DNA from: Selaginella moellendorffii | Taxonomy: Eukaryota > Plantae > Lycopodiophyta | Reading direction: 5' to 3' | DNA length: 64,000 nucleotides | Assembly: GCF_000143415.4 (NCBI RefSeq) | Contig: NW_003314269.1 | Span: forward strand, 2,301,544-2,365,543 | Shown here: piece after piece, positions 1 to 64,000 of the stretch | Position numbering within the stretch: position 1 is the first letter of the stretch | How the letters are laid out: each line of letters opens with the position of its first letter | Made by a program: the position numbers and the translations under genes | The notes under the pieces: model-generated | The model's input: only the letters and a program-made list of their open reading frames with translations | Database searches by the model: none | Told to the model about the DNA's origin: nothing

Positions 1-3000
1 AAGTGATGAGGAATTTTCCTTAGAGCTTGATTTTCCATGTCATTTTTCTTATTAGTGTTTTGGCTTCACATTAGATCCTGAAAGTGGTTAAAGAAGAGTG
101 TTAGTGCAATGTAGATATCCGAAGATGTGGTCTTCGTGATCAAGCCTTGGATGTTTACTTTGCATTTTGAGGATGTCGGTGTTGGATGTTGAAAAATGGG
201 CAAAAGATGTTCGATGCTTAAGCATGCTATTGGGTCTTGAGAATTTGTGTTGAGGTGAACTTATGTGAAGTTGTTAGTAGGAGGAAGTTGGTTGAGTTTT
301 GAAATTTTGTATTCCTAGACTGAGAGTCATTCTTTCTCTAGAATGGAAAATTTTCCATAAATTTTCTTAGGCTTTTCCAATAGTTGATCTGTTGATCACT
401 TTGTCCGAAAACCTTTCCGTTTCGTAAGCCAGTACAAACTAGTGAAGGGGTTGGAGTTGATTTAGGTTGGCTTAGACCTTAGTAAGTAGTTTGTATGATG
501 CGGCCTGAAAGGGATGCTGACTTTTGAAGCTAGAGCAATTGAGTTGGATAGAGTCTGGAGTTGATGTAGAAAAGTGGCTGTTGCACTTTTCTAGAAAGGT
601 GACCCTTGTGCCTTTCTTTTATAGCGTTATGCTTGGTGGCAGGTTGCACCTTGCATTCCGTTAAACTCTATGAGAGTAGTGAGCTCTCACTGATCTTGAC
701 TTGGTCTTGGTGGCCCTGTGCCTTGGTTGGGGATAGTGATGTCCAACTTAGTTGTTTGAGTTTGAGATGTTGGTACCCATAATATAGCTTTGTCTAAGTG
801 GAGGTTGTGTACCGATATGAGTCCATCTCATGGTTTTCACTTTAGTTGCGACTGAGTGATGATCATGCATAGCTAGCCTCTTTATGACATGCTTAGAGCT
901 AGTGGCTAAATGCATTGGTGAGCTTATTGCAATTGAGTTGGATTTGAGTGGTCATTTAGTTCGTGTTTGTCCATGAACCTTTATCTTGTACTGAGATATT
1001 ACGTTTATATTGGACAAGTATATGACTCGATGACATGAGCTTAGTGTTTGGGTCTTATAAAGGCAAGTTGAAGGGTGATTGTTGGTTGCTTTGCAACTAG
1101 TGATTACCTGTAAACTTAGTCGAGGACTGTTGACACTTGCTTCACTCGATGAACATTTAGTAGTGGTGGGCTTGCTTTACCGGATGGTGTTGCGGAGGAT
1201 CGTGTCGTTACATTTACGTGGGTTTTCCATATTGGCATTTTGACTCTACCTCTGTCGATATCATTTGGTTACGTTTGGTTCGTAGTGTTGGATTTCATTG
1301 AGTCATGGATGTGGTGAATCACTCCTTGATGATGTGTTATTTGTAAATGAGTTTTGCTGAAAGATTGGTCTTGGATACTAAGTAAAGTATCTTTGACTTT
1401 GGTTAGCTTGGTTGCTAGGAAGTCTTGAGTGGTGATACACTCATGCTTTCTTCTAGCTTTGTTCTAGTGTTGATGGCATTGAAGTGATGCCTTGTTGTTG
1501 ACATTGTTGATGTTGAGATTCAAGTGAGATGAGATGTCTATCCTTAGGATTGACATTGAGTTTCATTAGTCTTGATGAAGATAGTGTTGATGATTTGGCT
1601 ATAGCTATGTGTTATTGGCATTCATGCATTTACTAGTTAGCGACTCTATTGACGTTCTAACGAACTGAGTGGCAAGTTTGAGTTAGTCATGTTCTAGACG
1701 AGATTATTTAGTAGAGGGTTGAGCCTTGGCTTTTCCTTGAAAAGTGGTTTAGTCATGAACTATACTAGCTTTACGAGATAAAGAGTTGGTGATCGATATT
1801 GAAGTGATTGAATCTTTATTGGATTTGAGTTGGAATATATCGATCATTGATGATTCTTCTTGTGCTTGTTATGAAGTGAGTTACGTCTTGCTATAGATGG
1901 ATTCATGGAGGATCGTTTGGTGATCACTTGTTGAGCATAGCTTTGTTATGCTTAGCTTTTGGATTGATGCAGATATGCTCTTCATTAGCTTTGGCATTGT
2001 GAAGTTTAGCTTATGGATGTGTTGAGGAAGATATTGTGGGTTGCACCATAATTTCTTCTTTAGCATTGAAATTAGTTCATGCAAGACTTGTGATTGTTGT
2101 TAGGCAAGACTTAGCTATAGATTTCTTCGAGCTTTTGGTTCTTTGAGTTTTATGCTCATTGTTCCATTTGTTAGACGTTGTTGGGGAAGGCATCTTGGCT
2201 CATTAGCTTCAATGTTGAAGTTAGCTTTTGCATCTAGCAATCATTGGTGATGATTGACTATCATCTAGGATAGTTGATTATCCTTATCAAATGGATTTGC
2301 TTGATTATTGTTGATATAGAATGATTCGCTTCTTTCGGATGGTGGATTCCTTTTTTGATGATGATTATGCATATCTCTTTTTGATGGGATGATTGATGAT
2401 CTTTCATGATGGTTAGTTGTTCTCTTTGATAGCTTTTGGCTTTTCGCAATACCACATGTTCTTTGTGGTTTGCTTTGGATTGGTCTCTTGGGTTTGAGGC
2501 ATCTATAAGATGTTGCTGACACTTGCTTAGGCAACTTGAGTTCCTTAGTATTGTTAGCTGGGATCTATTCAGATTGGCTTTTGTGGTAGTTGGCAGGAAT
2601 GAGTGTTTGTTGGTCTTACCACATTCATTCTATTCTATTGATTGTTGCTCGAGCTAGTTTTTATAGATTTGGATGTTATTTCCTTTGGGTGATACATTCG
2701 CGAGCATCTTGCTTGCCAGTCAATGATACTTTGTGTTCTTTGAGTTATCTTTAGTAAGTTGTTTCGCATACTGTCTGCCATCTTTGGTAGTTAAGTTTCA
2801 TCATTAAGTTTACTTGATGATATACTTGCTATTGACTTTTGCTGGATGGTGATTCCTATATTTACCAATTATGATGATTTTGGTGGTTCCTATACTATAA
2901 TACTAGTTTATCGGATGATAACTTACTTAGAATACTTTTGTGTTAGTCTCATTTCGGTCCCAAATGCTATTTGTGGAAAGTGTCCAGATTTGCTCATTTG

Positions 3001-3181
3001 GCATATCTACGGAATGTAGAGATTGGCCTGAACACAATGGTGTTCGTCCCGTGTCCAAATTCACAATCTAGGGACATTCCATATTTAGTAAGTTTCAAGC
3101 TTGTCCCATAGACTAATTCCTAATACTAAGGGAGGCTTGGGGTGAAAGCCCAAAGCGTGTGTTCCTGAAGGGGGGGGGGGC
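1..3181 (+). mobile_element. Heavily decayed internal region of a Ty3/gypsy-like LTR retrotransposon, truncated by the window start
   Basis: T/G-rich, C-depleted, with no long ORF. Residual RT-like words at ~1261-1340 (SFGY...FH*VMD...LDDVLF, compare PFGL...FQRxMD...YxDD). Ends in a polypurine tract (3168-3180) directly before TG. Confidence 0.6.
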
Positions 3182-3723
3182 TGTGGGGGGTTCTAAATGT
3201 ATAGTAGGGATAGTGGGTAGATCGGGCATGGTTGACCAACCTGAGGCATAGTCTAGCTCCCACTTGTGTGCCTGTCCTTGTTCTGCGTCCGGCTTGGGTC
3301 TAAGCCCAAGTTCCATTCCATGCTAGTTGGTGGAGTACCCATATCCTCGCGTTAGGCCACCGGTATGCCGAAATAGCGCCAGACTCCGTTTGGCTCCGTT
3401 TGGCGTGCTGGTCCTGGCATTGGGATGCTGGTTGCTCCAGGATTGTTCCAAGTCGCTCCGGGCCCCTGTCCCTTCGCTCTTTGGGCTGTATGCTCGGGAG
3501 TTGCTCCGTGGTCCGGCTCCATCACTCCTTGGCTCCACGCTTGGGAGTTTGGCACCGTTCCTTCGTTCAGTGGCCCAAGGCCCTGAACCTCGAGTTCCTA
3601 TGGACACGTGGCATGGACACGTGGCATCTGTCACGTGGCACAAAGAGGGTTTAGGTTCCGCTTCGTGGTGTTATCCTATGGTAAATCACCATAGGATAAA
3701 GGGTCAAAACCACGTGCGCTACA
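3182..3723 (+). mobile_element. 3' LTR copy 1 (TG...CA, ~542 bp)
   Basis: Starts TGTGGGGGG right after the G-rich PPT and ends GTGCGCTACA, the same terminus as copy 2. The first ~230 nt align with 4241-4470. Confidence 0.7.
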
Positions 3724-3986
3724 CAGGAGGTCGGTATTGCTGGTTCCTTTTATGGTCTCCACTCAAGCTAGTTGAGAAACTGGTCATCGCATGTGCACTT
3801 GACCAGATGAGCATAAGGACGGAATTCCTACATGCTATTTGTCAAGCATACTTGACCTGGTTAGAGAAACTCATTCGTTGACTTGCATTTGCTAGTGTTG
3901 GGAACCCCCGCGATATTGAGACTAGTCCCTCAATATTCGCTAGATGATAGCTTACCGTGTCTGCCAAACACCCTTGCTATCATACC

Positions 3987-4568
3987 CTTTGTGTTGGTCT
4001 CATTTCGGTCCCAAATGCTATTTATGGAAAGTGTCTAGATTAGCTCATTTGGCATATCTACGAAATGTAGAGATCGGCCTGAACACAATGGTGTTCGTCC
4101 CGTGTCCAAATTCGTAATCTAAGGACATTCCATATTTAGTAAGTTTCGGACTTGTCCCAGAGACTAACTCCTGGTACTAAGGGAGGCTTGGGGTGAAAGC
4201 CCAAAGCGTGTGTCCCTCAAGGGGGGGGGGGGGGGGGGGCTGTGGGGGGTTCCAAATGTATAGTAGGGATAGTGGTTGGAATGCATGTCCGACCACCTGA
4301 GACATTAGTTTGGCTCCCGCTGGGCTGTGTCACTCCTTGTTTTGCGTCCGGCTTGAGTCTAAGCCCAAGCTCCACGCTGCTCTAGTCGGTAAAGTACCCT
4401 CCTCCTTGCGTTAGGCCACCGGTATGCCAAAATTGTGCCAGACTTCGTCTGACACCATTTTGCGTGCAGGTGCTGGACACGGGGAGCTGATGCTCGTGGG
4501 ATTGCACCGGACCCTCGTTTCGTAGCGCAACAGGCTTGGAGTTCGGCTCCAAATTCAGGTGCGCTACA
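3987..4568 (+). mobile_element. Second 3' internal segment, PPT and 3' LTR copy 2 (LTR 4241-4568)
   Basis: 3987-4240 closely matches 2936-3181. A G19 PPT is followed by TGTGGGGGG; the LTR ends GTGCGCTACA at 4568, followed by AT-rich host DNA. Confidence 0.7.
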
Positions 4569-5399
4569 ATATACTCCTCATTAAATATAAAGAGATAGCA
4601 AATGCATGATATTAATAGGCTTGGATCAAGAAAGAGCTATAGGGAGCCATGAGAGGAATCAATGATATTTTGCTTAGAGGCAGGAAAATTATATGTACCT
4701 TAAGTGAAGTTAAAATCATCACTTTGTGGGCTTTAGCTGCATCCATGGCAAAAAAAATTTAAAAAAATACATTACTAAATGGTAAAGTTTCAGAAATTTA
4801 CACTTGTCATTAAAAAGTTTCAAAGTTGTAACACAAAATTAATTTAATCAACATATATCAAATGGCTATCTTTAGCTTGCCCTGTAATACAATTAGAAAG
4901 TTTTTAACATTGTTCCTTTACCTTACCTCCAGAAAGTTTTTTAAGTGTTATAAGAAGTGTTTGAATCAAATTTTAGGAGAGTCTTACACCTACAGGAACC
5001 TTGTTAACAAAAAATTGAAAGCACTCACTATTCACATTTTATATACCACATGCAACACCTAGTACTGTTCCAAAGTAGGAGTTTGTTTTACTTCCACAAT
5101 TTACACAAGGACCCCGTGATGGAAAATGCTTTCTCTATAATGGCTGAAAATCATAAGTTACAGGGCTTCAATATAAGAGCGTCTTTGAAATCAAATCCAT
5201 GGTAAATCTTGTAGTAAAAATGTAGCCAAACTAGGTAAAATTGAAGCCATATGGTTCTGGCAACTATACATAATGGATGAGGGAAAAGAAGAGAATTAAC
5301 AATATTTTCATTCTCAAATCCGTCAGAAGAAAGTCACAGTTGGGAGCTTGGTTGTGTTGGAGCAACTCCTGGAGAAGATTGGCTTGTAATGTCGCCCTC

Positions 5400-6299
5400 C
5401 ATGCCATAGCCTAGTGGCTCGTCATGCAACTGCTTGGAGAAGAGAGCTTCTAGGATTTGTGTGCTATCACCAGGACTTGTTCTCTTGGACGATGTTTGTG
5501 ATGGCTCTAGCCAAGCAGCAGAACAGTCCCAAGAGTCTAGAGCTGGCTAGGGAAGTTTTTACCAGGATGGCCTGCTGGGATGTCATGGCTTGGAACGCCT
5601 TGCTTATAGGCTACAGCTGGGCTGGAGATGCTCTTGAAATGAAGTTGGAGATGCTGGAGTGGATCTGGTGTCATGGACAAGCCTGTTGGTGGTGTATAGT
5701 GATAACACCCTGAACGCTTCTACGCAGGGTGTTGTGGTGGGGGTGTATGCTCAGCTCAGGCTTATTAAGCAGGTAAATGCCACCTTCAATGCAATGGATG
5801 AGCGAGACACCGTGATGACCATGGAAGTGAACAAGTGGGACACCATGTCATGAAACACCATTGTTTGGCGTATGGCCAAGCTGGGCATCAATTGCCACCT
5901 TTTGTGCCACGGATCTGGGAGGCATGAAACTTGATGATGTCAACTACGTAAACCTAGTTGAGACAGTGAGTGGGAGCAGTGAGAACAGCTTGGTGATTGC
6001 CTATTAGGGAGGCGGACTGCAAGGGGGGCTCCAGAACCTTGGAAACACATGCTTCATGAACTGCAATGTGGTACGATGGCCAACTTCTTGCCAAGGTGAC
6101 CAAGGTGGCAATTGCGGTCCTCAACATGTACGCCAAGTGTGAGTTGCTCCAAGCTGCAAGGGAGGTGTTCAACACCATGAAAGTGCAGGCCAGGGACGTA
6201 GTGACATGGAGCACATTCATTGCTTCCTATAGCTCAGCCGATTTCACTCCAGTGGCACTGGATAGACTGCTTGTTTCCACCAAGAGATGCACTGTTTGA
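5400..6299 (+). pseudogene. PLS-class PPR pseudogene
   Basis: PPR motif fragments in different frames (AREVFTRMACWDVMAWNALLIGYS; DLVSWTSLL; NMYAKCELLQAAREVFNTM...DVVTWSTFI) separated by stops and frameshifts. Confidence 0.8.
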
Positions 6300-6414
6300 C
6301 TTGGCCTACACTCTCTTGTTGCAAATATCTTTTTCCTGCCTAAAGGTTGATATAGGATAGCTTAAGCATGGTGATTCACTCTTTTCTTGAGAACTCTATA
6401 ACACAAGGATTTTC

Positions 6415-6558
6415 TACAGCAACATACACCTGTTGCAAAAGTAATGATGTTATGCCTAGCAAACATCTTGTGAGTTTTCTATTTTTGTTATGAGTTTCTA
6501 CTTACAGCAACATACACCTGTTGCACAAGTAATGATGTTGTGCTTGGTGAACATCTTG
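6415..6558. repeat. Direct repeat of ~56 bp, two copies, period ~88 bp
   Basis: TACAGCAACATACACCTGTTGCA(A/C)AAGTAATGATGTT...AACATCTTG at ~6415 and ~6503. Confidence 0.85.
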
Positions 6559-6839
6559 CCCAGCAAGCTAAACAACCCAAAACGTCAGCAATTGATGATT
6601 CGGGAAATTCATAGTTGACTGTGGGGGTTTATTCACACACTAAGGTGGCAATTGTAGAGTGCCTGTTATTTCATGATAAAACCACTTTAGACGATATTGT
6701 ATTCATCTTAGGAAAACAAGAGTTGTGGCCATTCACAATTCCTTTGGTTAATGTTTTGTTAATATGAGTTGAAACATGAAACTAAGCTCATATTGACACT
6801 AATATAGTTCATATTAGATAGCAACAGAAGTTTGGATCC

Positions 6840-7940
6840 CTCATGTACTTGCTCCTGGGATCCATTCCACTCATTGTAGCTGTTCCTCAAGACCCACGAT
6901 GCCGCATTCACTAGTTAGCAGGCCACCCAGGGTGGCCGTTGAGATCTCCATGTACAACTTCAAGAGCTTATCTTACTTGGAGGGTGAGTACAAGAACATT
7001 CGAAGGATGTGCTCCATGGAGCTCTTCACGGTCAGGAGTGTCACCTCCTTCACCAAACCAAAATCATCTGGGACGAGCTGTGGGAGCTCACTGCCAAGCA
7101 CGCCAAGGCTATCAACCAGTGGCATTGCAAGGGAAGTTGAGATCACTGGGCTTCAATGTTATGACCCACATCCTCATGAACAAGACTTACTTTTGATCCA
7201 AGACTTCTGGTGATGATCCAGAGGCGCGGTATTTTGTGGAGTCGCGGTGTTCTCCATAGCAAATTATTTCCCCAGATGGAGCATAGCCTGCTGGAAGATG
7301 GATGCGTTCCTGGACAATGTTTTGGATGAGCAAAGATCTGGAGAAATTCCAGACTTTGTGGAAATGACAAAGGTGCGAGTCAACGGCCCCGACCAGACCC
7401 AGAGTCTGCCAAGTGAAAACTCTTTATTAATCGAGCTAAGTCTCTCTTTGCTCGCCTAGGATTTACTTATTGGTGGCTCGGAGACATTGTTTGACCGTGA
7501 TTGAATGGGCTATGGCCTAGCCTCTTCACAGTCCTGAATGGATGCAAGAGACTGAAAGTGCGGTGAATGGTGGAGGAGTCCGACTTGGGAACCTGTAATC
7601 AAGGAGACATTTCCGCTAGCGCTGCTGATCCCACACACGTTCCCGGAGCCTCGACTAGTTGCAGGCTTTGAGATTTCAGCAAAGGCGACAATGCTCATCA
7701 ACAGGAAGGGTTTCCCAGGCCCGGCCAGATCCGGAAATGTTCAAGTCTGGGAGGTTGGTTGATAGCAATATCAGTTTACCACGACTTTGAGTTGCTTCCT
7801 TTCGGATCTGGAAAGTGAGCTTGCCCTGGACTTCCTCGTCCAAACTTGATCCATGGGGTGGAGATTTGCGGATGGAGGCACAAGGAAGTCCTCCTTTGAC
7901 AGTGGCCCTGGATTGATTGATACTCTTGCGAATGCTATTG
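6840..7940 (+). pseudogene. Cytochrome P450 (A-type, CYP71 clan) pseudogene
   Basis: ELFTVRSVTSF, EQRSGEIPDFV and DLLIGGSET are present. The heme motif is broken by a stop (LLPFGSGK*ACPG, ~7791-7830) and there are several frameshifts. Paralogous to 24045-25130 and 36490-38122. Confidence 0.85.
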
Positions 7941-8198
7941 TGGCCCATGTATCCCCAAGACTTTGGACTCTTTCAGCTTCGTAACTTAATTAAACTACCT
8001 AAGGGAAAAAATATATTCTCTTACTTTCAAAGAATATGCTATGAGTTATTTGATTCCAAGGGAATATATCTGTCTTCGTTGTCGTCGTGGCCATCGTCGC
8101 GGGATTGCGTTGCGCGGGGATGATCTCGTCTTCTCTTCGGCAATCGACAGGAATGTAGCGGAGCAGTGGGAGTGCGTGGCGCTGCGTCCCCGAATTCT

Positions 8199-8213
8199 CA
8201 GGGTTTAGGGTTT
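8199..8213. promoter_or_regulatory. Telo-box (AAACCCTA-type) tandem just upstream of the CPN60 ATG
   Basis: CAGGGTTTAGGGTTT. Similar motifs precede other housekeeping genes (12763, 13650, 38414). Confidence 0.55.
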
Positions 8214-8216
8214 ATC

Positions 8217-10906
8217 ATGTACAAGGTAGCCGGCGCCTTGATTTCCAGGTAAGCAACTGGAGATTTCGTTCCCGCTGAGAGCTAACGAAATTCTCTCGCT
8301 GCTGGGTTGCTAAGATCCAAGACACAAGCACAGGTAGGTTTGTTTCCCTCAATTTTTCTTTTGCTATCTTAGATTTTTTGTTGTTTCATCGTAGTTCCTT
8401 GCGAGACACTATGGACTTATCCCCAAGAACACCAAGTATGGTGTGGAGGCGAGATTACTTATGCTTCAAGGTGTCCAGCAGCTCGCGGATTGTGTCAAAG
8501 TCACAATGGGTCCAAAGGTAGAAAAACAGAATTTCTGGAGTGTAGGATTGTCATCGTTCGTTCATCTGATACTTGAAATTGCTAGGGAAGAAATGTGATC
8601 ATCGAGCAAGATAAGTATGGACCTCCCAGAGTTACCAAAGACGGTGTCACGGTTGCCAAGGCCATTGGTTTCAAGGATAAGATGAAAAACGTTGGAGCAG
8701 ACCTTGTCAAGCGCGTGGCAATATCAACTAACGATGCTGCTGGAGATGGTAAGTTTTCGATCGATGTTTTTTCTTTTTTCATTCGCTTCACAGTGATGGC
8801 GTTGCAGGGACGACCCTTGCCACGGTTTTAACGCGTGCAATCTTCACCGAGGGCTGCAAATTGGTGGCTGCTGGCATGAACGCAATGGAACTCCGTCGTG
8901 GTATTAATCTAGCAGTCGATCACGTGGTATTTCATCTTAAAAATCGGGCTAAGATGATCAGTACTTCCGAGGAGATTTCACAGGTTTGTGCTGTGCTTCC
9001 TTTTGGCTTATGTTCGTAATTCTTGCGCAGGTCGCGACTGTTTCGGCAAATGGTGACAAGGAAATTGGCGATCTGGTTGCTAAAGCTATGGAAAGAGTTG
9101 GCAAGGAGGGATTGATCACTATCTGGGTACTAGAACAGCTTCCTACATGGTTTTTTCTGGCTTTAACATTTCATTTCGCAGGATGGTCAAAAACTCCATA
9201 ACGAGCTTACTGTTGTCGAGGGGATGGAGATAGACAAGGGATATATATCGCCATACTTTGTCACCAATGCAAAGACGCAAAAAGCGGTATGCGAGTCTTG
9301 CTGGCTGGAACCTGCTTGATTTGCCGAGCTTTTGCAGGAGTTTGAAGACGCATTGATTCTCCTCCATCCTGACAAAATTTCAAGCGCACAGAAACTTGCA
9401 CCTGTGCTTGAGATCATCAAGAAGGTAGTTCTAGTTCATTTGGATCCGTCTTTCTATGCCTGGTCTCAAAATGACTGCTTCTTCAGCTTCAAAGGCCTCT
9501 ACTTATTATTGCTGAAGATGTGGAAGGCGAGGCTTTGGCATCTTTAGTCGTGAATAAAATGCGGGGTGGACTCAAGGTATGAGAATCTTCTTCTGTTTGT
9601 TTGTTATTTTTTTCTTCTCTTCTTTTCTAAACGTCGAGCTTTCAGGTAGCTGCCATCAGATCCCCAGCCTACGGTGAAAATAGGAGAAACACTCTGGAGG
9701 ACATCGGTATTTTGACCGGTGCACAAGTAAGCTGTTACTTCACGGCTTGTCATGTGGTGTTCGAACCAAATTTGTGGCAGCTAATCACAAACGAGATGGG
9801 GTTGAAGCTTGAGGATGTTCGTGTTGATATGCTCGGAACGGCAAAACAGGTCCGTTGCTCCAATGGTTTGAACTTGCGGTAAACCGATCTCTCAGGTGAC
9901 AATTGCTCAAGAAGACACCATTATCCTAAATGGAGGAGGCGACAAAGCAGCCATTGAAGAGCGTTGCGAGCAGGTTTTAAATATGAAAACAGTTCGTGAC
10001 GATGGTCTTAATGCTTCTATTTTCTCAGATCCGGCTAGAAATACCTGTTGCGATTTCCAAGTACGACAGGGAAAAGCTGGAGGAGCGTTTGGGAAAGCTA
10101 TCCGGTGGAGTGGCCATGTTAAAGGTGGAAGCATTTTGCTATTCGTGCGTCATTTATCTGATGCTGTGCCAGGTTGGGGGCGGAAGTGAAGCAGAAGTCA
10201 TGGAAAAGAAAGACCGCGTGATGGATGCGCTTAACGCAACAAACGCAGCGATAGAAGAAGGCATTGTTCCTGGTAAGCAACCACCGATGCTTTCATTTTA
10301 TACTCTCACTATGTTTAGGAGGTGGAGTTGCATTGCTCTATGCGGCTAACGAGCTAAAAAACCTCAGTGTACCAAGCTTTGATCAAAAGATCGGAGTTCA
10401 AGTCATCCAGAACGCTCTAAAGGTTCGTGATTTAAAAAGAAAACAAGCTCTCGAATATCAATTTTTTAATTTCTTCTGCAGATACCAACGCACACAATCG
10501 CTGCAAACGCTGGCGTCGAAGGCGCTCTGGTGGTGTCCAAGCTTCTCGAGCAGAGCAGTCCAAACTTTGGTTACGATGCTGCCACAGGTAAAAGACGCTA
10601 TTTACTCCTGTGGTCTCGCGTTTTAAGGGAGTTTTTGATGGAAACCAGGTGAGTACGTTGATATGATCAAAGCCGGGATTATAGATCCAGTGAAAGTTAT
10701 CAGAATAGCTCTCATGGATGCTGCAAGGTACTTTTTTTTTTCTTTCCAGAAAGCTTGGCTTATGTCGCGTTTTTTTATCCAGTATCTCGTCACTGCTAAC
10801 AACAACGGAGGTGGTGATAACCGAGGTTTTCAGGGAGGAGAGAGAGGCGATGCGCGCAGGGATGGAAGCTCCGCAAGGAATAGGCGACATAGCACAGTAC
10901 TTGTGA
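8217..10906 (+). CDS. CPN60: Mitochondrial chaperonin 60 (GroEL/Hsp60), multi-exon
   Basis: ATG at 8217 ([11 protein letters not shown] presequence-like). Spliced exons give [71 protein letters not shown]. Stop ends at 10906. Confidence 0.95.
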
Positions 10907-10965
10907 TCTCAAAAGGTGAAAGTTTTCTTGCCTTGTAAACTTGAGAGGTTTTGTTCCATTATTAC

Positions 10966-12753
10966 TTACGCAGCAACAGCCGCTTTCTCGTCCCTGTTCG
11001 TGAAAATGTTAAACAGTCTGGTAATCTCCACTCCTCTCGCCTTCACTTCTCCTCCTTCCGGCTTCTTCTGGTTGAATTTCTCCTTGTCACTTCTTCGTTT
11101 CTTCAAGCTGTCTTGATCGAATTTGTCAACTTTAGCTTTCGAGACTGTTTGATCCAGCTTGGCATGGCCTACTTTAACTTCCGGTGCTTCTGATCTCACT
11201 CCCAGCTTCCGGCTGTTCATCCTTAGTGTCTTTTTCGCAGCGTCTTCACCACTAGCTCCTGTTTGATCCATCTTAGTCGCACCTTTCCACTCGTTACGTG
11301 ATCTTCGATCAGCATACCACCTCGTCCTCCGCAAGGGAACGTCACTGAGCTCACATCCTTTACCACCAGCGTCCAAGCTCGCCTTGTTCATCACCTCCCA
11401 CTCTCGCCTCCTCGCCATCTCCCTCACGCTCTCCCGGGCGCTCTTCTGCCGTGCCACCTCCGCGTCGATCTCCTCGGACCACTGCGGCATGGCCGCCTTC
11501 ATCTCCTCCACCCAGGCCTTCTGCTTGGAGACGCTGTCGTGTATCACCACCGTCTTCTTGATCATCCCAGGCACGGGAATGTATCCCATGATGATCCGCA
11601 GGAAGATCTTGAGCTGCGGAGTCCGGAGGTGGAGCCGATAGTACCACTTCTCGACGCGGCTCCTCCCCCACAGCCGATCAGCCCGGTGGAGGCACACCAC
11701 CTCCGCCTCCACCTTCCACATAACTTTGAGGTATTTCTGGATCATCTCCACCGACTGTTTGTCAAACTTGTCCAGGATGATCCGGCCCTTGGTCCCGCGA
11801 GCGATGATACTCCCGCGATCGCACCACCACACCGCCAGCGACACCGGCGTCATGTGGTTGAGCCACTTCCGCTTCACCACCGTGTGGTTCTTCCAGCAAG
11901 TCATGTGGTGGAAGTCCCGGAACTCGGGCACCGGGACCGTCCGGAACTCGAGCTTGTCGGCCCGGGTGCCAAAAGAGTGCTCGAACGCCATCTCCTTGAA
12001 CTGCTCGGCCTTCCAGTCGAAGTACTCCTTGTTCATGGCGTGGTTCCGGAAGAACAGCACCGCGGCGTCGGGGTACTTGTCCCTGTCCACGAAGAGATTG
12101 CCGTGGCCGAGCAGCGAGCCGAGGAGAACCGAGCGTACCATCTCCGAGACGTCCACCGTCTGGAGGAGCTTGAGCGCCAGGTTGGGCGCGTGAGCTCCGC
12201 CACCTATTGGAAGAACGTTGCTCGCCATGTTTGGCTTCCTTCTCTTGGAGTTCTCGTGGCTTCTCATGAGCGAGCGAACCTCCCATGGCAGGCTCTCCCG
12301 CTTGGCCAGTGGAGCGTTCCTGGCTTTTCGAGCCATGCGGTGTGGAGCGTGGATCCTGGCTGGGCCGACCCTGTGCCCGAAAATCCCAGTCTTGGTGGGC
12401 GACTTGAAGATCTCATACTTGTAGTTGTAGAGGCTGGCTTTGAGCAGGGATGGATGCTGGCCGGGCGGGAAGCAGTATGATGGAGTGTGATCTTTGGGAG
12501 CTGGCGCTGGCGCTGGAGCTGGAGCTGCACTGGATTGATTTCTTCCAGTTACTGGATCCCCGGACGATGAAGCTGGAGCTGGATTGGATTGATTTGTTCC
12601 AGGTGCTGGACCTTTGGACGATGAAGTGGAGTTTTTCTGAGAAGAAATTGCTGGATACCTGGGACTAGCCGCCGACGAGCACATCATCCTCCCAAGGAGC
12701 TTCCAGTGCGGGCCGGTAGCCTCGCCGGATCGCAGCGATCGCAGCGAGATCAT
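10966..12753 (-). CDS. Intronless nuclear protein with an I-SceI-type (LAGLIDADG_2) domain and a predicted organellar targeting leader; catalytic residues altered
   Basis: 595-aa ORF. Motifs VLLGSLLGHGNL and HMTPVSLAVWWCDRGS match the I-SceI-type motifs ILGDAYI and LTPMSLAYWFMDDGG. The N-terminus is R/S/L-rich, followed by a S/P/A linker. Confidence 0.8.
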   Translation of the reverse strand: MISLRSLRSGEATGPHWKLLGRMMCSSAASPRYPAISSQKNSTSSSKGPAPGTNQSNPAPASSSGDPVTGRNQSSAAPAPAPAPAPKDHTPSYCFPPGQHPSLLKASLYNYKYEIFKSPTKTGIFGHRVGPARIHAPHRMARKARNAPLAKRESLPWEVRSLMRSHENSKRRKPNMASNVLPIGGGAHAPNLALKLLQTVDVSEMVRSVLLGSLLGHGNLFVDRDKYPDAAVLFFRNHAMNKEYFDWKAEQFKEMAFEHSFGTRADKLEFRTVPVPEFRDFHHMTCWKNHTVVKRKWLNHMTPVSLAVWWCDRGSIIARGTKGRIILDKFDKQSVEMIQKYLKVMWKVEAEVVCLHRADRLWGRSRVEKWYYRLHLRTPQLKIFLRIIMGYIPVPGMIKKTVVIHDSVSKQKAWVEEMKAAMPQWSEEIDAEVARQKSARESVREMARRREWEVMNKASLDAGGKGCELSDVPLRRTRWYADRRSRNEWKGATKMDQTGASGEDAAKKTLRMNSRKLGVRSEAPEVKVGHAKLDQTVSKAKVDKFDQDSLKKRRSDKEKFNQKKPEGGEVKARGVEITRLFNIFTNRDEKAAVAA

Positions 12754-12908
12754 TCTCCCCTTAAACCCTAGCTAAAGCCCTGGATCCTGGAGATCACGAA
12801 TCCACAAGCCGCATCCAAATGTGACATTGCGATCGCGTCGATTCCGCGCCTCGCCGCCATTGCTAAAGATTTCTAGGGTTCTTGAGCAAAATATTTTAGG
12901 GATCTTGG
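12754..12908. promoter_or_regulatory. 155-bp putative bidirectional promoter with telo-boxes
   Basis: Head-to-head ATGs at 12753(-) and 12909(+). AAACCCTAG at ~12763 and CTAGGGTT at ~12873. Confidence 0.6.
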
Positions 12909-13469
12909 ATGGATCCGGGGTATGGCGACTCGCTGCTCATCCTCGCCATCGCCTTCGCCTCCGCGTGTATCTGCGAGGGGATCTCCTGGCTCCTGATCTA
13001 CCGCTCCTCCTCCTACAAGGCGCTGCGCTACACCATAGATCGCACCAGCAAGAAGCTGGAGACGATGAAGAGCGGCGGGGGAGGCGCCAAGAAATCCTCG
13101 CGCACCAAGAAGATGGATCGATTCGAGTCGAGCCTCAAGGAATCGAGCAGGGATCTCTCCTTTTTCAAGTTCAAATCCGGCGCCGTCGTGGCGCTCGTCT
13201 TGCTCGTCGTGTTTGGCCTCCTCTCGTCGCTCTTCGAGGGCAAGCCCGTGGCGAAGCTCCCATTCGCGCCGTCGCCATTCATCCAGAAGATGACGCACAG
13301 GGGCCTGCCCGGCGACGATCCCACCGATTGCTCCATGGTCTTCTTCTACTTCCTCTGCTCGGTAAGCATCCGATCCAATCTCCAGAAGCTGCTAGGGTTC
13401 GCTCCCCCGCGCGGCGCCGCTGCCAATGCCGGGATGATGTTCGCTGCTCCCGATCCGAAGGCGCGGTAG
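12909..13469 (+). CDS. TMCO1: TMCO1 / DUF106 (EMC3/Oxa1 superfamily) ER membrane protein, intronless
   Basis: EGISWLLIYRSSSYK, LFEGKPVAKLPF, HRGLPGDDPTDCSMVFFYFLCS, QKLLGFAPPR are characteristic of the family. Confidence 0.92.
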   Translation: MDPGYGDSLLILAIAFASACICEGISWLLIYRSSSYKALRYTIDRTSKKLETMKSGGGGAKKSSRTKKMDRFESSLKESSRDLSFFKFKSGAVVALVLLVVFGLLSSLFEGKPVAKLPFAPSPFIQKMTHRGLPGDDPTDCSMVFFYFLCSVSIRSNLQKLLGFAPPRGAAANAGMMFAAPDPKAR

Positions 13470-13761
13470 TAATGGATCGATCGATCGCTCTTGTGTTCTT
13501 GATTAATCCTCTAGTTCTTCCTCGATTCAATGTGTTCTTCCATGGAGGACTCTCTCGAAAATTCCTAGAAGAGGAATCCTAGTGTGCTATGCCACGTGGT
13601 GTGTGTTTAGAGGCCACGATTGTAATAAAGCACCGCGCCGTCTCTGTTCTAGGGTTTTCATTTGGAGGCATTAACGTGTGAGCGGCGCTTGGAGGGCGCT
13701 CTGGGAATTAGGGTAGGCGATGGCGCGCTAGGGCTGTGAATCAAGGAAGGCGCGCGCCGGC

Positions 13762-16707
<2,946 letters not shown>

Positions 16708-17234
16708 CAAGGCAGGCGAGACTGTACATATCCTCTTCTCATTTTGGCGTCCATGGCACAAGACGAAACGAGACAACGAAAAGCTCCGGTTTTTACATTT
16801 AGCGTAAGAAAGTTTCTCTTTGTATTAGCTCGTCTAATCGTTCACAACTTTGCTTTTGAAGGGGGCTGGAACTTCCCTGCTTTCCTAAAAGTTCTCTCTA
16901 GAGATTATATCAAAGCGTCCAGGTTTTACTTGCAACGCTGTTCTTCGCCTTCTAACTTTCGTTGTTCCAGAGAGACAACCAAGAAAACGCAAACAAATTT
17001 TTTTTTTTTTGATCGATCCATCAAATCGGTTTCCATGTCGTGTGTAAAGAATGCGATCATCGTCGCACGCGAAGTCTATCCACTGGTAAAGCTATTTTTG
17101 GTCCCCTTGTCTCCGATTGGACCGTTGGATGGGCAATCGGACGGTTCTAATTGTTCCACTTGTACGATTCCGGGTTTGAGTTTAAATCACTTGGAATCGT
17201 GCCTAGGGTTCTCGAAAATTTTCCATTTTTCGCG

Positions 17235-19456
<2,222 letters not shown>

Positions 19457-19531
19457 CATAAAACACTACATTAATAAACAATAATTTCCAGACTAAGACA
19501 AATAGGTTTAATAATTTAGGGTTAGATAGCT

Positions 19532-22500
19532 ATGGCGCTCCAGCGATCGCGCGATCGGGGCTCTTACCGGATGTATCCCCCCCCGCCGCCGTCCGCGCCG
19601 CCAATCCTCGCGGCGGGGAGCCCGGCGGCGCCTCCGCACATTCCAATGCCGCCTTCTTTCCAGTATCATCACCACCAGCATCACCAGCAGCCACAGCAGC
19701 AGCCCCCGCGGCAAAACCAGGTACAAGCGTCTCCTCATCCTCACTCCTATCACCAGCCGCGAGAGGTTCTTCTTCACGGCGGCGGCGCCGCTGGCGTGCC
19801 TGCTGTTCTTGATCTGGCCATGGCGGCATACCGGCAGCGAGCGGTGCCGGCGCCGCCGCCCCAGTCTAGCCACGGGATTTTGGGCCCCCAGCAGCAGCGG
19901 CTCCAGCCCTCTCCCGGCTGGGACGAGAGGAATTTTCGGAATCATCATCTTCTTCCGCCAATGCCGCATCAGGGGCTGGAGATGCGTATCGATTCTAGCG
20001 TGGTGCTAGACGGGAGGTTTCCACCGGATAGTAGATTAGCACCGAGTAGCGCAAACTATAGGCCGCATGCTTCCATGGCAGACTCTACACACGACAGGAA
20101 CGTATACTGGCAGCCTCCTCCCAGCAATCTCTACTCGGCCGAGGTGATGGTTCCCAGAGCTTACCAGCGGAGGACTCCATCGCCATTGCGTGGTAGCGAT
20201 CGCCGGTTTGTGGAAGTCGAGAGCGGGCATTTGGCGTCCAGGTCCATGGTGAGCTCGCCGCGGCCACACTACGATCGAGAGGTACGTAACAGGAGCCGCG
20301 AGAGAAGCCCAGCTCGGTACCAGAGAGCGTCGAGGGTGGTGGAGCGGAGCTCTCCATTGCCGGCGAGGCCGAGCTACGAAGGGCGACGGCATTATCACAG
20401 GGAAGATGATGATCGTGAGGATGGACAGCTTACGCCGGAGGATAACATCAGGAGGAAAGTGTATGGGCGGAACTCATGCACCAAGTATCACGACCACTCG
20501 CACTCGACGTCGGATTCTCACGGCCGGAACCAGAGAGTTCATTCGCAGCAGAAGAGGGAGCGGCCGGCATGCAAGGAGCTTGGCTCTCCGGTTAAGAAGT
20601 CGAGGTTTGATGTGCGACCTCCACTGGTGGAGATGCCTGGGGAGACCAGCGTAAAGAAGCTGACCGTCACGGGACACAAACAAGCTCCTAAAGACCATCC
20701 GGCTCGAGATTCTCGCAGTCCGCAACGCACTCCGAAAGAGAGAGAGAGGGCGCCCAGCCCTGTTCCAAAGCTTCACACGGTTGGAAAGTCGTCCTCGGCG
20801 AAAGCTTCTATCCCGACTCCGACTCATCCTCAGCCTTCGTCATCCCAAGTACAGAAAAAGCTCAAGGAAATACCAGAGAAAACCTTGCTCGCGAATACCA
20901 CGGAAGCTCCGACTGATCCCGAGCCACAGGAACAAGCAGCTGTGGCGTTGGAACCCCGCCAAGCCAAGCACTTTGAAGCTGTTACGGAAAACGGACAAGC
21001 GAAGGAAGCTGATGTTGATATTCCGGTAGCGGCAGCGGTAGAGAATGGGGAACACGTAGATAGCGTACTGGGAACTTCGTTAGTATTAGCGGACGGAACT
21101 GAGAGACCGACATCGTTAGAATTAGCGCAGGTACCTGAGCGTGCTGCCCGGGAGGAGCAGCACACTACTGCACCAGCGGCGAGCACAATTCAAGCGTTAG
21201 TCGACCATTCACAGAAGGTTACGTCTTCTTCCGACGAGCGCAAGCATGGCTCGAAGCAGGCTGTATTAAGTATAAGGAAGAACCCGTCCATGCCTGTGGC
21301 TTTCAAGCCGCGAACTACGGCTACGTCGAAGACATGGCATAGAGATGGGAACGCTCCAGGAACCTCGAAGCTTTCGAACGTGTTTACCGCGGGCAAGTCC
21401 GGTGAAGCGTCTACGTTAAGCACTGCGCCATCTTATGTTCGGAAAGGCAACAGCCTGGTCAGAACATCGCCGGTCTTGCCCAAGTACACGGGATCTCCTT
21501 TACGAACTGCCGTGATGAAGAAACCGACTGTGCGGAAGTCACCAATCTTGGCAGCGAGTCCATTATCTTCTGGGGATCAAAACCAACAGGGTAAAGCAAA
21601 TGCTACGTTGGATTCGTCGAAAGCTCCAGTAGAAATTATCGATCTCGATCCTGAAGTACCTAGTAGTACAGCTCTAGACTCGTCAAAAAACTCTTCGGGT
21701 GTTGGGGAGCTCGACAAGCAGAACAGCGTTCCTGGTGAAAATAGCGGCACGATACGCTCCAAGACCAGTCCGCTTGTGGTTTCACCATCTGGGGAACACG
21801 ACCACTGTAAACCGGACGTGTACGTCAAACGGAAAACCAATCAGCTAGTTCGAAATACAGAAAGTTCTCGCAAGCGAGAACAGAGCTCTGAAGATCTGCC
21901 GGTGATGAAAACCAAGCTAGGAAAAGGTGATGACCCTTACCAAGTTCTGCATTTTCTAATGTTTTCTCCTTGGCAGCTTTGCGGTTGAAGAAGAATTCGT
22001 CTTCTTGGGTGTGGACGCCGAGTGATACCCACAAAGCACCACACTTAATGCCTTGGAAGAAACGGCTTTATAGAAGAGTCCGAACGCGTAGGCTGGAGGT
22101 TCTTCCTAAAGGGAAGAAAGGCTCGTTGCTATCGCTTATAAGGTAAGCTTTCCTGAACTCTTATGCCATCTTGTTTGTCAGATACATAGTTTGAAATGGC
22201 AGCGAAAAGCTTCGGGTATTACGGACGTCACAGCCTTTATATACTCGCTCTGCAAATGGCTTTTCGCTGCATAGATCTGGTGTTCGTAGCGTTGACGGTG
22301 CCAGTCTTAAATGGACAAAGTCACTCGAGAAACGCTCTCGGCAAGCAAACCAGGTATGCATGCAAGGTAATCATGTTACATGAAGCTGTAATACACAGGA
22401 CGCTACGAAGGCGGTGGCAGCTTTGGAGAAACATTGCCGGAAGAAAACTGATAAAGGAGGCGTCAAAGCTGGAACATCACGTAAGTTGATACTGGTTCTT

Positions 22501-23812
22501 CCATCGATATATATCGTTTGTAATCCACAGGCGAGCGCATTGTCCTGGTCGGGCTTGTACGATACAAGATGGACCCGTCGAAACGAACACTGCAGCGGAT
22601 ACAAGGTGCTTTTGTATTCTCGGTCATCTAAGCGTGTCTGACGAAATATGGCCTTGCAGAGTCGTCTGAAAACTCTAATGTCTCGAGTTCATCAACTGGC
22701 GCTTGGGGCTTGTTGACTCCAAGGCGTGCATCGATTGGAGGTGCAGTGTAAGTTGATGTGGTCAGCCTGTTTCGGTGGTTTCTCACTTTCCGCTGTAAGC
22801 AGCTACGTGAGAATGGGAAATGGCAACCAGCTTGTGCGGGATCCAAAGGCTTCGAGCAGGGCGTTGGCAAGCGAGAAAGTCAGATGGAGTCTACATAATA
22901 TCAGGTCCCGTGTCATCAAGAAGCAGCAGTACTGCCAGTTCTTTACAAGATTTGGCAAGTGCAAGAAGGGAGATGGAAAATGCCCCTACATTCACGACGC
23001 TGGTAAGGTGGCGGTGTGTACCAAATTCTTGAAAGGTTCCTGTTCGAACGTAAGCTGTCTCTTGACACACAAGGTACGCTCTGCGCTTGATGTGCTTGTC
23101 GGAAAGAATGGTTGTTCGTGCTCTACAGGTCTTACCGGAGAGGATGCCAGACTGCTCTTTCTTTCTACAAGGTTGGCCAGGGTTTTGTTTCTTTTTCTTC
23201 TTCTTCTTCATGACTGGACGTGCAGGCTTGTGCATAAACGAGGAATGCCCCTATCGGCACGTGAATGTGAATCCAGATGCTCCAGTCTGCGAAGGCTTTC
23301 TAAAAGGGTACTGCGCGAGCGGTGATCAGGTCGTCTCTATTTTTCCCCGATTGAAGTTTAACTCTGGCTCTTACTTTTGCTTCCAGTGCAACAAGAAACA
23401 CACGTACGTGTGCCCCGCCTACGCTGCCACCGGAGAGTGCCCGGAGAGAGCAGCATGCAAGCTCCACCATCCCAAAAAGAAGGAACGCACCAGAGAGGTA
23501 AGCACCAAAGCAAGCACCAAGGGCGAGAAGAAGCGGCGCTACTTTGTTGGCTCGGAAATACCCCCTCGGCCGCTGGCAATGGGATCGTCGTCTCAAGACG
23601 TGCCCGGGAACATAGACGCAGGGGTGGAGTTCATCAGTTTGGAAGGGATTAGTCTGGACGGCGTAGAGAGGGATACAGACTCCGGGGACTCACGGAAGCC
23701 TCGGGTGCGAGAGGATGGCCTCTTATGGTTCAACGATATGTCGGAGGAAGAGGTGGAGAGGCTGATAAAGCCAGCGTTCGTGTGGCAGTCCCGCGAGCTC
23801 CTCCAAGTGTAA
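19532..23812 (+). CDS. Large CCCH zinc-finger protein, ZC3H3/SOP1-like (nuclear RNA decay cofactor family)
   Basis: Long low-complexity first exon, YVRKGNSLVR and YVRMGNGNQLVRDP motifs, and a C-terminal tandem CCCH array (YCQFFTRFGKC...VCTKFLKGSC...MPDCSFFLQGLC...VCEGFLKGYC). Confidence 0.85.
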
Positions 23813-24044
23813 CTTCTACTTCTCCGATCGTTCGCGAAGTTTGGAATGGGGTATAGGCAACTAGATAATCGAACAAGGCGGGGGAGCGAAATTCTTTGCA
23901 GGAAGGCAGTGAAACTGTTTCTTCCTTTTGTGTTTTTTTTTTTTTTTTTTTGGTGTGTGTGTATAATCCAACATCAAGGAAAGGTGACAAATCTAAGTAA
24001 TCTTCCAAGATAGCAGTTGCTAAATCTCTGATAAACTTCCAAGT

Positions 24045-25130
24045 TTATAACATCCAGAGATTCACACTTTGAGTGATAACAGCATCTGCAATAGTATTAA
24101 TAAATCCAGGGCCACTGTCAAATCTCTGGATCAAGTTTGAGAGCACCCCAAGAGGAAGCCCAGGACAACCTCGCTTTCCTGATCCAAACGGAAGCAACTC
24201 AAAGTCATGGCCATAGACGTTGGTATTGCTACCAACAAATCTCCCAGTCCTCAACTTGCCCGGATCATTCGGCCAAGCCTGGGAGTCCCTTCCAATCGCG
24301 TATGCTTTGATGACCACGGTCGCCTTTGCTGGAATCTCAAAGCCGGCCACTATTCGAGGCTCCGGGAACGTGTGTGGGATCATGAGGGGCAGCGGGGGAT
24401 GAAGACGAAGTGTCTCCTTGATAACAGCGTTGACAAGTTCCAGCTTCGCCAAGTCCGATTCCTCCACCATTGGATCTCTCCCAACCACGCTTTCAATCTC
24501 TTGCTGAAGTTTCTCCATCCACTCGGGGTTGTGAAGTTCGGCCATAGCCCATTCAATCATGGTTGATGATGTCTCGGAAGTAAATTCTAGTAAGAGAAGC
24601 ACTGGATCAAATCAAGAGTTCTGAGCTTACCATGAGCAAAGCTTTGAGGTACTGGGTCTGGACGTTCACTTATGCCTTCGTCATCTCCACAAAATCGGGA
24701 ACCGGTCTCTGCTCGTTCAAAACTTGGACCAGGAACCCATCCATCTTGCGGTGAGCTCTTCTACAGTGCGTTATGCTCCACACTGGGGAAGTAATCAGCT
24801 ATGGAGAACGCCCCGGATGCCTCTAGCACCTCGACAATCAGCTCCACAAATTCCCGCGCCTGGGGATCATCGCTGGAAGCCTTGGATCCAAAGTAAGTCT
24901 TGTTCATGAGGATTGAAGCTCAGTGGTCTCAGCTTGCCTCCCAATGCCACTAGCTGATTGGAAGCCTTGGCAAAGTTCGTCCCGGATGATTTTGGTGAAG
25001 GAGTTGACCCTTCTGGCCGTGAAGAGGTGACCATTCTGGCGGTAAAGATGGAGCACATGCACCTGATGTTCTTGTGGCACTCACCCTCTTGGACTTGTAC
25101 TGTGAACGAATGTGGCCTATGAACTTCAAG
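24045..25130 (-). pseudogene. Cytochrome P450 pseudogene, 5' truncated and frameshifted
   Basis: Exon 2 retains KETLRLHPP and FELLPFGSGKRGCPG. Exon 1 is fragmented across frames (IFTARMVTSS, LRPLSFN) and lacks a membrane anchor. Confidence 0.85.
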
Positions 25131-25549
25131 CTTTTTGAGAAAAAGAAGAAACGGAAAACTTTTGTCATATCACTCCAAGAACTTGGTTTTAAATTAATTT
25201 TGATGTAATTCTTCCACCATGAAGAAGTATAACTCATAAGATTTGTCAGAAAAAATCAATTTTCAATTTGTCCCATAACTCCAACCAACAATTAACCTTC
25301 TACATGTTATAAACATTTGGTGACAACTTTCATTCCATGATATTATAATTATTAACATGCTTAATGTACCAATGGTAATCACAAATAAAAAATTAAGGAT
25401 ATTAAAGATTTTATCAATTTCATTAAGGATTTCCTACTTCACATAAACCCCCAAATAACATCCTTAATGTTATTCTAAACCACTCTTTTGTCATCCCTAA
25501 AAGTATATGTTGATCCAATACAAATGAAGAATAGAAAATGCATTTATCT

Positions 25550-26945
25550 TCCAGCTCCCAATCTTGATTGAAACAGCAGCAATGTTGGAAGCTTTCACGT
25601 TGTCAAGAACTGGAGCCCTAGCAACTGTTGGAGAGATGAAATGCGATCTGGAGTGTGAGCCTTAATGGTTAGGCTATGGAATATTCTTAAAATATTCCTG
25701 TGGTTGGGAATAGTGCACGATATGTCTATTTCAATTTGTCCCTACTCAATTTCCTTATGTGGCCGTTTCCCACATATACATTCAAGATCCAAGCTCTTTG
25801 GAATCTATTATCTGGAAAGCAAGAAGATGGTGATGGCATTATTCACAATTAAGATGGCACTTGAACAGTTGGAAGCGAGCAATGTGCTCCCACAATAAGA
25901 AGAAGAAGACGAAAAGATTGTATGCCTGAAACAAATCATATATGGCCTACAATATTTGTCCAAAAGTGAAGACATTTCTCCCAATATATAATGGCCTAAC
26001 CCTGCAGTGGAAGATGATGGCATGTTGCTCCCACCTTAATCAAGCATTTTGAAAGCTTTAGAACTATTAACGTGATATCCCAATAAGATTGTGTTTACAG
26101 TCCATTTGTACCCAACTGAGTATAGACTCTATTCTATGTTGGTAAACAAACAAACGAGGCTCTTTGTCTCAATATTTTTGTTTATGGATTCATGATCAAG
26201 GTGGCATAACTTCTGATCTTAGTAATGTTCTTCATGAAACCTTGGTCTCTACTGAAAGGGAAAACTATGTAATGGAGCTCGAGATCTCTCATCCCATATA
26301 TCCATAACATGTACAGAGTGGTTTCCCAACCCCAGGGAGTTTCAGATTACATGGTTTTGAGATATATTTCCCTAATGTTTGCTCTCAGCCAATGGGAGTG
26401 TGGCACAGGCTGGGTTGCCTGTTAAATATAATTTTTATGTGCCCCAGATGATTTAGAGATCAGCAGTGGTACACTTCCAAAATCGTCATTTTGTTTAACA
26501 AACGAAAGATAAAGCAGTCAATCTTAGCTAAATTAAAAAACCTCCAGGAAGAATATGCTTTGACTAACTGAGGAGCTAATGTTACTTGGGTAACCTTTCG
26601 CATGAATTTGTCAGATTTTTCGTTTTGCATGAATTCTTGCGGTCTGATTCTTGCCTGACTTTAAACACAAGGAAAATATAAAAAATTATTTCATTTGAAA
26701 ACTAAGTTCAGATGAGGACAAAGTCGAAGATATTATGTGGCTCGCACTATTTCTCTGGCTGACGGAGCTCACAGGGAAGTGGCAAGTGGTGTTCTATGCT
26801 TCCATGATCATCCTCATAGTGAGAATGGCAGCAACCACTCAAGCACCAAACGTGATTGCACGAGGACAGCGGGCATTTGCGAGAAAAAGACGATGGCTAC
26901 GTTGTGATATGGGCGATGAGACGCTTTGGCGCCTTCCTCATATAA
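25550..26945 (+). pseudogene. Decayed remnants of the bulb-lectin-domain gene family
   Basis: ~26850-26940 reads DCTRTAGI..DDGYVVIW..TLWRLP (compare NCVRTAGLSVEDDGYIVVW...ELWRVP). Weaker: AVEDDGML at ~26005, LRSD at ~26640. Confidence 0.55.
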
Positions 26946-27047
26946 ATCAAGCCTTTTAGACAATAACAACACTTCTACCCAGCTGCCAATCTTCGTCTTA
27001 TAACCCTTCTCCACAAGTGGTTCTCTCTCTCTCTCTCTAGGCACGCC

Positions 27048-28040
27048 ATGATCAAGGTGGCATCCCTTGTCATCTTACTGTTCTTCCTGCAACCTTGGCC
27101 TGGTTCTAGCGTGACGATCCGGGAGAGGAGGCATGTGGGACGCTTCTCCCAGTTCGAAGCCAGGAGGATTACAAATGCCATCTCCAATCGCATCAGACAG
27201 CTCTCCTACTACTCCTCGTACAGCTCTGGCAGGAGCTTCAGCTATACGTTCATGGTCACGGACAGGATCAAAGCCTCGATACGCCTCTGGTTCTTCAGCA
27301 TCGCCCCCTCCAGGGTTTACAACTTGTGTTCCATCTCGCCCAATAAGTCCATGATCTTGTCCACCCAAACCTTGCAGCAAGCATACTGGGAGATTTTCAG
27401 CACCATCTACACCGAGTCCCAAGACGGGTATGGATCCATGATCGTCTTCTCCAAGGTCTTTGCCATTGATTACATCTCTTGGGAGGGACAGCCGGACAAA
27501 GAGGAGCTTTGGAGCGTTGAAACCACGGACAGCTCGAGCTTGCATGGCCATTATCTCTGGAACGAGTCAGCTTTCTCTTTGCTCCGCCGGGACGCCGTGC
27601 CTGGCGATCCGGACCTCGCCGTGGAGGACTGCTGGCCTTTTGCGACGAGCATGATCAGCGGGCATGGATCCGTCGGCTCCTTCTTCATGGGTCCGTACAT
27701 CTTGGAGTCGAAAAACCAGAAGTTCAAGGCCTTGATCAGGAGCGACTGTTACTTCGTCCTCTACGAGTGGCGTGATGGCCTGGGTGGCAAGAGGGAGGTG
27801 TGGAACAGCGGGATGGTCATGAAGAACCGGCATGCATCGTGTTCCATCAGCCTCCAAGTCGATTCCAATATGGTTATTGTGGATAATTCGGAAAGAAAGC
27901 CTCCCTTCGCATCCAATGTCTACTGCAAGCCACAGCCGAATTGTGTTAGAACGGCCGGGCTCTCGGTGGAGGACGACGGCTACATTGTGGTGTGGGAGAC
28001 GGACAGCCAACGCGAGCTCTGGCGTGTTCCTCGCAGATGA
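27048..28040 (+). CDS. Secreted protein with a C-terminal bulb-type (GNA/B) lectin-like domain, copy A, intronless
   Basis: Signal peptide. C-terminal LESKNQKFKALIRSDCYFVLY...VWNSG...SLQVDSNMVIV...LSVEDDGYIVVW matches the B-lectin repeat pattern. TATAAA at ~26941. Confidence 0.75.
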   Translation: MIKVASLVILLFFLQPWPGSSVTIRERRHVGRFSQFEARRITNAISNRIRQLSYYSSYSSGRSFSYTFMVTDRIKASIRLWFFSIAPSRVYNLCSISPNKSMILSTQTLQQAYWEIFSTIYTESQDGYGSMIVFSKVFAIDYISWEGQPDKEELWSVETTDSSSLHGHYLWNESAFSLLRRDAVPGDPDLAVEDCWPFATSMISGHGSVGSFFMGPYILESKNQKFKALIRSDCYFVLYEWRDGLGGKREVWNSGMVMKNRHASCSISLQVDSNMVIVDNSERKPPFASNVYCKPQPNCVRTAGLSVEDDGYIVVWETDSQRELWRVPRR

Positions 28041-28044
28041 CAAT

Positions 28045-28770
28045 GTAAAAAGCTTGCCTTAATAATCCTGGCGCATGGAAAGTTTTGGGCCCAGGACAAT
28101 CTCGCCGCCGCTCAAGTTGTCGACGGTGGATTTTCATTATCTGAAACCCTTTTAGTTAGCTTGAGTTTTTGAGAATGAGGTTTCACTTAGCTTACGTGCA
28201 TCAGACGGCTAGAAAACAGCGAGAGCCAGGAAGCAGCGGCCTCTGTCCCCAGGCAAAGCTTTCCCTGCTTAAAGGCTCAATGCAAATCAAACATATAAAC
28301 AAAAGTACCTCCGGCATCTAAACAAAGATGAGAAACCTGAGAAAGCTTGATGGCTCGTCATCAACAGAGCATCCCCCTCTAGAGAAGTTTTCCTTGCATC
28401 CTTGCATCTTGAACTTTCTTACCCAGGTCCCACTGAGGCTTCTGAATGACCGTGCTTCTACTGGATAGCTAGAAAGAAGACAATGCATCTTAGAAAAAAG
28501 TTAAGCGAGAAGCTGCACATACATCAAAAGTTTGCTTTGGAATTCTCTGGCGATGTCGGGCTCCCCTTCACCCTGAAGTAGCATAGAAGAAATCCTTTTA
28601 AGTAGAACCTGTACTAAGGTATAGCAACGAGTTCTAACTTCTTCAAACCATCTTCGAGTCCATCTTTTCAGGGACTTGTCATTGGACATGGGGTCTTCCA
28701 CAGCCAACCCTATAAAATGGAATTATCAACCAGTCTGTGTGGCAAGAACAACATTACTTGTTTCTGCCTA
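28045..28770 (-). pseudogene. Partial, internally deleted duplicate of the PH-LRR gene
   Basis: 28045-28190 matches ~31505-31712 and 28190-28770 matches ~32612-33245 (KSLKRWTRRWFE exon). Confidence 0.8.
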
Positions 28771-28829
28771 ATAGGAAAGAAAGAAGAGAGAAAAAGGAGG
28801 GCCCATTGCAAAAAGCCCGATTTTCACGT

Positions 28830-30400
28830 AGATGAGCTTCGGCTGGCCTTTCAGAGGATGAACTTAAACTCCATATAATCTCTTTTGCTTTAGAAACTAC
28901 AAGAATGAAAACGATTGGACGCGAAACAAAAATGATAGTCTGGGAGGATCGAGAGGAATCTCTTCAGTTTTGGACGAACCAAAGCCCGATTGCACGAGGG
29001 GAATTGGGAGGAAAAGTCGATGGCTATGTGATATGTGCGAAGAAATGCTTTCTTCCTACGATTAACGGATCTCTCAGCATCTCCAATGGCATCCCATACC
29101 ATTCTCCTAGTGCCATCTGGACCACTGCTATGTTATTCTAATAAGACACTAAATTCTATACTAACAAGAAAGTCTTGTGATACTTTTTAGATGTATAAAC
29201 ACTACTCCATTTGGGTGAATTCGCCCAACTGAATGGACACTATGGACCTAAGAGGGAATCAGAATGTTTTAAAAAAGTATAAACCAACGAGGTTTAAACT
29301 TTTCTTTTCCCAGATACAGATAGGAAGAACATTTTCATACCAATTTTTTTCCTACCAAAGAGATGGAAACTTTGTTGGTTTATGGTTATAAGCTTTAATG
29401 TGATACTTTTGGATATTGAAATGATTATCCAGTGATGGTGGCTATAAGCCTTCATGCAATACCTCTAGAAGCGTTAATATGATATTTAATGAGGAGTTAA
29501 ACAACCATTATCCCTATTATATATTTGGAACCTTAGTCTTTAGTGCTCCAAGACTTTATAGAGTATATACCTTAATAATGGATTATATTCTGGAAGCCTT
29601 TCTTTTTAGGTGAAAATTTTTATCAACAATTTGGAGATGATGGATATCTTAACTTCTAATAAGATTTTTCATAATATTAGTAATTTAATACTGTTCCTTC
29701 AATCGACCACATAAAAAGCCTTGAGGAGGAATGTGTGGTGCTCTCAGAGTGATCCTCATCTTCTGTGAGAGTGGCAAAAATATCAAAGCTGATGTTTATT
29801 GAAGAGTTGCAGCCACCATCTATTTTCCTTTGTCAAGAGTGTATAGATCTACATCTGGGATGATGTCTCAGTTAAAGGCATCCCACTGTGGTCACCATCT
29901 ATTGTGAGGGAACCTTGCAACCTTGCCGCCCACTCAAGATCCAATGAAAATCGATTTCTGACTGGAAATGCCACTAGAAAATGTGTCCAATCTCAATAAC
30001 ACAATATATATAAGAATATCCCTAGAATCATACCCATGATACTGAACATGGGGTTGTGGTTGAGTTCTTGCTTAGTTATCAAATATATCTTAAATAACAA
30101 ACATGACTTTCTCCAGCATTTGCTGCGTCCATTCTTTTGTCACACACTTAGATTGGAATTGTCACGAAGATATTGGAATGCTTCAGCGTCGTATACAGGA
30201 TCGTTCTTCACGATCTCGATGGAGTGGTTGGGCCCCAGCTTGGCTGGCCCTTGTACGACACAGGATAGGATCAACGACTCAGAACTCACTTCAAGATCTA
30301 CACCACTTGTAACTTTGTTCTCTGGTCCCTATGTTCATCATCAGCCTATAGCCCGAATACAAACATTATAAGTTCAAGGTGAGCTTCGGCGCCTTCCTCC
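28830..30400 (+). pseudogene. Further decayed lectin-family remnants
   Basis: GATTGCACGAGG...GATGGCTATGTGATATG at ~28988-29040 repeats the 26850 remnant. ~30170-30400 gives WNASAS, GCTGGCCCTTGTACGAC (WPF-like), SGPYV, YKFKV, ELRRLP. Confidence 0.55.
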
Positions 30401-30502
30401 TATATAAAACAAGCCTTTCGAATGTAGATTATCGTAGCTGCCAAGTTTTGTCTGACTCATTTATAAAAAGTGGCTCGTTCTCTCTCTCTCTCTAGGCACG
30501 CC

Positions 30503-31504
30503 ATGATCAGGGTGGCATCCCTTGTCATCTTACTGTTCTTCCTGCAACCTTGGCCTGGTTCTAGCGTGACGATCCGGGAGAGGAGGCATGTGGGACGCTT
30601 CTCCCAGTTCGAAGCCAGGAGGATTACAAATGCCATCTCCAATCGCATCAGACAGCTCTCCTACGACTCCTCGTACAGCTCAGGCAGGAGCTTCAGCTAT
30701 ACGTTCATGGTCACGAACAGGATCAAAGCCTCGATACGCCTCTGGTTCTTCAGCATCGCCCCCTCCAGGGTTTACAGCTTGTGTTCCATCTCGCCCGATA
30801 AGTCCATGATCTTGTCCACCCAAACCTTGCAGCAAGCCTACTGGGACATCTTCAACACCATCTACACCGAGTCCCAAGCTCACGGGTATGGATCCATGAT
30901 CGTCTTCTCCAAGCTCTTTGCCATTGACTACGTCTCTTGGGAGGGACAGCCGGACAGAGAGGAGCTTTGGAGCGTTGAAACCACGGACAACTCGAGCTTG
31001 CATGGCCGTGATCTTTGGAACGAGTCAGCTTTCTCTTTGCTCCGCCGGGACGCCGTGCCTGGCGATCTGGACCTCGCCGTGGACGACTGCTGGCCTTTTG
31101 CGACGAGCATGATCAGCGGGCATGGATCCGTCGGCTCCTTCTTCATGGGTCCGTACATCTTGGAGTCGAAAAACCAGAAGTTCAAGGCCTTGATCAGGAG
31201 CGACTGTTACTTCGTCCTCTACGAGTGGCGTGATGGCCTGGGTGGCAAGAGGGAGGTGTGGAACAGCGGGAGGGTCATGAAGAACCGGTATGCATCGTGT
31301 TCCGTCAGCCTCCAAGTCGATTCCAATATGGTCATTGTGGATAATTGGGGGAGAAAGCCGCAGTTTGCCTTCGCATCCAATGTCTACTGCAAGCCACAGC
31401 CGAATTGTGTTAGAACGGCCGGGCTCTCGGTGGAGGACGACGGCTACATTGTGGTGTGGGAGACGGACAGCCAACGCGAGCTCTGGCGTGTTCCTCGCAG
31501 ATGA
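30503..31504 (+). CDS. Secreted bulb-lectin-domain protein, copy B
   Basis: Near-identical paralog of 27048-28040 with small in-frame indels; ATG at 30503 (MIRVASLVILL). Confidence 0.75.
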   Translation: MIRVASLVILLFFLQPWPGSSVTIRERRHVGRFSQFEARRITNAISNRIRQLSYDSSYSSGRSFSYTFMVTNRIKASIRLWFFSIAPSRVYSLCSISPDKSMILSTQTLQQAYWDIFNTIYTESQAHGYGSMIVFSKLFAIDYVSWEGQPDREELWSVETTDNSSLHGRDLWNESAFSLLRRDAVPGDLDLAVDDCWPFATSMISGHGSVGSFFMGPYILESKNQKFKALIRSDCYFVLYEWRDGLGGKREVWNSGRVMKNRYASCSVSLQVDSNMVIVDNWGRKPQFAFASNVYCKPQPNCVRTAGLSVEDDGYIVVWETDSQRELWRVPRR

Positions 31505-33903
31505 CAATGGAAAAAACTTGCCTTAATAATCCTGGCGCATGGAAAGCTTGCTTTTGGTTGAGCCAGGACAATCTCGCCGCCGCTCAAGTTGCTCTGCAAG
31601 TCGACGGCGATGCTTGGAAGGGCTTTGGAGATTTTCATAATCTGGAAAAACCACAGATGCCTTTTAGCTTGATTTTGTTTGGAAGAATGAGAATAATAAA
31701 AACTTTCACTTACAGCCGCTCCTTGATCACAAATCTTGTTCTCTCCAATGTGCAAAGCTTTGAGTCCGATCGGCGGCGGTGCCTTGCCGATGATATCGGC
31801 TAGTGTGTGAACGCCCTGCACAGGCAGCAAACGTCATGGCAATATTTTACACTCAAAGCTGTATGAAATACTTTATCGGTTATCCCATTGTCGACCACTG
31901 AAAGTTTCTGAAGTGCGGCAGTTATAGGACGGCCAGTCTCCCAAATATTTCTTGCAAGAATCTCCAGCCCCTACAGTTTTTGGTTCATGTCAGTGAAAAC
32001 GATGTATGTATGAGCAAACCCGGTCAGAGAGCTGGTTATGGTCCAAAAGTAGTTCCTGGAGTGTGCTACTTTCAGAGATTGCCAAACCCAGACCCGAAGC
32101 ACTTTTTGCTCGAATCATATTCTCCTGTAGCGTCAACAAAATGCTAATAGCGATGGCACTTCACTTTACACTTACACTAAAGTCAAGTCTTTCAAGGGCA
32201 ACCTTCAAAGACATGGACATGGTCGCTAAGTGTCCTTGTATCTTTGACATCTCTTTGTCACCGAGCTTGCAGTTTGCTAAACTAAGGCTCTTGACGGACT
32301 GAAAGAGTTGAGGCTACGTTAGTAGGAAAATAAACTGGAATGGTGTCAACTTACGGAACAGCTTGGAAGCAAGTCCGAAAGGCCAATAAGTAAAGACTCC
32401 GTATCAGCACAGTCCTTAAAATCCCAGTGCTCGACATTAGGATTTTCCAGCAATCTGACAGCAAGCAAATTAAGAACAAGGAAAGAAATATATACATTCT
32501 TGTTACTTGAGCACGGTTTTATCTGGTTGCATGTGCGAAACCTGGGCCTTTTCTACATATGAGGTCTGAAATAAAACCATTTCTTTTAGCATACCACCAC
32601 TTTGCTAACTTAACTTACTTGCATCAGACGTCTAGAAAACAGCGAGAGCCATGAAGCAGCAACCTCGGTGGTTTCTGCTTGCAGGCATAGCTTTCCCTGT
32701 GAAAAGGGCTCAATACAGACAAAAAATTTAAACAATGGTACCTCCGGTATCTGAACAAAGATGAGAAACCCAAGAAAGCTTGATGGATCATCACCAACAA
32801 AAGCATCCCCGTCTGGAGCAAATTTCCTTGCATCGTGAACTTTCTTACCCAGGTCGTCCCAGTGAGGCTTCCGAATGACCGTGTTCCTACTGGATAGCTT
32901 ACAAAAGAAAAACAAAGTAGTTTAGAAGAAAGTTAAACGGGAAGGCACACATCAAAGATTCGCCTTGGTTCTTTGCTCTGGATATCCATCTCTGGCGATG
33001 TCAAGCTCTCCTTCACCCTGTAGTAGCTCAAAAGAAATCCTTTCAAGTAGAACCTGCATCAAGGTACATAATAAAAATATCCCAACGAGAAATAAAGTTA
33101 TAAACTTCTTCAAACCATCTTCGAGTCCACCGACTTTTCAGGGACTTATCATTAGACGTGAGAGGGGTCTTCCACAGCCAACCCTGTAAAGTGAAAACAT
33201 TATGCTAGATACCAGTCTGCATGGCGAGAACAACATTACTTGTTTTGTGGAATTCGAAGATATCTCGCTCGGCATTTCGAGCAACTCTCTTTGGACTCGG
33301 CTACCTCGTCCAGGGCCACCACTGTTAGTAGAGCCTGACTTGCCAGTGGAGCAGCTACTGAAGATGCTCTCACTACGGATTTGTAGTGATGAAAATCTTC
33401 TGTCTGGCAGGTGTTTGGCATCCTTAGTATGCTCTGGTACACATTTTTGTATCTGCAAAGACTTTACGCTTCAAGTGGCAGAGTACTAAATCCATAAACC
33501 TGAGAAACCAGCTGCAAAAACTCCTGCTGCGCAGCCACGATGTTACTCGAGAGCTTCTCAGCCTGCGGGAGCTTATGTGAATGAAAAGGAAAAACGAAAG
33601 GAAGAAAGAAAGAAACAATCACACACCTCATGCTGGACATTGACTATCTCTCTTCTAACCACGTCTAGCGCCGTATGCAATCCTTCGATCTGGTGTAGCA
33701 CAAAGAAGACGAACACCACTCTTGAAAGGCTTATAAAAGGAAAATGTCACCTCGTTTTGACGATGTTCTTTCTTTCCTCGCTCGTTTTGCTGAGGAATCT
33801 CGAGGACTTGCAAAGCATTGGCCCTCCTTTTGAAGGTATCGCTCGGAAATCTCCTGCTGCATGATCCATTCGGCTCCTCAAGCGGCAAGACCCCAGAATC
33901 CAT
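31444..33903 (-). CDS. Multi-exon protein: N-terminal coiled coil, PH domain and RI-type leucine-rich repeats
   Basis: Manual splicing: GWLWKTPL...KSRWTRRWFE and LCLQAETTEVAASWLSLF (PH start and end). LRRs: VKSLSLANCKLGDK, LERLDFSENMIRAK, LQELLLDHNQLSDRG, LQKLSVVDNGITDKG, LKALHIGENKICDQG. The 3' end is uncertain. Confidence 0.7.
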
Positions 33904-34084
33904 GCGAGGTAGCAGCGTTAAACCCGAAAGAAAGAGATCCAGAAACAATACAATCCAGCAGGCAGTCGAACCTAAGAATGCGCCGGTCGCTCGGCGCTCC
34001 AGCTTCCATTATGGAGCGATCGATCGCAGAACGCTCCCTCTCTCCCCCAAAATGCGCACAAGAATGAAATTTAGCTAGGGTTTA

Positions 34085-34872
34085 TCAAAACAATGGGAAT
34101 TCCACTCTCGAGTGGCAAGAGCTGCGAGGGAGCACAGGACAGGGCGTGATCTCTAGATTCTCTTTGCTCACGCACAGATAGATCTGGTAGAGCTGGGAGC
34201 TCCCGGAATCGTCGTCGTCGGCATTGCAGGTGATTCCAGGGGCATATCCTCCGTCCTGGAGCGCGTTCTTGATCAGGGAAAGGGCATAGGATTTTCCGTC
34301 GGGCGAGATTCCTGCTTGCTCCAGCGCTCCCAGAAGATCCACGCTCTTCCTCAGGCGCAGCGCAGCGGCGAAGTAATCGCGCTGGCTGCGCAGGATCTTC
34401 TCCGAGCACGTCCCGTGCTTCTCCCACTCGTGCGCCCAGAATTTCTCGCTGTTGCTACTCGGGCAGGATAGCGAGCTCCACAGCGCGTCCATGTCGCCGC
34501 GAAGACCTCCAATCTGGAATCAGGTTTAAGATCTTCGTTCGTCTTCCATCGGATCGATTGGGACACTTACTTGAGAGGCATTGAATGGTCTCGAGGGATC
34601 GCAGTTCTCGGGGTAGCTTCCATCGAGATTGTTTGGCCAGAGCCCATGGATCGAGAAATCGGAGGCTGGCTTCCCGGATTGTGGGTAGCAGCAGCTGGTC
34701 GCGGCATCACAGTATGATCCAGGCCACTATATCCAAACAGATCAATGCTGCGAAGAGAAACAATCTGGAATCCATCTCTAACCTCCAAGACGAGGTAAAA
34801 GAAATCGAATGCCGACAATGTGCCCAACATAGTGAAGAATCCAACCAAGAGCGCGGCCGGGAGCTTCGACAT
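34085..34872 (-). CDS. Secreted ribonuclease T2 (S-like RNase), 3 exons
   Basis: Signal peptide, FDFFYLVLEWPGSYC, CAS I FSIHGLWP, CAS II FWAHEWEKHGTC. Confidence 0.95.
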
Positions 34873-35130
34873 TTTCCTCTGTTAGTGATCCCCACCGCAT
34901 CGATCACAGTTCCCAGGTTTATGCGCGGTGAGCGTTTTGTCGAGATTCGCTCGCTGCGTCGTCATGCGGCTGAGCGATGGGATCCGGCCGCAGCTGTTTC
35001 TGGTAACCGACCAAAACAAAAGAGCGCGCAATCAATTCGTTTGAATCGAAGAGCCCTAAAATATCAGGAGCCCTAATTCCAAGAACCCTAAAAACAGAGA
35101 ATCTTCCCCTCTTTCCAAAACAGAGGAGAA

Positions 35131-35681
35131 ATGCTACTGCTACCGCTGGTCTTCCTCGCGCCCATCTGGGTCGCTGCCGAGTCCATCGATTTCCAGTTCT
35201 ACATCCACGAAGCCCACCGCGATCCACGTCGCGGGCCCCCCATTCTTCGATCCCAGGTGTACAATGGCACAATTGGCGGCGTGGCCGTGTTTGACGATCT
35301 CGTCACGGCCGATGGGGGCTCCGCCGCCACTCTCGGCCGGGCCCAGGGCGTCTATATCAACGCCGCCCACGCCATGGATACATCATTCTGGAGCTTCGTC
35401 GTAGCTTTCCCACGTCGGGACAACACAGAGGAAGCAGCCTTAGCTAGACAGGTCCGTTCGTGCTTATCTTTTCTTCCTTGGATTGGAACCCTCGATGAAA
35501 TTCCTGGGATGACCACTGTAGGTACTATATTCCTGGGCGAGAGCTATCAGTCGTGGGAGGGACTGGACAGTTCCGAGCCGCCAATGGCTACTGCAACATG
35601 TATACAATCTCCGTCGCTAATGGGACATCGCTCTTCTTCCTCACTGGGACTCTAAAAACTCCAACTAATCTTCGCGATTGA
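35131..35681 (+). pseudogene. Dirigent protein, apparently disrupted
   Basis: FQFYIHE, GGVAVFDDLVT, LGRAQGVY, then RELSVVGGTGQFRAANGY in another frame. The GSSLS strand is out of frame and followed by TAG (~35445). I found no GT-AG splice that restores the frame. Confidence 0.65.
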
Positions 35682-35795
35682 CTCCTGTACAACGTGGAAT
35701 GATTGGAAACGATCTCTACAGTTTTTTTTCGAATGCTCTTCTTCCTCACTTGGACTCTAAAAACTTCCACCCAATCTTCGCGATTGGCTCCTGTA
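35631..35795. repeat. ~60-bp direct duplication of the dirigent 3' end
   Basis: CTCTTCTTCCTCAC.GGACTCTAAAAACT...AATCTTCGCGATTG.CTCCTGTA at ~35631 and ~35736. Confidence 0.8.
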
Positions 35796-35929
35796 ACTAC
35801 ATCGATCACGACGTGGAATGATAGTTGACGATGGCACTTCCTTCTGGAAAAGGTCTCTACATTTTTTGACTCTTCGTCAATTTCTTGTTCCTTGTTTCTA
35901 GGGCAGATGAGTGGGAAAACTTAAAACTT

Positions 35930-36380
35930 TGGACCCTGGCGCGTCGAACTTTGGAGCACGTAAGCGTCTGGACACAAAGTCGCCGGATGAGCGCCAGGAT
36001 CTGAGATGTCTGGCGGGATCAGCCGGCGGCCATATGCATCGGGAGAGCCTGGGATTCTCAAAGCTCCCTCCTGCACGTAGGGATGCTTGCATGGGAAGCC
36101 CCGCCACCTTCTCCTTGGCCTCCACGAGGAGATTGTAGAGCTTAGGTTTTGGGCGGGAGCTGTGTGGAAGCGTCGAGTTACCAGGTGAGGATCCACGGCA
36201 TGCAGCTCTGGCAAGCTTCCAGGCGTGGTGGCGACACCCCATTGTTGGCGTCTCCACTCGGACGGAGAAATCGTGGGAGTTCCACATTTGGGTCTGGAAG
36301 CGCCGACACGTCGTGGCCGATCTCGTTTATGCCGATCGGACGATCGACTGCACCGAACGCTTCCAGATACCACATTCTGG
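35930..36380 (-). pseudogene. Remnant of a 2OG-Fe(II) oxygenase-like gene
   Basis: RHHAWKL, PKLYNLLV, GFPCKHPYVQ; shares a 32-nt near-identical core with 54690-54721. Confidence 0.55.
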
Positions 36381-36489
36381 AGCTTCATCGTAACTTCCAT
36401 GTAGGGACAACAAAGTCTAGATAGGGTATTTTATTACCGGTCGTGAGAGTAATGGCTGGAGATTTTTATATTCGTTGCAGCGCGATTGA

Positions 36490-38122
36490 CTATGTATTGA
36501 TTGACAGCGTTTTGTATGTGGCATCCTCGAGGCGCGCCGACACTCTCACGTTAATCGGGTGCTCCATGAAGTTGACCACCGCCATAGCCTCGGTCATCTG
36601 GTGCTTCTCGATGTCGCCCGCGTAGCTCCAGTCGAATCCGTGGAGCAAGTTGGAGAGAACGAGCTGGACGTTGCGGAGGCCGAGTGGAAGGCCCGGGCAT
36701 CCCCGCTTGCCGGATCCAAACGGGAGGAGCTCGAAGTCGTGGCCGTGCACGTTGAAGCTCGTGCCCATGAATCTGTCGGGGTTGAACTCGAGGGGATTGC
36801 TCCACACGCTCGGGTCGCGGCCGATGGCGAAGACATTGACGAAGATCATCGAGTTCTTGGCGATGTCGTAGCCCGCGACTTTCTGGTTTTGAGCGGTGGT
36901 GTGAGGGACCATCATGGTGAGCGGGGGATGGAGCCGAAACACCTCCTTGGTCACGGCGTTAAAGTACTCGAGCTTGGGCAAGTCCGACTCCTCGATCATG
37001 CGCTCTCGTCCCACAACTCTCTCGAGCTCTTCCTGTGCCTTGGCGATGACTTTGGGATAGTGGAGGAGCTCCGCCATAGCCCACTCCACGACTGTGGATG
37101 ACGTTTCAGATCCTCCCAGAAACATGTCCTGCGTGAAGAAGAGATCGTCAAAAAAAGTGTACGATGAAGACTCTGTTTGAAGGAAATCCAAGGCTTACCA
37201 CAAGGAGTGCCTTGGTGTATTTCATCTGGTCGGGGCCATCGAAGTATGACTTCGTGAGGGCCACGAAATCGGGGACCTCGCCGGGGCGCTGCTCGTCGAG
37301 AACTTTGGTGAGGAAGCTATCGAGCTTGTCGCTGGCGGCCTTGGCGGCAGGGACGGTCCAGTCGAGCCACTTCGTCCCGGGGAAGAAATCGGTGATGGCG
37401 AAGGCGCCGCCCACGGTGAGCACGCTGTCGATGATGTTGACGAATTCCTTGGCCTCCTGCAGCGCGCTCTCGTCGGTGGAGGCGCCGGGGCCGAAGTAGA
37501 CCTTCTTCATCAGGATCCGGGTCATGAGGTTGAAGCTCAGGCCTCGGAGACACCTCCGGAGCTTGACAACCTCGCCGCTCGCCGACGCCGCGCGGAGCTC
37601 CCCGCTGAGCTTCCAGAGCTCGTCCCGGATGATGTGCGTGAAGGAGGTGACGCGGCGCGCGGTGAAGAGCTCGGTGGCGCAGAGCTTGCGCGCCTTCTTG
37701 AAGTGATCGCCGTACGAGGACCAGGAGATGCTGCGCTGCCCGTAGAAGATGAAGTTCGCGGCGATCTTGTAGGGGCGATCCGCGAATGCGGTGTCGTGGG
37801 TCTTGAGGAACTCGCGCGCCATGGCGGGGCTGGAGACCACCACCACCGGGACGAAGCCAAAGCGCAGGGACATGAGCGGGCCAAAGTTGGCGGAGAGCTG
37901 CTGGAGCGAGACGTGTGGGAGGCGGCCGATGAGATGGAAGTGGCCGATGATCGGGAGGCCTCGCGGACCCGGCGGGAGATTCTTGAGACCATAGCGGCTC
38001 TTGGCGATCGCCCACCACGCGATCACCGCTGCCACCAGGGCGATGGTTAAGGTGGCGCGGATGGTGTTGCTGGCCGGGCCTTCGTCTTGGAGAGCGGCGG
38101 TGGCATTGACGAGCGACGCCAT
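36490..38122 (-). CDS. Cytochrome P450, A-type (CYP71 clan), 2 exons, intact
   Basis: TM anchor, LPPGPRGLPIIG, DMFLGGSETSS, KEVFRLHPP, FNPDRF, PFGSGKRGCPG; single intron at ~37129-37198. Confidence 0.95.
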
Positions 38123-38460
38123 TCCGTTCGTTAAGATCGATCGATTTCCAGTGATGCTGCAATGTGCCTCGAGCAAAGCACTGCAAAGATGCCCGTGATC
38201 AAGCATTGTTACTCGGGTGTTCTATATAGGCTGCCATTTGGCGCAGTTAACAACCAGTCATTCGGACTGGTCTAGTGAGATATAAGGGTGGAAGTTAAAA
38301 GATATTTAATACAACTCCCTGTTCTCAAAACTTTAAAGTAAACACACATTTCATCCCTTAAGCTTGTAAAAAAAGGAAATATTTTAGGTTTTCACTTGTC
38401 CACGTGAAATCTTTAGGGTTTATGGATATGGGTTAGGGTTCTTGGTTTGAAGAGGGCAAC

Positions 38461-41400
38461 ATGGCGGACGAGGAAATGGCGTCGTCGAGCGATAGCGAGA
38501 GCGAGAGGGAGAACGGGGAGGACGAGCTCGCGGCTGTGGAGGTGGCGCTCGCCGCGAATCCGGACAGCTACGAGGCGCACGAGCAGGTTTTGCTCTCTTT
38601 CTGTCTCTCTCTCTTGTTCTCGATTTTGGATTTTGGCAGTGAAGTGTTTTATGTTTCTGCGCAGTATGTCGCTGCTCTTCGCAAGGCTGGGCATCTCGAC
38701 CGGCTCAGGGCCGCGAGGGAGGCCATGAACGCCCTGTTCCCGATACCCGGGAGAATGTGGCGGGAATGGGCCAGGGACGAAGCAAATCTCTTGGACGGGT
38801 AAGTTTTAGATATCTTCTTCTTCTAGTTTTAGCTGCGACGATCGCGCTGGCGCAGGAGCGACATATCGCCGGTGGTGGAGTTGTATGAGCGCGGGCTCAG
38901 GGAGTACTTGGTGCGTGGTACGTGAGCTTTATTCTCGTCTCGGATTGCTAATCGCGTGCTTTGTGTGGTTTGTTTTTCCGATTTTCTTCCTTTCCCAGGA
39001 CGTGCCACTCTGGCTGGATTACTTGGAGTTTGTAGAGGACAGGGACCCAGGAGTTTCACAGTGCACACCTCAGGGGCTTCAGAAAATGCGAGAGCTTTAC
39101 GAGAGAGCCATCACTGCTTCTGGGATTCACGCGACGGAGGGTTCGGCGATTTGGGAGGCTTATCGCGAGTTTGAACAAGCTGTTTTGCTGACTATGGCCG
39201 AATATACCGATGGTGACAAGGTAAAGTCTGTCTCTTTTGAAGGCTGTAGCTTAGAAGATCAAGTCACGCAGGAAAAGGAAAAACAAGCTGGACGCGTGGA
39301 GAGCCTGTTTCACAGGCAGTTAGCAGTACCGCTTAGTAATCACGCCTCTACGCTGAATGACTACATAGAGTGGGAACGGGAGCAAGGGAAAACTATTGGA
39401 AGTCTCGAAGACAAGTTTGCTGGCGTTGATGCCAACGTGTTGGCAGCGTATAAAAAGGCAGAATCAGGATGGCTAGAGTGCAAAGTCTTCGAAAACAGTC
39501 TAAGTGGAAAACCTGCAGATGCAGAGCTTCTTCAGAACTATTTGGTACGTTTTTCATTCTCGAGGTTTTGCTGATTGCAATTGGCTTTAGCTGATCATCC
39601 TGATTCCAGATCTATATTGACTTCGAGCAGAAAAAAAGTAAAAGCGACCCAGCTAGAGTCCAGGTTCTTTTTGAACGTGCAGTTACAGCTTTCCCAGTGA
39701 GCGGTGATTTGTGGCTGAAATACACCGGTTACCTGGATCAGAAGCTAAAGGTAGTTCGCGCGATTATTATGCTATGGAAACACTAACAAAGATTATTTCA
39801 GGTTGCAGTGGTCTGCAAAAATGTCTACGCAAGGGCAGTGCGCAATTGCCCGTGGGTTGGTGAGCTATGGAGAAAATATTTGTTGACATTAGAGCGTTTT
39901 AATAGCTCGGATGAAGAAATGTCTGAGGTACGGCGTTGCATTTATTTATATATCTGATTGGTTTTTCCAGGTATTTGAGCAGTCAATGAAGAGGGGTTTC
40001 CAAACGCCCAGTGAGGTACCTAAAGGCAGCTGTTGTTGCTGGCAGTTGCTAACTAGATATATTGCAGTATCTCGACGTCTTCTTAACGCGGGTGGATGGC
40101 TTGAGAAGGCAAATGGCCTCTGTTGAGCGTTTACGTGAAGTATTTCAGGTACGTCCTTTTGTTTCTAAAACGTTTTGTATGCGATTCTTTTCTCTTGCAG
40201 CGTGCCGCCGATTTACTGGCAAACTACTTTCCGGACTTTGTAGATCGGTCATTGCGACTGCAAGGATACTGGGCACGCATGGAAGTTCGCTTAGCGAAGG
40301 ATATCAGCGCGGCCCGAAGCATTTGGGAGCGTTTGGTTAAATCCAGGTAAGCCGTTTTCGAGCGCTCGTTAATTCAAAGCGTCACCTTGTGCAGCGGATG
40401 GATGACTGAAGTTTGGCAAGGGTACATCAACATGGAGCTTGGACTGGAAAATATAAATGAAGTTCGAGCGCTATATAGGAAATGCTACTCTAGAAAGCTC
40501 GAAGGGAATGGCTCAAAGGTATGGCTTCTAATTCTTGATTGTGATCGTTCATGTCGTTTTCAGGTAATCTGCGAGGCATGGCTGCAATTTGAACGCGAGT
40601 TTGGAACATTGGAAGACTTTGAGAAAGCTTCCTTAAAGGTAGAGCTTTTGCACTGAAAGTGACTAATTTTTTACTTGACGTACCTGTGTACAGGCTGGAC
40701 AAAGGCTAGAAGAAATACAGTCAATAGAGGCTGTTCAAGATACGAAGGAGTTTAAAGAGCCAAAGATGAAGCATGAACGGGGCAATCAGGAAAGCTCGGC
40801 GCAAGCAGCGAAACGTAAAAGGCCTAAAGATGTCAAAGAGGAGAAAAAACGACAGAAGGTTGCTCCTAAACGTGAACTTGGCAAGCTGCATTCTGAAGCC
40901 AAGATGGCTACGAATGAAGGAGACAGGGATGCATCTGAGCGTGAGAAACCAAACGAACAAGGCCAGCCCCCTGATGGAAGAGGAGAAGCCGCTACACAAT
41001 TCAAGAAGAACCGTGTCTTCACAGATGAGCTGACTGCATTTGTTTCAAACATCGACCTGGAGGTATGGTGCTGCTTTTATCATCGTGTGTGTTCTTACCA
41101 GGGATGTTCTCCAGCTGACGGAAAAGGAGCTAAAAGAGTTTTTCACTCCCTGCGGTGGGCTCAAGGGTGTGAGACTGTTGAGGGACCGGAACACAAGGCG
41201 TTCTCGAGTAAAGACTAAAAGCTGCGAAACCGAATTTACGTTTCTGACGAAGTTGCTTCCTATGCAGGGGCTCGCGTACATAGATTTCGAAAACGAGGAG
41301 AATCTCGCAGCCGCTATCAGCAAAAACAGGACCAAGCTAGGTGCCCGCAAAGTCAGTGTAGCGCGTTCCAAGCCAAAGCCAAAGCAAGAAGGTAACTTGT

Positions 41401-41587
41401 CTTTGTTTTGTGTGCCTGTTCGTGAATGTGTTACTTAGATGTTTCAGGTGGTAGTGAAAAGGTAGAGCGGGATAAGATTAAACCTCTGGGGTGGCAAGGC
41501 TCGGCCCTCAAAAGTGACGAGGCCCTCAATTCCAACGAGGAATTCCGGAAGACGCTTCTCAAGTCCAAGGAAAAAGTTGTAACTTGA
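38461..41587 (+). CDS. SART3: SART3/PRP24-like U4/U6 recycling factor (HAT repeats and RRM), multi-exon
   Basis: MWREWARDE, LWLDYLEF, RAVRNCPWVGELW, AWLQFEREFGTLE, RRM (TAFVSNID...GLAYIDF), C-terminal SNEEFRK. Confidence 0.9.
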
Positions 41588-42182
41588 TTTAGTGTGCTCT
41601 CAAACTGATTGTAAAACTTGGAACTAGTGCCAGCTAATGTGACAATGGAGGAAAAGAGAGTTGTTCGAACAACTTGGACCTCGCTTTGACATGTCAAAAC
41701 TCTCGTCCATTTCCAACAGCTAGTCAAGTCTCATTAGAAATCCCACTGTCGAAGGACATACCACTAAGAGATTATAACTCTCGTTTGAACTAGTCTCCAC
41801 TCTCGCCTCAAGAATCTCAAACAAAAGACTCTTGCTTTTCTAAACCGGATAAAAAAGGATAACAGCTTATAACTTCATTTACCTAAGATTAAGTCAGTGG
41901 AACAATCGCACAAAGAAAACTTCTCGATCGTGGAAGAGTAGATGGCCCTTTAATTATGGCATTGATTATGCAGAAATTTCGTCCACCTCTTACAGAAGAT
42001 CCGTTAACATCAGCCAATGCAAAGTGCAATGAGTATCATCTTAGCCTCAGCGCGAAGGAAATTCCCTAAGATCCGGCCTGAAAGCCATGCAAAAAATCTG
42101 CCTCCAAAGCCCCTAATTTAGTCAACTTGTTTAGAAAGAATCTTAAGATTATAGACAATCCATCTTAAGATTAAAGATTTAT

Positions 42183-42305
42183 GGGTGCCTCCGTGAGGAA
42201 GCGTTCCAAAAATTTGGATATGCCGCTATTATGTGGCCAACACACGGTATTCTTTAGTAAAAGGCGAAAGAATAGTTCGTTTTGCGCTGACCACACGGCT
42301 TACGT
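42183..42305 (-). ncRNA. U5: U5 spliceosomal snRNA, copy 1
   Basis: The minus strand reads CGAACTATTCTTTCGCCTTTTACTAAAGAATACCG (invariant loop I GCCUUUUAC), Sm site AATTTTTGG and a 3' stem-loop. Ends are approximate. Confidence 0.93.
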
Positions 42306-42331
42306 GGATATGAAAGTAGTCTTCGTCCATG

Positions 42332-42378
42332 TTATATACCCACTGCCTCGCATGAAAATAAACCGCGGCATGTGGGAT
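42332..42378 (-). promoter_or_regulatory. Plant snRNA promoter (USE and TATA) for U5 copy 1
   Basis: ATCCCACATGC (42378-42368, compare RTCCCACATCG) and TATATAA (42338-42332), ~30 nt apart. Confidence 0.88.
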
Positions 42379-42513
42379 AACTTGACGAGCCCTAGTCCCA
42401 GCCCTAGGACGATTTAGGGCTATTGGTATATTCTATTATAGCAACTGGGAGTTCGATTCCCGTTGCGAGCGAGAGGGCCCCTTAGTAATGTTTAAGCGAT
42501 TCAAACCCGGGCG

Positions 42514-43685
42514 ATGACAACGTGGTTGTTTTCGAAAGACGAGCTAGAACGCAAATCGCCGTCATTGCAAGATGGGATGGATGCGCGCACGGAGGCGTCC
42601 TACCGGGGCTACTACTCCACCTTCGCGCAGGAGCTGGGAAAGAAGCTCCAAGTGTAAGGATTTTGCTCCCCTTCCCCTTGTTTTCGTTTTTGCCCTAGGC
42701 TATGAGCGAGCTGGGAAAATCTCTCCAGGTCGCAGATGACCGTCGCCACCGCAATCACATTTTGCCATCGCTTCTACACGCGCCAGTCGCTGCTGAGGAA
42801 CAATTGCCTGGTGAGTCTCTCGAGGTTTAGGGTTTTTGGATTTGGAGCTCTGTGTCACACAAGTTCTTCTTAGATTGTGGCAACCTCGTGCATGCTTCTG
42901 GCCACCAAGGTGGAGGAGACACACCGCTATCTCAAAGAGGTAGTGTTTATTTCCTATGAGTTGCGTAACCGGGACGACCCCAAAGCTCTGGAAAGAATCA
43001 TGGAAGACAGGGTATAGTACCTCTTTCTCGCATCTTTTCTTTTTTCTAGGACTGCTTCGATTCTATGAAGTTTTTTTCTTCTTCCTGTTCTAAAACCTGG
43101 CTTTTTTTTTCTTCCGGTGTAGGATTTGTATGTCTCCGAAAAGCAGCTTGTGCTGTATGGAGAGCGGCTGGTTCTCACAACGATAGAGTTTGATTTAAGT
43201 GTGGTAAATCCTCACAAGCCACTGGTGGCTACGCTGAAGAGACTACGCATTCTCAAGCAGGACCTCGTACAGCGGGCCTGGAATTTTCTAAATGACGGGT
43301 AAGTTCTTCCGGAGTGTTTTCGTTTTCCTTGAGATGGATGCGATTGCAGGCTTCGGACAACACTCGTTTTACAATTCAAACCCGGCCAAGTTGCCGCTGG
43401 TGCGATTTACGTGGCCGCGAGGCTGCTCAAGATAAAGCTCCCGGAAGAAGAAGGTGGGCGTTTCTGGTGGCATGAGCTCGATGTAACTCCTGTTCTACTG
43501 GAAGGTAAAGCTTTCGTTTTTTTCAATCGTAGAGAATGTCGTAAACGCTTGCTTGTACAGAGATTGCTAGTCAGTTGCTGGAAGTGTATGACAATCCATC
43601 GCTTCTTAGCCCTGCCGAGCAGAGAAACGGGAGAAGCAGCAGAGAGAACGGGGACGCTTTTACTTCGAGCCAAACATTCAGCTAG
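42514..43685 (+). CDS. CYCT1: Cyclin T-type (P-TEFb cyclin), short form, 6 exons
   Basis: [70 protein letters not shown]. Confidence 0.88.
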
Positions 43686-43876
43686 AAAAGAAATCCTTTG
43701 GTGGCGGAGGCATCGCTGTTAACTCTGGGACGATCCTCTCGAAACACTGTACAAAATCAGGTAGTGTCTTCGGGAAACTGATATTTTGTTTTCCTTCTTT
43801 TTCCTGCCAAGAGAAATTTTTTTTTCGAACCCGGCCCTTCCTTCTCTACAGTATCATCAAAAGGAAAACCAAAGCA

Positions 43877-45541
43877 TCACTGCGAGAAGGTGTTTGCTAG
43901 CAGCAAGTAAGCAGTGGCTTCATCGAGCTCGAGCATTTGCCGAGCTACCATCTCTCCTCGCAGGAAGTCGCCATTGGTCCGGCAAGCTCCCAACAGGCTC
44001 GTCCACGCCGCCGCGCTTGGCACCAGTGGCATGCTCCGGATGAGCTCCTCGGCGTCACCCAGCTGGTTGCACCGGGCGAGCAAATCCACCACGCAGCAGT
44101 AGTGCTCGTGTGTCGGAGATATCCCAAAGCTGGACTGCAGCGACAGGAAACACTGTCGCCCATCCTCCAACATTCCTGCATGGCTGTAGCCGACAAGGAC
44201 TGCGCCAAATGTCAGCTCATTGGGCTCCCAGCCGTCACAGCACATCTTCCACACGAGGTGGAGTGCGTCCGACAAATGCCTGTTTTGGGCATATGCCTCG
44301 ACAAGAGACGTCCACGTCAGCAGGTTGACTAGTGGCATCGAGTCAAACACGCTTTTCGCTTGCTCGCAATGCCCACTTTGGGCGAGGAGTGTGATTTGGA
44401 TCGTCCCCGAGACAATGTCATGTTGGGCCATATTTGCTATTGTCTGTTTTGCATCACCTAGATACCCTTCCTGGGTAAATGCATGGGCGATTAGATTCCA
44501 CGATACCGCGTCGCGCTGTGGCATATTCTTGAAGAGGGTCTGCGCCTCAGCCAAGAGCTTGCATTGCACGTAGCAGTGAAGCAGTGTGTTCCACGAGACG
44601 GAATCTCTTTGAGGCATCTTTTCCATGAAAGCCTTCGCGCTCTCGGTTTGACCCGCCAGAGAAGTCGCCCGCATTAGCAGATTCCAGGAGACTACATCTC
44701 TTTCGAGCATAGATTCAAATTCCTGCCAAGCTTCTACAAAGTGCCCGTTTAAAGCGCATGCTGCGAGGACAATGTTCCATGATATCACAGTGCGTTGCGG
44801 CATCAAAAGGAAGATTCTCTGAATTGAATCCACATCTACGAGGGATTGGAGCAGCACGGTCCAGGACACGACATCTCTTTCTCGCATCCCTTCGAAACAT
44901 TTCATTGCTCTCAGATGATGCCCGGTGCGGGCAATCGTGGTAAAGACTGCAGTACAGGCGACTGCGTTTCTCCACGGAATCTTTGAAAACGCTAATGTAG
45001 CATAGTCAACACTCTCCGCTCGCACGCATGCATCTATTAGCACCGCCCAGCTGACCACATTGCGCTGAGGCATTGCGCCAAAGATTTCAAGCACGACCAC
45101 AAAATCCCCCCTACAGGCATTTGCTTGCAACATGCTCGTCCAGGACACCACGTCTCTGCACGGCATTCTCTGAAAGAAATTTTCAATCACGCGGAGATCC
45201 TGGCACGAATCAAGCGCAGCCAGCATGGTGTTCCACGAGACAATGTCGCGGTGGGGCATTGTGTGAAAAGCAGCCGAAAGGTGTGACAAGTGCCCGGTGC
45301 GGGCCTGTGCCGCGAGGAGAGTGTTCCAAGAGTGGAGGTTCGGAATCTGGATGGCGTCGAAAGTGCGGGTGGCGAGTTGGAAGCTACCAGCACGACCATA
45401 GGCGTCGATGAGGAGGTTGGCAAGGTATCTGCTACCGTCGAGGCCGCTGGCAACGATAGCGCCGTGGACGAACTTCAAATCACGCAAGCAACCGCAGCAC
45501 CGCCTGATCAAATCTGCAAAGTACCACTCACTTAGAAACAT
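43877..45541 (-). CDS. PLS-class PPR protein with tandem short (S/SS) motifs and an E-type C-terminus, no DYW; intronless
   Basis: Repeated MPxRDVVSWN motifs; HYCCVVDLLAR...AWTSLLGAC...YLLLAN. Confidence 0.9.
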   Translation of the reverse strand: MFLSEWYFADLIRRCCGCLRDLKFVHGAIVASGLDGSRYLANLLIDAYGRAGSFQLATRTFDAIQIPNLHSWNTLLAAQARTGHLSHLSAAFHTMPHRDIVSWNTMLAALDSCQDLRVIENFFQRMPCRDVVSWTSMLQANACRGDFVVVLEIFGAMPQRNVVSWAVLIDACVRAESVDYATLAFSKIPWRNAVACTAVFTTIARTGHHLRAMKCFEGMRERDVVSWTVLLQSLVDVDSIQRIFLLMPQRTVISWNIVLAACALNGHFVEAWQEFESMLERDVVSWNLLMRATSLAGQTESAKAFMEKMPQRDSVSWNTLLHCYVQCKLLAEAQTLFKNMPQRDAVSWNLIAHAFTQEGYLGDAKQTIANMAQHDIVSGTIQITLLAQSGHCEQAKSVFDSMPLVNLLTWTSLVEAYAQNRHLSDALHLVWKMCCDGWEPNELTFGAVLVGYSHAGMLEDGRQCFLSLQSSFGISPTHEHYCCVVDLLARCNQLGDAEELIRSMPLVPSAAAWTSLLGACRTNGDFLRGEMVARQMLELDEATAYLLLANTFSQ

Positions 45542-45622
45542 TAATGTACAACAATCTTACTACATACTACAATGTAATGATCAAGTAATTAGGAAGTCCA
45601 ACTTAAGATTATAAATTTGTAT

Positions 45623-45746
45623 GGGGTGCCTCCGTGAGGAAGCGTTCCAAAAATTTGGATATGCCGCTATTATGTGGCCAGCACACGGTATTCTTTAGTA
45701 AAAGGCGAAAGAATAGTTCGCTCTGCGCTGACCACACGGCCCATAT
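45623..45746 (-). ncRNA. U5: U5 spliceosomal snRNA, copy 2
   Basis: Same loop I, Sm site and 3' stem-loop as copy 1, with a few substitutions near the 5' end. Ends are approximate. Confidence 0.93.
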
Positions 45747-45770
45747 GCTATAATGGATGTTCTTAGTCGC

Positions 45771-45817
45771 TTTATATACTGCTCGCCGGCATGAAACCAA
45801 GCTTCGGCATGTGGGAT
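45771..45817 (-). promoter_or_regulatory. USE and TATA promoter for U5 copy 2
   Basis: ATCCCACATGC (45817-45807) and TATATAAA (45778-45771). Confidence 0.88.
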
Positions 45818-45884
45818 AACTCCTCAAGCCCTATTTCAACAAACCTAAAGAAAATTAGGGTTCTTGAGATATTTCATCCCTGTG

Positions 45885-45970
45885 TGATTGCAGGTTTGAT
45901 TTGCGTGGCTGTGAGGCTGCTAAAGAGATAAAGATCCAAAGGGGATGCTCCTGGTGGCATGAGCCGCGTG
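45885..45970 (+). pseudogene. Small cyclin T remnant
   Basis: GATTTGCGTGGCTGTGAGGCTGCT...GATAAAG...CTGGTGGCATGAGC matches 43405-43478. Confidence 0.65.
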
Positions 45971-46186
45971 GTTTCTTTTTGAAGAGACGTTTGAACAACA
46001 GCTTGCAAAAATGCAGGGACTTCTATCACAATTAGAAAGAAAATGGGAAAATGTTCACAATGATGGTGGAGGTATCGCTTCGATCGAACTTTGAGGCGAT
46101 CCGCTCAAAATCTGGTAGTTTACGCTGTACAGATGAAGGCCAAGAGAAAATTGGTTTCCCTTCTGGTACCACGCTCTCGCCCCGTC

Positions 46187-47300
46187 CTATACTCCGTTTA
46201 CGCTGCCTGACTTTTGCATCTCGAGGTCTTTCTCGCCAGTTTGGCGCTCCGCCTCGTCGACTTTGGGTGTGGCATGGCTGTAGATTGCGTACAAGATCAG
46301 CTGCATTGCGCCCAGAAAAGCGCCGAGAGCATTGGGAATCTGTGATAGCGAGAGGTCAGCAAAGCTTCCAACCTTACGAAGAACAAATCTAGACTTTGCG
46401 ACTTACAAGGACGAAGACGTCGGAAGTGAGGAGGCCGTAGGCGAGCCACGCGCAACCATTGATGAAGACGAACAGAGAGAGGTAGAAAGGCATGAATTCC
46501 ACGCTTCTGGTTCTGATTACCATTCGCTGTTTAGGGACAGGAAGTGAGTTAAGCCGCGGAGGGATAAGAACAAAAAGACCGCTTCTTTTCACGTTTCTTG
46601 GTTCTACTGGAGCCAGGTGGTGATCTCTTACCATGACAGAGAGTGGAGCGACGTTCATCCCCGTGGTGAAGATCACGCACAGGATTCCCACAAACAGCTT
46701 CCTCTGGCTTTTCTGCGTCATCGCAAAGACGGTGACGAGCAAAATCACGGCTACAAAGAGAGGTACGATGATCAAGCTCGCTACGATCTTCATCTGTTCG
46801 AGGAGCAGCAAAGACAAACCAAACGATTGGTAACCGGTTCTGTGAATTGGTCACGAGAGAGGTACCTTCTTCTTGGCAGTGGTGTAGCGGAGGTAGATCA
46901 AAACGTACGTGAGCTGGAGGATCGCTCCACTGATGTTGATGGTGATAACTGGGATGTTTATTTGCACCCAGGGGAGACCATACCACGTCCAGAGGAGGCA
47001 ATTCAGGAGCGTGACCGAGTATGGAAGCCACGAGAAATCTCGTGTCGATTTCTCCTTGTGTATCCTCCAGAATGTTGGTCTGTGAAAAACCCGCAAGTGT
47101 GAGCAAAGAAACCATCGCCAAGGAAGTGGAAGAAGGAAGAACTCACATTGGTGACAAGAACAAGCAAATTGATATGAGATTCCCTGTTACATATAGACAC
47201 ACCACCGTCAAATCATCGCTAGAACGAAAAAATCTCTTCTCTTGCTCTTTGTTCTAGCTAACATACCGAGAATTCCGAATGCTAAGCTCAATGCTGCCAT
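46187..47300 (-). CDS. SWEET: SWEET (MtN3/saliva) sugar transporter, 6 exons
   Basis: FGILGNLIS..LFLSPIPTFWRI, LPYSVTLLNCLLWTWYG, VIRTRSVEFMPFYLS, IPNALG. Confidence 0.95.
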
Positions 47301-47877
47301 GGCGCCAAAATTTTCGCTCCTACCAAAAAACTTTTTTCTCTCTCTTTTTTTTTCCTTGCTTCTCTCTTTTGCTTCTTGCTGATGTTTGCGCGACGAGCCT
47401 CCGCATTTTAAAGAGCGAGAAAGATTCCAGTGTCCGATACTGCCGTATCATATGTGCGCGGACGCGTGGCGCCTCGTGTCGAGGGCTCCGTATGTACGGC
47501 CCTCCGACACTGGTCTCGCGGTGGTCGGCTTGGCCAAGGTGGTCAAATTTTAAGTGGAGAAAATTTTGATACAAGCGAAGACACGCGATGTTCTTTGATT
47601 ATAAGATCCGTGCACGAAGAGAAAAAATAAAGCAAAAGCGATGGATTCTTCTAAAGTTCTTCCAAAGAAAAAGAAAGTTAAAAAAAGAAATAAAGGGCGA
47701 GCGATACGCGCGAGTGCCATCGTCAAACTACCATAGCATCACATTCTTCCCAGGAGAAAACTTTACACAGCTTAAGCTTTAGTACGATCTTTTTACAATT
47801 TGGCTGTTGCGACACAAAGTCAGTGCTCATTGCAAAGCCAAAAAGCAAATCTAACTTTTGCTCCTCAGTGTGGTGTT

Positions 47878-50800
47878 TTAGAAACTGTCGGCGAGCTGGT
47901 CGAGCAATTGCTCCGGGTTGGAGTTTCTACACATATCAATGTCGAACTGGAGAAAGAAAGAAAGTCCAGAGTCAAAACACCCGAACAAACGATCAGCTTA
48001 CCATGCGTATGGCGCATATGGCTCTCACTAGCTTCTCGCCCAAGATGCTCTTCAAGTCCTTGTTTGCGTTGAGAGCTTCCACCGCGGCGCTTAGCTCTGA
48101 CGGCAGGCTCGGGACTGTGCCTTTCGGAAGTGTGGAAGGATCGACGCCTGGAAAAGAGAGATGGAGCGCGGGGTTTTAAAAGAGAACCTTTCAACTTGCA
48201 AGAGAAGAACTTACTTATTCCTTCGGGAAGAACCATGTGTTTCCTCAAACCATCGATTCCTGCTGCTACAATCGCCGCAAGTCCCAGGTGCGGATTGGCC
48301 ATGCCATCGAAAGCTTTGAGCTCGAAGTTACTAACTCCATCAGCATCCGGTGGCGACAGTGTGCGCAATGCGGCCTCTCGGTTGCTGTGGCCCCAGCACT
48401 GAAACGCTCCACTCCAAGTGCATGGACGAAGTCGTGCGTAGCTTTGGCATAAAACACAAGAACAGTTTATAAGGACATATATAAGAAAGCAATGCAATGG
48501 AGCAAATCACAATCAACTCTACCTGTTTGGATGTGGTGCGGTAAATACTAGAATGGAAGGCAAGTGGTGCAAAACTCCAGCAAGGAACTCTTCACCAAGC
48601 GGGGACATGCCGCAGCGGGAGGTTTCGTCCATGAGCTTGTTTACTCCCCCTTCCCAAAGACTCATGTGGACATGCGAACCCGAGCCAAGGTCATTTGCAA
48701 AGTACCTGGAAAGTTAAAATGTTTTAAATTCCAAATGATGGAAAGATGAAGATTGTTTCTTACTTTGGCAAGAATGTTGCATTAATATGGTGCTTAAGAG
48801 CAATAGACTTGACAGTGTCTCGTAGCAAAAGCACGTTATCAGCTGCAGTACTTGCTGGACAATGGTTGAGAGAAATCTCGAACTGTCCATTGCCTGCTTC
48901 TGCATGCATCTAAGAGAGCAAAGGTAAAACAAGAAACATAACTTTAAAAGTAGAAACACACCTGTTCCACCTCGATATCTAGCTTTTTCAATGAGTCGTA
49001 GATGTCATCCATGATATGTGACGAGGAATCAAAAGATATTGCGGAGCAATAGTTGGTAGTATCCAGCCCAGTCCAGTTCAAAGGCCCTCTGTCAGAGAAA
49101 AACAAGAGTCAATATGCCAAACAGAACTTCTTGTATGAAAATTTACTGTTTTGACGGCTTAAGCAAATAGAACTCGTTTTCGAATCCAACACGTATTTCC
49201 TGCAACAAAATATCGATGTAAACATATGTTAGAAAACTAATTTCGGTACCAGGTTAAACTCCTTTTTCAGTATCTCCAGCGTGCATTGCAATGTGCCTCT
49301 TGGACAGCACTCCCAAGGAGTTCCAGGTACGATGTGCATGTTTCCAAGGACTATTTCGTGTTGTGGATACCTACAAAAAATCTCACATGAGAAAAAAAAA
49401 CAAATCTTAACGCCAGTTTGCGGCTTACCATGGTAGTCTGCGCTTGGTTGCTAGATCTGGCATCAACCTGACCTCTCCAACCGCACTCAAACCGGATCCT
49501 TTTGCAACAGCATCGATTCCAGCCGGAAGTGCCATTCCGCACTCGACAAGACCAACACCATGCTTTAAAATTGAAGTCTTGAACCTTCCAGCTGGAACAA
49601 CCTACAAACAATGCAATCAGTGAATAGTACTTGACAAAACTTAAAAGCTTACCCGACATCGCCTCTGTCCTGAGCCATCTCCCCATAGCAGCCGGACTTG
49701 TTTGATTTCCTTGTCCGCTGCCATGACTTTGTCCTTACCGTGCATCATTTTTTTAATGGCCGCCGTAGATGGGCTGGAGGCGGCATCGCCATTAAGCTTA
49801 TAGAAAGACAAGGCGTTCTTTTGGAGGATTCCTTCCGCTGCGGCAATGCTCTCTTCAACAGAGAGATCCCCATCGACGTAAGCGTTGTACAAAACCTTTG
49901 TTAAAACCTCCCGGGTCCATTTCGTCCCTGAAAGCTTAAACATGTAAGAACCGGCATGATCATGCACATGCGTGTATCAAACTTCCCCGTACCAAGATAA
50001 TACGTTTCCGGAAATGCGTATCCATCTGTACTAAACATCACCTACAGCCGAGTCTGCTATCAATTCTTTACGTGAACTAGTCTGTCATATGGGAACTTTG
50101 ATACCTTATCAAGCGGGGCGAGCTCCAGGAGCTGGCTTAACGTGTTTTCCATTCCGCGGATGCTAAGCTTTGGGATAGCAAGGCCAAAGTCCAAATACAC
50201 CTGCATAGCTATCGCTTTTGGAAAGAGCTCAAAAGTTTGCGACCACTTACTTGTGAATAAACGCTGGCCAAGTACGAAGCCTCCTGAACAAATGGATACG
50301 AAGCATGGAGCAGGACCAGACGGCACTTTTTAAACCTTTCGTCTTCCAAAACAGCTCGCAGGTGCAAAGGATTTGACAAGCGAAGATCTAAATCTTTGTC
50401 GCCAAACCTGGAAGAGAAATTCTGTTCAAAAGCTTATCTTTCGCCAAACCATAAACGCATACCCCGAATGTATTTGCATGGGCAGATCCTGAGAACACGC
50501 AACTTCGAGAGCTAGGACGAAGAGAAAATTCAAGAGCAGCTTGTTTTTTAATCGCAGAGGGCTGCTGACTGCAAGACAGCAGCACAGACAAAGAGAGTTG
50601 ATTATATACCGTACAAAATCAAACAATCTTCAGTTTCAGTTTCATACCCATATCTTGCACGAGTCCTTGCTCGGCATCTCGCCTCGACACGGTGGGATCA
50701 ATATCAAGGCCACTCCTGTACGCAGCGATGCTCTTAAATGCCACAACTCCTTCCGAGAGTGTGCGTACAAAGTTAAGGCTGCAAGCTTTCACGGAAACGA

Positions 50801-51540
50801 ATATAAAGTGAAGCAAAAAAAGGATATAATTTCAAGCTGCCAACAAATCGATCGGCAAAACTATCAAGTGTCCAAGTGACACCACCTGGGGGGCCCTGAA
50901 TCCACCCAAAACGAATTTAATATACTTGTCCTCCTCTCAAAGAAATGGATTGGATCCTTACCTCTTTTAGGATGGCCTCGGCAACTATTTCGATCCGGAG
51001 CACACGGTGGACCACTGGAATAAATCCCTTGTGCCAGTCGAGAGCTTTCATTTTGTCCATTGCTAGTCCATCGTCGAGTAGCAGCACCGAAATCCCGGCG
51101 GCCTGGAAGCATTCCCGCGTGAGAGCTTCCAAGCCGGCGGCTTGTCGATGGGCCTCGATGCTCTCGAGCGAAGCGTCGGTCCCGTATAGCTGTGAGAGAT
51201 CTCGCAAGCTTCTCTGCAAAACAATTGGAGAACAATTAGCTAGAGCAAGCACAACAAAAAAGAAATAAGAGCAATCGACGATCGTGAGAATCCTCTTCGT
51301 GCTTGGGGCATCAATCCTAGAGAAAATCTAACAGGCAGAAGAATCGATCGTGCAGGCAGGGTTCTTTACCTTGAAGCACAGCGTCTGGGATCCAAATCGC
51401 GCGAGGGCTTCGCCCTGCGACTCGGAGAAGGCCTGGAGCAGCGGCATCTGGGAATCCATACCGACGAGATTGTGCGCGTGGCCGTCCACCAGCGCCATGG
51501 AATGGATCGCATCCCTAATCCTCTCGCGCTCCACCGCCAT
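47878..51540 (-). CDS. NodGS: NodGS/FluG-like fusion (amidohydrolase plus type I glutamine synthetase-like domain), multi-exon
   Basis: VDGHAHN, FKSIAAYRSGL, LPMQIH, VYLDFGLAIPKLS, MFSTDGYAFPE, GSHVHMSL, WGHSNREAALR, NFELKAFDGMANPHL. Confidence 0.9.
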
Positions 51541-51987
51541 CGCCAATCCCTCGTCCAAGCAGGAAGTACACACAAATGTTGACTTCCACGTAGAAAAACA
51601 AGGGTTCAAACTATTTTCCCTGTCTTTAGGGCTTTTAGATCGGACGGCTGGTATCGCTCCCCTGCTTTTAGGGCTCTTCCAGAGAACGAGACACTCTCTC
51701 CGACGAACAGGGCAACAGTGGTCACTGGTACGGTGCGAGAGAGGAGGCCTTCATTAAATGCCATAAAAAATCCCTCTCTTAGAAGTTTGGAGTAGCGGCC
51801 ATCAAGGAGAATTGGGCTGGAATTCCTTCCTCTCCTCCGCCGCGATCTGGATCTAGGACCGATTGGCGCCTCTTCCTCCTCCCGAGAAGAATCTCGCCGC
51901 CCAGTCCATCAACCGGATTCGCGACAGTGGGAGAGGATGTGAGGGGGGACAAGGGCGAGCGCCGCGCGGAGATCGATCGACCAGGCA

Positions 51988-54068
51988 ATGTGTGTGCTGT
52001 CGATCCTGATTGTGCTGCTACTGGGCCGAGTCGAGGCGAGCGTGGGCAGATCTCCACGCCACCGCCACACCCACCATGAATTCTCGCTTAGGGCTCCTCA
52101 TGGTGGGGGATCGCCAGCGCCAGCTCCGGGCTGCTGCTCGCCGCGGAGCCTGCCCAAGCGCCCGCACAGCGTGTCGATCACCGATTTTGGCGCAGTGGGC
52201 GACGGCCGGATCGTCAACACGCTCGCGTTCCAGAATGCGATCTTCTACCTCAAATCTTTCGCGGACAAGGGCGGGGCGCAGCTCTACGTTCCTCGCGGCC
52301 GATGGCTCACCGGGAGCTTCAATCTAACCAGCCATCTCACGCTCTTTCTCGAGGAAGGGGCGGTCATTCTTGGATCTCAGGTAGTGTTTCTCTTCTTCTT
52401 CCTCTATTTGCATTGCATGAAAGCAAGAGAAGAGAAAGCTTTCTACTCTTCTCTCTTCTTGTTCTCCCATTTCTCTTTCTCCAAGCCTTTACTGCTACTG
52501 TTCTTCTGTGCGTGGTGCAGAGTTTTTCCTTCTGGAAAAATTCTCTTTTTTTTCTCTCTAAATCCTTGGATTGTTCCAATGCTCATCCCTGGGTGTCTCA
52601 AGAATTTTCTACTCCAGCTTAACTTTTGCCCAAGTTTGAGCTAGAAAAACTAGTGTAAAAAAGTACCAGTCCTTTCTGGTTGCTGTCCAGCTTGCTGCAT
52701 CGCGTCAGGCTTTGTTGAGCAGTCCAAAAACTAATTTTTTCTTAGTCGCCAAAGTTCTAAGTCTTTCCACCCTCACAGGACTTACTGGAATGGCCAGTTA
52801 TCCCTGCGTTGCCGTCGTATGGACGAGGCCGAGAACTCCCTGGCGGAAGACACATTAGCTTGATCCATGGGAAGAACATGGTGGACGTGGTTATCACAGG
52901 TATAGTTTTATAGTTTCTTCCTCCTTTGATCGATAGTTTTAGTTTCTTCCTCATTTGATCGATGATATGATATGCATAGTTCCTCGTTAAACGCAAGCTT
53001 CCTGTTCTTCTTTCCAGGCGCGAATGGCACGATCGATGGACAAGGCTCAGTGTGGTGGGACTGGTTCCACAACAAGACACTGGATTTCACGAGAGGCCAT
53101 CTGGTGGAGCTCATTGATTCCCGGCACATCACAATCTCAAACGTTACGTTCAAGAACTCCCCGTTTTGGACTATCCATCCGGTTTACTGCAGGTTTGCTC
53201 TTTCATGTCCTTCTCTCGGGAAGAAAACTTTGACGTGATCTTTTGCAGCGACGTCTTGATCCAGGACGTGACCATCTTAGCTCCTCCATACGCTCCAAAC
53301 ATCGATGGAATAGATCCCGGTAAAAAAAAATCTTTTTTTTTGGGTTCCTCGCGTTTGCAAAGCGAAAGCTCTAACTTCCGGAGATATATAGATTCATCGT
53401 CGAACGTTTGCATCCGGGACTGCTACATTTCCACCGGGGACGATCTCATCTCGATCAAAAGCGGCTGGGACGAGCACGGCATCAACTACGGCATGCCGAG
53501 CACCAACGTTTGCATCCACAACGTCTCGGGACAAAGCCCGACGAGCGCCGGGATCGCGTTTGGCAGCGAGATGTCTGGCGGGATCAGCGACGTTTTCATC
53601 AAGAGCGTGAGGGTGGCCAACTCGAGGAGTGGCATCCGGATCAAAACAGGCGCCGGGCGGGGCGGCTACATCACCAACATCTCCATCTCGGACCTCCAGC
53701 TCGAGAACGTAAGCGTGGCCTTCGACTTCACTGCCTTGTATGGAGGACACCCCGACGATGGTTACGATCCTCGAGCTCTTCCAGTGATACGAGGGATCTC
53801 CATCAGGGACGTGGTTGGACACGAGATCGGCTGGGCCGGGTGCATGGCCGGACTGGAAGAAGCTCCATTCCGCGACCTTTGCTTCGCCAACGTCTCCTTG
53901 TCGGTGGGAGCTGGAGCGTGGAATTGCTCCAATACGTATGGATTCTCGGAGAGGGTGGTGCCATCGCCGTGCTTGGAGCTGGACAGGAAGCAGCAGCAGG
54001 ACGGTGGCTTTTGCTTTGGAGAGGCGAGTTCGTGCTTCGAAGCTATCCGGCAGTACGATTCTTCCTAG
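51988..54068 (+). CDS. Polygalacturonase-like glycoside hydrolase family 28
   Basis: Signal peptide, SITDFGAVGDG, WLTGSFNLTSH, PSYGRGRELPG, NIDGIDP, GDDLISIKSGWD, GSEMSGG, RIKT. Confidence 0.93.
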
Positions 54069-54599
54069 GATCTGGGAGCTGATTCATGCGACGGGAGACC
54101 ACGGAGCGATCGAACGACCAGCTAGTGATCGGCTAGAAGAAGAAGAAGAAGAGGAACAAGAAGGAAGATCAGAGGAGGGAGAAAAGCTTCCAGCGGCTTG
54201 TGAATAATTCTTTAGCGACAGGCAGGGCGCGACGAAGCCTTTTGATCATGGGATGTGAATAGGCACAGGAGGCATCGAGAGAGCTTTCTTCTCAAGAAGC
54301 TGGCATTTTTTTTTTTCTCTATTTTTTCTAAAAGTATGCGTTTATAGGAAACGCCTAGAGAAATAAGCCACGAACTAAATGCAAAGTGATATCTTCGTTC
54401 TTAAGACCTTGCTTTTCCTTTCTTTTCCTTGGCTTTGCTTGCTCCAATCGTCACAAAGATGGCCGCGGCGGCGTAGAATCCTTCGGTGCTGGGCTCGCGC
54501 AAGCACCAGTTAGCTTCCAATCGAAATCTCTGTGACACCATACAATCCCCCCATCTGACGCATCGGACAACACAAACTCCGAGCCATCCTTTCCCTTTG

Positions 54600-55200
54600 T
54601 TTCTTCTTTCTTCGTCCTCTTCGTCTTCGTTCACACGGCGCGGACTTCCACCTCCAGCCCCGCGGCCACCGCGGCGGAATAGACGTGCCCCTGCACGTAG
54701 AGATGCTTGCATGGGAAGCCCAGCGTCAAGCTTTGCCCCGCCGCCACCTAGGAGCGTGAAAAATCGAGCCTGATCTTGGCTTGGCGGGAGCAGTGTGATA
54801 TTTCCCATGGAGATTGTATGTTAGTGTCAAGCAGTGGCCAGCCGTCACCTCTACAACTTCGTTCTCGCAGCCCAGCCGATCGCTTGATCGCTTCCAGACC
54901 CAAACGTTTAACCACGATCTCTCCGGCCGAGTGGCAGCAAGGGGAGCGAGACAACGAGCGAAGCCAGCACTTGGATCTCGCCACCATCGCCAGGAAGCTT
55001 GGAGGAATCGTGCTGACCGTAGACGCTGAGCTTGTGGAGCTTGGGGACGAGTGACTTGATCTCGCCGCTGGCCGGGAGAAGGAGCGCCTTGATGTCCAAA
55101 GCGCGAAATCACTGCTCTCCCTGCTCGCAGGGCTGCAAGCCGTGTTGCTAATCCCTGGTTTCCACCATCCTCACCTGGTAACGCGATGCTCCTCTACGCC
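54600..55200 (-). pseudogene. 2OG-Fe(II) oxygenase-like pseudogene
   Basis: PKLHKLSVYG, ASLVVSLP, CENEVVEVTAGHCLTLTYNL, LGFPCKHLYVQ in shifting frames. Confidence 0.65.
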
Positions 55201-55314
55201 GATGATCCATGAGCTTCTTTGTAGGAAATCCCAGTCCAACAAAAGGCATATACTTATAATTCTTCTTAACATATAATTAATTAATTTATATTAGTGAAAA
55301 ATAGAAAATGAAAA

Positions 55315-56986
55315 TCAAGACCAACATTCTGATTCTAGCTGAAGCTCGGGACATGGCGGAGGAGAAACATGCCGCGAATATCCCTCTATGTAGCTACAGT
55401 TCCAATGGTTGCTCTTCCCATTCAGCTCCAAGGCCACATCGGTGAAGCAAGTGTGGCGAAATGGCGACTGTGGCACCCCGCGAAAGTCACCCGCGCGGTT
55501 AACCCTCATCCCAACCACGTCCCGGAACGAGATATTCTCGATGGTAGCGAACGCGCTGGCGTTATACCCGGCGTCCGGGTGGTCACCATAGATCCCAGTG
55601 AAAGAAAACGCGACCCCGGTGTCGAGTATCTCAAAGCTCGCAAAGCTCGCGTTTCTGATGTAAGCCCCCCGGCCCGCGGAGGTCTTGATGTGGATGCCCT
55701 GTACGGCCCCGGAGATGGAGACGCCGTACGCGTGGACGTTGTAGATGCCCCCGGACATCTCGCTGCCCAGGGAGATACCGTGGGAGCCGCTGACGGTCAG
55801 GTTGACGAGGAAAACGTCGTGGCTGGGACGGTTGAAGGCCAGGCCGTACTCGTCCCAGCCGCTCTTGACGGCCACTGCGTCGTCACCGTTGCTTATGTAC
55901 GTGTCGCGGATGCACACGTTGGAGCTGGAGTCTGCGGGGGAATATACACCCATGGTCAGCGCGGGATTGACTAGAAAGTTGACTAGAAGTCAAAGTGGCT
56001 CTAGCTATCAGCCAAAGCAAAGCTAGATTCCGTCTTATTTTATAGAGGGGAGAATGATCTAACCTGGATCGACTCCATCCGTATTGGGCGCCTTGTGAGG
56101 TGCCAAAATGGTGACTCCTTTGATCATCACGTCACTGGGCAAGAAAAAGAGGAGAAGAAAAGCTCTTCTTTTAATGCCAAGGATGGCTCATAATACCTCG
56201 TGTAGACGGGATGGAGCGTCCAAAAGGGCGAGTTGATCAAGGTAACGTTGTGGACGAGGATGTTGGAGGAGAACATAAACTCGACGAGGGAGCCCCGGGT
56301 GTGCTGGAGGGTTTTGGAGCGGAATCGGTTCCACCAGACGAGGCCTTGGCCATCGATGGTGCCATTGTTTCCTGGAAAAATCAAGTGTTTTCCAATCGAT
56401 CACTAAGCGTTTATAAATACCCGTGATCGCGACGTCGGTGATCCTCAGCCCATGAAGCAAGCTCGTGTATCTCTTCCCTGGAAGCTCTCTTCCTCGCCCA
56501 TACGATGGCAAGGGATCGACCACGGGCCAATCTTGAGGATCCTGCGAAGAAATCCAGAAAAAAATCGGAATTTTTTTTTCCGTGCTAGAACTCTTCTCTT
56601 ACCTCGGAGGCGAGGATTGTGGCGTCCTGTTCCAAAAAGAGAGTCATGTGGCTCGTGAGATTGAAGCATCCGGTGAGCCATTTGCCTCGCGGGATGTAGA
56701 GGGTCGCGCCTCCCAGCTTGCCAAAGCTGCCAATGTGATCGATCGCCTTCTGGAACGCCTTGGTATTAAGCGTGATCCCATCGCTCACTCCCCCAAAATC
56801 GGCGATGGAGAAAACGCGCGGCCGCGCCCTCGATAGCCCCGGGACCAGCCTGCTCTCCACGCTGTTGCATCCCTGGATCGCCGGCGAGCAATCACCCATC
56901 AGGAACAGCGATGGCGATGCTAGGATGATGATCAACAAGAGAATCCTCGTTGCGGGATTCACTCTCCCATGAATCTCAAGCTCCAT
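55315..56986 (-). CDS. Polygalacturonase-like GH28, second paralog, convergent with the first
   Basis: SIADFGGVSDG, WLTGCFNLTSH, PSYGRGRELPG, NTDGVDP, GDDAVAVKSGWD, SHGISLGSEMSGG, HIKT. Confidence 0.93.
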
Positions 56987-57364
56987 CAGTCGATCGATAC
57001 CAAATTCTTCCTTTCCTCTCTGTTTTGTTTTTGGACGTGGCGGCCCCAAAGGAATTTCTAAGCAGCAAAAAGAAGATGTCGCAGGGAAACGACAGCGAAA
57101 GATCGCTGGGCAGCCGTCGATACAGCGAATCCAACGGCCCCAGCGCTTCTTCCCCACCTTATAGCTCTCGTGACTTGTAAGTGCTCTGCCAAATCTTTTT
57201 TTCCTCCTTTGTGTCTGTGCGTCGCGGTTTTCTCTTGAATTTCCACTGCGATTGGTATCTTTCGCTCATAAATCACGAGAGCTCTGGAATCACTGCGTTT
57301 GATTGCAACCTCTTCAAATCCAAATCGTGGGATAGATGGTTTAGTACCAAATCATCTTCTTTTT

Positions 57365-58198
57365 CTAGCTTGAAGCAGTGGCAAGCATCATCCCGATCGC
57401 ATCAAACGACTTGTCCGTCACGGTGCTCGCTCCATCCAGCATCAGCTCATGCCCGCTCACGAACCGCGAGTCCTCGCTAGCCAAGAACACGGCCGCATTG
57501 GCAACATCCTCCACGCTCAGCGCACTCTCCAAATCCTCTCCATACCTGAGCGTCGTCGCCTTAGATGCCACAGCCCTGGCCCCATTCTCGTCCATCCCGG
57601 GCACAGCCTTGCGGAAGTAGCGCACAAACGCGGGCGTGGGAATGGCGCCCGGGGAGATGGCATTTGCCCGGATCCCATACCGCCCGAGCTGGACGGCGGC
57701 TGTCCGGGTTAGCCCGACCACCGCGTGCTTGCTGGCGGTGTACGCCAGCGGTGCGATGCCGGCGGCGCCCGTGACGTTGCTGGCCGTGTTGATGATGACG
57801 CCGGAGCCGCGCGGTACCATGTGCCGCGCGGCGTGCTTCATGCCCAGCGCCACGCCCGCCACGTTGACCGACATGACCCGGTCAAACGCGCGGATGTCGA
57901 GATCCCGGACGTCGCGGCCGCCGGGCTCCCCGACGCCGGCATTGTTCATCATGATGTCGAGGCGGCCGTGTCGGGCAACCGCCGTGTTGACCAGGGCCTC
58001 CACGCCGGCCTCGTCGGCCACGTCGCAGTGGACGAATGTGGCTCGCGGCCCGATCGCGGCGCAGACCTTCTGGCCGAGCTCGTCCTGGACGTCGCCCACG
58101 ATGACGAAGGCGCCGTGTGCTGCGAATTTGATCGCGATGGCCTCGCCGATGCCGCTGGCTCCGCCCGTCACGATCGCCACTTTGTCTTGCAGCTTCAT
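57365..58198 (-). CDS. Classical short-chain dehydrogenase/reductase (ABA2/TS2/secoisolariciresinol dehydrogenase-like group), intronless
   Basis: VAIVTGGASGIG, NNAG, NTAS, YTASK, DVANAAVFLAS. Confidence 0.92.
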   Translation of the reverse strand: MKLQDKVAIVTGGASGIGEAIAIKFAAHGAFVIVGDVQDELGQKVCAAIGPRATFVHCDVADEAGVEALVNTAVARHGRLDIMMNNAGVGEPGGRDVRDLDIRAFDRVMSVNVAGVALGMKHAARHMVPRGSGVIINTASNVTGAAGIAPLAYTASKHAVVGLTRTAAVQLGRYGIRANAISPGAIPTPAFVRYFRKAVPGMDENGARAVASKATTLRYGEDLESALSVEDVANAAVFLASEDSRFVSGHELMLDGASTVTDKSFDAIGMMLATASS

Positions 58199-58512
58199 CT
58201 CTTGATCGAATCTAATGATCTGAGAAGGTTCCAAGATCAAGAAGAGATTTAGTGGACGAACACTCTCTACTTTGATATGCAGTGCCGGATGGATCAGTGG
58301 ACAAGATGGAGCCTACCTTCTCGATCAAGTAGTCACTAGGTTGAGAGGAAAAACCTTTGAATCACTGCAACATTTGCATTTCCAACTACGATTACCTGAG
58401 ATCCCCGCCGAGATCCTATCAAATGCCGGCTTTGCCCTGGAGCTTTTCCCCACACTCTTCTGCTCTATATAGCGTGCTCTATCCGCAAATGCAGCTGCGG
58501 ACACCACAAAAG

Positions 58513-60282
58513 TCAAGATGGAGTATTTTGATGTTTCATTGTCATGTGGCCACCCACATTATTGAGCAACACGTAGACCGCTCGGCCGCGAGGATTCGAA
58601 CGAAGCACCTCTTTGGCCGCTGCGTTTGCGATGGTCTTCTTCTCCTTGTGACCCAAACAAGCTGCGAGCAGGCACGTCCAGTCGAACACATCCGGCTCGA
58701 ACGGCATATGCTTGATGAGATCCTCCGTGTCGTCCAGATGCCCGGCTCGTCCCAGCAGATCGACCATGCAACAGTAATGCTGCCTCGTCGGCCGCAGCCC
58801 GAAATCCACAACCATGGATCGGAAGTACTGCCGCCCAGCATACACTCTCCCGGCATGGCTGCAAGCAACGAGTATAGAGTTGAAGCACAGCTCCTCGGGA
58901 GGAAAGATGGGCTTCATTCTCTCAAACACTTCAAATGCCTCTGTGTAGCGGCCGTTGTGGGCGTGTGCTGCCAGCATGGCAGTCCACAGCACCAAATCCA
59001 GCTCCGGAATTGCCCGAAACAGCTCGCTGGCAATGCTGACGTGCCCGTTCTGGGCATATGCCACGAGCAGCGCCGTCCACGTCACCTGGTTTCGTTGTGG
59101 CATGTCATCAAACAGGTGCTTTGCTTCGCTCAAACACTCGTGTTGAGCGTATGCTGACATCATCCCCGTCCATGTCATGACATCCTTGAGAGGCATGCAG
59201 TCAAACAGGCATTTTGCTTTCTCAAGGTGCCCGGATTGGGCATATCCAGTCAGCATTGCGTTCCAGCTTACGAGGTCTCTGTGTGGCATCTTTACGAGTA
59301 TATCTTCTGCTTCCATAAGTTTTCCTGCTTCTAGATAGACTGTCAGCATAAGCGTCCAGGATACCAAGTCGTGCTCTGGCATTCTAAGATATATTTGCCT
59401 AGCTTTCTCGAGATGCCCGGTTTGGGTATATGCCGTAAGAAGAGAGTTCCAGGCTACTAGATCTGTTTGTGGGAGGTTTTCAAACAATGTTTTAGCATCG
59501 TTGATGTTTCCGGCTCCGGAATACATCACCAAAACTGAGCTGCAAGAAATTAAATCCCACTCTGGCATATTTTCAAAAAAGATTTCATGCGCTTGAGAGA
59601 TATGCCCGGTTTGGGCATAACCACAGAGCAGTGTCGCCCACGAGACCATGTCCCTCAGCGCCATGCCCTCAAAGATCTTCTTGGCATCCCGCAAGATTCC
59701 TCCATTCACATATGCCGAGAGAATAGCATTGTAGGATATCATGTCGGGTTCTGGGATCCTGTCAAAAACACTTTTGGCTGATTCAAGGTGCCCAGCTTGG
59801 GCATATGCTGAAAGAATCGAGTTCCATGACAATATACTGCGGTGGGGCATAAGATCAAACACCTGACGTGCCTTTTCAAGATGCCCGTTCTTGGCATATG
59901 CTGAAAGCATAGAATTCCAAGCAGGCGCGTCTTTGCTGGGCATCTGGTGAAACATGCGCTCCGCTTCTTCGAGATATCCAAAGGAGGCATACGCCACCAA
60001 CATGGCCGTCCACGCCACAAGATTCCTGGAAGGCATTCTCTCAAACAGCTGCTCAGCATCTCGCAGATGCCCATTCTGGGTATATGCGACGAGCATAAAG
60101 TTCCAGGAATAAGAATCTCGGGACGCTCCAATGGCATCAAAGATCCTCCGCGCTCCATATACGTTTCCCTTTCTTCCATGGACTTTGATCTGCTCGTTGA
60201 GGGACGAGACTCTCAAATCCAGATCGGTAAACGAAGAGACCTCTAGCGCTGCTCGAATCGAGGAGGGATTACTAAAGATCAA
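58513..60282 (-). CDS. PLS-class PPR protein with a long tandem S/SS array and an E-type end; start codon uncertain
   Basis: Many 31-aa repeats (SWNxxLxAYAQxGHLxxAKxxFDxMP); HYCCMVDLLGRAG. The ORF-track start at 60282 is TTG and the first ATG lies inside the repeats. Confidence 0.82.
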   Translation of the reverse strand: MIFSNPSSIRAALEVSSFTDLDLRVSSLNEQIKVHGRKGNVYGARRIFDAIGASRDSYSWNFMLVAYTQNGHLRDAEQLFERMPSRNLVAWTAMLVAYASFGYLEEAERMFHQMPSKDAPAWNSMLSAYAKNGHLEKARQVFDLMPHRSILSWNSILSAYAQAGHLESAKSVFDRIPEPDMISYNAILSAYVNGGILRDAKKIFEGMALRDMVSWATLLCGYAQTGHISQAHEIFFENMPEWDLISCSSVLVMYSGAGNINDAKTLFENLPQTDLVAWNSLLTAYTQTGHLEKARQIYLRMPEHDLVSWTLMLTVYLEAGKLMEAEDILVKMPHRDLVSWNAMLTGYAQSGHLEKAKCLFDCMPLKDVMTWTGMMSAYAQHECLSEAKHLFDDMPQRNQVTWTALLVAYAQNGHVSIASELFRAIPELDLVLWTAMLAAHAHNGRYTEAFEVFERMKPIFPPEELCFNSILVACSHAGRVYAGRQYFRSMVVDFGLRPTRQHYCCMVDLLGRAGHLDDTEDLIKHMPFEPDVFDWTCLLAACLGHKEKKTIANAAAKEVLRSNPRGRAVYVLLNNVGGHMTMKHQNTPS

Positions 60283-63200
60283 TCAGGTCGTGATAGATGT
60301 TTGCCATGGAAACGTAAGTGGCAGCATCGCCTTGACCCAGCTCCAGCAAAGAATCAAACGCCACCTTTCCAACCACAGCGTTCTTCCACTTCCCACACGC
60401 CGCAAGAACCGTCATCCAAGTCACTCCATTCGCCTCAAACGGCATGGATTCCACCACCGCCATCGCCTCCTCCAGCCGGTTCGCTCGCCCAAGAAGATCA
60501 ACCATGCAGTGGTAGTGCTCCAGCGAGGGAGCCACGCCACAGCTGGAGCTCATACTCTCGAAGATCTCCCTCCCTTTGTCCACGAGCCCCGCACGGCTAC
60601 ACGCGGTGAGAACCGACGCTAGCGTGATCTCGTCCGGACGCAAGCCTTCTTCCCGGAACCTCGGAAACAAGCCAAGAACGCTAGCGGCGTCTCCCTGGCG
60701 AGCATACCCGGCTAGAATTGCGTTCCAGGTGACCAAGTCGCGCTTCACTCGAGCGATGGTGTCAAACTCTCGCTGAGCCGCCGCCATGCTACCGCATTTC
60801 CCATAGACGTCCACCAGCGAGCTCTCCAGCACGACGTTTCGATCGATCCCCCGCCGCAGGAGCTCCGAGTGGATAGATCTCGCGATGCCCAGCGATGCCA
60901 CCGCGCTGCAAGCCTTGAGAGCCGCCACCAAAGTCCGGGAGTTTGGACGAGGAGATCCTCCGCTTCCACTTCCCATGCACGAGAAAAGCTCGAGAGCTAG
61001 CTCCGCCTCGGCGTTCTCGGCATAGCCCAGGATCAGTGTGTTCCAGGACGAGTCGCTGTGGATCATCGCCCTGTCAAACACTCTCCGCGCGTCCACCAGG
61101 CTTCCACACCTGGCGTACATGTCGATCAGAGTGTTCGCCACCATTGTGTTGGAGCTGTGATCGCTTCTCTCCACCTGGGAGTGAATCGCCATGCCGGATC
61201 GCAGTGACTCCACCTTGACGGTTCTTCCATCGATCTTTGCTGCTCCCACCTTCTCCTTGGCCGCCAGGCCAGTGCAGGCTTTGATGGCCGCGACGAAGGC
61301 TGGGACGCTTGCTACGTAGCCTTTCCTCGACTGCAAGCTCGCGAAAATTTCCAGACCCGCCAGCTCCTCGCCACCCTCGGCGTAGCCTTGGATGAGAGCG
61401 GTCCATGCCGAAAGATTGAGGCCGGGGATCTTGTCGAAAACTTTGCGAGCGTCAACCAGGCTGCCACACTTCGCGTACATCTCCACCAAAGTGCTCGCCA
61501 CGAAAACGTCCGAGTCGCAGCAGCCACTCTTCTCGGCTTGGAGATGGATCGCCATGCCTGTTTCCAGCGAGAGCTTCTTCTTTTCGGCCTGGTTCTCGTC
61601 TTCCTTGGATGCAAGAACTACACACCCCTTGAGCGCTGCGAAGAAAGTCCGAGCATCCGGAGCTTGGCCTTCCTTCTCCATGCGAGAGAAGAGATTCAAA
61701 CACTTCTCGCCTTCTCCGTTTTCGGAGTATCCCAGCATCAAAGCGTTCCACGAGACCGTGTTGCGGCGACGAATCCTCTCGAAAGTCCTGCGAGCGTCCA
61801 CCAGGCTCCCACACTTCGCGAGCAAATCCACTGCCGAGTTTGCCACGAAGATGTCCTCCTGGAAACCACTTTCCACAGCCTCGCAGTAGATGTTTCTAGC
61901 TCGTTCCAGTGACTTGAGCTTGAAACTCTGCTCGTCATCTTTGGTGGCCTCCTCCTTCGCTGCCAGGCCGGAGCAAGCACTCATCGCAGCGACAAAGCTT
62001 AGAGCGCTTGGAGCGATGGACGAGCGCATGCACGAGAAGAGTTCCAGAGCGAGCTCGTGTTCGCCATTCTCGGCGTATCCCATCACCAAGGCCGTCCATG
62101 AAACCGTGGTATGAAACTCCATCCTGTCGAAAACTCTGCGAGCATCCAGCGTGCTCCCACACTTGGCGTAAACGTCGAGTAGAGTGTTTGCCACGAAGAT
62201 GTCCGAGGTAAGCCCTCCACACTCGAGCTCCAAAGCCATAACTTTTTCCAGGGACAGAAGCTTGACAAGCTTTCCTTCGATTAGATCGCCATCTTCTTTC
62301 GCCCCCAGGGCAGCGCAGGCCTTCAATCCAGCGACGAACGTCAAGGCATTAGGACTCTCCACGCGTGGGAGAAGCTCCAAAGCCAGAGCTCCTTCTTCGT
62401 TCTCTGCGTAGCCGAGAACCAAAGCCGTCCAGGAAACTACACTGTGACTCGCCATCCTGTCGAAAACTCCTCTGGCATCGATCATACTCCCACACTTCGC
62501 ATACATATCCACCAAGCTGCTGGCCACGAAGATATCATCGGCGTTGTGACCAGACCTCACAGCTTCCAAGTGTATATCCATCCCCGTCTCCAGCGACTTT
62601 AGCTTGACAATCCTTCCGCCAACGAGCTTGCCATCTTCTTTCGTTGCAAGGCAAATGCAAGCCTTGAGCGCAGCTAGAAAAGCTCTTGAGTCTCTCGATC
62701 CCATCCTCGCGAAGAGCTCTAGCGCCTTCTCGCCCTGTCCGTGCTCGGCATACCCCAGCATGAGTGCCGTCGCCGATACCACGCAGTCGTAGCTCATCCT
62801 GTCCAGGATCTTGCGAGCTTCTTCCAGATCCCCACACCTCGAGTAAAGATCCACCAGCGAGCTCGCCACAAAGCCTTCCATCTCGCAGCCACACTCCACA
62901 GCCTGGGAGTGGAGAGCCACGGCCTTCTTCAGAGTCTCCACTTTTAAAACTCTCCCCCCACCACCACCACCACCTTGTTCTTCTTGAAGCTTTCCTTCTT
63001 CTCGAGCGGCCAGGCTGCTACAAGCTTTCAGTCCAGCAACCAGAGCTCGAGCTCCAATCGGTCCACAAGCATCGGGTATGCAAGCGAAGAGCTCGAGCGC
63101 AATCTCGGCCTCCCCGTTATCAACGTAACCGAGAACGAGAACAGTCCAGGACACCACCGTGTGCTCCGGCATCGTGTCGAAAACCCTGCGAGCATCCATC

Positions 63201-63715
63201 AAACTCCCACACTTAGCATACATATCAACCAAAGAGTTTGCTACCATCACCTCAAAGTCACAGCCAGCGATGGCAGCTCGAGAATGGAGCGCAAATCCTC
63301 TCTCCAGTGACGTTATCTTGATCAAAGCTCCTCCAGCATCTCGGCCGCCTTGCTCGATCGCTGCCATGGAGACGCAAGCCTTGATAGCAGCAAGGAAGGT
63401 GAGGGAGTTTGGCTGGCAATCCATTCGAGAGAAGCAGCCGAGCGCTGCCTGGCCTCCTCCAGGGGAGTTTTGCGCGTAGCCGAGGATGAGGGCGTTCCAG
63501 GAGACGACGTCGCGCCGCGGCATTGCGTCGAAGGCCTGGCGCGCCTCGGCCATGGATCCACACTTTGAATACATGCTCACCAGGGTGTTCGAGACTTGGA
63601 TGCTCTCCCTGGCGTCGCTGCATTGGGCGATCTGGGCGTGGAGGATCCTCCCCTTGCGCAGGTCCCTGGATTTGCCACACTCTTTGAGCTGAGCGACCAA
63701 AACCCTTGTGCTCAT
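60272..63715 (-). CDS. Large PLS-class PPR protein with extended L motifs and an E-type end, intronless
   Basis: ATG at 63715 (MSTRVL). Repeated L-S-P triplets (NSLVDMYAKCGS; VSWTALVLGYAENG); HYHCMVDLLGRA...TWMTVLAAC...TYVSMANIY. Confidence 0.9.
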   Translation of the reverse strand: MSTRVLVAQLKECGKSRDLRKGRILHAQIAQCSDARESIQVSNTLVSMYSKCGSMAEARQAFDAMPRRDVVSWNALILGYAQNSPGGGQAALGCFSRMDCQPNSLTFLAAIKACVSMAAIEQGGRDAGGALIKITSLERGFALHSRAAIAGCDFEVMVANSLVDMYAKCGSLMDARRVFDTMPEHTVVSWTVLVLGYVDNGEAEIALELFACIPDACGPIGARALVAGLKACSSLAAREEGKLQEEQGGGGGGGRVLKVETLKKAVALHSQAVECGCEMEGFVASSLVDLYSRCGDLEEARKILDRMSYDCVVSATALMLGYAEHGQGEKALELFARMGSRDSRAFLAALKACICLATKEDGKLVGGRIVKLKSLETGMDIHLEAVRSGHNADDIFVASSLVDMYAKCGSMIDARGVFDRMASHSVVSWTALVLGYAENEEGALALELLPRVESPNALTFVAGLKACAALGAKEDGDLIEGKLVKLLSLEKVMALELECGGLTSDIFVANTLLDVYAKCGSTLDARRVFDRMEFHTTVSWTALVMGYAENGEHELALELFSCMRSSIAPSALSFVAAMSACSGLAAKEEATKDDEQSFKLKSLERARNIYCEAVESGFQEDIFVANSAVDLLAKCGSLVDARRTFERIRRRNTVSWNALMLGYSENGEGEKCLNLFSRMEKEGQAPDARTFFAALKGCVVLASKEDENQAEKKKLSLETGMAIHLQAEKSGCCDSDVFVASTLVEMYAKCGSLVDARKVFDKIPGLNLSAWTALIQGYAEGGEELAGLEIFASLQSRKGYVASVPAFVAAIKACTGLAAKEKVGAAKIDGRTVKVESLRSGMAIHSQVERSDHSSNTMVANTLIDMYARCGSLVDARRVFDRAMIHSDSSWNTLILGYAENAEAELALELFSCMGSGSGGSPRPNSRTLVAALKACSAVASLGIARSIHSELLRRGIDRNVVLESSLVDVYGKCGSMAAAQREFDTIARVKRDLVTWNAILAGYARQGDAASVLGLFPRFREEGLRPDEITLASVLTACSRAGLVDKGREIFESMSSSCGVAPSLEHYHCMVDLLGRANRLEEAMAVVESMPFEANGVTWMTVLAACGKWKNAVVGKVAFDSLLELGQGDAATYVSMANIYHDLIDL

Positions 63716-64000
63716 GCAACCTAGGCCAAGAGCCCTAAATGAATACCATCCGTTGGATGGTCCTATATCCAATGGCTAACATTTGATTAAGCCGAATATT
63801 CTCGCTCTGGGAAGGCTTTCTTCGAACTGGTGTGAGAAGCACCAGCTTGTCTCCGTGAGAGATGGTCGAGCTGAGCGATTTGAAGGACAACTGTTTGAGC
63901 CAAGGCGATGACAGTGAGGCGGATGAAGAGTATGGTTTCGATGACGAGATCATCACATTCACTCGTTCGAGACCCGAATCCTAAACTGTCCGGATCCTAA

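Follow-up and report, generated by a model that had tools for sequence, protein, structure and literature searches.

The analysed window, a stretch of 64,000 nucleotides of the Selaginella moellendorffii genome (contig NW_003314269.1), holds on its reverse strand a complete protein-coding gene, located between a gene for Cpn60, which has more than ten small GT..AG introns, and a gene for EMC3/TMCO1. With positions counted from the first letter of the window, the features of the gene are the following:

10781..12882, (-): transcribed span in the RNA assemblies; its 3' end and that of the convergent Cpn60 gene overlap
10966..12753, (-): complete intronless ORF, 595 aa and stop; stop codon at 10966-10968, the ATG being the first after an in-frame stop
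12619..12753, (-): putative organellar presequence (MISLRSLRSG...), aa 1-45
12229..12618, (-): S/P/A-rich low-complexity linker, aa 46-175; 15% Pro, 12% Ala, 12% Ser
11404..12228, (-): region with homologues, aa 176-450; double LAGLIDADG domain and, C-terminal to it, a helical extension specific to the subfamily
11695..12135, (-): Pfam LAGLIDADG_2 match, aa 207-353; profile positions 1-150 of 168
12103..12105, (-): codon CAC, His217, at the position of the motif-1 catalytic Asp (LLG-H-G)
11815..11817, (-): codon CGC, Arg313, at the position of the motif-2 catalytic Asp (WWCD-R-GS)
11404..11571, (-): helical C-terminal extension, aa 395-450; QQRWISEMKxALPQFSxxID in the family, QKAWVEEMKAAMPQWSEEID in the window
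10969..11403, (-): basic, charged K/R/E/D-rich tail of this lineage only, aa 451-595; 14% K, 10% R, net charge +11

The first-pass annotation had described an intact intronless frame of 595 aa in a housekeeping block, without host intron or intein, and all this was borne out. On scaffolds of megabase scale, Cpn60 and EMC3/TMCO1 flank the ORF, which is nuclear and found in none of the mobile contexts, being neither part of a group I intron or an intein nor a mobile free-standing gene. The public scaffold GL377573.1 carries an identical copy, and the second haplotype, GL377565.1, keeps the 595-codon frame with all indels in frame. The public gene models for this Selaginella gene are truncated, the only labels given to the family in public records are 'hypothetical' and 'LAGLIDADG domain-containing', and no paper describing the family was found in the literature searched.

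The RNA assemblies of four studies extend over the entire ORF, so that lack of expression, named by the annotation as an argument against its own reading, does not apply. Two of the RNA contigs cross the ORF without a joint (X4 record 10, positions 10781-12794, and X9 record 17, positions 11019-14003). The same contigs include Cpn60 exons already spliced together (GT..AG joints in 10 places, from 9422 to 10781), so that these runs represent RNA. Variation among the haplotypes and RNA assemblies gave an overall pN/pS of 0.32. The pooled variants of the core (aa 200-420) comprise five synonymous and no non-synonymous changes, and the core domain is under constraint. The tails together include 14 non-synonymous and 9 synonymous variants: the linker (aa 46-175) is fast-evolving, with five non-synonymous and three synonymous variants and in-frame 9-nt indels, and the C-terminal tail (aa 451-595) has nine non-synonymous and six synonymous variants and one in-frame 3-nt indel.

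The annotation had suggested that its reading be checked by a HMMER search against Pfam, by structure prediction against I-SceI and by a phylogeny with organellar HEGs. The Pfam search identified LAGLIDADG_2 (PF03161) at aa 207-353 with an E-value of 3.7e-25 and 89.3 bits (cutoff 25). No further Pfam family was found in the 595-aa protein even at E<=10 and, accordingly, it has no PPR repeats, as had been claimed, nor a WhiA or HTH match or any other added DNA-binding domain in Pfam. The NCBIfam search gave no match, a PDB search with the single sequence gave noise only, and a feature-based atlas search found LAGLIDADG_2 again and nothing further. Also the word-indexed homologue search was empty, both with the full protein and with aa 195-430, and the relatives are therefore known only from the exhaustive HMMER search.

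The AF2 model of the domain is confident (pLDDT 92.9, pTM 0.90), and its best Foldseek matches are the homing endonucleases I-WcaI (6x1j) and I-SceI (1r7m), with target TM 0.70-0.72 and E about 1e-9; WhiA is among the matches at lower rank. The family profile likewise matched 6x1j (E 4e-13) and I-SceI (E 1e-6) in the PDB. The domain is thus predicted to have the pseudo-dimeric alpha-beta fold with two LAGLIDADG helices. The C-terminal extension, common to the SSU-rRNA-intron subfamily according to the alignments, is modelled as helices at domain residues 220-274, outside the I-SceI fold.

Outside the domain the protein has no detected relatives, all phmmer matches being confined to aa 171-458. 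By composition, the leader, the S/P/A linker and the charged tail are all as annotated. The leader (aa 1-45) has 24% Ser, 9% Arg and one acidic residue, giving a net charge of +5, and this composition suggests a putative organellar targeting signal; the Ser-rich leader could equally be a plastid transit peptide. No homologue of it was found, and the basic N-terminal extensions present also in the Sphagnum and P0003 relatives are not homologous to it. The exhaustive search found no relatives of the linker, and no homologues of the tail were found.

The two motifs of the window protein read LLGHGNL and WWCDRGS. The codons of His217 and Arg313 fall within the ranges annotated for the two LAGLIDADG helices, and the replacement of both metal-binding Asp was confirmed by the family profile and alignment. 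The profile aligns the two residues with the Asp of LGD(44)A and MDD(145)GG in I-SceI, the numbers 44 and 145 being those which we take to belong to these Asp. In the family alignment of 103 rows, D occupies the motif-1 column in 97 of 101 rows and the motif-2 column in 94 of 103; the window protein is alone in having H in the former and R in the latter. The acidic residue which ends each LAGLIDADG helix in active endonucleases is thus missing from both helices. The annotation had considered the rest of the domain intact, which holds for the fold (pLDDT 92.9) but not for the sequence: only 43 of the 71 family-conserved positions (61%) are retained in comparison to a median of 97% in the relatives, the 28 changed positions being far above the number in its nuclear kin.

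The exhaustive search covered 1.84 billion representatives, and the best 150 matches (E<=2e-6) were inspected. These included only five nuclear-clade clusters and nothing from seed plants, Physcomitrium or Marchantia. Short phmmer matches considered as additional land-plant orthologues were in no case closest to the nuclear clade. The nearest family consists of LAGLIDADG ORFs of U793 introns, 33-43% identical to the window protein. The identity to the nuclear kin is at most 43%, and the gene is therefore old. No PPR-type protein occurred among the best 150 matches, in which the long proteins were inteins only; two of these (P0136 and P0137) were considered as OTP51 kin and rejected for this reason. 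With no PPR in Pfam either, the gene does not appear to be a truncated OTP51, a possibility raised by the annotation as an objection, and its independence of OTP51 is suggested by sequence distance.

In the ML trees, the window gene formed one clade with nuclear genes of Sphagnum and of P0004, P0003 and P0007. The clade was supported by SH-aLRT 99 in one tree, by UFBoot/SH-aLRT 99/92 in another, and by 92/92 when the moss mitochondrial pseudogene described below was added. It grouped with organellar intron ORFs of Chara, Nitellopsis, Coleochaete, Gonatozygon and Closterium, and the ORFs of CPR 16S introns branched further out. For this wider streptophyte grouping the quick tree gave SH-aLRT 97, whereas the more careful trees gave only 74/88 and 62/35. 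The window gene nests in the SSU-rRNA-intron subfamily. Since its branch has four times the length of those of its kin and its composition is deviant, the placement is less secure than the support values imply. The Sphagnum genes are located on chromosomes of 31-34 Mb and are thus nuclear. The loci L001 and L012 share a GT..AG intron which is spliced out in the transcript L011, and P0003, P0004 and P0007 probably represent three other moss lineages, two of them with a spliceosomal intron. All five nuclear genes lack the Asp at the motif-2 catalytic place, the residues in the other four being E, A, A and S. The Sphagnum orthologue has D and E at the two places, and the other moss-like members retain the motif-1 D.

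The subfamily is that of the ORFs of group I introns inserted after U793 (E. coli numbering) of the SSU rRNA, hosted by the mitochondria of streptophyte algae and by the 16S rRNA of CPR bacteria, and both tree placement and the C-terminal extension assign the window protein to it. Closterium (L004) and a second alga (L006/L007) have the ORF in homologous introns, which follow directly after ...GGAUUAGAU and precede ACCCUGGUAG. Papers on plant mitogenomes record a group I intron named rrnSi839g1 or rrn18i839g1, with no ORF marked for it, in both Selaginella and Isoetes, where the end of its 5' exon requires C-to-U editing for P1 (PMC5654404, PMC2731911), and it is absent in Huperzia (PMC3325193). 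The Selaginella intron is roughly 1.9 kb long. According to the passage of PMC13662536 that cites Liu 2014, the intron occurs in Sphagnum, Atrichum, Tetraphis and Buxbaumia and is missing from derived mosses. Site 839 (Marchantia numbering) probably corresponds to U793; in the moss-like contigs described next, exon 1 measures 726 nt from the start of the Rfam model, as against 839.

Moss-like mitochondrial sequences, from contigs of 141,455 and 110,731 nt, have an intron at exactly the U793 site. Its 5' end is similar to those of the algal introns, the Rfam group I model scores a sub-threshold 16 bits on it, and it contains a LAGLIDADG pseudogene disrupted by numerous stops, frame changes and deletions. 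The mitochondrial copy of the ORF has decayed in mosses. A junction-pattern search of metagenomes gave 31 matches, mostly due to chance, of which seven had a moss-type intron start (L022, L026, L029, L030, L034, L038 and L041); four of these seven were characterised further. The metagenome samples with moss nuclear genes and those with moss mitochondrial contigs differ, none being common to both. In the trees, the pseudogene grouped with Zygnematophyceae, outside the nuclear clade.

Descent from the LAGLIDADG ORF of a mitochondrial SSU rRNA intron, and thereby from an organellar intron-encoded protein as in the nMAT genes, is well supported. Of the transfer from organelle to nucleus proposed by the annotation, the organellar intron origin stands, and the gene is not private to this plant. 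Since the window gene clusters with the nuclear genes of Sphagnum and the moss-like lineages, the transfer was probably old and shared with mosses, although an AU test also allows separate transfers. We lean, with slightly better than even confidence, towards the reading that the product of the transferred ORF is mitochondrial and nuclease-dead and acts as a trans-acting maturase for the ORF-less rrnS intron. The LAGLIDADG ORF of the mitochondrial rrnS U793 group I intron would have been copied to the nucleus, and the nuclear copy would have acquired an N-terminal presequence. In the Selaginella lineage, both metal-binding Asp were lost (to His217 and Arg313), many nucleic-acid-facing residues altered, and the basic tail added. 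The protein would enter the mitochondria, DNA cutting no longer being possible, and bind the RNA of the now ORF-less rrnS intron, aiding its folding and splicing; the trans-acting maturase would thereby be needed for mature 18S rRNA. We infer mitochondrial import and RNA binding, and likewise which intron is the target in this plant and how many transfers took place. A co-occurrence is consistent with the maturase reading: the nuclear genes were seen only in lineages reported to hold the rrn18 intron, the intron's own ORF having decayed. More tentatively, and with somewhat less than even confidence, we propose an ancient land-plant family which is kept only where the rrn18 intron survives, as a dedicated maturase for mitoribosome biogenesis in lycophytes and early-diverging mosses. 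No Isoetes orthologue was seen, though one is expected under the maturase model. To our knowledge, group I maturases of the LAGLIDADG_2 (I-SceI) type are not known; I-AniI, bI3 and bI4, the classic LAGLIDADG maturases, belong to the LAGLIDADG_1 type.

A protein of the same origin might have another job, as a nuclease-dead, sequence-specific DNA- or RNA-binding organellar factor that does not serve the rrnS intron. Its targets could be the two mitochondrial cox1 group I introns (one trans-spliced), group II introns in the manner of OTP51, or mtDNA under a WhiA-like control of transcription or recombination. The 28 of 71 changed positions and the basic tail are consistent with a new ligand, and one of the structural matches is WhiA, a transcription factor with a dead LAGLIDADG domain. 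Selaginella mitochondria also have further group I introns and unusually many recombination repeats (PMC5654404), and in OTP51 a LAGLIDADG_2 domain serves group II splicing (PMC9275481). Such a job is nevertheless unlikely, since the nuclear gene was detected only in lineages with the rrn18 intron in the reports concerned (PMC5654404 and the cited passage of PMC13662536), the cognate intron lost its ORF exactly where a nuclear copy exists, and Pfam finds no HTH or other extra DNA-binding domain. A different question is whether the Selaginella and moss genes are separate transfers of one intron ORF, possibly with the same function, joined in the trees by an artefact of fast nuclear evolution. 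By the AU test, a moss-only transfer, in which the moss nuclear genes join the moss mitochondrial pseudogene and the window gene stays outside, was not rejected (p 0.31). The branch of the window gene is long and its composition odd, the N-terminal extensions of Selaginella and Sphagnum cannot be aligned, and the gene structures differ (intronless as against one intron). Against this, the free ML trees join the five nuclear genes with a support of 92-99, the branching order within the clade (lycophyte first, Sphagnum next, the remaining mosses last) follows the species tree, and the motif-2 catalytic Asp is gone in all five; separate transfers are doubtful, yet to be taken seriously.

The loss of both catalytic residues, the many altered conserved positions, the fast-evolving tails and the truncated public gene models would also suit a functionless, decaying relic, merely transcribed after a recent NUMT-like insertion. 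However, the 595-codon frame is intact in both haplotypes and the four RNA assemblies, with every indel in frame, the core variants are five synonymous against no non-synonymous, and the fold is predicted with confidence. The gene carries an added leader and is flanked by nuclear housekeeping genes, its G+C is about 0.51-0.58 as against the 68% reported for Selaginella mtDNA (PMC5654404), and the low identity to its nuclear kin makes it old. A recent NUMT or a pseudogene was thus rejected on frame, constraint, fold and age, and the relic reading is very improbable. Equally improbable is that the protein still homes to or cuts mtDNA from the nucleus, as an endonuclease using other residues or as a nickase. 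Judged by its residues D and E, the Sphagnum orthologue could be active, and the other moss-like members keep the motif-1 D, which is what a nickase would need among monomeric LAGLIDADG enzymes. In the window protein, however, both metal-binding positions are non-acidic, the His and Arg replacements occur in no other of the 103 family members, and also adjacent conserved residues have changed.

If the maturase reading is true in its form of an ancient family, that family would be to group I introns what the nMAT genes are to group II introns, and the nuclear clade would form a series from possibly active (Sphagnum, D/E) through half-dead (D/A, D/S) to dead (Selaginella, H/R). For group II introns it is well established that splicing helpers once encoded in the intron can be taken over by the nucleus (nMAT1-4); for LAGLIDADG domains, such a takeover is known only in the PPR fusion OTP51. 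The reading would explain how ORF-less group I introns, down to 237 nt in Isoetes, continue to be spliced in plant mitochondria, and the graded loss of catalytic residues would be a natural experiment in the change from homing endonuclease to RNA cofactor. In this case, which concerns a group I intron of an essential rRNA gene, the donor intron, the decaying copy in the organelle and the descendant in the nucleus can each be identified, and co-evolution of the ribozyme and the escaped protein is therefore testable in a transformable moss lineage and in Selaginella.

The window gene resembles several known systems in part. With I-SceI and I-WcaI it shares the Pfam family, the two-lobed fold (TM 0.70-0.72) and two LAGLIDADG helices at matching places, but it has His217 and Arg313 for Asp, is a free-standing nuclear gene, and adds a 175-aa N-terminal leader and linker, the C-terminal helical extension and a basic tail of 145 aa. 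The U793-intron ORFs (Chara, Coleochaete, Closterium; CPR 16S) have the same QQRWISE-type extension, and the window gene is nested among them in the trees; they are, however, intron-encoded, 250-320 aa long, and have both Asp and about 97% of the conserved positions, while the window gene is nuclear and has 61%. WhiA is likewise a domesticated, nuclease-dead LAGLIDADG scaffold and a structural match, but it has a C-terminal HTH and binds promoters, and the window protein has no WhiA or HTH match in Pfam. I-AniI and the yeast bI3 and bI4, of fungal mitochondria and either bifunctional or maturases only, are LAGLIDADG proteins that bind their cognate group I intron and assist its folding, the nuclease residues being dispensable for the maturase activity (general knowledge; PMC9275481), but they are still encoded in an organellar intron. 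OTP51 (At2g15820; PpPPR_7 and PpPPR_22 in moss) is nuclear, organelle-targeted and in the service of intron splicing, with a degenerate LAGLIDADG_2 domain (PMC2758277, PMC9275481), and both genes are nuclear with such a domain devoid of endonuclease residues. OTP51 differs in its 7-10 PPR repeats, its plastid group II introns and its conservation in seed plants; the window protein has no PPR tract N-terminal to the LAGLIDADG domain. Finally, nMAT1-4 are genes of intron-encoded proteins that are now nuclear and act in trans on ORF-less organellar introns (PMC8393795), which is the evolutionary route proposed here for the window gene, whose action in trans would be similar; they derive, however, from reverse-transcriptase maturases of group II introns and not from a group I LAGLIDADG endonuclease.

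The 595-aa ORF at 10966-12753 on the minus strand is uninterrupted and starts at the first ATG past an in-frame stop. LAGLIDADG_2 (PF03161), the family that the first-pass annotation had expected, was its only Pfam match (89.3 bits against a cutoff of 25, aa 207-353). No PPR, in line with the absence of PPR repeats noted there, and no second Pfam family was detected even at E ≤ 10, and an NCBIfam search and a single-sequence PDB search gave no useful match. Scaffolds GL377573.1 and GL377565.1 of assembly GCA_000143415.2, which we take to be the two haplotypes of Selaginella moellendorffii, both carry the gene, the former in a copy identical to the window, and share the order protein kinase, EMC3/TMCO1, LAGLIDADG gene, Cpn60. 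Ten GT..AG introns of Cpn60 (46-69 nt) were skipped in contigs from four public runs (four studies), so these runs are RNA. The same contigs span the entire LAGLIDADG ORF without a joint beside the spliced Cpn60, which makes this a nuclear, expressed gene without introns. This agrees with the intact, intronless ORF in a housekeeping block described earlier, and lack of expression, considered then as a counterargument, does not apply. The public gene models on GL377565.1/GL377573.1 (248 and 253 aa, about aa 176-440) are too short; RNA contigs and both haplotypes back the 595/592-aa ORF against them.

Both neighbouring genes lie close. The plus-strand Cpn60 last exon (end about 10940) converges on the minus-strand LAGLIDADG stop codon (10966-10968) within 10781-10968, and RNA contigs bridge the two genes, whose 3' UTRs therefore form a natural antisense overlap. 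On the other side (12753-12909), the start codon lies 155 nt from that of the divergent EMC3/TMCO1-like gene (12909-13469, plus strand), and overlap of the RNA contig ends of the two near 12871-12882 suggests a common bidirectional promoter. Farther along lies one more ORF, for which RNA contigs reveal a GT..AG intron (14538-14593):
13762-14577, plus strand: SR-like ORF of 271 aa, very rich in Arg/Ser/Asp/Glu with RS/RD repeats, resembling an SR-type splicing or RNA-binding protein

The AlphaFold2 model of aa 176-450, built from a 103-row alignment, reached a pLDDT of 92.9 and a pTM of 0.90. With this model Foldseek ranked I-WcaI (6x1j) and I-SceI (1r7m) first (target TM 0.70-0.72), confirming the proposed similarity to I-SceI, and WhiA and other LAGLIDADG proteins lower. 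The two motifs noticed earlier were recovered as LLGHGNL, with His217 (codon 12103-12105), and WWCDRGS, with Arg313 (codon 11815-11817), both inside the coordinates given for them earlier. The family profile aligned LGDG to LGDA and WxDDG to MDDGG of I-SceI, at Asp44 and Asp145. Asp occupies the motif-1 column in 97 of 101 rows of the family alignment and the motif-2 column in 94 of 103, the window protein having the sole His and the sole Arg, so the replacement of both metal-binding residues stands. The window protein also deviates at 28 of the 71 family positions that are at least 85% conserved, keeping 61% of them; the other rows keep 77% or more, with a median of 97%. The I-SceI-type fold has thus been preserved, unlike the active site and many of the conserved positions surrounding it; of the supposedly intact remainder of the domain, the fold is intact and the surroundings of the active site are altered.

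An exhaustive HMMER search over 1.84 billion representatives gave 284 matches, every one inside aa 171-458, and the top matches, own-plant fragments set aside, were 37-43% identical. One match (P0002) represents Sphagnum fallax, S. jensenii and S. balticum, with proteins of 423-453 aa on chromosomes of 31-34 Mb according to the cluster look-up. Contigs of two moss-like matches, P0004 and P0007, share an intron:
L001 2057-2229 and L012 near 870: phase-1 GT..AG intron of moss-like nuclear homologues, directly past motif 1 (LRILK G / ENDAR)
The spliced form is present in transcript L011 (P0003), and the P0007 contig has an alpha-kinase gene as neighbour; P0004 and P0007 are therefore nuclear genes, as is that of Sphagnum. 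The Sphagnum and Selaginella genes are without this intron. Apart from Selaginella, the nuclear gene was found in Sphagnum and in three related lineages of moss-like type, and it was not found in Physcomitrium, Marchantia or seed plants among the best HMMER matches. The motif-2 Asp is absent from all five nuclear proteins (R, E, A, A, S), and the motif-1 Asp is kept in Sphagnum, P0003 and the upstream exon of P0004 in L001 (LGSLLGDGHL), the motif-1 exon of P0007 not having been recovered. These residues form a graded series that runs from a possibly active to a dead state.

The profile search added named organellar proteins of Coleochaete, Nitellopsis, Chara and Gonatozygon as well as many CPR/Patescibacteria proteins. 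The subfamily is abundant in these bacteria (P0259, P0260, P0291, P0303 and many unnamed matches), where its members presumably sit in 16S rRNA introns. The long proteins among the best 150 matches were inteins only and not PPR proteins, which would make OTP51 much more distant from the window gene than the U793-intron subfamily, by match ranking rather than by tree placement; together with the lack of PPR in Pfam this speaks against a truncated OTP51.

In two algae the organellar ORF lies within an intron:
L004 (Closterium) 8001-8969: ORF inside intron 7872-8989
L006/L007 (second alga): ORF within an approximately 2.1-kb intron
In both, the upstream exon ends in ...AAACAGGATTAGAT, the last intron base is G and the downstream exon starts with ACCCTGGTAGTCC, so the intron is placed behind SSU rRNA position U793. 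The introns resemble each other at their 5' ends, and the contigs look mitochondrial both by rRNA score and by gene order (rns, tRNA-Met, tRNA-Met, rnl; and rnl, rrn5, rns).

For land plants, Hecht et al. list the group I intron rrnSi839g1 of the mitochondrial 18S rRNA gene only in Selaginella and Isoetes, without an ORF mark, the Selaginella copy being eight times larger and P1 requiring C-to-U editing of the last exon nucleotide (PMC5654404). The Isoetes intron measures 237 bp (PMC2731911), and group I introns are absent from Huperzia (PMC3325193). A paper of 2026, which refers to Liu et al. 2014, gives rrn18i839g1 as present in Sphagnum palustre, Atrichum, Tetraphis and Buxbaumia and absent from derived mosses (PMC13662536).

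A metagenome scan for the exon-intron junction found seven contigs with one common intron start. The four characterised further, two of them from contigs of 141,455 nt (L030) and 110,731 nt (L038), resemble land-plant mitochondrial DNA in their features: they contain group II introns, rrn5 and tRNAs, and they encode a conserved U as C. Each moss-like contig has a single rrn18 intron of 1,174 or 936 nt at the U793 junction, starting with AGATCCGGCCGGGCTCTAAAT as against AGATCCGGCCATGCTCTAAAA in Closterium; the Rfam group I model scores the moss intron under threshold. We infer that site 839 (Marchantia numbering) equals U793; exon 1 measures 726 nt in these contigs. The downstream exon of L030 and L026 has ACCCCGG in place of the universal ACCCUGG, a possible site of C-to-U editing in the rRNA. 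Inside the intron (L030, L026, L038, L022) lies a decayed LAGLIDADG reading frame, recognisable in one contig at profile positions 19-253 over two frames with many stops and in another only in pieces, so the intron's own ORF is dead where the nuclear copy exists.

Both the quick ML tree and the careful one (LG+C20) put the window protein together with Sphagnum, P0004, P0003 and P0007. SH-aLRT support for this clade was 99 in the former; in the latter, UFBoot/SH-aLRT was 99/92, changing to 92/92 once a moss mitochondrial pseudogene was included. Within the clade the window branches first, Sphagnum next and the remainder last. A phylogeny with organellar endonucleases had been proposed earlier; in these trees the nuclear clade falls with the intron ORFs of streptophyte algae, with support declining from SH-aLRT 97 (quick) to 74/88 and 62/35 (careful). 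CPR bacteria lie further out and are the nearest relatives beyond the organellar clade of streptophytes. Descent of the window gene from a U793-intron ORF is well supported, and the suggested organellar intron origin with transfer to the nucleus is borne out by the trees and by the intron site of the algal organellar ORFs. Separate transfers in Selaginella and mosses are a somewhat unlikely alternative: the AU test did not reject a tree in which the nuclear genes of mosses pair with the mitochondrial moss pseudogene, the window lying outside (p 0.31). The window protein also has a branch about four times as long as its kin and a deviant composition, which calls for some caution on its placement, but both trees unite the five nuclear genes (support 92-99). 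A single common transfer is favoured, but is not proven.

Of the changes that separate the haplotypes, 11 were synonymous and 12 non-synonymous, a pN/pS of 0.32; all indels were in-frame. When haplotype differences and RNA-assembly variants were pooled, aa 200-420 had 5 synonymous and 0 non-synonymous changes, and the leader, linker and tail together 9 and 14. The chance of 0/5 is about 0.0005-0.002 by our own arithmetic on small counts, assuming roughly 22-30% of sites to be synonymous. Purifying selection acts on the core, and constraint on the tails is loose; against such a core, it is very improbable that the gene is a relic. Residual nuclease activity is equally improbable. In function, the protein would most economically be a maturase that acts in trans on the ORF-less rrnS intron: it would be imported via its N-terminal leader and bind the intron RNA, and its basic tail might contribute a general affinity for RNA. 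A new target or a DNA-binding role seems rather improbable beside such a maturase.

No description of such a family was found in the literature searched; nuclear takeover (nMATs) and a dead LAGLIDADG_2 domain (OTP51) were already known. The window gene shares with the nMATs the relocation of a gene for an intron protein into the nucleus, and with OTP51 the dead LAGLIDADG_2 domain, which OTP51 uses in splicing. Unlike both, it encodes a stand-alone protein with no PPR repeats, and its donor, a group I intron, can be identified.
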